Of a DNA stretch of 64,000 nucleotides, positions 1 through 64,000 are shown one piece after another. The notes beneath the pieces were generated by a model. The model did not search any database. It was given only the letters and a program-made list of their open reading frames with translations, and was not told the origin of the DNA. A program made the position numbers and the translations under genes. The stretch's first letter is position 1. Every line of letters begins with the position of its first letter. The stretch covers positions 1,820,422 to 1,884,421 of the forward strand of contig CAJFCJ010000002.1 in NCBI GenBank assembly GCA_904063045.1, read 5' to 3'. The DNA is from Dimorphilus gyrociliatus. Its lineage: Eukaryota; Animalia; Annelida.

Positions 1-327
1 TAATGAAAAACTATGTATGCAATCGAGCGTTGAAATTCTCTCTTATTGTATTTCTTGGTTTTACTTATCAATAGTTATAGTTCTCTTTGTAGTGTTAATG
101 GTAGTTATATGTGGTATAATTAAATTACATATAGGATGAGAGAGGGTGAATAAGGAGGGTTATATTAAGGTAATATTTGTATTATCATTAACTAAATTCT
201 TGAACACAAAATAAACAACAATTATACTTGAAAAACTCTATTAAGCCAAAATTGCTTGTCCAGATTGATCTATAGATGAGTTATCTGTTTAAATGTAAGA
301 TAAAAGAGTCATAATAAGCTAGAATAG

Positions 328-2009
<1,682 letters not shown>

Positions 2010-2127
2010 ATCTGTCAATTTTTTGGCAATCACGAATAAAAAGAACCATAGACGAAACCTGGTTGATCCACCGTAGTCGCCGATTCAGATCGCCGTTGTT
2101 CTAGAGAACAGATCCGCAGCAAATATG

Positions 2128-2164
2128 TGACGTCACAAATTGAAGATTACTGCTTTCTGATTGG
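2128..2164. promoter_or_regulatory. CRE palindrome (TGACGTCA, 2128-2135) plus inverted CCAAT box (CTGATTGG, 2157-2164) upstream of ILF2
   Basis: Exact consensus motifs 120-155 nt upstream of the ILF2 ATG. Function not demonstrated. Confidence 0.55.
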
Positions 2165-2551
2165 ACAGTGCCGCAAAATTCTCCAAAAAGATGCTAGCCA
2201 AGCTTTCTTTAATAATTTAATTATAATTTAATCCCAGAGTAACACAAAACTGTTTTTATTTGAAAAATAAAAAAAAATATTTTCAATAGCGAATTTTTTT
2301 ACTTTATGAAGTAAATAAGAGTTAAAAAGGAATATTTCGTATCCAAAGCCAAAATTTCAGTTAAATATGTTTTTTATTTAATAATTTTTTCAATATTATG
2401 AGTAGTTTTGCTCAACTAAAATACTCTAACAAACGTTGTAAATTTCATAGAGTCAAGTCAAATCTCAATTCAAGTAATGGGGCTATATCAGAGCTAGGGA
2501 ACAGTTTACAAGTTTTAAAAAAAATTTGATAAAAACAATTAAGACCATATT

Positions 2552-3996
2552 CTACTTATTTTTCTTTTTTTCTGCTGTACATCTGGGACAAAACCATTTC
2601 CCTTTAGGTTTGTGAGTTAAGTTGACACACTGAAAGTGAAACCATTCAATCGTACACTCTGGATTATCGCATCCGATCATTTCGCCGTATGACACTTGAT
2701 GGCAGAGACAATAGGTTGGTTCATTAGGATCAACAGGCATATCAAGAACATCTGAAGAGTGTGCCGATAATGATAGTAAAGGAAGACCAGTTGTTTTTTT
2801 GTCACTTCTGCAGGAAATATAACACTATACGTAAGATTGTCTAAAAACAAAAATCTAAGTAAAATACTAACTGAACTGTACCAGAACCTTTCTTTTTTGA
2901 TCTCTTTTTAGAGCTATCCTCTATATCGCTTTCATGATTCTTTTTCCGCCTCCTCTTCCCATTTTTATCAACAGCTTGGGGACCATCAGGAGATTGATTC
3001 TTTTCTTTTAAGTCAGATTCAAATCTCGCTAAATCTGAATCTAATTTACGAATTTGTTTATCAACAAGTTCGTAAGTTGCACCAGCCAGTGCTACTTTAC
3101 TATCGCTATATTCTCCTATTTCTTTAAACATTTCTTCAATTCTATTCATTTTATCAGTTTTTTCTTCTGGAGACATTGACTTTACGTTGTTTAAATATTC
3201 ATCAGCTAAATCATCTATCTCTTTTAATAAATCTGTCAACAAAAGTTAAATCTTATCAAGTTTATCATCTCAAAGTATTTCTTTACTTTAAAATGTTACA
3301 ATGCTATTATTATAAATTTTATATTTATTTAATATAAATATATGTTGGAATGTTTCTCTTATAAATGGTTTTCTGCATTTTATTCTGTGAAAATTTTAGA
3401 GAGTAAGTGTTACAGTACTACTCAAAGGTTTGGCGAGAGTGTTGTCAGTTGAATGTAAACAAATCGACACAATAAAAAGGGCGCGAAATTTCTTACATAT
3501 CCAATATCGCTCAAATTTTTTTGGGAAAATACGAAATTAATGCCATTTGCATAGAAAATCATGAGGTATCGTATTGAAGGTATATAATATGCAACTATTT
3601 TCATAAAGTGGTCTCAAAGTGAAATAAATGTGTTCAACAATCAAGAGATTTATGTAAATTTTTAAAATCAGTTCATTCTTCAAATGATTAGAAACGCAAT
3701 AATTTATTAGAATTGATTAATTTTAATAAAACCTAAGAATAAGATCTCTATTGGAGCGTTATCAGTAATAAATTAAATAAATGATCTGAGTCGAATAGCG
3801 TAATTGTATATATATTTAAAAAATAAAAATTTTTACTCTGATTCTTTTTATCTAGCTCCCTCATCTTATCGAAATTATGCTGCATTTCAGCAGGAATGCC
3901 ATCCAAACCTAAAAATAAATCATGTTTTATAGGGAATGTGAATTTTTAATTATAATTACTGTCTAAATAGTGTTCTAAATACATCGCTTTCGCCAT
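2552..3996 (-). CDS. ING5: Inhibitor of growth protein ING4/ING5-like (PHD finger)
   Basis: Exon 1 [12 protein letters not shown] (ATG at 3996). Exon 2 [24 protein letters not shown], then a 604-nt intron (3836-3233) and the ING coiled-coil. C-terminal [44 protein letters not shown] finger. ING4 versus ING5 cannot be resolved here. Confidence 0.92.
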
Positions 3997-4664
3997 TTTG
4001 TCCACCAACCAACCTACTGAAGCTTTCTTCGTATTTAATGTATTTCTAAGTAATTTTCGGAACCGGAAGAGCTCTCAGAATTGCGCACGCATAAAGCTGT
4101 TAGATAAGACTGCGCCGAGAACAGTTATCCCTCTGAAATCTAAGGAAAAACATTAGTAACATCAACACCTTTTATAATTTTGCTCTCTAATAAAGGTTAG
4201 TATTGAATATTCATTAATTTTTTGTATTGTTCTATGCCGTTGTATATTTGAATTAAGTTTTTTTGAATGAATCGTTTCTGCTGAGATCTTCAACATTCGC
4301 CTAAGTCTGTTACTATAGGACTAGTGTTTCATCTTATATGATAAAAGTATATTAAAGTAACTTAACGTTTATCAAAATTTATAGACAACTAAAATTATCG
4401 ATCGTTCTAGAATATTCCAGAACCATATTAATTTTCGTCAAGTCTCATACGTCACCAATTGAATGCTTTCAACTGAACAATAGTTATACTACCAAATACG
4501 CTTGAAAAAATATTTTTAATTGTTCCTTTTGATTGCAACTTGATTATGCAAGAAGCTTTACTCACTCTTTTTATACAATAAGATTTTAAAAACTCATTTT
4601 TTACTTAAAGATCTTTTATTTACACACTTGTACTTTTACAGTTGCTGCCTGAATAGCAGCTAAA

Positions 4665-5854
4665 ATGCCATTCGCCGCAGAAGATTACTACAGTATTTTA
4701 CAAATCTCGAGATCAGCTAATGAGGCAGATATTCGTAAAGCCTACCGCAAATTAGCTCTACGCTGGCATCCTGACAAAAATCCAGACAAGAAGGAGGAAG
4801 CAGAAAAGCGTTTTAAAGAGATTTCGGAGGCCTATGAAATCTTATCTGACCCACAAAAGCGATCTGTCTATGACAAATATGGAAAAGAGGGTTTGAGCGG
4901 ACAAGGCTCTAACATGGGTGGCATGCCCAACTTCAATATGGGTGGCTTTGGAAACTTTGGCTTTGCCTTTAGAGATCCAGATGAAGTGTTTAGAGAATTT
5001 TTTGGCGATCGTGATCCCTTTAGAGGTATTATAATTAAGCATTTCGCTAAGCTAAATTAACAGACAGTGGTGTGTCATAATTTTTTCGCGTGTAGTTCGT
5101 ATCTTATTTTCGTCTTCGAATCGTTTCTCTCATACAGATAGTGCTGATAGTTCGCTTTTGGATATAAACACATTTGTTAACGGATTTTCAGGTTTTATCG
5201 TTTGTAGTGTATGGATTAAGAATTTTAAAAATGCCATTTTATGAGTGTGTGAATGGCATTGAGCTCATTCTCTCCAGTATTTAAGCGCGAGATTTACTAA
5301 CGGTGTACTAACAAAAATGCACTTGCTGTAGGCCTAACGTTTAAAATAACGTGAAAAAATAATATATGTTGAAAATAATAATTTTTTACGTATTTTTGTT
5401 AGGCTTTGGAGCGATGTTTGAAGACGATATATTATTCGGTTTTGGTGGTGGAAGGCAACAGTAAGTATACAATTTATTGTATTTGTTTAGGAGTAATAAA
5501 AATTTGACCACCCCTTTGACGATATACCAGGAGTAGACAAGATGTCAGTCCGTTTTCTTCAAACCTTTTTTCGTCCGATGGAGGTGGCATGTCTTCCTTC
5601 ACTAGTTCGTCCTTTAGTTCTGGCGGTATGAGAGGTGGAGGCAACTTTCGTTCCGTGTCAACGTCGACCAAAATTGTAAATGGTAAAAAAATTGTCACGA
5701 AAAGGTAAATTACTGTTACTTTTTAAAAAAAAAGTCTTTAAAACAATTTTCCTATAGAATTATTGAGAACGGAAAAGAAACCGTTACGGTTGAAGAAAAT
5801 GGAGTTTTAAAATCAACAAAAGTTAATGGTGGAGCGCTGACCATGCAGGATTGA
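4665..5854 (+). CDS. DNAJB6: DnaJ homolog subfamily B member 6-like (class II J-domain chaperone)
   Basis: J-domain with HPD motif (WHPDKNP), G/F-rich region, S/T-rich segment and C-terminal [29 protein letters not shown] motif. Exons approx. 4665-5025, 5403-5460, 5530-5704 and 5758-5854. Confidence 0.9.
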
Positions 5855-6800
5855 CCAGCCGTAGTGGTTGTGCTCCTTTTCTGCACTCTAATTTTTTTTC
5901 TTTCGATTAAAGTACTAAAATTTGCATATTCATAAATATATCTTAAACACATTTGTATCTATAGCCAACAGTGAGAGAGAGTATATAACGCGAAGAGATT
6001 TTTGACTTTCCTTGTATAGGTTATTAATGTCAACAAGTCACCCAACTGAGGTTTCAGTTTAATTTATTATAATGAAAAGGTAGATTAAGATGTTGGAAAG
6101 CGATGCTATTAGACAAACTACGCTCTTTAGTTCGAGTACTTAAATCAGAGGAAGTAACGATATTTTGTATTAAAATAACTTGGAAAATTTTTATCATTCT
6201 TTCTTTGACTAGAAACAAAAAAAACCACCGTTTTTACACGATTCCGCATTCACCATGCGAACTCTTTTTTTATAATAAAAATTTGTTATATTAACACCCT
6301 AATTATCACCCAAAAAGCCTAATTCACACAATCTCATCGAAATGAAAGTCAAGATTTTCTTTCTTCACTAAATGTGCATTTATATTGCGGGATGGTAGTG
6401 AAAGAACTCTATTTTTACTTTTAAAGTTTAAAGATTTTAAATACATGGTTACAATACAATTACAAGAAAACCTTGTGAATTTTGTTTATTTCTTCTTCAG
6501 ATTCCTAGGAGTTTGACTAAACAATATATTCTACCTCTTTGAAACTTAAAGTGAAGTAGATAAAACCAATTAGAAATTGATAACATGTTAGAATTTCTTT
6601 ATTTCTGAAATATGCCGTTTAAGATTAGGGTCTTGACAGATAATGATACACTAATCTCAAAACAGTTTCTACTGTAGGGGATCTCTTTGTAAGTGGGACA
6701 CCATGTGTAAAGTTTGCACTGTGGGAGCTGGGGCTATTTTAGGATTAGGATGCACCACTAGGTGGCTCCGTATACACTACTTCGGCATTAGACTTCTGCA

Positions 6801-8448
6801 ATGGCGAGTGAAGAACTGCAATGGTGTATAGGCTTGATGAACGCAGCTGGTCGTTACCTGACAGCCGAACAGTTTGGTTATAAGATAAACGCTTCTGCAA
6901 CTACTTTACGAAAGAAGCAGAAGTGGATTTTAGAACAAGAAGACAATGTTGTATACTTAAAATCACATCTCGGAAAGTATTTAAGTTCAGATAGGAAGGG
7001 CGTTGTTAGTTGTTCAACGGAAACGAAAGGTGTCGAACAGCAATTCTGCGTTACGTATTGTGAAAAAGCTAATGGACGATGGGTATTTAAGAGCAAACAA
7101 ACTGGTTTATGTTTTGGCGGAACTGAGGATAAATTATCCTGTACAGAGAAAGAAGCAACTGAGAGAGAGTCGTGGAGTGTACAATTAGCTTTGCATCCAC
7201 AAGCACATTTGAAGAATGTTAATCGTAAAAGATTTGCAAAATTAGAAAATGAATCTATCCTTTGTATTGAAACAATACCATGGGGGAGCGATTGCCTAAT
7301 AACTTTTGAATGGCATGATGGAAATTACGCTTTGAAGTCAGCTGATGAGCATTATCTCCACAGAGATGGTTCTCTTGTCGAAGTTTTATCTAAAGATACC
7401 ATGTTCGCATTAGAAGTCCGCAGTTCTGGAGGCTATTCTGGTCTTGCTTTCAAAGATTACGAAGGAAGATTTTTAACGGCTGTTGGTAAAGGGACAATGT
7501 TAGCGAGAAATACCACTATCAGTAAGGATGAGCTATTTGTCCTAAAACAAAGCCACCCGCAAGGATATTTTACCCACTGGAATGGCAAGAACGTATCCAT
7601 TCGTCAGGGTAATGTAATCAACTACTAAAGTTAGATCTAAGTAAATACTAAACGTTTAATGTTTTGAAAATTTTTATTAGGCATGTCTCTCTCGGCAAAT
7701 CAAGATAGAACTGAAGAAGAAGAGACTCATCAAATTGAATACGATAAATCATCGTCAGGCTGGAAATTTAGGGCTCACAATGGACAGTTATGGACAGCAG
7801 TTTCGGCCGGCATTGAGGCGACAGGTCCTGACAAAGTGACGAAAGCGAATCTATTTGATTTTGAATATCTCCACGACGGTTTTATTGCTTTAAAATGTCG
7901 TATGAATGATAAATACGTTTCAGCTAAGCGAACTGGAAGTCTATCAGCTTCCGCCGAGAAGATAACAGACACGGAGAAATTCGTTTTTAATATAATTAAT
8001 AGGCCTATGATTATTTTTCGAACCGATTTCGGTTTTATGGGTTGTAAAACGCAAATGAATTCGAGAATCGAATGTAATAAAGCGTCTCACGAGACCTTGC
8101 ACTTGGAGAGTGGTAAAAATGGAGAGTACTTTATTAAAGGTATATATATATATATATATTAAAATGAAAAGCAGTACATACTTACATACTGCCACGCCTA
8201 TCTTGACATAAAATTTCATTGTCATTATTAAATGAACAGGTGGCGTAAAAGAAAGAAGATACTGGACTGTTGCGGCGGATAAAAGTATTAATGCCGATGG
8301 CCTTGAACCTTATCCATTCTTTTTCGAATTTGCCTCTCAAAGCAAAATGTACATTCGCAACGCTGACAATGCCTATATTAAGTGCGAACAGAATGGGACT
8401 ATTTGTTTAAAAGCTACTAAACAGAACGCGACTCAAATTGAATATTAA
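6801..8448 (+). CDS. FSCN1: Fascin (singed), actin-bundling beta-trefoil protein
   Basis: GL.NAAGRYLTAEQFGYKINASA..LRKKQ.W N-terminus and repeated trefoil motifs. Three exons (approx. 6801-7608, 7681-8139, 8241-8448) ending ..QIEY*. Confidence 0.93.
8141..8159. repeat. (TA)n microsatellite directly at the fascin intron 2 donor
   Basis: G|GTATATATATATATATATAT. Confidence 0.9.
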
Positions 8449-8804
8449 CCATATTCCATATTAAAATTCATGTTGCTTTCTGTCTCCTCTGCAAAAAAAA
8501 GAAGCTTTTGAGATCTTAACAGAGTTTTAGTAAAAATCTATTTTTTACGTTCTCTATTTTAATGAATATTTAAGTATATCTTTCGTGAGGTCCAATATTT
8601 TTAAATAATATTTTCTTCAATTTTCTAATATCTTTTCACTATCTATATTGTCAAAAAGAAAAGAAAAGATTTTTATCTTACTTTGCTTTCCTCTTAAACA
8701 GCTACCTATAATAATTAATAACAATTAACTTAAGAACCTAATAAAATATTATATTATATAGTATAGAATTTATGCATCATTTTCATAGAAGGTTCATATT
8801 TGAA

Positions 8805-8816
8805 TTTCGCGCCAAA
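8805..8816. promoter_or_regulatory. E2F-type site (TTTCGCGCCAAA) upstream of MRPL15
   Basis: Exact TTTSSCGC consensus about 40 nt upstream of the ATG. The ATG itself sits in a YY1-like AAGATGGC context. Confidence 0.45.
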
Positions 8817-8853
8817 TATTGTCTACTGTGGATAGCTTTTAAGGCGAAAGAAG

Positions 8854-10038
8854 ATGGCCGGCAGGATTAAACAAGCCCTAGACTTACTTAAAACTTATCC
8901 TAGAGTATCATTAGGAAATTTAAAACCTCCGCCCTTCACAATTACTAGGGTTCGTATAATAGATTTATTGCGGTTGGGTTTTTTAACATTTTCTGCTTAG
9001 TGAATAAACTGATGTTAAACAAATATTCTCTCATTATCGCTCAAAGTAACACGAGTTTATTGCAGAGGAGAAATAGACGAGGTCAGCATGGTGGATATAA
9101 GAGAGGCATGGGTCAGAAAGGCCAAAAACAGAGAGGAAGTTTACCATACATTGGACATGAGGGGGGTCAGACACCTTTTCATATAGTGATTCCTAAAGAA
9201 CCTTACTATCAAGGTTACCAGTAAGTCACTTAACTAAAACCCCTTTGGATGTTTTCTAACATTTACATTGACTTTTAGCGCAAGGAAACAATACCCGCCA
9301 TTCTCTCTTTTGCAACTGCAAAGAATGATCGATTTAGGGTTGTTAAATCCCGATGAACCTATAGATTTGTCTGCATTATTAAGGGTCCAAACCTTTCAAT
9401 TTAAACCAAGACACAATCACTATGGCTTACATTTAATCGACGAGGTTTTTATAAATTCAAGTTGACGTAAAAGTAGATATAAATTAAAATTGAAATTAAA
9501 TTTTAGGGTATTGATATATTCGAAGCTCAAGTAAATTTGGAAATTCAGTGGGCAAGTGAACCTGTGATAGCTGCTATAGAAAGATTAGGAGGTAATAAAG
9601 AGTATTCTCTTTTTATGTATCTCGTAACTTTTTATGATCCATTGCATGTTTTTCCGAATAGGAACCATAACAACGAGATTTTATGATATGGAATGCTTAA
9701 ATTATATAGTATCACCTAAGGAAAATTTCTTGAAGGGAAAACCTATTCCTCGTTGTAAGCTACCTTCTAACGACGTTGTAAAATATTATACAAGTGCTGA
9801 GAATAGAGGTTATTTAGCCGACCCAGAAAAGATAGCTGAAGAACGGTCGAAATTAGCTCAGAAATACGGATATGAACTACCCGACTTGAAAAAAGACCCC
9901 AAAAAAGATATGTTACTTAAAAGGAAAGATCCAAGACAAATATTTTTCCATTTACAACCAGGCTGGGTAGTTAATCTTCATGATAAATGTATTTTGAAAC
10001 CGACTGATGAAGACTTGTTAAAATATTATAGATCGTAG
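8854..10038 (+). CDS. MRPL15: Mitochondrial ribosomal protein L15 (uL15m)
   Basis: [25 protein letters not shown]; GRG.KG.KQRG..P..G.EGGQTPF; SL..LQ.MIDLG..NP.EPIDL; RGYLADP..I.EER..LAQKYGY.LP; KDPRQIF..L.PGWVVNL.DK.ILKP. Confidence 0.93.
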
Positions 10039-10187
10039 ATATTTGCCATCTTGTTTTTTGTATTAAAACAAATTTGTCTGAATAAAAGTAGATATAACTC
10101 TAAATATATGTATGTTTGAAAAAATTTGCATAATAAATATGCAAACAGTGATATTTTACTAAAGATGAATACAGTAAACCTTGAACA

Positions 10188-11747
<1,560 letters not shown>

Positions 11748-11966
11748 TTTTGCGGCTTCACTTTTGTAAAACACTACACACCCGTTTATCACTTACGATG
11801 TTCGGAAAACTGTTTTTGTTGATGGGAACTCGAACCAGTCGATATTTAGCTAAGGTCTGGTTCCCGACATATATATTAGGCCGAAGTGAGCGAAATGTTC
11901 CTAGAGGAACAGTAATCCAGATGAACAAAGAGAGATAACTGCTAAGAACTGAAAAGGAGAAGGGAG

Positions 11967-14900
11967 ATGGATTTTAAGAAATATATTACACTTTTGATAT
12001 GTTTAAGCTTGTGTTTATGCTATGCTGAAAAAAAAGAAAAGCTTTATGGAATACAGGATCTCTTGGAAAATCAAGAGAATACCAAATTGATTAAGCTATG
12101 GTACGAGAATGATCAGCTGGATCCTGTGGCTAGAAAACAAGTTGAAGAATATATGTTTTCCGCAGGAAAGGTAATATCGAATCAATGAAAATACTTAATG
12201 ATTAAGAACAGTTTTTGTTCTATTTAGCAACAAAAACACTGTTGTTTCATCTAATTAAGTACTTAATTATATTGCGACACGAACCTAATCACTATTGTTT
12301 TTTTTTGTTCATTACGTAGGAAAAAGAAGTTAAGAAAGTCGATAAATTCGCGAAATATAGAGAGAAGAAAGCTGATTGCCATCTTCATCCATTAGACTTA
12401 TCTCTTTACGACAAAATCTTGGAATTCAAGAAAGCAAATGCAGTTTTATTGGAATTTGATTTTAATTTTCCAGACTATAAAAACTATACGTCAGTATTGA
12501 AGTTGAAATTGCAATATTGATAATAGTCGCAATATTAACCCCTTCTTCTATGCAGAAATCCTTTATCTACCGAAGGAACAAACTTAACCTATGTTTACGA
12601 ATCGACCAAATGGTCTAGAGTATTAAGTAAGCATGGAAGAATTCTTCTTTCATTATCTTTTCACTACGGCCTATTGTCGATGTCTCTGTTACGCCTTGGC
12701 GTACATAAGATGAATATTGATTTACAAGAGACAAGCAAATATTGCCTAATGGCATATACTGTTGAAGAGAGGTTAACATTTATACGAAAATTGATTTTGG
12801 ATGATTTTAAAGTGTACGAAATAACTGAAGACGTATGGCACTCTAAAGAAGATGCCGCTTGTTTTCGATATGCAAAAAATGAGAGTGGCTACGCTAGCTT
12901 TGAATATTCGTGAGTGATTTAAAGCTTTAACGATTGCTAATATAATTGTTGCAATTATATTAATAGCATTTTCTTTTGAGTTATAGCGGTTAATGAAAGT
13001 TTTTTTATAGATGTTGCACTAGAACCATCCATGATCGGGAAGAAATCTGTAGAACATTGGAGGCTGAAAATTGGATTCTGATTATAAATCGATTGCTTTA
13101 CGCAGTGAAGGTACAAGCTAAAAATACGACAATTCATTGTTTTTTAAGTAATCTTATTAAATACTTTGCTTGCGAACTAATTAATGTTCCCACGAGAAAT
13201 TACTACTAGATCAGGCGATACTGTATGACTAATACGCGTGCAATTATTATAGGCTCCCCGATCATCATGAACTATATTTTCAGATTGCCTTACTCTTCTT
13301 TGGTCCTCTTATGCTTCAGCAGTGGGTCTATAGTGATTCTATACGTAAAACGGATTATATCATTCGGTATATTTTTTTTAATATAATTAGACTAAGATTG
13401 AACCTGCCGCGTTATTAATTAAATTTTAGATTACCAGAGCGTCTCTATAAAACAATATTATTGAGAAGGGTTAAAATGAAGGACAGAAGTTCGTCAACAG
13501 ATCCAAATGAGATGGAAGAAAAACAACAATTTCATATATTTCGTAAACTTTTAAAAACTTTGCCACCTGATAGAGTTGTTCCGATTACCTTTAAGAAATT
13601 GCATTTATTGGTAGATCATAAGAGACTTATGTCGGAACAGTCTATACCCGTTGGTCTTTTTCACACTTTCTATGAGAATCTATTTCGTTGTCAGTATCGT
13701 TTTGTTCATCCTTTTTATACATGCTGTGAGGAAAGCATATTCGGATCATGGTATCCTAGATTCCTTTGGTTTAAGCTGGGCTCAAAGTCTCAATGCAATC
13801 AGAGTTGTAGACAGTATTTATCATGGGGTCATGTTGCTAGAGTTATTGGTAGTCTACTTTTACTTACAGCAATATCTACACCATACATTCTCCGTGTAGT
13901 TATCTATTATAGATATGAGGAAGATGAAGTAGACAGACGTGATAGAGTTCGTAAAGAGCTTAATTTAAAGAAAGCTCTTGAAGGAAGTGTACTTCAGTAT
14001 CTTACACCGAATCATCCTATTCTAGTCGGGCTTTATGTAATATATTGCATCTCATTACTCCTACTTGCCTTCTTCAGAGCCTGTGATTCAGACAAATTTG
14101 ACAATATTGCTCGAGGAAGTGTTCAGGATTTACGTTGTATTTCAAGAATTCACTGCTTCCGATTAATTTTAGCACACATTTTGTTACCAATCGAAAAGTT
14201 TGGTATATTCTGCGGATTAATCATCGGTTGTGTATACTGGCCTATTGTTTTACCTATTTGCATAATAATAACACTTGTCTACTGTGTACCACTATTCTAC
14301 ATGACTGGCAGATTCCTGATTCATACAAGGCCAAAATTTTTAAGGTTTTTGTCATATTTCCTTTCGTAAAACAGAAACCTTAGATACTAATGTTCAAATT
14401 TAATATCTTTACATTTACAGAACTAAACCCTTATCCAGTCCTCGTAGAAGCTATAAAAGAGGACTATTGTCACCTTCTATTTCTGAGAGTGTAACTTCCT
14501 TTGAATCAGCCTTGCTTCTAAATAATATAAGTCCTCAAGAAAATAGAAATGATGATACGGGTATTCCAGGAGGAATACGATCCAAATCTCTAACTTCAAC
14601 AGTTGTTAGCACTACGGTTGCGATATGCTGTATCGTAGTTATGTATTGCATTATGGTAATATTAGATTTATTCGATTGTCAATTTATAAACATTCGTTGT
14701 TTTATAGCTCATGTTTGCCGAATGCGTTGGCTTTTTGATCGAAATATTCGTATTCTCAGTTTTTGGGATCGTATTAAACGTGGGCAGAGCTGCAGTATAT
14801 ATTTGCCTGTTCTTTTGGGTTTGCACACTTTGTTAAGCCTATTTAACATTCTAATAATTATACATTTATCCTTTTAGGCCTTACTGTATACTGTCCGATG

Positions 14901-16096
14901 CTATAATAGCGTATACGACAAATATATGAATTTAAATAAGGCTCTATTTAAAATGATAACTGAAAAGCTTAAAGCAGCAACGAGAGAAACAGCTCAACTT
15001 CGTGAAAGTGGTATGAATACGGCAGTAAAATATTACTCCCCAATGGAATTACATGAAACTCATTTACATGTAGGCTTAGATAAATATTCCTTTAAATAAA
15101 ATAATATCCGTTTTGAAATGCAGGAATTGCAGCTGCAAAGAGAAGATTATGCTAGTGATAGAATTGAATCATCCAGGCTTGTAGTTGAACAAGATAGATT
15201 ATGTGACTCAATCGAATATCGAGAGGATAAACTACATTGGAAGATGTTGAATATGGTGCTATTTGTCGATCATAAAGTAAAAGAAGAGTTTTTTTATCAT
15301 TTATATAGCTAATGTCGTTATCCTATAGGACCGACCTAGAATTCCGAAAGAATTATTCGAATCCGTTTGCCAAATTGAGGCGCCTGGATGTCCAGGACCA
15401 GTATATCAAAGTCTAGTACTAGCTACAAGGCATCTCTTATATATGCTTACATTTCTAGCCTTTATTGGATCTATAATATGGGGTGTTGGAAGGGTATATG
15501 ATATTCCTCCTTTGTTGCATCTTTGTGCAATTTTAGCGGCAGGCTTCATCCCTCTTATCATAAGATATGTTTTAAGATCCCGTGATAGAGATAAGGAGTT
15601 TGTACACCAGTACACTCTAGAAGGAAAAGTTCAACAGATCATCAGAAGTTTTAACCAAGTATGGCCAGTTTACGATCTATCGTTTCGAATAGTGCAAGAG
15701 GATGAAGAAGATACAGCTCCTAAACAAATGGCTGATGACTCCTCAAATCAAGAAATATCTTTGGGAATAGCTTCCAGTGACCCAACCCATGTAGATTTGC
15801 TAATATCCATTAGGGATGATGGTCTCGAAACATCCCAAGGAAGTGAATCAGCTTCCCCCGATACTCCAAATAATGCAATAACATCCGATGCGGCAAGGTC
15901 ACTCATGTCTGAACGATCCTCAGTAAGTGAAAAGCAGACAGTCGATGTCATAGTTGACTTAAATAAAGGGGGATCTCCAATTGTTAGACAGAGTATGTCC
16001 GAAAGTCCCCCCAGTAATGGAGGCCCGCAATACCAGACTCCGAGAAGTTGTTCGGCACTAGGTTTAAGTGACGACGATCAAACATCATCTGTCTAA
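11967..16096 (+). CDS. Uncharacterised large multi-pass membrane protein with signal peptide (roughly 1,100 aa)
   Basis: The separate ORFs join in frame through GT-AG introns: signal peptide exon at 11967, Cys-containing ectodomain exons (12320-13110), then about 9-11 hydrophobic segments (13080-15590) and an acidic, Ser-rich tail to 16096. Confidence 0.8.
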
Positions 16097-16599
16097 CCTC
16101 AAATATCTTTATATAATATATTAAAAAGCCTAGCTTATTCATACTCAAAGATTATTAATCTGCACTCTTTCTACTGTTTCTTTATACTAATATCTTTAAT
16201 TTGTTTTTTCATTCCAAACTCTTTATACAACGAATGTGTTACTCATGACAAGTATTTTTTTTTGACCATATTGTATTTATGTTAAGCTTGCGCTTATTAT
16301 TAGAATTTTCTAAAGTCAAGAGAATATGTAATCTCAGTTTTACTCCATTGTTTGTTTATTTGTTTGTTTTTTTTTGTTAATCTTACGCAACTCGTGGGCA
16401 AACTTTTTATTTTAAATTATAATTTTCAATTGAAAATCTTGTGAAATTGTTAATGAAAGTTGCAAAAAAAAACATTTATACTTCTTTCCTTATTTTTGTA
16501 TTAAATTAATGAATTGCATAAAGAATATAAAATAAATAAATAAATTTTATTATATCATCAGGCTAATTTAAATATTAAAATCAATATTTAACAATAAAT

Positions 16600-17600
16600 A
16601 TGAATGTTTTAATGATAATATTATATTTTTTAACCTTAAGAACAGAAGATGGCGCTTCAGGTCTGTTTGGGAGTGGAAATATCAAGGAATATATACTTAG
16701 TAGAAAAAAGAGGAGAACTGGTAGACTAGTAAATAAATTGATTAGCAGCGAAGCTCCAGTATTTCAAAAAGTCACGTCAGCTTCTCAAATGGTTGAAATG
16801 GCATTAAACGTAGTTAATATTATTGTTGATATGAATAACAGAAGATTCATGGTAATGATAGAAAGAGCAGAATTGGATTTGAATAATGTATAAGTAACAA
16901 TATTTAAATTTAATTATTTATTCTACTATATCAATTTCATTAGGAAATTCAAGCTCTAGGAACTCAACTTTCAAATGAAATATCAACTTTATCAATTGAA
17001 TACGAGATGCTATTAGAAAGAAAAAATCAACTAGGTACCAAAATATTTGAAGAAAAGAAAGAGAAATTATTGAAAAAGATGCTCTATGAAAATATTTATA
17101 AAGGAAAAATGTATAAAGATAATAAAGATGATAGAAAAACTGAAGAAATAGGCTTAAAGCCATTAAAAGAATCAATAGACAATGAAAAAGTTATACACAG
17201 CACAAAAGAACTGGAAGATAGATTAATGTTAAGAAAAAATTTCTTGTTAACTCAATTACAATACGATCGCCTGCTTGAAGAAGATGTTGAAGAGAAGAAA
17301 AGGGATAAAAAAAATGAAGAGATTAGATTGAAATTATTAGGAGTAAATAATATTAGTTCAGAAATGGATTTAGACAAAGTGCTATATAAAAAAGATATTA
17401 TTAAAGACAGCACTCGAATAAAAAGCATATTATCATCATTTTCAAAAAAGAATACAATAGTTGTTTATCTTTGCATAGGACTAGCTTTATTATTAGTTAC
17501 TAGCAGTTTATTTGCATTTATACTGAATAACAGAAAAGATATTATTAATAAAAATTTATCAAGATCGATTTCAAATGATGAAAGTGAATTTACAGTTTGA
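16600..17600 (+). CDS. Orphan single-pass membrane protein (putative signal peptide, coiled-coil, C-terminal TM), 314 aa
   Basis: ORFs 16600.. and 17007.. join via a phase-0 56-nt intron (16888-16943). Hydrophobic N-terminus, K/E-rich heptads and TM segment IVVYLCIGLALLLVTSSLFAFIL. No family recognised. Confidence 0.6.
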
Positions 17601-17745
17601 AATGAGTCTTTACCAATAAAAATTATGATTATTTAACTTGATATAAAGTTAAAATAGATGTATATTTAATGAATAACTGGTTTTTTATTATTTAAACAAT
17701 ATTTTAATCAGTAAAATAACCAGTTTTGTACTGTAGGAAGAGATA

Positions 17746-19216
17746 TTACGTTTTTTTATGTTGTTTAAATGAATTATTCAATGTTTTACAAAGCGATTTT
17801 GTTGCTTCACATAGAATTTCAGTTGAATAATGACTATATGATACTCTTAAATAATTTTTAAAATTTCCCGATGCTGAAAATACTGATCCAGGTAGTACGT
17901 TGACTTTATGATTCTCTCTACATTTCTTTGCTATTTCAAATCCATCAAAATCATCTGGCATTCTTATCCAGAAGAAATAACCTCCTTTTGGTTTATGAAT
18001 TTTTACGAAGGGAGCCTCTTTAATAAATATTGAATACATTTGATTTAAACTTTGCGAATATTGTTTCTTTAATTTATTTATATGTTCCGATACAAGACCC
18101 ATTTTTATTGCCATTGCTATTACGCAAGACATATAATGATTAGACGATCCAGATGACGATATAGTTCCACTATTGTAGAATTTTTTAAGTAGATTTTCTG
18201 AAGTTTCAATCCATCCTAATCTTAGACCGGGACAAAGAATTTTTGTAAAAGTACCATTAGAAATAACGTTGTTTCCATCTTTATCATAAGTAAATAGGCG
18301 AGAGGGAGGTTTTTTTGCGGTATGATCATAGTGGAGTAAATTGTATACATCGTCAGAAAAGAGTAAAAGATTTTCTCTTTTTGCTAATTCAACCATAGAT
18401 TTACATCTGAAAGAAATAGTGAAAGCATAATTATATATATTTCCGATTCGGTGAACATTCTTTATTAAAATTCAATGAATAATTGTTGTATTAAGATAAT
18501 AGGTTTCAATGACCTCTTTAATGCTCTATAAGCTTTATAGTTGTTTGAACATCGTAGATAAAAAAAATAAAGGTTTTGTGAATTGTTTGAAGTTTGATCT
18601 ATTAATTGAACAATTTAGGTTTTAAAAATGACTATTACCTGGTTTCTGACATGGTACGACTTGTAGGATTATGAAAAGTTGGTATTAAATAAACCATTCC
18701 TTTAAAATCCGACTTTCCCGAGCATTTTATATATTTTCCCATATCTTCTAACTTTTCTTGCAGATCTTTTATAATCATACCTTCATCGTCACAGTTCACT
18801 GGTACTACTTTCATTCCAATATCTTCTCGTAAGATTTTCATCGCCAAGAAATGAGTAGGATCTTCTACGAATACAACATTATTCGAATCAAAAAATAGAG
18901 AAGCTGTTAATTGTAGTCCATGCGTCGCTCCAGATGTAGGAAGTATATGGTTATTATCTACTTTTTCACCATATAGTTTAGATAGAAAATCGGCCAAACT
19001 CTTATGAAATATTGGTGATCCTAGCCTCGGTCCGTATTGAAGAGAACTATTATCCCCTCCAAGACCATATTCGCTTATTAATAATTTTTCAGTAGCTTCC
19101 ATTACTATTTTGCTTACGCTATTTAAAATTTCTATACTTGGTGCACCAGGAATTAAATCAGTTATTCCTGGTGTTGGTGTACCGAATAAAGTAGTGTCCT
19201 TTCTCGAATTAAGCAT
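17746..19216 (-). CDS. PLP-dependent class I/II aminotransferase (yeast YER152C / 2-aminoadipate transaminase-like)
   Basis: LQYGP..G; TSGATHGL; VFVEDPT.F; YLIPTFHNPT; LFSDDVY; SNGTFTKILCPGLRLGW (PLP lysine); GGYF.W; LPG..FS; LR.S.S. One intron at approx. 18639-18408. Confidence 0.88.
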
Positions 19217-19950
19217 TCTTTCCTGTCGAAGATTAGAAGAAGATGGATTAAATGCAATGAAAATCCTGCTTTATATTCATCACTTTAGTTGATTAAATCA
19301 GCTTATATCAATATTCATTAGTTTATTATTAGAAAGGTTTAGGTGAAGTTTTAGGCTGTTTATCTATTATGTGTAGTTTTCACGTAAGAGATTAACCAAT
19401 TAGGATTAAGTATTAAATCAAAAATAAAATTGATAAGATACCTAAGCCATTATTTTATATTTTGCATATATGATAACTCTAATGAACTCAGGATTTTGAA
19501 TTGGCGATTGCAATTGTTTTAATCTTTCCTAATCTTCTGTTTAGCATATGGACTGTCTCACTAACTAAAAAATAAAAGAAATCTCTATTTAAAGCATGTA
19601 CAAGTAATTAAATTCAAACTTTTGCGATTGTTTACTTTATTTAAATACTGTACGTTATCATCTTCTATTTGTATTATTGTATGATATCAACTGATATGGT
19701 TGACGCAGCACGTGTCAACTAATTAGCTAAAGATGACAAAAAAATAGCAATGATAGAGAACTTGATCTTCCATAATCAATGTTAAATAATCTTTTTAACC
19801 TTATATTTTCTATGATTTATAACTTTTATTTCCTTTACACTATTTGTTGATATTTTATTATTTATAAAGTAAATAGAAAGTAAAATATTTTAGCCATTGA
19901 AGAATAGCTGTTGTAATTGTATTGTTAATACGCATAAGAAAGGTATATAC

Positions 19951-19971
19951 TATATATATATATATATATAT
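19951..19971. repeat. (TA)n microsatellite
   Basis: About 10 perfect TA units, intergenic. Confidence 0.9.
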
Positions 19972-20235
19972 GTTGTATAATCAATTCTTTCGTAGAACTT
20001 TAATGTAAGTATTCAAGTTCAATATCGATTGAACAAACTTTTTAGCTGTAAAAATTTCCTAAATTATACAAAAGGTTAACAAAAAAATCAATGGTAGGTT
20101 ATCGTTTATTATATAATGGGTGGAGGGTAGTTTGAACCGCTTACAAAGAGGTCTGCTTGTAATAGAGGAACTATTTTGACCTTTAATAATTACGTAATAT
20201 TACATAATAGTGAGAAAGAATAAAAGAGGGGGGAT

Positions 20236-20252
20236 AGAGAGAGAGAGAGAGA
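20236..20252. repeat. (GA)n microsatellite
   Basis: AGAGAGAGAGAGAGAGA. Confidence 0.85.
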
Positions 20253-20876
20253 CATAGGGAGGTTTTTTTTTTTATCTCATTTTCGATGCTTTGTTAAGTA
20301 GGGTGAAAATTGGTATTGAAATTACAGACTTCACACGTCAATGCTAATCAATTAAAGTAAAATGCCATTTATTGACTTAAGGTTTTATCTTTTCAAGTAA
20401 ATTAGTGCTTATTCTTATTAGTGTGAAAACTTTGATATATTTGATTAATTGAAATCCATAGATGGCGACACAAGAACCTCAATGCTATTAAAAGTTCAAT
20501 GCAACTATTGTTCAATCTTGTTTGATATCTCATAAAACAAAAAAAATAGATAAAAGAACGTAAGTATATTTTGGAACATGGAAATATTCTATCAATACTA
20601 GATAATTGGTCTCTTTGTCTTTATATATGGCGGGATGTTTATTACGTAATACATGTGTAAATTGTGAAACATTTGTATGGTGTATAATGATAATTAGATT
20701 GTTTGATTTTCCGTTTATTCATAGTTGTGCGTATTAGTTGTTGAAAATTATGTTATTAAGGCTTCTATAGAAAAACATCAATATTTCCGAGATAGAAAGC
20801 TAATGATTCAGAGTACTGTGAGTCATACAGCCGCGTATTCAATCCAGTGTTTAGGCACACCTGTAAAGCTTCACAC

Positions 20877-20887
20877 TGCGCATGCGC
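20877..20887. promoter_or_regulatory. NRF1/Ewg-type palindrome TGCGCATGCGC in the putative Lgl promoter
   Basis: Exact consensus just upstream of a probable non-coding first exon ending at 21027 (GAG|GTAAGA), whose intron ends at 21265 ahead of the Lgl ATG. Confidence 0.55.
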
Positions 20888-21293
20888 TACGTTTACCTGC
20901 CGGTGATAAAAGAGTTGTTGATTTTGTATATTTACAGTTTTAGCTGTTCTAGTAACGAGCTTTTATCTGTGTGGAGTTTAAAAATTAAAGTGAATTTCTT
21001 CTGAGCATTCGGACTTTGCATTTTGAGGTAAGAATTAAGTTAGCTTTATAAAATCGAAATTATTTTGCTCATGCGTGCGCATTGATGCAAAAGGCTATGT
21101 TATTCATACCTGTGTGTAGAGTAACGGTGCGCGTACCTGTCTATTGATCATCTTTTTTCCCGTTATCAATATCATTAAGACTTTGCACTCTGACATTTGC
21201 AAAAGCCTAATGTTTGACTTGTCGTTTCTTGTCTGATTGGCTCACCTGCAATTATTTACTTTCAGGTGTTTTTCAAATTAAAAGATTGGAAGA

Positions 21294-24200
21294 ATGTTTA
21301 AACTAAAGAAGCGTTTTGGACGTAAATCTGACCACAAGGAGAGTGAGGCTAGACAAAACTTGCAGAAAGAGCTGTTTGAATATGTTCAAGTTTGTATTCG
21401 ATTTTCTTGATCGATAAAACAAATCCATAAACATTATGTCTTTTCAGTGCTTGTTTCATGGCTTCCCATCAAAGCCGAGTGCTCTTGCATACGATCCTAA
21501 TTTAAAACTTTTAGCTATTGGAACAAGGAGTGGACATCCGATAAGAATGTATCTTTTTTTATTCGTTTGAGTTTTATTAGATAAACGATCAGGTTTATGT
21601 CTGGGAGAGGTCAGTTATCCGCTGATGATTAGGCCGTCATCATATCAAAGCTTATAAACTAGACCTTGTATTTTTATTCTTTTTATGATAGTTATTAGTG
21701 GTTTTTTCGATGGGCTATATTATAAAAGACTTTAGGTCAACAAAACTCTGACCACAAGTAATTTGACACTAAGCTTTCGATACAGTAACTTTCAATTACA
21801 AAATGTAATTCAAATGACCTTTTTTTGCTTACATTTATCATTTGTTTTTCTCACATTGATAAGTAGTAGATATGTTAACTGAAATTGCGCAATATAAGAA
21901 TTCATAATTAGAACAAATAACTTTCTATTGTTTCAAATCTTTCTGTTCGAGCTGCTTGCTAGTATTAGTACTATTATTATACCTGTAAAGCGAAATTCCT
22001 TAATTCATTTACTTAAGTTATGGAAATACCGGAGTCGAATTTACATCAGAGTATATCGAAGATTTTAACGTTGTTGATGTCATGTTTTTGGAAGATGAGG
22101 TAAAGGATCTATTCCTTGTTTTTTTAAAAAAAATTTTTAAACATCTGTAAATTTAAAATTGACAAATGAATTATATCCATATGGCTCTCCAGGCCCGCCT
22201 GCTTGTTCGAACCGAAGATAACAAGTTGCACATGATGGAAATAAATTTAGAATTATCAACTGTTGATTTAAAACAAAGTTTTGAATCTGATGATGAGTTA
22301 GTATACTGTAGTAAAACACTTTCATACCTAAATGATATGTTTTTTGTAGGTTGGATAAACTATTTACTTGCATGGAAGTTCCTAAAAGTAAAAACGAAAT
22401 CTTTTTAGGATCTAGTGCAGGAAACGTCTATGTTTTGAACAGAATAAACTTTGAAGTTAAATACATAATAGAACAAACAAATATTACAAAAAAGTAAATG
22501 CAATAGAAGCTTGGTTTAACAAATATTAATAGTCTTTATTTACTTTACTTGAATTTAGCAAATCTGAAGAATTTAAAGTTGCCCCTGGTTATATAGAATC
22601 CTTAAAAATACAACCAGGAAATGACAAAAATGTAAGTGGACAACTTTATTTGATTAATAATATTTATAAAACTTATAAATATAAAAATATATAGCTTTTA
22701 ATTGGATATGAGAGAGGTTTGGTTGTGCTCTACGATCTTGAGAATTCAACACCAATTATTACTTATAATGCTGAAAAGGTGCGTTGAAAAGATTAGTTTG
22801 GTGGACGTGTGTTTTATTAAAAGATTTTTATTCTTAGGAATTGGGTTGTATGCAATGGCTACCAAAAGGGGAAAATTTTATAACCGGTCATTCAGATGGA
22901 TCCTATTCAACATGGACTATAGAGAATAATACACCCCTAAAAGATAAGGAAGGCGTTTTCGGTAAGTTTATAAAAACACTGACAATCCAACAACTATCTC
23001 ATTAATATGTTTTTAAAATAGGACCATTCCCGTGTAAAGGAATTTTGAACATAATAAGAACTGAAGGATCCGAGTAATAAACATTAAATATTACCTTTCG
23101 GTTTTAAGTAAACATTTAAACGATTTATTGTAGCAAAGACTGCCTATTGATATTTAATGGTGGATTACCTAGAGCAAGTTATGGTGACAGAAATGCTGTA
23201 ACCATCCAGAGAGGAGTAGAAACAATTACATTGGATCTAACCTCAAAAGTGATTGATTTTGAATTGATTTACAATACAGGTAGTAATTCTGAGAAAATTT
23301 TAAATTTCCTGGTAATCAATATACTTGTTTTCAGAAGGAGAGCCAGATACATTAATTATTCTAGCTGAAGAAGAGTTGGTTGCTGTCGATTTACTAAGTG
23401 AAAACTGGCCCGAGTTTCGATTGCCGTATTTGAACTCAATGCATTGTTCTGCGATTACTTCAATAACACATACTGATTACGTGCCTCATGATTTTATGGA
23501 AAAAATTGCCCAACTGGGGGAAACTTGCTTTACTGGATATAGTCAAAGGGTTTGTGTTTTTATAACAAAAGTTTTTTATTCGAACAACTGATTATTGTAC
23601 AGACCTGGCCCGTTACTGGTGGCGTAAGCCAAACTAATGATTTAAGCGACAAGAGTCTTCTCTTGACTGGTCACGAAGACGGCTCAGTTCGATTTTGGGA
23701 TACTTCCTCTTCAACTCTAAAGTTGCTTTACAAGTAAGGCTATTTACTTATTTAAATACATTGGAATATTATTAAATTCGTTCTTGTTAAGATTATCAAC
23801 TCATCAACTTTTCGACATTAACTTCGGAGTAGTTCATGATAACAATCAGATAGAGGAGGAATGGCCGAAATTCCGTAAAACTGGACTATTTGACCCCTAT
23901 TCTGACGATCCAAGATTAAGTATTCAAAAGTTAGCCTTGGATGTACATGAGGAAATGCTTTCGCTTGGTTTAACTGCTGGCCAAATATTTGTCCTAAAAC
24001 TTAATTCAGAAGAAATTTCACAAACTGTAATATTTTCTATGTTTTCTATGAAATATTCTAAAGACATTTTTAACTAATTGAAGGTCACAATTAATGAAAT
24101 ACATATCGTTTCGGAAGGAGATACATTCGTATGGAAAGGACATGAAGCTCTCACAATGAAAAGAGATCTCGTCGAAGGACCAGGTTTTCAAGTCAAAAGT

Positions 24201-26664
24201 GTTGTACAAATATTTCCGCCAGCAGCTTGTACATCCCTTGCTCTTCAAGCTGACTGGGGAATGTGAGTAAAAAAATTTTTAACAAAGCTGTTGTTAATTT
24301 TTTTTTTATTTTTTCAAAAAGTGTTGGAGCTGGAACAGCTCATGGTTTTTGCGCATTTGATTACATCAACAAAAAAGTTTTAGCTTCAAAGACAACATTA
24401 AGTCCAGCTGGTAATATTCTTTTTATAATCCAAATTCCCTTCTAACTCTTATTGTATGTATGTAGACTTAGAAATGAGCAGTGAAGGTGTCACAAGCAGA
24501 AGGAAATCTTTTAAGAAATCATTAAGAGAAAGTTTCAGGCGTTTAAGACGTAGAAGATCGGAAAAGAAAAGTAAGAAAAAAGCCCATGACGAAAGAAGAG
24601 ACCCCCAGTAAGAGAATAAAAAAACAATTTAATATATAAATAACTTTATCTACATCTAGATCAACTGGAAGTGGAGAAAACAATCCATCAGATTCACCAG
24701 AGCGTGTTAAGAGTATTGAACGGTCTGTTGAAGCTAGAAAGGATGAAGATACTTTGAATTCCATGGTTCGCAGTATCTATTTTGCAAGAACTTTCTTAAT
24801 ACACTGTATGTTTTGAACAGCCAAATATAAATATTTGTTTTATATGTGATCTTTCCGATTTATAGCCAGTGAACATGCTCCAACAATGTGGGTTGGAACA
24901 AATGGAGGAACAATATATGCTTATAGAATCACTATGCCAGAAAAAGAGAAAAGAGAAGAACAAGATCTTGACATGACATTAGGTTTGTAAGAGAAATATA
25001 ATTTTTTAAAATTTTTTAACAAAATTATTTTTCAGTCAAAGAAATACAACTACAGCATAAAGCTCCCGTCTTGGCTCTCATAGTAATTGACAAAACCGCT
25101 TCACCATTACCCTGTGAAGGTGAAGTTAAGCGTGGTATATACAAAGAGCCTGATATGACTGGTGACCACTCGTTAGTTGTAGCAAGTGAAGAACAATTTA
25201 AAATATTTACATTACCACATCTCAAAGGACACAAAAAGTTCAAACTGACAGCCAATGAAGGTTCTAAAATCAGAAAAGTTGGATTTGTTGACTTTAAGAG
25301 CCGCAGTGGTAATTTCGAATACAATTTCTATGGATATTCCTATTGTCTTAATTTATAATTTGCAGATGAACATTACAAGGAAACTGAGCTGGTCTGTCTC
25401 ACAAACCAAGGTGACGTTCAAGTATTTACAATTCCTCACTTGAAAAGACAGCTAAAAGCTGATGCGGTCAAAAAAGAAAATGTTGCGTTAGTAATCCCCG
25501 AATAAGGTTTAGCCTGTAATAAATATTCCTTTGTTATTTTTTTTAGCGGAATTGCTTCATGCACATTCTCTGCTATTGGACACGGGTTTTTCTTGAACTC
25601 TCCATCAGAATTCCTAAGATTTTCTCTATCAGCTAGATACCCTCACAAGTCAATGTCAACACTACAATTACAAGATGGTATCAGACCGCAAATTGATAGC
25701 TCTACTCCAATGACTAATGGGTAATTATTCTTTTTTATTGAAAAAGTCAGTCTAGCGCGAGATAAATTCAAACCGAGTAAAAAATGCTTATCATAGTAAA
25801 ATTAAATGCAAATTTAATCTATTTTTTAATGTAAATAAGAGTTGTTTAACGGTTAGACCTTTGATTTGATAAATAAGCTGTACAAATAAATATTTTGTTG
25901 ATAAAGAGATAAGCATTTCAGAGATTTAAGAGCAAGCGTAAAATATTTAAACGAAACAGTGGCTTGTTGGGAGTATAGTTCGTTTTAACATCTTTCGTAT
26001 CAACTTTTTTAAATTAGACATGAAGAATCTAATCAAAACGGTGTTGAGCATGAAGAAGAGTCACCTGTAAAACCTGAAAAGCCTGAAACACCTGAGTCAC
26101 CGGAAAAAGAAAAACAGGTGGAGGATATTGACAAACTGAAACTTGATGTTCAAAGCATTGAAAAGAATGACAGCGTATTGTCGGGTAGTACAGTTAATGA
26201 CTCTGCAATCAGTACTGGAATGGAAGACATAACTATTGATAGCGTTAAAGTACATGTGAGGTAAAGGATTAGACAGCGAGTGTTTTCAAAATGGAATGTT
26301 TTAGCTTCGAATTAAAGGCCTTTTTTGCAATTCCCCTTAATGCTTGTCTTAGATATTTTATCCTTTTTAAGTGTTGTGACAGTTTGTTCTAAACTCCTGT
26401 GTTTTGGCAACGACAGATATTTGGAGTCTACTCACTTAGTATAGTCTTAGAGGCAGTTTTGTTTATTATTGTTTTTTTTCTTAGTGGTTTTTTTTCAACA
26501 ATTCTTTACTTCTGCTAAAATTAATTTCCTTGAAAAACATTTTTTATTATATGAAACTAAAAAACAATTTTTTTTTTAGTGAGGAAATTGTTAAGGAACA
26601 AAATACTTTCAAAAAGGAAACAACAACCGTCATTTCAGAGTCTGTTAAGGAAGCAACTGTTTAA
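21294..26664 (+). CDS. LLGL: Lethal(2) giant larvae (Lgl) WD40 polarity protein, about 25 exons
   Basis: N-terminus ..[30 protein letters not shown]; [14 protein letters not shown]; [16 protein letters not shown]; aPKC phospho-cluster [22 protein letters not shown] (about 24495-24560) typical of Lgl rather than tomosyn; no C-terminal R-SNARE seen. Confidence 0.93.
21549..22017 (+). other. Putative U12-type (minor spliceosome) GT-AG intron in Lgl
   Basis: 5' site GTATCTTT. Branch sequence TTCCTTAAT at 21996-22004, branch A about 14 nt from the AG. No polypyrimidine tract. The splice restores the frame (..PIRI|YGNTGVEF). Confidence 0.75.
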
Positions 26665-27559
26665 AACAGGTTTTTAAGAAAATAATGAGCTTTTATTATA
26701 TCATTGTATTTTGGTATTTTTTTGCTTTTCAGAGTATTTCAAGGCCGCAACAAAAAAAGTGCCTTAGAAAAATGTTATAAACTTAAAGTTTCTTCCGGTT
26801 ACAAAATATTTTAGTACCAGGTTAAGGTATTTCATTGGGATGTATGACATTATTTAAAGTTGTTTGTTTTGAAAATTCTGGAAGCTATCCATGATATCAT
26901 ATCTATTTCTGTAAAATGCTTGAAATTTATATTACATTTATGTTCCTTTTTTAATTCACCAAATATTTGTTCTCGTATGTGTATTGATATCTAGATTTAT
27001 TTTTCCTCTATGAAAATGGAAAAAACATCTTTACGGATTTATGGACTTTACATTTGAAGACTATAAGTTTTCATGTTAACACCAAATACTCGTTTCGTTT
27101 GTCGCAACACCTTTGTAATTGATGCACCGATGAAAATTTATATTATCTGGAAAATGTAAAACGAGTAGAGGATGAGTAACTCTTTATGTCGATTATTTGT
27201 GTTTATTATTCACTGGTCTGTAGGTCTTAACAAATAGAATACACTTTTTGTTTTAGATTATGTCGCTTTGAGGTTGATATCAATTAATCTATTCTAGGCC
27301 AAATTTGTACTCAGTTTTGAATTGAGTCATATCTCGTATTAGCTAGAGATTACAAGTGAATTTACCTAGAAGTTAATATTAAGTGGTTAAAGTACAATAT
27401 ACGCTCTTGCACGTATCGAATTAAGATTTAAGATTTTTCGGACTACTTTGTTTTTTATAACTGAGTAAAGCGGTCCTCATTCATTACGGTGATATATTAC
27501 TACGCGCGAACGAAAAGTGAAGGCTGTGAGAGCAAGGATTTATTCATGTTTCTCTACAA

Positions 27560-30500
27560 ATGGCTTCGCGATTGCTCTACCTCGTCGTTTGGTTGACTAT
27601 CTCACGACTGTGTGTACGTTCTAATGCTTATGGTAAGTTATTTTACTGATTAAAAGTGGTTAAAAGTTTGGAATTCGCTTAGCCCCGTATTTACAACAAC
27701 ATGGCGGCAACACGCACTCAGCAGTCATAAAAACATCTGACGATTTGCGCATTTTTCACGCTGAGTTAGGTTATTTTCATCCAGAATAAACATGATAGGT
27801 GTCCAAGTGTAAGATTTGAAATTTTTATGACGTAACAAGCACAAAATACATATCGTAACAATATTCGGACTCTTCAGCTGATTTCCAAAATAAATCGTTT
27901 AAAAAACGACTTAAAAAAACCCTGAGTTAAATCTTTTTGTTATCCTCATCAAGTAAACAATTGCTTTATTTTTATTAATATTTATGTAACTTGTTTCTGA
28001 TAAAATAATCTGCAACAGATTCCATAGATATATTTTGTTTTTCTAATCGATATTAAACAAATGTTCGTCAAACAGAATTTTCAAACCACCTCAACAACAA
28101 GGATAAATCAGATTTTCTCAGGGAAGGTTTTGACTCATATATATTGAGTAATACTCTTCATTTCATCTATGATGACCGCTTCCAAAGATCTGTGTATGGC
28201 TTACCAAACACAACAATAGAACTAAAATGCTATGTTTCGGCTCCAAAACGAAGTCCTTTAAATGGGAATAATGTCTATCACGATTTCACATTAAAGTGGC
28301 TTCGGTACAAATCGAGTTTTGATGATACAGGAAATTTTCATAAACACGAAGTATTCAAACAATCAGGAACAGAAACGCAAAAATTAACAAACTTAACGAT
28401 TGATGGACCTCCTAGACGCCTCGTCAAGGAAGAGAGTCAATCGAACGTCTACGAATTTGTTTTGAGAGTACCTGTAGAAGGAGACGTTACATACAGATGC
28501 TTAATTGACGATGAATTCGGCAAAATATTTAGTTCAGCTATGATGCCATTAAAGGCCGGTTAGTAATTTTTAATCCTAATTGTTGTATATAAGACATCTA
28601 TTACTCGGCGTATCCAGTAGATATATATATATGTGTGTGTTTTTCTATTTATATAGTTTCTATAGATATTTTATCATTTGTACTGTATATATCTGTACAT
28701 TTATTTGAGTATCGAGTTTATAACTGCTGTATAGACAGTCTTTTTACGGGGACGAGCTGAAAGATTAACGGCTTATTGTTGATAAAAATGTCAAGGTCGT
28801 ATTTATTCCCTTCGTGTTTGTATGTGTGGCCACCGCAGCGACCTCCCACCCTGTGAAAGTACTATTCTTATTATTATTATTCTTTCACCTGATTTAGTTG
28901 GATTAAATACGACTTTATTGTCGAAAACATATGACCTCTTTTAAATTTACAAATGATATGATCGACTTACATAGATTATTTAGATTAATAGCGATTATTA
29001 TGTCGAATTTCTTTCTTGTTTTTTATGTTGATGACCTGACCTAGTTGCATAAACGATTAAAAATAGTTCGCGATCTGGCTACCGTTAACCGTCGGTTTCT
29101 CGGAGCGCTGATGGACAAGTGCCAGATAGTTGCATCAGACGTTAACGATTACGCAATATATTGTTTACTCTTTTTGCAGTGTTGCCTGGGCTTTCAAATA
29201 ATTACGTAAATGTAACGCAACCAAAGGGTTCTAACGCAAGAATTGAGTGCAGACTGAATTCTCATGTAATTCCAAAAGTCTCAATAAAGTGGTTTAAGGA
29301 CGAGGAAGAATTGGAGGTGGATGGGTATCGAATTGTTTCCTTACCAGTGTCCCACCGAGGAGAAATAGATACTGAGCACGAATATGTGGCATGGCTAGGT
29401 GTCTATGGTACATTATATTTATATGATCTGAGAGAAGAAGATGAAGGAGCATATTCATGTGCTGTTGAAAACCCTTGGGGATTTGATAAAAAAGAAGTAG
29501 CTACTGTTCTCATTGACAACAACAGCCCGAATAGCTTGATCCATAAACCTGTTAATCTTTTACTATTCGAATCACTGTTAGGTGTTTTGGAGTGCTTTAC
29601 CTCTTACGATTCAAGAATCACATGGACATTTACAGGTAAATTAGGACTAACAAACTCTTTTTAGCCAAATATATAACCTTCACTTTTTTAAAAGGGAAAG
29701 ATGGAATCATCAAACCTGTTAACAAATCTTACATCGTTGGAAGACAAAGCATTGTTATTCCTAAGAGTGATATTAAGAATATTGGAAATTATACTTGTCA
29801 TTTGGAGAGTTCTCGAGGCAAACAGTCATTTAGAGCTCAGCTTTCTTTACGTTACGTTGACTCTGTTATTTACACTCCTCCGATTAAACGCGTGCATGGC
29901 ATGAAAGGGTTGAAGTGTACTATGCCCTTTGTGACTGGCTGTGTTTATAATGCCTATAAACAGAGCAAGTATCCGTTTGCTAGATGGTTTGTCAATGGTA
30001 CCAGCATTAGTGATGTAGCGGAAGAGTACCAGAGAAAGTACAATAAGAAAGTTTTTGCAGTTACTACAGGAAATAAAGAAGAACTTCTTGCTGCCATAAG
30101 GGAATACAAAGGAGGGAAAACTAAATTAAACGTTACGATGAGGCATGAAATTCTCGAAAAAACAATTGAGTTTGTTGAAAGTTTACCCAAATATGCAAGA
30201 TTCTCTGTTTTGAAGATATCAGCAGAATTTACAGAATTATCAGGATATTACCAATGTCTTGTATCTAGTTATGTAAATGAATATTCCCAATCAAGTCAAT
30301 TTCACATTCCCGAAACATCACCAGATGTGGATAATATAACTGTAGTGAAAACCATGCCAGCTTCAATTCTGCTCAATATAACTAGAAAAAAATTAGGAGG
30401 ATTTCGAAGCCAAGATGAAGTTATAGTCGTTAATGTGCAATTCACTTGTATAAATTCGACTGGAAAAAAGCCTGATTGGTATTCAAAAGAAGATTGGCAA

Positions 30501-32518
30501 GCGTGTAAGAAAGATGGAGAAGAAGTCTTTGATATGAAACCAACATCTAAAAATCCGAATTGGCGAACTGCTAATGTAACTAAACTTCTACCGGACACCA
30601 ACTACTCTATTCAAATTGTCCCTTATAGTAAACGAGGGTGTGGTCCTCGTACACCAGTTAATATTAAAACAAAGGCTTTGAGACCAAGCGCCTTTCCAAA
30701 TTATAAATTGGCTATTTCTTCTACATCGTTAAAATTTCGATTTGATCGTTTACTAGGTCCAAAATGCGGTGGAAGGATACTAAGTTATATTATCAAAGTC
30801 GGAAATAAGCGAAAATCTATTAAGAATGGAAAATTTGAAGGAGAAATCAAAGGACTTTCCCCAAATACTGAATACAAGTTTTTAATTGTGCCAAAAACTG
30901 AAGCGGGAGAGGCTCCACACTCAGAGGAAAATTTTAGAACAATTAGAACTTTGAAGCAATTGGACTCTCCTAAGAAATTGAATTTCCCTTCAATGAGGAT
31001 AGAATCGGTTAATGTTACATGCGCTCTTTTTCACCTCGGAAACGAACACAGTTATGTCGATATTTTCTTAAAGCATCTTTCATCGAAGAGTGGAGTACAC
31101 TATCCCGATGCGAATAAATCTTATTTGAACATGTAAGTCTATTAAAATAAAAACTCGATTTTTTATTTTTTCTAATAACTAACTCTTCCGATATTTAGAA
31201 CTGCAACAGTTTTCAAAGTAACTGACCTAGTATTGGATTCCGAGTATGAAGTTGATATAGTGTACTATGAAAGCATTATGGCTTTCAAGAGAGAGATCTA
31301 TTTCTATTCTAATCCTACAAATCATCAACCACCACCTATGCCGTTTAATTTAGACGCATCGATTGTTAGAAAATCTGATGAAAAATGTTGCATACACGTT
31401 AGTTGGGAGGAATCGAAATCTTGGGTTGGATCTATACAGCAATTCGTTTTAAAGTTTGCTATGAAGAATTATATAGAGTATGGTATTCCTTTACAGAAAA
31501 ATCGTGTAATTCTTAAAAATTTCACGAAATATGACTATGAGATTTCATCGTCTTGTCAATCGTGTAAAACAGTAAAGAGCGAGAGGATTACTTTTCAAGT
31601 TCAAGCCGAAATAGATTCTAAACGAAAAAGTGATTTTAGTTTAGAGCGAATGATTTATTTCAATTCATCAACAATTATAAACCCTCGCCATGAAACAACA
31701 TCTATATCTACATATACCAATAACGATAAAAAGAAATATTTTTGGATAGGAATAAGCGGCGTTAGCGTATTCCTGCTAACCATATTATTGTTTGTTTGTT
31801 TCAAAAACGTGCGGAAGATGATGTATCTTAGAAGGAATCGGAATACAGAAAGACCAACAACCAATAAAGCGAATGTTGGAACCCCGGTCAATGTGCAAAT
31901 ACAGGAAAGACAGCCTCTCTTCACAGACATTCGACAAGTAGTTTTGAATGGGGAAGTTTGCAGTGAATCGCACGTCGAAGAGGTTATTAAACGACGACCC
32001 GACTTAGATGGCTTCATTGATACTAAAGTAAGTTTGTCGATAAAAATTGATTTTCTGTCCAAAAATAACTTTTTTCCAATGAACTTTTATAGGGTATCAG
32101 TGACGTGACGGGTGAATTCCGAGGTAGAATGCATCAGATAAGCTGTTCCGGTTCTGTGCGAAGTGGTCAAAGTGTAGCTACACATTCAGATTCCGGATGC
32201 CATGAAAGTAATTTGGTAAGCATAAATATCGCTATTTTTTTCTGTCTAACCGCTTTAAAGGGGAGAGTATGCTTATATTTGTTTTTTTGTGCATTCTTTT
32301 AGACGCTCCATAGCTCAGAAAAGAACGAAGATAACGAAGGAAGTGACACTCTAGGACACACCTCTTCTCAGTCTTCCAGTGCAGAGACGCTTTGTAACAT
32401 GCATTCGCAACAGCATTGCAAATGCAAACAAATAGAAACCTCATGTGATAATTATATTCAACGGTCTGAAATCTATCATCCTCCTCGTCCACCGCAGCAG
32501 CTTGCTTGCAAAATATAA
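27560..32518 (+). CDS. Type I membrane receptor / adhesion molecule with about 4 Ig and 3-4 FN3 domains
   Basis: Signal-peptide exon 27560-27632 (MASRLLYLVVWLTISRLCV..). Ig motifs include LKCYV..LKW..TYRC and IECRL..IKWFKD..DEGAYSCAVEN. FN3 motifs include LLPDTNYSI and LSPNTEYKF. TM FWIGISGVSVFLLTILLFVCF; Ser/Cys-rich tail. Architecture recalls iHog/CDON/BOC or neogenin-like proteins, but orthology is not established. Confidence 0.83.
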
Positions 32519-33871
32519 AAGACTGATAAAGTATTGCCTTGCAGAGGTGACAAGGGTACTGCTACCTCAAAAAAATTCTTTTTTTTGGTATTCATATTAT
32601 ATTGAGAAACAGAATTCGTTGATATGCTTGAAAACAAAACGCGAGCGTCGCACGGAACAGCTGGTCTGTTTATGTGTGTCCTTTATTATCATAAGTACTT
32701 AATCTATACATAAAATATTAATAAGGATGATGTATTATTAACGTAAAGCTGTGTTGTTTAATATATTTATATACGTATACATTTATTGATATGTATATAA
32801 ATAACTAAATATTTGTATACTTGTGTATACATATGTATAATTTGCATGTTTAATATGGCAAAGTATTTATATGTAAGCTGCGATATATGCTGTATTTTTT
32901 ATAACACATGGTTGGACATTTTGCTTAACCGATGCAATTTTTTGCTATTATTTAAAAAGATTAATTTACCATCAGGATTTTATTCTGAAGGTAAATTTAT
33001 ACTTTAGAAGATGTATAATTTTTGAGTCTATTATTTGTTTATAAGAGATATACGAGTCTCTCCTTAATCCTACAGCATATAAGCATTCTTTCATATAGAT
33101 ATATTTTTTTATCAATAGCTTATCCGTATAAATGTACAATCGAGGAATCAGGAAAGTCTCAGGGAGGTGATGGTTGCCTTTTTCCTCACAGGAAATTATC
33201 TTTATCAGGGTCGTGAAAAACAATTACTGTTTGTAAATTATCAGTTTTGCGTTGTGTATCTAAAAAACTTGACGATCCTGACTTTTTGAAGCGTTTCATT
33301 TTGTCATCTGCAGTTAAAGCTTGAAATTTTTCCTTTTTGTTATGTCTACAATCACAACAGGGAGAAACAGTTTATCTGATTGGGTTTTTCCTTATCTCAT
33401 TAATATGTATTTTGTTTTTTTGTTTTGGCGTTGATTTAAAATAGTGCTTGAATCTCCCTTTAAATATTTTGTTTGCGCCTTATAATAATAATATACCCAT
33501 ATAACTTTTGTTTTTTGCAAGTTGTACTGCCAAACAACCTTTTGTTTATAGCACACCTAACCTTTTCTATCTCTATCATTATCATGTATTTATAACTATT
33601 TCATTCATAAAATAATCACACTCACACACGTTACTGATTGAAGATACGGGTTTCTTTGAGATATTTGTGAACTTATTACAATTTCTTTATTGAGTGTATA
33701 TTGTTTTGCATTTTTGTTAATGAAGTTCAGGAATGAACATACCTCATTTTTATGCGGATTAAAAAATTTTCAATGTTATATTGTAAATAATTTGATCGTC
33801 TATACTTTGTTAAATTATAGAAGAAATAAACTTGTCGATCATGAATAATCCACTAGATGGCTAAAGTATGA

Positions 33872-33897
33872 TGACGTCACGGCAATTCGCGCATGCG
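33872..33897. promoter_or_regulatory. CRE (TGACGTCA, 33872-33879) plus NRF1-like (CGCGCATGCG, 33888-33897) motif pair upstream of PIP5K1
   Basis: Two exact or near-exact palindromes 8 nt apart, about 300 nt upstream of the ATG at 34193. Confidence 0.6.
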
Positions 33898-34192
33898 TAG
33901 AAATTGACTAATGGCGTATCAAAAGTAATCTTCGGCTAACGTTTAAAAACGTAAAAAAATTCCTAGAAGATTCTCAAGAAGAAGTTAATACGATTGTGTG
34001 ATAGATATAGATATTGTACATTTAATCTGCCATCGATCTGAAACATTATTTAATTATAAGGAGAGTTCCGGGGCTGCTATTCAGTTTTACTGTCAGCATA
34101 TAAATTTAGATTATAAATCAAGAGCTGCTAAAACACAACGAAATCATACTGAACTTTTGAGGAAGAGAAAAAGGAGAGAATAGAGTTTAATT

Positions 34193-37100
34193 ATGATTGT
34201 GCCGCCAGAACAAGGTATTGAATTTTGAATGATTTTACTTCGTCACTTTTATTAGTGTATAATTTACTCCTTGAATTACACACGTGTAGAAACATTTAGG
34301 AAACATAAACTTGAGAATTGGTACTAACAGCGTTTCTTTCAATCACCTCGATCGATTTGTTGAGGATAGCACTTATTGATTAGCACGGCTTTGCAGGACA
34401 ACAGTCGAAGCCATGGGTTGATAGTCTGTCTGAAACCATTTATGCATCTGATGTACTCTTTAGCATCGGTTGTTATTAATTTATTGCTAAAGTCTTGCAG
34501 CATTATCTTTATAGTTTGCTGTACCAATAAGTAGGACAACTAAGTCAATAGTCAGATTGATTGCACCGTCTACAAAGAAGTTTTATATGGTAGAATTCAA
34601 TATTTCTTCTATGAAACATTGATAAATAGGCTGTACTTATAGTATCTCTTATCATCGGTTGTTAGATGCAAAAAAATGAACCAAAAAACCTCGTGCATTG
34701 TAGCTGAAATTTTTCTTCCTCGAGGCACCACTTTATCATTGATCTTTTACCACAAATACAGGCCTCAACAAGGAGAGCGATCCTCGACAATATGACAAGA
34801 CAAAGTCAGAGTCCAGGACACCAGAGGTATTAGTTTTGAAAATACTGAAAATTAATATCACTAACCAACGTTTTTTCTTACGAAAACCTTGAAAATATTT
34901 TTAGAGACAAAATTCATCTATTTATACATCAACTAGTCAGCATACGACCCCAGCACAAGATGGTAAAAAACGTAGAAAGTTAGGACACAGAAGAGTGAAT
35001 GAAGCGGGACAAGTTACATACAAAAAGGTCTGATCATTTCTCATATATTGATATTTTAGCTACTCTTTCTAAACGTCTGTTTTAGTTTACCTTTTCATCT
35101 TTTATACTTGTAAAATATTATAAAAAATAATAATATGATATTCGTTTCTCAAAAGGAGTGTACTAAGCAATTTTATCATTAGTCATCATCATAATTTCCT
35201 TTTTAAACAAATGTAAAAGAGAGAGAGAGAGAGAGAGAGAAAGTTATCTATAAAATAGTAAAGTTTATTTTGGGAATGAGATATTCGTACATTTTATAAA
35301 TTCTAAATTTCAAAAATATTTAAACGACAACATAGAAATACTTTGCGTGAATTTATCCGTAAATAATAGTAATATTGTTCAGTTATTTTCTTATTATCTT
35401 TTTATGTTTGAATATAAAAATGATTATCACGTTTGGGTGTGTGCAGCTAGTCGCTGATGACGTACTATTTTCATTAGTTTACATTTTATATTTAATGTTG
35501 TCATTTAGAAAATCACTTCGAAGCATTGCACATCTAACTATCATCCTTTTGAGAAACCATTTATGTCTAGATACTATTTAAAGACTGATAACTATGTATA
35601 GAGATATTTGTGATGTAGATTGTGAATATAGAGTTTATGAGTGTCTTTTGTATCGTCACTCAATCAGGCAGACATTTTACATTGGATAGATGTGTAAGAT
35701 GAAATCATTTGGGTTTGGAACAACATCTCCTATTTTGAAAAGTATATCGACAGGTCACGTTCCTGCTTTATACGGAAGCGATAGTTTAGGTAGACTAAAT
35801 GGATTTAAACGCACTTGGTGGCGTGATGAGAGATCTTTACAAGATTTATTTACTTCTAAGGTGTAAAAATATGATTTTTTGACCTGTGCATTTGATAGTT
35901 TCGTGTGTGTAAACGTTTAATCATGACTTTGTCTTAATCATTTCTGTTGTATGTGAGCAGAAGCCGACATCAGAACTTATAAGGGCCATACAGAAAGGTG
36001 TATACTTTTCACTAGGAGATTCTAAGGAATCCGAAAATAAGCACGACTTGTTAATTAGCGACTTCTCAGTAGTGCAGACAATCTTCTTTCCAAAGTAAGT
36101 TTTAGTAAAGCGTTATTAACTGGTTTCCGCTCGATTTCAGAAATCCACTTCCGAGCTTATGGAAGCTGCACAGTTGGGCATGGGTCAACATATTCGATAC
36201 CTGATGTCCTCTGACTGCAATCGCGATGTTCTTCTACAGGATTTTTCTATAGTTGAGCAGATGTTTTTCCCGAGGTTCGATTACTTGTCGTCCCTCTCTG
36301 GATTCACTATTTTTTTTTGCCAAATGAGATTTTTGATTTGTTATAATTTCATTGAAAAAAAATAATTAAAAGATGAAATTTTTGACTGATAAAATCTCGT
36401 TAACATGGATATTAAATTAACGCCGGGTTGGCATGCTTATCCGGGTTGTGTGGAAGATTCCTTCCGTTTCTACTTTTCTTTTTTTATTTTCACCAAAGGA
36501 CCAAGCCTGTTTTCTTCTCTTTTTTTTCATTTAGCACTTGATGTTAGATTTAAATGTTAGACGGCAAAGTAACGCTGTTTTTATTTTATTTTTAATTCTG
36601 CAAACGAAATTAATAACCTGATATATGTTTTATTTAATTTTTGCTTGAATTTAGTTTAATTGCAATCTTTTAAACAACAGGGAAGGATCTAATATGACAC
36701 TACCCCACGAACTCAGCGATTTCCGTTTCAAAATTTACGCACCAATGGCGTTTAGATATTTCAGAAAATTGTTTAAAATTGACCCAAAAGACTTTCTCGT
36801 TTCTCTAACATCTCAACAACTAAAGGAATTGTCGAATCCTGGTGCTAGTGGCTCTATATTCTACATTACTCACGACGACGAATTTATCATTAAAACAGTA
36901 CAACATAAGGAGGCAGATTTTTTACAAAAACTTTTACCTGGCTACTTTATGAATATAAGTCAAAATCCTAGGACTCTATTGCCGAAATTTTATGGTCTAT
37001 ACTGTTATCAGGTAAAAACGTTGAATACTATTAAAAGAATTTTTATTTATCTCTTCTTTGGTTAGCCAAATAGATTACCGTTTAGCACAGGCGATATTAT

Positions 37101-39686
37101 TATGCATAAAACTGGCAAATTATCATCTCTATGCTTCTCCCATAAACACCGATGTTGTCGCTATAAAAGATTAAATAGTAGACATGTGTAATACCTACGT
37201 ATTTTAGATTTAAGGCCAATTTAATTGTATATAATTTGATTCTGATATGGAAAAAATAAATTCATTGTAAAGTTATTAATTAGATTTTTTTTTATTTCAG
37301 TGTGGTGGTAAGAACATACGATTTTGCGTTATGAACAATTTGTTACCATCGGGTATAAAATTGCACGAAAAGTACGATTTAAAGGGTTCAACTTATAGAA
37401 GGAAAGCATCCAAGGAGGAGAGGGCAAAAAAGTGTCCTACCTTAAAAGATTTAGATTTCACTGATAATCATCAAAAAGGTTTAAAATTGGAGGCAGAAAC
37501 TTACAATGCTCTCCTGAAAACAATAAGTAGAGATGTGAGAGTTTTAGCATCGTTTAAGATAATGGACTACTCTTTATTGGTTGGTATCCATAACTTGGAT
37601 GAAGCCAGAGAGGAGAGAGAAGCTGAGAGAGCAAAAATAGGTAAAGAGATTGTAGAAGATGCAACTTGCTTATCAGAAAGTCAGCACACGTTACATAATC
37701 AAAGTTCTGTCGATGGTTAGTGAAATAGGATGATTTAAATAAGTAGTAATTTAAGTAATTTAACTCTAAAAAAATCAATTCTTCAGGAACAGGCTTAAAT
37801 AGGGGAAGGCCTACAAAGAGAATAGCGAATTGGTCAACAGCTATGGAACAAATCGAAGCAACTGTTGAACCAGTTGAGTTAGAAAATGATAATATTCCAC
37901 CTGGTGGCATACCGGCGAGAAATGACAATGGCCAACGACTGCTACTCTATATTGGAATTATCGATATTCTTCAGCACTACCGGTTAAAAAAGAAGTTAGA
38001 ACATGGTATTAAAAGTCTTCTGGCTGATGGAGATACTATATCAGTAGTTAATCCTACATTTTATGCGGAACGATTCGAGTCGTTCTTTAGGGATAAGGTC
38101 TTCAAAAAGACAGCTTCATGTAAGTAAATTGCAAAATTTATATTTTGATTAACGGTCTTTCCCTTTTTTAATCGTACACAATTTATAAAGCCAAAAGAAT
38201 GTTCAAATTATTATAAAACTGCATAACTGCGTACGTACATAAGCTGGCAAAAAAAAAACATACATTCACAAATATACGAATCCATCAGCGAGAAAAAAAT
38301 CGAACCAATTATTATGATGTAGCGTCTTTGAACATTCTATTATGGCACCTTTTACTTCGTGCTAGTGTGGTTCGTGATATCGATGTTGCATACTGTTTCA
38401 GTGGACGAGCCTGAAGTGAAAGGTCCGCACATGCGGTTTCGCCGTCTCGTTCAACTCGGTAAACAATCTATCTGCTCAATAACTTGTTCAATTTCTTTTT
38501 TTCCTTTATTTTCTGTTTTTTTTTCTGCATGTCTATTTCTTTTTAAAAAAAAAAAGACATACTATTCATTATCATCCATCCCAATCATTTTCCTAATCGA
38601 TGTCTACATCTATTCTTTGTAATTTTCAGTATTTTTTTTTTATTTTTTAATGTTTTATTTTTGTGTTTTTTTTTTAAACCTTTCCTTGTTTGGAACTTTT
38701 CATTGATTATCATTAGATCAATTAGATCGATATAAATAGCAAGAGCATAGGATTTTAGACTATTTCGTTTCAAGAACCTTGTCTAGAAGTAGGACTTTAA
38801 AAAAAATAATTTTCGTTCTATGTTTTTCGTTGATCATTTGCTACTTTTTTTTTTATTTCAAAAGTGTTGTACGCTGCAATGAATCACTTGTATACATGAA
38901 TAGTCTATATACTAAATTTTCATTCTCTCTTTTTCATATCGCATATAAACAGCTATGCGACAATCTCCATCGAAAAAGAAAACGGGTAAACTTAGATCGA
39001 ATTCTACCGATGCAGTGGAGGAGACTCAGCGTGCGGCCGGAAGTGGTTCAACCACAGCTCTTGTTCATTCCGAAACTATAACTAGTCATCGTCCTGATTT
39101 GGTAACAGATTTACATGACGTCCAACCATCAACGCCTGTCAGGCGGTTAGTTATATATTTATACTTGACTTGATTTCCCGTTTATATATCTATCTCTACT
39201 TACATAATGTTAAATACATACAGGGAAACTATTTTATGAAAAGTTTGTAATATAGTTAGGTTTTCTCTTCATGATTTTTTTTCGCTTTTAGAAAATAATT
39301 TAAATTTACTTGATGTTTGAAACAAGCAAAAAATTTTAATTTATAGGGAGGAAAGAATAATTTCACAATGGCAGAGAAGTGTAGCAACTCGTATTGACTC
39401 ATCAGAAACTTATACAACTTCAGTAAAAGGAGAATCCAGTGTTTGTAAGCATATTGAAAATTTTTTTTTTGTGTTTTTTTTTGCCATCTGATTTTTTTTT
39501 TAAACGTTTCGTTAACGTTTTTCTGTATTGTGACTTTTTCATTCTCTAGCCGTGGCAGTGAAAGAAAGCGAAACTACTTTGGACGATGTGAATGTCACCG
39601 TAGACACACCAAATCACGAACAGGAAGAAGACGACAAATCCGAAGTGGTGAGTGACAAAGAGCTTGCTGTGGTGACGCCTCCTTAA
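34193..39686 (+). CDS. PIP5K1: Phosphatidylinositol 4-phosphate 5-kinase type I
   Basis: [16 protein letters not shown]; [15 protein letters not shown]; [36 protein letters not shown]; YDLKGST; LKDLDF; MDYSLLVG; IIDILQ.YRL.KKLEH. First exon MIVPPEQ at 34193; last exon ends ..VVTPP* at 39686. Confidence 0.96.
35218..35240. repeat. (GA)n microsatellite in a PIP5K1 intron
   Basis: About 11 AG units. Confidence 0.9.
35961..36094 (+). other. PIP5K1 mutually exclusive exon A (134 nt)
   Basis: cag|AAGCCG...CCAAA|gtaagt; encodes [44 protein letters not shown]. Confidence 0.85.
36141..36274 (+). other. PIP5K1 mutually exclusive exon B (134 nt)
   Basis: cag|AAATCC...CCGAG|gttcga; encodes [44 protein letters not shown]. 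Confidence 0.85.
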
Positions 39687-40725
39687 ACGTCGATGCGGAG
39701 AATGCTACTGCTTTGGTGGTTGTTTTAGTTAACATTTTTTTTTCACGAGCTTTACTGACACAAGTGTAGCTTTTGAGATTGTAAACAAGGCGGCGACCTG
39801 GTTCGATGGATGTAGTTGTTTTTAATTTTTGGCAAAAAAAATCATGCATGGCTTGTGCAGTACGAAATTATCAATAAATAATCTGATTTTAATTTTTCTT
39901 TTTTTGCACGATTTTTTTTCAAAGTGGCTGATTATTTTTTTTTCTCAATTGACATTGCTTAGGCAGCTGAGATTTGCTGAAATCGATCAAAAAAGGACTG
40001 CTTATTTCATCCCACCTTTCAATTTGACAATCCGTTACATAATCTTTTTTTTTTGATTGAGATAAAAAAAAGAAAAGGGAATAAACCAAAAAAAAAAATG
40101 TTGAACATTGTTTGATGTTTGTGAAAGCTTGTCTTTTTTTAAAGCCAAATTATATTTGAACACGATGCACAAGCATTTGGCGCACGCCCTTTTCTTTATT
40201 TTGCAGCTTGAAAAAGCCGATTAACATTCGTTAACAAAAACTGAGAGCTGAATGAAACACTAACAGACACATCTATGATTGAATCACCTTCAAGAAAGAA
40301 ACAAGAACATTCCGTCGAGCCCTAAGATGTCATTACTCGTTCTCGAACGTGTTCAAGTCTGTTGCGTTTAAAAACAACAATGCTCTTTTAACTGTATGTT
40401 AGTTGTTCTATGCATTCTATGGTCAACAAATTACAGTTTTACCAGTTTTTTTCATGCAAAAATTGTACACAACAAATTTTCATGTATCTTCCTGCTAGTA
40501 AAATACTCTATGTCAGAATAAAAGTATTATTCGTTTCAAATTCTCTAAAAAATTGAACAGTGCGCCATCTTGTGAAGTTCATATGATATGACACATAGGA
40601 TTTCCGTATACAAGTAATGAATAATAGGCCATTCCGTTATCTGTGCGGAGTAGGTAGGTTGGTAGTCTGCTCAAAGCTCTTATTCTATTTTGCGGAAATC
40701 TTGTTGAATAAATAAATAAAGGATA

Positions 40726-43700
40726 ATGAACTACAATAGATCACCTCAAACGATGAGAACTCCAGGTATGATTTATTAATTGTTCGAACTGAACGATATT
40801 ACGTTAGTTGTTATATAATTTACCTAAAGAACATATTGTTCTTGGTAACTCTTATCGCCATTTTTGCTAGGAATGGAAGTCGTTGTGAAGTATATTCAAA
40901 CAGACGATGTTGAACTGACTATGGTTAGTCTAGAAAGACTACCCAAAGATGCAGTTTCTGCAATGAGTATAAAGTTTGCTGGAAAACAATCATATAGCGG
41001 TATTGTAATAGTAAAGGATAAGACGATACCGGATGATCGTCGACCAGATACGATCAGACGCTTTACTACCTTCATGCAACAGAAAAATCAGAGTGGAGAC
41101 TCTCACCGGGTACTTATAATATTCTTCTATGATTGCACCTTGAGACCTGAAGGTCTATACCCATCCCAAACACACATACATATACTTAATTATATATACA
41201 ATACATATATATATATATATATATTAGTATATACATATGTGAGTTAGATTAGAATATTCTCATTTTATATTTACTAACTGTCTATCGGTTTAGTAATTAT
41301 CTTAGAAAGTACATAATTTCTAATTATCCTTTCATTTCAATTAATTTAAATAATAGGAAGCGAGAAGCATACGATTCTGGTTCGCTAATAACAATTATAA
41401 CGCTATCGAAAAGGAAGATATTGCCGATAATTTATTTGATGACCTCTTAGTACCGGAGAATTTTCCAAAAGGTTTGTGATTTACGCAAAATTATTCTAGA
41501 TATTATTTCACCTTGCATTTTTTTTTTAGAACTTTACGTATTAATTTTCTTATCATATTTTCAATTATACTTTTTAATAGTTAGAAAAACTGTTCTTTTT
41601 CTGATCTATTGTTCTTTTAAAAGAAACCGGAAATAGTTTTCGCATAAAAAGAATGTTCTTTTACTAAAAAGCATTGAAACTGATATTGCAAAACTCTAGA
41701 ATTTTTTTAAAATTATAAAGTTCAGTTATTGTCTTAAAATATCAGTATATACTTTTAGTCTATTTAAGAAATTCTATACTCCTGACTCATTTCTTTGGAA
41801 TGTTGATTTAGATTGAATTGCTAATTAGGGCCTTTTACACTTATATATTATATATACAGCAGTATACTTTATATATATATATATAGCAATATATAAGTAT
41901 TATGCGGGGGCGGGAAGGAGGAGAAAAAGAGTTGAAGGCATATTTGTTTTGTGAAATCTTTGTTTTGTAAAAAAATGTCAATTATATAGTAAATTATATC
42001 TTGTACTCCTTTATAAAAAATCATTGTTGTCTATTAAAGAATACTATATTTAAATTCCATTAATTAGATTATCTGAGATATATTCTCTTTATGGCCAAAC
42101 TCCTCCAAAAATATATCGAACTAGATAAGATGGAATTAGAATGGCGAAAAGCAAAAGATCACGAAGTGGATGAAGCCGCCTATGAAATGTCAGCCCCTCG
42201 TCTCGATTCATCAATGAACATAGGTAGGCCTTCAGATCTCAATTTCTATGACTGTAATTACACTGATAATTTACGACTTGATAATTGACTTTTAGGTGCC
42301 GGAACTAGTCAAACGTCGCAAAGCGGTCAAATTTTACATAAACCACCGGATCAATTACAGGACAGACATCAATCAGATTTACTTCATGTGACTTTAAACC
42401 AGTCGTCGTTTGACGAGGATGGCTCATCTGAATTTTCGACTATGAAGATTGGACCGAAAATGATACTTGATAAAAAAGTGTTCGTCTCGAAAAAAGGTTT
42501 TGAAATCTTGGGCCTAATCAGACAGTATCAAGTTGTCAAGGTCTTAGAAGATGCTTTTCCTAACAGCGTATCTGTTGAGCATGTGGCCAAGTAAGTCTTT
42601 CTCATTTTGAAAGAAGATTGCCAATAAAACAAGCTTGTTAAATGTGTTTTAAAAAAATAGATGCTGCGCACCAGTGTCATCTGATGCAGACAAATACGAT
42701 AGAAATCTATGTAAATGGAGAATTAGAGCCAAAGTAACAATGGACGTTCTGAGTAGAAAGGGAATTATTAAGGAAATAGGGGTGAAAACGGGAAAGTATA
42801 TCAGAGCAGTAGAACAGGCATCCGCTCCAGCTTCCTCTGCTGCAGCAGCTGTTGCAGAGGCCGAAGCTCTAGCCGCTGCCGATGCTAATAGTGCTAATGA
42901 ACGAGGTAATAGAAACAAAGGTTCCCTAAACAGACAGCCGTCATTCAAAGCAAGAGCCTTGCAGATAGATGAATTTGCCGGAGGTATTATTAATATACTT
43001 ATTTATTCTTTAACAAGATTGACACTCAAAAATTGTTTTTCCCGTTTAGAAACACATCACGTTAACAACATACCTATCCTTCCGACCGATGAACAACCTA
43101 CCGTTGCAGTTGTTACTCTGCTTTTCGAAGAGAAAATGGCAATTGATGCTTTGCTTTCTAATAGAAAAACTTATGTTAGAGCCAAGGTGACTGGGGAAGG
43201 TCAAGTTTACACTATTGGAAAAGTTGGCCGTCTTCGAGTTGTAACAACGAAATTGTCAAGAGTATCTGGAAGAGGAGCTATTGTAGCCGCTGGTAATACT
43301 ATAACACGATTACTTGGTACATTTTCGAAATTACAACACACTTTAATTATTGGAGTGGGTGGTGGCGTACCAGTTCATGATGGCAGTAATTTTCCCAGAG
43401 AGGGTGATGTTGTAGTATCTAGGCGATCTTTTGACGATGGTCCACTTTATACCCATGTCTCCACTATTGATAGAACAGAAGATGGTGAAATTGCTTATAG
43501 TCAACGAACATGGAAAGCTTCTGATCCAATTTTAGAAGATAAAATTAAAAATTTGGATGAAGGATTATTCAGTTTATACGTAGAGGATGTATTAAATTTT
43601 TTTGAGAGCCGTCGTGAAACGAGATTCTATAAGCCCGTTAGTGCACCACCACCCCAAGTATTTCATGGTCTCGTAGGTGCCAGTAAATTTTTATTACACG

Positions 43701-44011
43701 ATCAACAATATTTGATGGATTACGCATCGAAATTCCAACTCAAAGCGATGGACGCCGGCTTTGGAGCAGTGTTTGAATCATTGGAGGGTTCTCGTCACGA
43801 ATCTTTTCTAATTATCCGCGGTATCTCTGACCTAGTAAACGGAAATAAGCGAAACGAATGGCAGCAATATGCAGCTGTATTAGCTGCATGTTATGCTAGA
43901 CTATTATTGGAAGAACTCCAGCCAACACAACCTTCTCCCGTGAAAAAAGTCCCTAAGAAGTTATTTGAATTCGATACTAGACAAAACCCGTCGTCCCCCA
44001 CCTATGTATAA
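40726..44011 (+). CDS. Uncharacterised protein: N-terminal helical domain, winged-helix-like domain and C-terminal nucleoside phosphorylase (PNP_UDP_1/Pfs-like) domain
   Basis: Exons approx. 40726-40765, 40871-41110, 41357-41471, 42069-42226, 42296-42591, 42661-42983 and 43050-44011 join in frame. PNP-family motifs IIGVGGGVP, GDVVVS, IRGISD, WQQYAA..AA.YAR.LL. The wHTH-like segment is GLIRQYQVVKVLEDAFP.SVSVE.VA..AKVTMDVLSRKGIIKE. Confidence 0.85.
41195..41222. repeat. (TA)n-rich microsatellite, intronic
   Basis: Imperfect TA run. Confidence 0.8.
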
Positions 44012-44241
44012 GTGGAAATTAGTTGCTAGTAATATTTACTTGTGAAGCTTGTTATGATAAAAAAAATCGATATACATAGTTTATATTAATATACATAGTG
44101 TATGCTTATATGTATATTTCTATAAAAATATAGTTTTAATATCTAACTCTCCTCTCGAATTACAATTCACTCCTGAGACTGTAATTATCATAGGCTACGA
44201 AAAATAACTTATGGCCTTTCTATTTAATGGATATCGAATTT

Positions 44242-45872
44242 CTAACTTAGTCGTCTTAAACACGATGTCTCTCTTTCTGTAAGTTCTATTTTAGTTCCAC
44301 TCAACCTATGACAATCTATAATGGAACATGTACGATCTGGACGGCAAAACTGATAAGTGAGGTTTGAACAGGGTTCACAATGATCATTTGCCGCAGCCGA
44401 TTCGTTAGCAGAAGATATTGGCTCTGCTAATTTGACATGTTTTATACCTTCTGAGCTGGTATTATCGTTTTTATACGTCCCTAAGAGATTATCATGTCGA
44501 GAAACGTTATCTCTTTCTCTTATCTTTGTAAAGTCACTATCTTGATAGTAGCCATTATATTTAAGCCTTTTGAGAGGTTTTTTATTTAACTGTTTAGTTT
44601 GAATGGAAAATTTCTCTCCCTCTAAAACAACTTTTACAGGTTTTGGCATTCTTCAGAGACATTAAGATAAATTTACTATATTTACCTAAAGCATCTTTTA
44701 TTCTCCGTTTACAAATACAACAGTTAACTATAACAAGGACTAGAAATAGCATAAACGAAAAAGCAATTCCTGTCCTTTTTCCCCTTTTCTGAACGTCTAA
44801 TGATCCGTCTTCGCATTCCTTTAATCTTCAAAAGATATAATAGCTAATGATTAATTAAAAGTGACGGTTATAGAAATTTTCTCACAGTATTTCCAAGTTC
44901 ATAAAGGGTTTGTTATATATACTTTTTATTGATTTGCAATTTCTAGTTAAATATAACCAACATTCATAGACGAATGAAGCCGTTTGACAATCCTTTATGG
45001 TATTTAAATTGTTCTTAATATCAAGTTCAGGATTGACGTTTATCTCTTGAAAACATTTATTTAAGACTTTCATTCTAATTTCCTTATTTTGACAATTTTC
45101 TAAAAAAAATTTAGACAAGCAATTATCTCTCTTGTTAATAGTTATACAAACAATAGAAGTATATATATATTACCAGGTACCATCCATCTTTTTATACTAT
45201 AATACTTGGATAACTTTCTCACAGCCTTATTAAATCTATAATTTGAAGTTGTAAATAGTTTGTCTACTAACAAGTCAATTATGTAATAGAATATTCGGGG
45301 GCAACGAACGGTATTCATAACCTTTAGACAGTTGTAAAAAGATTTGAAAGAATACGATTCTTTTCTTTGGCATTCGGTAATTATTTGATAATAATAACAG
45401 TAAATTTCTATATCGCATTTTGTTGAATATTTATAAAATACTTTCAAATGATTTCCATTTGAAAATTGGCAATTCTCTAAAAAATCTAATGAGAAATTAA
45501 GGAAAAATAGATAAAAAGAAATCTAGAATATGCATATAAAGAAACAATAAACAAATTTGTAAATATTGCATAATAATTGAGATGTTTGTTTTGTTTTATA
45601 AATAACCCCTTACAGTTGGTTAAATTTAGATATTGTTCATATCGTAAAATAATACGCCCATGGCAAGCATTCAATAAGGCATTGTTGTAACAATCTAACG
45701 CTAAATCCAGTTTAGAACAATATGTAAAATCATTTTGCGTTTCTCCTAATAATCCTTGACAAATATCAAAATGCATTTGACAATATTCTCTACTTTTACA
45801 CGACAAACTAAGACATTCTTGTTTGTTTATTAGTTTTAAGAAAAATAAATATTTAATCAAATATTTCAACAT
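44242..45872 (-). CDS. Novel type I membrane protein with Cys-rich helical ectodomain repeats (about 443 aa)
   Basis: Exons 45872-45614, 45485-45174, 45126 (or 45099)-44886, 44825-44686 and 44621-44242 join in frame with matching phases. TM GIAFSFMLFLVLVIVNCCIC followed by KRR. No family confidently recognised. Confidence 0.68.
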
Positions 45873-46008
45873 TTAATATTCTGTATTCTATTATTATTTG
45901 AAAAACCCATACTACGTATATTTCTTTATTGAAACGTATTAAACTCGTTAAATTCCTTTAAATTGTTAGGATTCTGTATTGATATTCCTTTCAAAACAAA
46001 ATGGGACT

Positions 46009-46018
46009 ACGCATGCGC
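46009..46018. promoter_or_regulatory. NRF1-like motif (GCGCATGCGT on the minus strand) in a divergent promoter
   Basis: Lies between the ATG at 45872 (minus strand) and the ATG at 46391 (plus strand). Confidence 0.5.
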
Positions 46019-46390
46019 CTGTGTAAAAAAACATTTCTCACTACGGAGTTGTTATTGTTATTTTTTTTGTATTGAAATTCTTATATCCTAAGTGTGTGGG
46101 ATTGCCACCGAATCATAGAATATATCAATGATTTCTAAGTAAATTACAGCAGAGAGAGAATAAAGAAAAACTAGACAGGGAAGAGAAGAGAGCGAAGAAG
46201 AAGACAAAAGATACTTGAAATTTGATTGAAATTTATAAGAAACTATTAAACATAACACTTTAAACTTATGAACAACATGCAATAGATTTCTCAACGAATC
46301 TATAGCATTGTAGAAGGAATAAGGTGGACAAAAAGAAAGAAATATCTCTTATTATCAATTGAAATACTTGATTAAATTAGAAAAACAAAA

Positions 46391-51831
<5,441 letters not shown>

Positions 51832-51889
51832 ACTAATATCTTATAAGAAAGAAATGTAAATTGTAGATTATTTAATAAATGTAAATGTA

Positions 51890-51945
51890 TATCTCTTCTC
51901 TCTTTTTCCTTCTCTTTCTCTTTCTCTTTCTCTCTCTCTCTCTTT
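51890..51945. repeat. Imperfect (CT)n / polypyrimidine microsatellite in the MEGF 3' region
   Basis: ctctcttctctctttttcct...ctctctctctctttc. Confidence 0.75.
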
Positions 51946-52567
51946 CAGAATAAAATCTATAAATTAAACAACTATAAATAATAAACTATTGACTTGTATA
52001 TACAAAATACATTACACATATATTATTATGTTTTAATAGCAGTTGGAAAAATGTAGATTATATCTATAGATACATTCTTCAAAGAGTGCAAAGTACGCAG
52101 TTTTAAATAATTATGTATGTTTATTGAATTTTTGAATTAATAAGAATAAATAGTTCAGAATTTGCTTAATAATTTGCATAATAATGATTGAATATGTATA
52201 CGTATATTTATGCATGTATTAATGATGTGAAACCTTTATTTAGGTGCGTAAAATCGAGAGATTTTCATACTGATTCACCTATATACAATCAATATTGTAC
52301 CAAGCTTGTTACACAGCCAACTCCTTCTAGAGGTCATACGGTTTGAAAAGAGATTTATACATACGGGCGCTTAGTGCATACTGGAGACTATATAACCTTA
52401 GAGCGAGTTTGGAACTTCATTTAGACTTTTAAGTTGCATTAAGGAAAGACCAAAAAGGTAAAGCAAAAGAGTAATATGGTAAAGTATAATCTTTGCTTTA
52501 TTGATAAAAGAGAATAAGAAAATTAAAACTGTATTTTTTTCAAATTTTTCAGGACACAGGGAAAAGT

Positions 52568-53296
52568 ATGTTTAAATTAACTTATTTTGATATACAAGGA
52601 AGAGCTGAGCCTGCAAGATGCATGTTTGCATATGCTGGCTGTCGTTATGAAGATGAAAGAATATCCTATGAAGAATGGCCAAGTAGAAAATCTTTAACAC
52701 CTTTTGGTAAATTACCAGTACTGGAAGACTCCGGTATTGAGATCTGCCAGTCGACTACGATTAATCGATATTTGGCTAAAAAGTTTAATTTATTTGGTAA
52801 AGACGAAAAAGAATCTTTACTAATTGATATGGTCTGTGAATGCTGTTACGATATGGTGAAACCTTTGGAAAAGTTCGAATGTATCAGCTCTAAAGATATC
52901 GAAGGGAAGATGAAAGATTATCGTGAGAAAGAATTGCCAGATCTACTAAAGAACTTGGAAAACCTTGCTAAAAAATACGGAAGTAAAGGACATTTTGTCG
53001 GGAATCGAGTGAGTACTTTTAATTTTACTATTTTCGAGTTCATGCGTAAAAAAAGCGTTCTTTTTTTATAAAAATATTATTATTTTTACCTTGTCCGACA
53101 GATGTCTCTGGCCGACATTCTCTTTTACAATACATTCGATTATGGAATTAGAACATTCTATCAAGTATGTGATTCCAGTTGTCTAAAGAATTATGAACAC
53201 CTACAAGGAATTTGCGAAGAGGTAAAGTCGAATGGAAACATTGCTAAATGGCTAAATAAAAGACCAGTGGACCAATACAAATTTGTGAGAACTTGA
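52568..53296 (+). CDS. Glutathione S-transferase, sigma-class-like
   Basis: KLTYFDIQGRAEPAR.MFAY; TPFGKLPVLE; QSTTINRYLAKKF.L.GK; SLAD N-cap motif; WL.KRP. One intron at 53009-53101. Confidence 0.93.
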
Positions 53297-53480
53297 ATGA
53301 AGAGCTATGCCTGGCAGAAAACGAGAAGATTTTCCTTCAAAAATTTAATAAACTCCTATAGTATTTTGTCTGTATGTTTTCTTAACTTACATATTAAATG
53401 AAAGAAAGAGATAAAGAACGAAAGAAAAATAGATAGCTGTTAATAAATTAATTATCAATGTATATTTTCGCTATTTATAA

Positions 53481-54907
53481 TTATTTATGTAGGCCAACGG
53501 AAATTAAGCACTTGTCAAGCTGTTCTTTAGTCGAATATTCTGATATAAATTCCAAACCAACAAATTCTCTATATCCTATTTGTGTCATCTCTTCAAAAAG
53601 CCATTTATAATCTATCTTTCCTATTTTATCAAGATCATTCCTAAGTGGAACTTGAGCTGCTTGAATATGTCCGACCAATGGTAAAGCAATCTTTAAATCC
53701 TCTAAACAGATTTCTTCTTTAATAATATACAAATGAAAGAGATCCTGCTCAAAAGGGCACAATCAATCACATTTTATGTTTATTTACAAAACAAATTTAA
53801 TAGATATACCAAAAGTAATGCGACGTTTCCGTAACCTTTTGATCGAAAAAACTTGACGTAATCTACAGCTTGGAAGAGAATTAATCGATTAGACAATAAT
53901 CTGTATTTAATTATCTCAATTAATACTATTGATATAGGGATAGGGGAGGGGAATATAACAGTTATATTCTTTGTTATATTATTATAAATCGTTGTACAGA
54001 AAGTATATTTTAAAATACACTTAATCATTATTATATTGTATAGAAATATTATTCAATAGTGACAAGTAGGTTGTAGTTGTTATGTAGATATCTACTATAT
54101 ACGTATGTATGTAAATACTTTGTGGTTGTATAATTTCGTAGTAAGTAGCCGCAGTTAATAAAAACCTACTGGTATATTGTATTGTTTACAAACAGATCTG
54201 ATATTTCCTATTATATATTAATAGAAGTGAAAAATACGCTATTTTCTAGTTTGCAATGAGTTGTTACGCTTATTATATCTTATACCTTTATCAAAACTAT
54301 TTAAAAAACAGTTTGGCAAAGAATTCGAATTTATGGCTTCTATGAGAAGAGTTAAGCCCTCCTGAAAAAGAGAAGAAGCAAAGGATAATATAAATGATAA
54401 ATGCTTATATGATTTTAATCTAGTTTTCGTGTTTTTTTTATAATAGTGTCTTATTATAATACTTTTTTAAACGATTTGGCTGCGTATTCAATGTTTGACA
54501 AATAAGTTTCTTCTAGAACTTTCAGATTATCGTTGTCTGCAATTTTTCCAGATTGCATATGAATTCTGAAACACGTCAAGTAAACATATAAGTTTCAAGG
54601 TTGAAAACCAGTTCAAGTCAGGCCTGTACCTCTCGCATTTTAGAATTTTGGCATATCGTATAGATTGTTCCACATTCTCTTCAAACTCTTTCCTCTTTTC
54701 AGGCCTACATGCTATGGAATCTCGCGAATTTATGAGCACCTGTTTCAAGGCACACTCTGATAGGGTATCAGAAATCTGTTCGGCATCGATAACATACGGA
54801 TTTGCAGTTTCCACTGCTGTAAATCCCCAATTATTTGCTATTTGATATCGTTTTAGCAAGTCTTTTTCATTGGTAAAATGCCAATCAAGGTTAATAGCAG
54901 CCTGCAT
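53481..54907 (-). CDS. HYI: Hydroxypyruvate isomerase
   Basis: AAINL.W.F; GFTAVE; LINS; A.ILKC.RIHMQSG; LLIEAIN; DLFH; VGHIQAAQVP.R; GYREFVGLEF. Five exons assembled. Confidence 0.9.
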
Positions 54908-55043
54908 GTCGGTAAATTAATCAATCACATGATAAGAAGTCACATGATCTTTAAAGAGCCATCTAGTAGATTTTATTAAGATTTTATTGAGAAAAAAACA
55001 TTTGCAGTTTACAACTTTTTCAAAAAAAAAATTTTTCTAACAC

Positions 55044-55576
55044 TTATACTATAATTTCATAGTCACCCAACTCTTCATCACTGGGCAAATTGATAGTAGA
55101 TGGATCAACGAGGTTGGGATCAACTAAGGGTAGACCTTCTTTTTCCCGTCGGTGTAATTCTAGGTATGCTTCAGCTCGCGCCCAATGGTGCTTTCTATAG
55201 TCTGGATTATACATTAAAACAAAACCGGTGCCGATTAATCCTAGGGTGATGAAGGCAAGCATCGTAAGATGATGCATCGAATTGTCCGTATCTTTGCTTG
55301 TCAAATCATAACCTAGAGAGAGCAGGAAAAAATATTTTTATGTGTTGTCCAAGAGTATTTTAGTTGAAAAAACTGACCGTATGATATCCAATCTCGCTCA
55401 TCTTCTTTTAAAGGATTTCTATCAGCTTCAGTGACTATTAAAGACTCCTTCGTTTCTTTAGTCGAAGCAAAACATCTTTGTGTATAATTTGTGCTCAATC
55501 GCGAATGTCTTTGAGCTATCCTTACTAAATTATAACAATTTCTCCTTGAAAGAAAAACTCTCATTGCAGACGCCAT
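55044..55576 (-). CDS. NDUFB11: NADH dehydrogenase 1 beta subcomplex subunit 11 (ESSS)
   Basis: Mitochondrial presequence, WISYG.D, single TM segment, PDYR..HWARAEAYLEL.RRE.EGLPLVDPN.VDP..I.LPSDEEL..EII. Confidence 0.93.
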
Positions 55577-56146
55577 CTTTGTTTGTGTATGGCCGCAATA
55601 TATTGTCTACATCGTAACCATGGAATGGTGTATCATTTAATAAAAGTTTCCAAAGTCCATTTCACCAAATTATTGGGAAGTCGCTTAAAGTCTTCTAATT
55701 AAATTACATAATAGCTGGGGATATTTTAAATCAATATCAAGTTCATTTAGAAGTGTTCAGTAGATGGATAAGTTTTAGAAATATGGACTGGTTTTTTTGA
55801 GATATTCCACCTCTTTTGAACGTTTCAATGTTTGCAGATGGCGCCTCTATAGATCGGAGCTGGTATCAAGTTTCAATAGCCAAATTTGGATGGCCTAGCG
55901 TAAGTAAAATCAATCAATACCACTTTCTTAACATACCGAAATCGTATTTAACTTATACAACTACATTATATTTTTTTCCTACGTCATCAGTCGATCACTC
56001 TTAATTGGTAAAAAAAGCGGGAAAGAGAGAATATCACATGATTCGATTTATACGTTCGAAGGAAACGGCATGCTTATAAGATTACTGGAAGCGCTTTTGC
56101 GGGCGGTGCCTTTTATCTTTGCAGTACTGCAGTAACAGTTCACCGG

Positions 56147-59100
56147 ATGATTGCTGCTAAAGCAGGTATAATTTCTTTATTTCAAAAATTTTCGCTATTA
56201 CTTCTGGAATGTGCGTTCAGGCATTGACTATTTTGTTTGTTTATTCGTCGTTATCAAGCGTATCAGCTATATATTTTCTACCTAATTATACTAACGTTTG
56301 TTATGAATAACGTTGTTTTTCTGCTCATAAAAGGAACCTTTTAACATATTTCATGTCCGTGAATGCGACAATTTGAAAGACGTTTTAAAAGGCTTTTAGC
56401 TAAGAGAGGAGTTAAGATCTTAGGTGCCTTCATTCTAATTGTAAACTTAATTGTTTTACACCGGTAAATATTTGGGAAAAAGTAATACACGCCAAGCGAA
56501 GTAATGGAGTTTATTTACGTTTTGACAATCGCCTTTTCTCTGCCGGCCCGAATAAAATTCGGGCAAAAATAGGCATTCTTGTGGCTTTCAGTTAAAATCA
56601 CGGATATGTCTATAGGACTATTTCATAAAATTAATCTTTTTTTCAACTTATTGTAATGGAAAATATTTGTTTATTGTTATTGTTATATATTATCTATAGT
56701 TCAAGCCTATATTCTTGAAGTGATTGACCGTCATAGGCTGATGATCGGTTAAATAACGCAATTTTTTTTCGAGATCTCTAGAAATGAAAATATTTCTTCA
56801 AAATGCTCTAAGACGTAGTAAAAACAGTAGTAAGAGGCAAAGTCAGAAACAAGCTATAGCAGCCCGGTAGGGTGTGTTTCAAAAACTCAGCGTGCCTTTG
56901 CAGAAGTTGCTGCTTTGCAGATTTTTCACCTACTGCACTCGGTTAAGTATGCCATTTATAATGAGTCAGTTTGAAATTATCGCGTAGGTGTGTTCCCGCT
57001 GTATACTTCAGTAACATCACTATTTAATTACTCCGGCTATCTTAACATTCCTAACTAACGGAGAATAGTGACTAACGCCAGTATGAGGAATAGAGATATA
57101 GAAATTTCAGTATGAGAAACCATTATATAATCAAAATGTGTTATTGTATACTTTGAGCTCGATGTGGGAACATACACGACCGGTAAATGATTGTTTAATT
57201 GGTCTTTTTTCTCTGTTGTGTACAACTGTTAGTGTACTTGAACTCGCCTTTTATACAGTGCGTGGAAAAATTGTAATACTGTTCGAATATAACGAATACT
57301 TGTTAAAGCGAACAAAGTATATCTTTGTGCAGGCAAACCTAATTATTCCTATGTCTTTTTATAGCAACACCGACGCCGCCCTTAGAAATGCCGGCCGCTC
57401 TAGACGATCTGTTAAATGAATTGCTGGGCGAAAAAATCCTACATGAAGCGACAACGCGAACCACGACCCCGACCAGAACGACTATGTCGTGGACAAAAAC
57501 GCCCACCCACGGTGTTACTGTTACGAATAGAACATTCGTACCAACTTCTGAGAGCGAAACTATTTGCACAGAAGACAACACTGATGGACGTCATTCACAT
57601 ACAGTAGCGGAAAGATCGTGGTCTCAATCGGCACCTAATCATACGGCGGAGTCGTTAAGTACTAAAACAATGGAAACTTATTCGGATGGTGCTACTTGGG
57701 GTAGGAAGCATGTTCAAAGCACCACCAGAAAAGAGAAACAAACTCATTTCGCATCTAATTCGAGTTTTCAAGATGAACGATCGGCGTTATATAACGGCCT
57801 TTCGACTTCGGCCTCTTCGGCAAGGGAGAGATTTGCAACGTCAACATCTAGTAGGTCAAGAGAGGATTCCGATTCGCATAAATTATCTTTCGATGAGGAT
57901 TCTTTTACACATAGAAAATCAACGGACTCCTTTTCAAAGTTGAATGATTGTCTAAATTCTTCTTTTCAAGAAACTGAAAGGAGAAATCCTTATAATGTCC
58001 AGCTTTCCCCTACGTTAGCGAAGGATGCCAGGATATCGCCTATACTTTCGAAAGATTATAGAACGCCGTCGTCCAGGGAACGCGTTTTCTCTCCGAATAC
58101 GACGCAGAATGAATATTATCATAGAAAGGCGAATGCTAGTCAAACTCTATCCGGCGGATCTTACGCTTCTAGCAAGCTAGGCTTTCGTGTTGACTACGAC
58201 AATCCATATAAACCGATTGACAGAGGATATCAATCGGATTCAGAAACTTGGATAGAACAGCAAAGATCAAGAGTTGTACAACGAAGACAGGCCAAAACAC
58301 CTGACATTGAAGTATGGTCTAGAGAAACACCAAAGAAAAGATCATCAAGCGTTTCAGAATCAGCGGAAAAGTCTTACTGGGTTTCCGGTTTAGAGAGGCC
58401 TCCGTTTACAACGCATCAAACTAACTATACATTTTCGATTAAGTCATCTAAACCACCGGTGGCTGTTCCACCGGTTAGAACTCCTGCTAGTAGAGAAGCA
58501 GTTAAGAGGGCAATGATAAGAACAAGGCTGGAGACAACACCTCCGCCTCCACCACGACCGATTTCTCCTCGACATTATACACCTCCTCGTAGAAGCCCCA
58601 CGCCTCATAGCATTGTAGAGGAGCCAGTTTTGGCAGCTGAAAAGAAACCATTCGAAGAGCATTTCGAGTTAGAAGATGAAGTCATTGAAAATGAGCATAT
58701 AAGTTTGGTCCCTATTGGGGTTCATCCTCTAGAACCTGACACTAATTCGATGTGTACACTAGTGACACCGGGAGGAACCTTACTTAGAAAAGCTCCATCT
58801 TATCCTGGTTCTCCCATGACACCAGTTTCGTTTCGTAAGTATTTTAAATATTCCTAAAAGTTTAATTAATATTCTACGTGTAGACCGATATGTTAACTTC
58901 GGCGTGGCAAATATTTACGTTTAAATAATACTCCCCCAGGCAAATATTCAATGCATTTCATTTTCGCGGCTCTTTAACAATCTCCTTATTTGCTAACGGA
59001 TTTTTAAATGCATGACCAATCCTTGTATGATAGGAAACAATTTTTCCGATAGCGTTGGAATATTATGGTCAATTATGTATTCAATGGATCTTAGCACATA

Positions 59101-60506
59101 GTCTAAGAAGAATGTCAATTTATAAACAATTGAATTCCGTTTGCCTATTCATTATTTGTGTTTTCATGATTATATATCGTTGATTTATTCATGACGCAGA
59201 ATAATAGTATCCACTTAATTCTAAATTGAACATCTATCGTTTTCTAGTTACTACGCCAAGGGTGCTACAACAACAAAGCGTTACTAGCCCACAAGTGTCT
59301 ACATTTAAAGAGGAGCACCACCATACGGAACAGAAAACAGAGCAGAGAGTAGAACGGATCAATGGGATCGGAGAGACTTTCAGTGAACCAGCCGCTGAAC
59401 GTCCAGGAGAGCTTTATAGCGTGCCCTCAAATAGACACATAACTGCTGACACATCACCTCGACCCGTAAAAGCTATGGCTACTAGTAGCCCAATACCAGT
59501 TAGGAGAACCCCAGTGACTCCTATACAAAACGGAAATCTTCTATTTGAAAAGAATGAGGCGAGTTTAAATAATTCTGCTCCTCCCGTTAAGCGAGGTGGC
59601 TGGGATCAGGTTGACAGGCAAACTCCCGTAACGGAACCTCTTATAACTCCGACCAACAAGCAGAAGGCGGAGAGAGGTGTGACAATTAGTGATTTAAATG
59701 CTTCCTTTGAGTCTACTGCTTCTGGAATGGAGAGTTTACCTGCAAAGCTTGTACACGATACTTCAGCATCATGGTATAAACCTCATTTGTCTAGAGAAGA
59801 GGCTATTCAAACGCTTAAGTTGGCTCCACCCGGAAGCTTCATTGTGAGGGATTCAACTTCTTTCGCAGGTGCTTATGGATTAGCTGTTAAAGTTGCTCAG
59901 CTTCCTCCTGGGGTAACTCCTCGGCCAGGTGCTGACGCACAGAGCGAATTGGTCCGACACTTTTTGATTGAGCCGACGAAAAGCGGCGTCCGTCTAAAGG
60001 GTTGTGCGAATGAGCCAGTTTTCCCTTCCTTAACGGCTTTAGTTCATCAACACGCTCTTACCCCTTTGGCTCTTCCCTGCAAACTTCTTTTACCAGAATT
60101 AGAGACTAGGCCAACCCTTCTCGATCAGGGTTCAGCCTGCAATGTCCTTTATATCGCTTCGTTGAATATAGAAAGTTTAACGGGTGCTAAAGCAATATCT
60201 AAAGCAGTTAATCAGGCCTTGAATGGATCCCAACCCACAACCACTGCACATTTGAAAATTACAAATGGTGGAGTTACGTTGACAGATTTGGAACGTTCAG
60301 TTTTCTTCCGACGTCACATAAAGCCCGATCAAATTTTATTTGCTGGTCTAGATCCTGAAGGAAGATTCTGGAAAGGCTCCAATAGTACCATATTCGGAAT
60401 AGTAGCCCGAAAGGATAAAATGACGAACGTTTGCCACATTTTGGCTCAGATTGACGAGGCGGCATCTAGTATAGTCTCTTCCGTGTGTCACCTAATTAGT
60501 AACTAG
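56147..60506 (+). CDS. TNS: Tensin-like protein (SH2 + PTB) with a long disordered N-terminus
   Basis: SH2: WYKP.LSREEAI..LK..PPGSFIVRDS.SF.GAYGLAVKVA..P..ELVRHFLIE...GVRLKGC.NEP.F.SL.ALV.QH..TPLALPCKL. PTB: QG.ACNVLY..S...ESLTG..AI. Candidate exon 1 is MIAAKA (56147-56165); exons 57365-58836 and 59249-60506 follow. Confidence 0.88.
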
Positions 60507-61169
60507 TGCCATATATCCTGGTTGCGGTGTCTCGTTTTAATTTATTCTTTTCGCTTTTCTTTAAAAAAAAATAATGGCTTTTTATCTAGAAGCAATAATT
60601 TTCTCCGCCTAACAATCATTCTGTGAACGTAATAGTGAAACTTTTTACGAGTTTTGTTATTCGATTCGAATGTGCTGTAAAGGCTCTTTTTGCCGCGCAA
60701 TTCGATTAATGTAATAAGCTAACTATGCAAATTAATATTAATAATTGAATGCGAGTGCTGAACGAATGTAGAATTTTGCCAAATCGTATGGTTAACGTTA
60801 TCAAGCAGCTTTTTATTCTGGATGGTATAGTGTAAATAAACTTTAATATCATATACTTAATCAACGGTTTTTTTTACCCGAATATTATATAAATAGGTCT
60901 AAATTTTAGAAAAATAATCTTCCGTCTTGTCATAGAATACCGTAAATATTCTAATATAAACTAAGTTTCGTTCCTTTCCGACGTTGATTTCCCTCCTCTT
61001 GGAAGTCTACTAACTTTGTTGATTTAGTACTAGTTTATGCCCTCAATCTACCTTTTTTTATCATAACCAAGTAGGTATTAAGTTTACTTTTAATATTTAT
61101 TACTTAATTAAATTCTACATAAACTTTAAATATTCGATTTGTTATAGATTTTCTTAATATATATATCTA

Positions 61170-61195
61170 ATATATATATATATATATATATATAT
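61170..61195. repeat. (TA)n microsatellite
   Basis: About 13 TA units. Confidence 0.9.
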
Positions 61196-62372
61196 TACAC
61201 ATATTTGAATAAACTAAAAAAGACTTGTTTTTACTAAATTACAGGCCTACAACATAAAAGAAACCATATTTGTAAATAAAAACATAAAAATCTTTATCTT
61301 TTTTTCAAACTCTCTAATTATTCTAAATTAAACACATTGAAAATTTTCCATTAGATATATACAGATTTAACAATAATCCATTATACTGTAACTTTTGGCT
61401 AAATAGCTAATCCAAATATAAAGTGTCGCCCTCTATTTATTTTATTCTAATGGTCAATTAGCCCTCGGGCATTGGCAAAATGTAAACTGATTAAAAAACT
61501 TTTTCCTCAGCTTTAAAAGCTGTTTTATATACGGTTTATTGTAATAATAGTGTATATAAACTATATATATATATAAAATAATAGATCTTTTCGAGTAAAC
61601 AGTCATTCCAAACTGAAGGCACGTCTTGTTTCTCCTCTCCTATATACGCAGAATACGTGATAATTTTAACAATATAGAATAATAAACAAAAAAAAAACTA
61701 TTCCAAAAATTTATGTTTATTTTCTCTTTTCATTCGTCATTTTTTTACTTTTTTTTTTAGGCAGAAAGAAAGAAAATTTCCTAAATTCCTTTGAGAGCTA
61801 ACAGTCTTTTTTAAAATGAGAATTAGGGTGATTAGGTGGGGAAAAAAATCAATCTTTTTTTCTTCATCTGTCAGATTCTTTCCGTGCTTGATAGAAGTTT
61901 CCGATGGGGCGTAATGTTATTTGATAAATATTCCTTTCTCTCTTCCTCTTTACGATTAGAATTAGTTTATATTTATAGAACATGCTAGATTAGGTTGATT
62001 TCTATAGATAATACGGTTGTTGTATAGAGTTTGTTATTTCTTTAGGTTTTCAAGCGAACTTCATCTATTTAAGGAATCGTGTTTATTTTTAAATAGAGCG
62101 TGTTATTTTTAGAATTATCAATAACCTTTCTCGCACCTTCTGTTTAAGCATATAAATATATATATATAAAGTGTATATATTTCAAATACTTTATACAAAA
62201 GCAATATTAAAGAAGAAAACTTTTATTTATTTATTTTTTGTACATAAAAAAAGGAATATTTATTTATAAAAACTGGTTAAGTTGTTAATGTTTTGTATTT
62301 TACCATTTTGTGCAATTTTAAACGAAGTGTAGAGACCAAATTTCTCTGTCTTTACAATTTATTTCTGACGAA

Positions 62373-63726
62373 ATGGAAATTATTGTTGGAACATATGAAG
62401 AGTTATTATTAGCTTATAACTTGGTTGACTCTGATAAAGTAATAAAATCTCTTATAAATACTATACAATTATGTTGAAAGCGTATTTATCCATTTATCGC
62501 TCACAAACATGCTTCTTTTTTCTTAAAGGGTTTTACACTCCAGCAAAGTTTCACGAATCATAATCACACGGGCTGCATTAAATGCTTAAATGTATCAAAA
62601 AATGATATCCTCGTGTCCGGTAGTACAGATGAAACAATTCAATTAATAAACCTAAAATCTAGGAAAGAAACAGGATCTTTGATGGAGCATTCAGGTTTTT
62701 TATTAAATAATTCTTTAATTATAAATATTTCGTGAAAATAAACAAATCTTATTAATAAACACATAGGTACTGTTACTAGTCTAAACTCTTTCGACGATTA
62801 TCTCATTAGCTCCAGCGAAGATGGAAGCATTTGCATATGGGATGTGAAGTCTTGGCAGTGTTTAAAAACCTTAAAAAAACACAAGTATACTTCAATATAT
62901 AAAATTATTAGTATTAGAATAAAAAACTTATATTGTTATTTCTTACTATAGGAGTGCTGTTTTCGATGTAGCTATTCATCCTAGTGGCAAATTAGCTATT
63001 TCGTGCGGAAAAGACAACACATTACGAACATGGGATTTAACGAATGGAAAATGTGCTTTTGTTATTAATACTACAGCCGGTAAAATTAAGCAAATTAATC
63101 ATTATGATATAAAAAAAAACTATGAAAGAAGCTTTTTTTTACTTATTATAGCGTCTCTCAAATGGAACGAGACAGGGAAACACTATATAGCAATCACTGG
63201 AAATAAAATAGATACGTATGAAATGGAAACGGGGAAGAAAACAACAACTGAATTGTCCTATCCCATATGCAGTTCTCTGTTTATTTCGGTAACTTATTCA
63301 GTTTTTGTTATTATATAATAAAAATACCATTTGGATATTCTTTAGGAAACCGAACTTCTTGTTGGAGGGGAAGGAGGTCACTTAGAAATCATTGATCTTA
63401 TTTCGGGCGAAAAGCGATTATCTATAGACTCACAAATGAAAAGGTAAACAGTTTGTATAAAGAATATTGATCAATGATTATTTTCCTTTTTTTTTTTATT
63501 TAGGGTGAAATGTTTGACGTGCAGTTTAGTTCAAGAAGGACCTAATAATCCCTGGATAATAGCTGGCTCATCCGATGGTATGATAAAAATCTTTAGACTA
63601 GATAAAGAAGGATCAACTTGGAGCTCTTCACTGGTAGCCAAGCATGATACAAAATTTAGATTAACTTGTATAGCCATAAGAGAAACGGGTCCTGTGTCGT
63701 GTGAAAGTGATGATAGTACCGAATAG
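62373..63726 (+). CDS. PAK1IP1: p21-activated kinase-interacting protein 1 (Mak11/Skb15-like WD40 ribosome biogenesis factor)
   Basis: MEIIVGTYEE; FTNHNHTGCIKC; LVSGSTDETI; H.GTVTSL; AIHPSGKLAIS.GKD.TLRTW.L; IIAGSSDG.IK; RLTCI. Confidence 0.88.
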
Positions 63727-64000
63727 AATGCTGCAGTTATTATTATATAACCCTATAAAAAATTTTAAGTTTAACAACCTACTAAAGAATAAGATTGACA
63801 AAAACTTTGTACACATAAAAAAAAAATTAAAAACATTTTTTCTTACCAGCTGTAATAAATTCTTTATAGGCTTACTTGAATGTATTATTACATAGCTTAA
63901 TAAAACTTCTTAGTTCTTCTTGAATATTCAAATAAATAGAGAAAATAAAAGAAAATATTTCTAAAGACTAGGCATAATTTAATAAATATTTGGGATATTT

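What the first reader, a model, noticed from the sequence alone, without database searches (positions are those of the whole stretch)
35961..36274. Tandem-duplicated mutually exclusive exons rebuild the N-lobe start of the PIP5K1 kinase
Two consecutive exons are both exactly 134 nt and both phase 0 to phase 2. Each encodes the same kinase segment: K.TSEL..A.Q.G......S.....D.L..DFS.V...FFP, corresponding to the vertebrate SSALKGAIQLGI..ERDVLMQDF.VVESIFFP. They are separated by only 46 nt (36095-36140), with a TTAAC branch candidate about 24 nt from the donor, suggesting steric exclusion. Including both or neither shifts the frame. Exon B is canonical ([12 protein letters not shown]); exon A is strongly divergent ([12 protein letters not shown]). 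This N-lobe region contributes to dimerisation and regulator contacts in type I PIP5Ks, so one locus may make two differently regulated PI(4,5)P2 synthases. With the alternative first exon and downstream cassette, at least 2x2x2 isoforms are possible. The ORF track misses exon A entirely.
Basis: partly seen in the sequence, partly recalled or inferred. Interest (0 to 1): 0.8.

Follow-up and report, generated by a model that had tools for sequence, protein, structure and literature searches.

The report
Swappable exon pair in worm PIP5K
The single type I PIP5K lipid-kinase gene in this window carries two neighbouring 134-base exons, and its messages use one or the other; the swapped piece includes a loop where two kinase molecules touch, and other annelid worms have a similar exon pair.

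Summary
Exons A (35961-36094) and B (36141-36274) are both 134 nt with AG/GT borders. They are 46 nt apart and 18/44 residues are identical.

Spliced contigs from three runs join the upstream exon to A and to B, and join A and B to the next exon. No A-to-B joint and no skip of both was listed. Contig depths suggest roughly equal use.

Including both exons, neither exon, or the unspliced spacer gives an early stop codon. Steric exclusion by the 46-nt spacer is plausible but untested.

The swapped segment aligns to helix alpha1 through strand beta1 of zebrafish PIP5K1A. It holds the dimer contacts Asp84 and Leu86, and both exons keep them.

New here: seven metagenome contigs, from at least five distinct annelid-like sequences, carry a tandem pair of 131-nt copies of the same exon, both under purifying selection. 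Helobdella, Owenia, Lingula, Haliotis and Tubulanus have one copy. Whether the window's pair descends from that duplication is unresolved.

Not borne out: exon B is not clearly "canonical", and the "alternative first exon" is joined in series.

Earlier scan notes report many other exon pairs of this kind in this genome, but not this one. I found no paper on it. It is a new member of a known kind, of moderate interest.

The parts
34193..34214 (+). Coding end of exon 1, with the candidate ATG at 34193
   Evidence: Spliced joint 34214>34762 in runs X1, X3 and X4; sequence read.
34762..34826 (+).
   Evidence: Joined on both sides in X1, X3 and X4 (34214>34762 and 34826>34905).
34905..35027 (+). 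Exon 3, the constitutive upstream exon; it ends in phase 0 with ..[17 protein letters not shown]
   Evidence: Translation. Its donor is joined either to 35961 or to 36141.
35961..36094 (+). Exon 4A, 134 nt, first of the two alternative exons (helix alpha1, alpha1-alpha1a loop, strand beta1)
   Evidence: Joints 35027>35961 (X1, X3, X4) and 36094>36681 (X1, X4). Matches 4TZ7 at 21.3 bits.
36095..36140 (+). 46-nt spacer between the two exons, GTAAGT...TTTCAG; never seen removed as an intron
   Evidence: No 36094>36141 joint in four runs. Read through in exon A's frame, it gives AAG TAA, a stop at once (sequence).
36116..36120 (+). TTAAC, candidate branch site for the exon B acceptor; 24 nt from the exon A donor and 21 nt from the acceptor
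   Evidence: Sequence. Its function was not tested.
36141..36274 (+). Exon 4B, 134 nt, second of the two alternative exons
   Evidence: Joints 35027>36141 (X1, X3) and 36274>36681 (X1, X3, X4). Matches 4TZ7 at 24.5 bits.
36681..37011 (+). Exon 5, constitutive; start of the Pfam PIP5K domain
   Evidence: PF01504 at E = 7e-28. Joint 37011>37301.
37301..37715 (+). Exon 6, constitutive; holds the RDVRVL stretch (partners Arg287 and Val291 of the dimer contact) and the MDYSL motif
   Evidence: ORF translation. Joints; borders read.
37787..38119 (+). Exon 7, constitutive; holds the IID motif
   Evidence: ORF translation. Joint 37715>37787; borders read.

Best explanation
The gene is a type I PI4P 5-kinase gene with a tandem-duplicated internal exon that is spliced in a mutually exclusive way.

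What is shown: each mature message seen joins exon 3 to either 4A or 4B, and that exon to exon 5. Any other outcome cannot make the kinase. Including both exons gives a stop 21 codons into 4B. Skipping both gives a stop at codon 4 of exon 5. Keeping the spacer gives an immediate stop. Both isoforms appear at similar abundance in bulk RNA.

What is inferred:
- Aberrant forms are probably removed by nonsense-mediated decay.
- In this compact genome the 46-nt spacer, with only about 24 nt between donor and branch candidate, is probably too short to be excised. That would add a steric block.
- The protein consequence is a swap of 44 residues that build helix alpha1, the alpha1-alpha1a loop and strand beta1 of the PIPK-specific N-lobe subdomain. 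That loop is one of three elements of the PIP5K side-to-side dimer interface.
- Both versions keep the contact residues Asp84 and Leu86, and the constitutive exon keeps their partners Arg287 and Val291. Both isoforms should therefore fold, dimerise and be active.
- 26 of 44 positions differ, mostly in alpha1 and the loop. The isoforms most likely differ in dimer strength, in partner choice (A-A, B-B or A-B), or in binding of a regulator, not in catalysis.

A comparable exon pair is maintained under purifying selection in several other annelid-like sequences, so splice-level diversification of this segment is an old and selected feature in at least part of Annelida.
For: Sequence anatomy.

RNA:
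- Joints 35027>35961 (X1, X3, X4), 35027>36141 (X1, X3), 36094>36681 (X1, X4) and 36274>36681 (X1, X3, X4), all GT..AG.
- No 4A>4B joint and no skip of both exons.
- Contigs confined to one exon have depth 225 (A) and 213 (B) against 467 for the constitutive contig in X1. In X3 the figures are 29.8 and 44.7 against 54.2.

Frame.

Family: PF01504. The nearest proteins are lophotrochozoan type I PIP5Ks.

Structure mapping:
- Both exons align to 4TZ7 chain residues 14-54.
- The construct is residues 49-431 plus Met-Ala-Ser, so chain residues 39 and 41 are Asp84 and Leu86 of the alpha1-alpha1a loop.
- D84R makes the kinase monomeric with low activity, and R287D rescues it (PMC4570271; PMC9470164).
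- Asp and Leu are invariant in all 16 aligned copies.

Selection:
- A against B identity by codon position is 23/31/8 of 44.
- Exons A and B are identical in a lineage that differs by 5.3% in neighbouring exons.

Other annelids:
- Seven contigs hold two 131-nt AG/GT copies.
- pN/pS is 0.12-0.38 for upstream copies and 0.00-0.09 for downstream copies.
- L006 falls in a starred clade with Helobdella.
Against: - All RNA evidence is from assembled contigs (Logan). These show presence but not absence, and they drop rare variants, so low-level A+B or skipped forms cannot be excluded.
- X1 and X3 are only guessed to be RNA, although their many GT..AG joints show cDNA.
- Depth is one figure per contig, so the 1:1 ratio is rough.
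- No tissue, sex or stage information is available.
- Steric exclusion is not shown. The median intron of the species named by earlier scan notes is 66 bp and its splicing is adapted to short introns (PMC7854359), so 46 nt is short but not proven unspliceable.
- Functional difference between the isoforms is pure inference. No model or assay of the joined proteins was made.
Confidence: 0.85

Rival explanations
1. Exclusivity rests on reading frame and mRNA surveillance alone. The 46-nt spacer is not a steric block but a by-product of genome compaction.
For: - Related exon pairs in other annelid-like contigs are 76, 99, 376, 387, 687 and 818 nt apart. Those spacers are long enough to be spliced, yet both copies stay under purifying selection.
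- All copies are 131 or 134 nt, which is 2 mod 3, so double inclusion always shifts the frame.
- The species named by earlier scan notes splices short introns well (median 66 bp; PMC7854359).
Against: - 46 nt is well below the shortest introns seen removed in this gene (71 and 78 nt).
- The branch candidate is 24 nt from the donor.
- In another annelid, a transcript contig (L006) keeps its 60-nt spacer unspliced while both outer junctions are spliced.
Confidence: 0.3
2. The window's pair arose by a separate duplication in the dinophilid lineage and is not inherited from the duplication seen in the other annelids.
For: - A and B are both 44 codons, while all 14 other copies are 43. The extra residue falls in the same alignment column.
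- Neither A nor B can be placed with the upstream or downstream type. AU tests do not reject A+B as a clade (p = 0.38).
- Both score slightly better against the downstream type.
- Owenia, Helobdella and the oligochaete-like contigs have one copy, so copy number has changed more than once.
Against: - It is the same exon, in the same gene, with the same phase and tandem order, within one phylum.
- A against B third-position identity is 8/44, so the duplication is old.
- With 43 columns and two long branches the tree has no power.
Confidence: 0.45
3. One of the two exons is a decaying, unused duplicate, or the pair is an assembly artefact.
For: - Exon A has unusual residues at otherwise near-invariant positions, for example QKG where the others have QLG.
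- The mechanical ORF list misses exon A.
Against: - Both exons are spliced to both neighbours in independent runs of two lineages, at similar depth.
- Both have open frames and canonical splice sites.
- The codon-position pattern is that of coding sequence.
- Both are unchanged in a relative that is 5.3% divergent elsewhere.
Confidence: 0.02

Closest known systems
Alpha-tropomyosin exons 2/3 (steric-hindrance mutually exclusive exons; from my own knowledge, not looked up here)
   Same: Two adjacent alternative exons. The branch site of the downstream exon lies too close to the donor of the upstream exon for the spacer to be removed, and one exon is chosen per message.
   Different: Here the steric block is only inferred from a 46-nt spacer. 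The organism habitually splices introns of about 66 nt. Related annelid pairs have long spacers, so frame incompatibility is the only rule common to all.
Vertebrate PIP5K1A/B/C paralogues and the C-terminal splice variants of PIP5K1C (from my own knowledge, not looked up here)
   Same: Several PI(4,5)P2 synthases share one catalytic core and differ in regulatory surfaces. The dimer-interface residues are conserved, so heterodimers were thought conceivable (PMC4570271).
   Different: Vertebrates get this diversity from gene duplication and from tails outside the kinase core. Here one gene swaps a segment inside the N-lobe of the core, including a dimer-interface loop. I found no paper describing this for any PIP5K.
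Tandem 131-nt exon pair in annelid-like metagenome contigs L001-L007
   Same: Same exon of the same gene, in tandem, same phase, AG/GT borders, and both copies under purifying selection. One transcript contig shows both outer junctions spliced with the spacer retained.
   Different: These copies are 131 nt rather than 134. They show clear upstream (..KPERDVL..VVES..) and downstream (..SITSL..KPKRDLL..IVET..) types, to which the window's A and B cannot be assigned. Spacers range from 60 to 818 nt. The organisms are unnamed.
Other mutually exclusive exon pairs reported in this genome by earlier scan notes (arrestin, p38, anoctamin and others)
   Same: Same kind of gene architecture in the same genome. 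Several are also said to be shared with other annelids.
   Different: They are in different genes. I did not test those notes.

Membership tests
Type I phosphatidylinositol 4-phosphate 5-kinase (PIPK domain, PF01504) | PIPK catalytic domain above Pfam's threshold | tested here: met
   Exon 5 alone scores 98.1 bits against a cut-off of 27.
Type I phosphatidylinositol 4-phosphate 5-kinase (PIPK domain, PF01504) | Catalytic motifs IIK, MDYSL and IID | tested here: met
   [14 protein letters not shown] and IGIIDIL are present in the exon ORFs. The motif roles are taken from PMC4570271.
Type I phosphatidylinositol 4-phosphate 5-kinase (PIPK domain, PF01504) | Type I side-to-side dimer signature: Asp84 and Leu86 in the alpha1-alpha1a loop, and Arg287 and Val291 on alpha6 | tested here: met
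   Exon A has HDLL and exon B has RDVL. The constitutive exon has RDVRVL twelve residues before MDYSL. Numbering was derived from the 4TZ7 alignment and the construct description.
Type I phosphatidylinositol 4-phosphate 5-kinase (PIPK domain, PF01504) | PI4P 5-kinase activity | not testable with these tools
   This needs an enzyme assay.
Mutually exclusive exons from tandem exon duplication | Adjacent homologous exons of equal length and phase with their own splice sites | tested here: met
   134 nt each, phase 0 to 2, AG/GT borders, 18/44 identical, E = 7e-11.
Mutually exclusive exons from tandem exon duplication | Each exon is joined to both constitutive neighbours in RNA | tested here: met
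   Four GT..AG joints in X1. Subsets of them appear in X3 and X4.
Mutually exclusive exons from tandem exon duplication | The two exons are not joined to each other and not both skipped | tested here: inconclusive
   No such joint in four runs. These are contigs, which show presence and not absence.
Mutually exclusive exons from tandem exon duplication | Both copies are kept by selection | tested here: met
   Codon-position identity of 23/31/8. No differences in a lineage that is 5.3% divergent elsewhere. In other annelid-like contigs pN/pS is 0.00-0.38.
Steric-hindrance type of exclusion | Donor-to-branch distance too short for spliceosome assembly on the spacer | tested here: inconclusive
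   The spacer is 46 nt and TTAAC is 24 nt from the donor. The shortest spliced introns in this gene are 71 and 78 nt. There is no functional test, and the species' median intron is 66 bp.
U2/U12 splice-site incompatibility type of exclusion | One exon flanked by U12-type sites (/RTATCC donor) | tested here: not met
   The donors are GTAAGT, GTTCGA and GTCTGA, and the acceptors are all AG.
Competing RNA pairing (docking site/selector) type of exclusion | Conserved intronic pairing elements or excess structure | tested here: inconclusive
   The fold of 35931-36304 is no more stable than shuffles (z = 0.33). Long-range pairing with the flanking introns was not searched.

The most novel reading that the evidence does not exclude
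Annelids may use this exon switch in place of gene duplication to make PIP5K isoforms with different dimer behaviour. The two alpha1-alpha1a loops could set which protomers pair (A-A, B-B or A-B), and so set the dimer-dependent gain of PI(4,5)P2 synthesis in different cells. The complete nucleotide identity of both exons between lineages could reflect a dense splicing code that controls the choice.
Probability: 0.2. Interest if true: 0.65.

Novelty: new member of a known kind. Interest (0 to 1): 0.5.

Why it matters
PIP5K makes most of the plasma-membrane PI(4,5)P2. Its activity depends on dimerisation through a small interface, and D84R cuts activity several-fold (PMC4570271, PMC9470164).

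A natural, selected pair of alternative versions of one interface element would be a ready-made experiment on how that interface tunes the enzyme. It keeps the two key contact residues and changes most of their surroundings.

It also shows that annelids diversify this kinase inside the catalytic core by splicing. Vertebrates instead use three paralogues and C-terminal variants.

For annotation, public gene models of annelids probably miss one isoform. No alternative version of this segment appeared among the annotated isoforms I inspected.

Tried and rejected
1. A word search with the A+B alignment for short protein fragments found no candidate. The length window was 24-77 aa, so the blank says nothing.
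2. Looking up the exact proteins P0002, P0003, P0185 and P0274 gave no gene on record. The longest isoforms P0376 and P0379 worked.
3. A 43-column exon tree and AU tests could not decide whether A and B are orthologous to the upstream and downstream annelid types.
4. An RNA fold of the exon pair showed no excess structure.
5. The top hit P0001 (Plutella) looked like a six-fold exon array. It consists of identical repeated pieces and is most likely an assembly or annotation artefact.
6. A weak tblastn hit upstream of the Owenia exon turned out to be a short tandem repeat of the acceptor and exon start, not a second exon.
7. L030 (ENA contig) holds an intronless copy of a downstream-type message, so it says nothing about exon structure.
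8. I did not verify the organism. The name Dimorphilus gyrociliatus comes from earlier scan notes. It fits the best protein hits, 33% G+C and the short introns.
Full report
**1. Observation**

- Exon A is 35961-36094 and exon B is 36141-36274. Each is 134 nt, which is 44 codons plus two bases.
- Each is preceded by AG and followed by GT. The A donor is GTAAGT and the B donor is GTTCGA.
- The spacer between them is 46 nt. TTAAC lies 24 nt from its first base.
- The two peptides share 18 of 44 residues (BLASTP E = 7e-11).
- At DNA level only 63 of 134 bases agree. Identity at codon positions 1, 2 and 3 is 23, 31 and 8 of 44. Synonymous sites are saturated while the protein is constrained, so this is an old duplication of a coding exon, not a decaying copy or a recent conversion.
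- The upstream exon ends in phase 0 at 35027.
- The first base of the downstream exon at 36681 completes the split codon. The reading runs on into the PIPK domain (PF01504, 98 bits).
- A tblastn scan finds no third copy in the window.

**2. RNA evidence**

Sixteen public runs hold parts of the stretch, and eight of them are on record as RNA. I laid 34000-38200 on four of them. All four are kept as assembled contigs.

| Joint | Runs |
|---|---|
| 35027>35961 (upstream exon to A) | X1, X3, X4 |
| 35027>36141 (upstream exon to B) | X1, X3 |
| 36094>36681 (A to next exon) | X1, X4 |
| 36274>36681 (B to next exon) | X1, X3, X4 |

- All four joints are GT..AG.
- No joint from A to B was listed, and no joint that skips both.
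- X4 is a metatranscriptome of the same species (99% or more alike).
- X1 and X3 are a relative. Their neighbouring introns are also removed in the contigs, so they are cDNA.

Contig depth gives a rough idea of relative use.

| Run | Exon A contig | Exon B contig | Constitutive contig |
|---|---|---|---|
| X1 | 225 | 213 | 467 |
| X3 | 29.8 | 44.7 | 54.2 |

In X1 the two alternative contigs add up to about the constitutive depth, as expected if each message holds one of the two exons. Contigs cannot show absence and give one depth each, so rare aberrant forms and exact ratios remain open.

**3. Why only one exon per message**

The sequence shows three things.
- With both exons included, the frame shifts and a stop comes 21 codons into exon B.
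- With neither exon, a stop comes at the fourth codon of exon 5.
- With the spacer retained, the codon after the last full codon of exon A is TAA.

No other product can therefore encode the kinase. Removal of aberrant forms by surveillance is likely but not shown.

- The shortest introns I see removed in this gene are 71 and 78 nt.
- The donor-to-branch distance in the spacer would be about 24 nt.

It is not proven.
- The species named by earlier scan notes has a median intron of 66 bp, and its splicing is adapted to short introns (PMC7854359).
- The related exon pairs described in section 5 are up to 818 nt apart, so sterics cannot be the general rule.

Two other mechanisms find no support.
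- None of the splice sites is of the U12 type.
- The exon pair shows no excess RNA structure (z = 0.33).

**4. What the segment is in the protein**

- Both exons align to residues 14-54 of the zebrafish PIP5K1A crystal chain. Exon A scores 21.3 bits and exon B 24.5 bits.
- The construct is residues 49-431 behind Met-Ala-Ser (PMC4570271). The aligned segment is therefore residues 59-99: helix alpha1, the alpha1-alpha1a loop, alpha1a and strand beta1 of the PIPK-specific part of the N-lobe.
- Chain residues 39 and 41 are Asp84 and Leu86.
- That paper names the alpha1-alpha1a loop as one of three elements of the side-to-side dimer interface. Asp84 pairs with Arg287 and Leu86 contacts Val291.
- D84R gives a monomer with very low activity, and R287D restores it.
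- An independent study confirms that dimerisation raises activity several-fold for human PIP5KB D51R (PMC9470164).
- In the window exon A reads HDLL and exon B reads RDVL, so both keep the Asp and the Leu.
- The constitutive exon 6 keeps RDVRVL at the right distance from MDYSL.
- Across 16 aligned copies the Asp and Leu are invariant.

The two exons differ mainly in the second half of alpha1 and in the loop. I infer that both isoforms are active dimer-forming kinases. They would differ in the strength or partner choice of dimerisation, or in a regulator contact. This was not tested.

**5. Relatives**

The nearest proteins to exon 5 are mollusc, brachiopod and annelid type I PIP5Ks, at most 81% identical.

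- In those animals the segment is 43 residues and almost invariant.
- All annotated isoforms I inspected carry one version. These include 36 isoforms in Mytilus edulis, five in Owenia and four in Tubulanus.
- Both window exons are far from that consensus.

A pattern scan of metagenome contigs with the A+B alignment gave 29 loci.
- Seven of them (L001-L007, at least five distinct sequences) hold two tandem copies of this exon.
- Each copy is 131 nt with AG/GT borders. The spacers are 60, 76, 99, 376, 387, 687 and 818 nt.
- The upstream copies resemble the general consensus (..KPERDVL..VVES..).
- The downstream copies form a distinct type (..SITSL..KPKRDLL..IVET..), which groups as a clade at 82/75 support.
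- Between loci synonymous differences are near saturation (pS 0.3-0.98). pN/pS is 0.12-0.38 for upstream copies and 0.00-0.09 for downstream copies. Both are therefore maintained as coding.
- L006 is a transcript contig. The upstream exon is joined to copy 1, the 60-nt spacer is retained, and copy 2 is joined to the rest of the kinase as one 403-residue open frame.
- On a kinase-domain tree L006 and four unnamed proteins that carry the downstream type fall in a starred clade (100/96) with the leech Helobdella, apart from molluscs, Lingula and Tubulanus. I therefore take these loci for annelids.

One copy only was found in these genomic loci:
- Helobdella
- Lingula and Haliotis
- Owenia and Tubulanus
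- the 22 oligochaete-like contigs, which carry the downstream type alone

**6. Is the window's pair the same duplication?**

This is unresolved.
- A and B sit on long branches (1.58 and 1.03 changes per column) and are unplaced.
- AU tests reject none of A+B, B+downstream type or A+downstream type.
- For a shared origin: it is the same exon, phase and tandem arrangement within one phylum, and the duplication is old.
- For a separate origin: both A and B have one extra codon that all 14 other copies lack, in the same alignment column.

**7. An unexplained point**

In X1 and X3 the constitutive exons differ from the window at 57 of 1077 positions (5.3%). The contigs over exon A and exon B have no difference in 137 nt each. 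At 5.3% the chance of that is about 3e-7.

The depth bookkeeping shows no second, window-like lineage in X1. Both alternative exons are therefore frozen at synonymous sites between lineages. Dense splicing signals in alternative exons would explain this, but I could not test it.

**8.

- The exons ending at 34214, 34826 and 35027 are joined in series in three runs. I see no alternative first exon.
- I did not find support for a downstream cassette within 34000-38200. The 18 nt at 37601 that X1 and X3 lack are present in X4 and look like a lineage indel.

**9. Known or new**

Full-text searches for mutually exclusive exons with PIP5K, with the enzyme's full name and with annelids found no description of this event.

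Earlier notes of this scan list many other exon pairs of the same kind in this genome and name it Dimorphilus gyrociliatus. None concerns this gene. I did not verify the species name.

**10. Step left out**

**11. Verdict**

This is a real, expressed, mutually exclusive exon pair in a type I PIP5K. It alters a dimer-interface element while keeping the key contacts, and a comparable selected pair exists in other annelids. It is a new member of a well-known kind of gene architecture, of moderate interest.

Noticed in passing
window 35959-36275 (exons A and B), runs X1 and X3: Both alternative exons are identical, base for base, in a relative whose neighbouring coding exons differ by 5.3% (57 of 1077). 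The chance of no difference in 274 nt is about 3e-7. This points to constraint on synonymous sites.
   Followed up: partly
L035 (Owenia fusiformis) 44100-44335: Three to four tandem copies of about 58 nt lie directly upstream of the real exon. Each holds the acceptor region plus the first 30 nt or so of the PIP5K alpha1 exon. It is a partial micro-duplication, not a second exon.
   Followed up: partly
L006 432-753 and L017 436-566 (metatranscriptome contigs of other annelids): These transcript contigs have the upstream exon spliced to this exon, but the next short spacer or intron is retained. In L006 the 60-nt spacer sits between the two exon copies.
   Followed up: partly
window 37601: 18 nt (six codons in the variable insert of the kinase) are absent in X1 and X3 and present in X4. 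This looks like an indel between lineages, not a splice variant.
   Followed up: no
window 34193-35027: The three 5' coding exons are joined in series in X1, X3 and X4.
   Followed up: yes
window 38117-38190 and 38954: An X3 contig leaves the window near 38117 and continues with letters that match 38954 onward, which is the next exon. An X1 contig runs on into the intron to 38188. This may be intron retention or an alternative 3' end.
   Followed up: partly
P0001 (Plutella xylostella, 435 aa): This gene model repeats identical pieces of the exon that follows the alpha1 exon, up to six times. It is most likely an assembly or annotation artefact.
   Followed up: partly
L008-L029 (22 metagenome contigs): These oligochaete-like contigs carry only the downstream-type exon between the flanking exons. 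If the duplication is older than clitellates, the upstream copy was lost there.
   Followed up: partly
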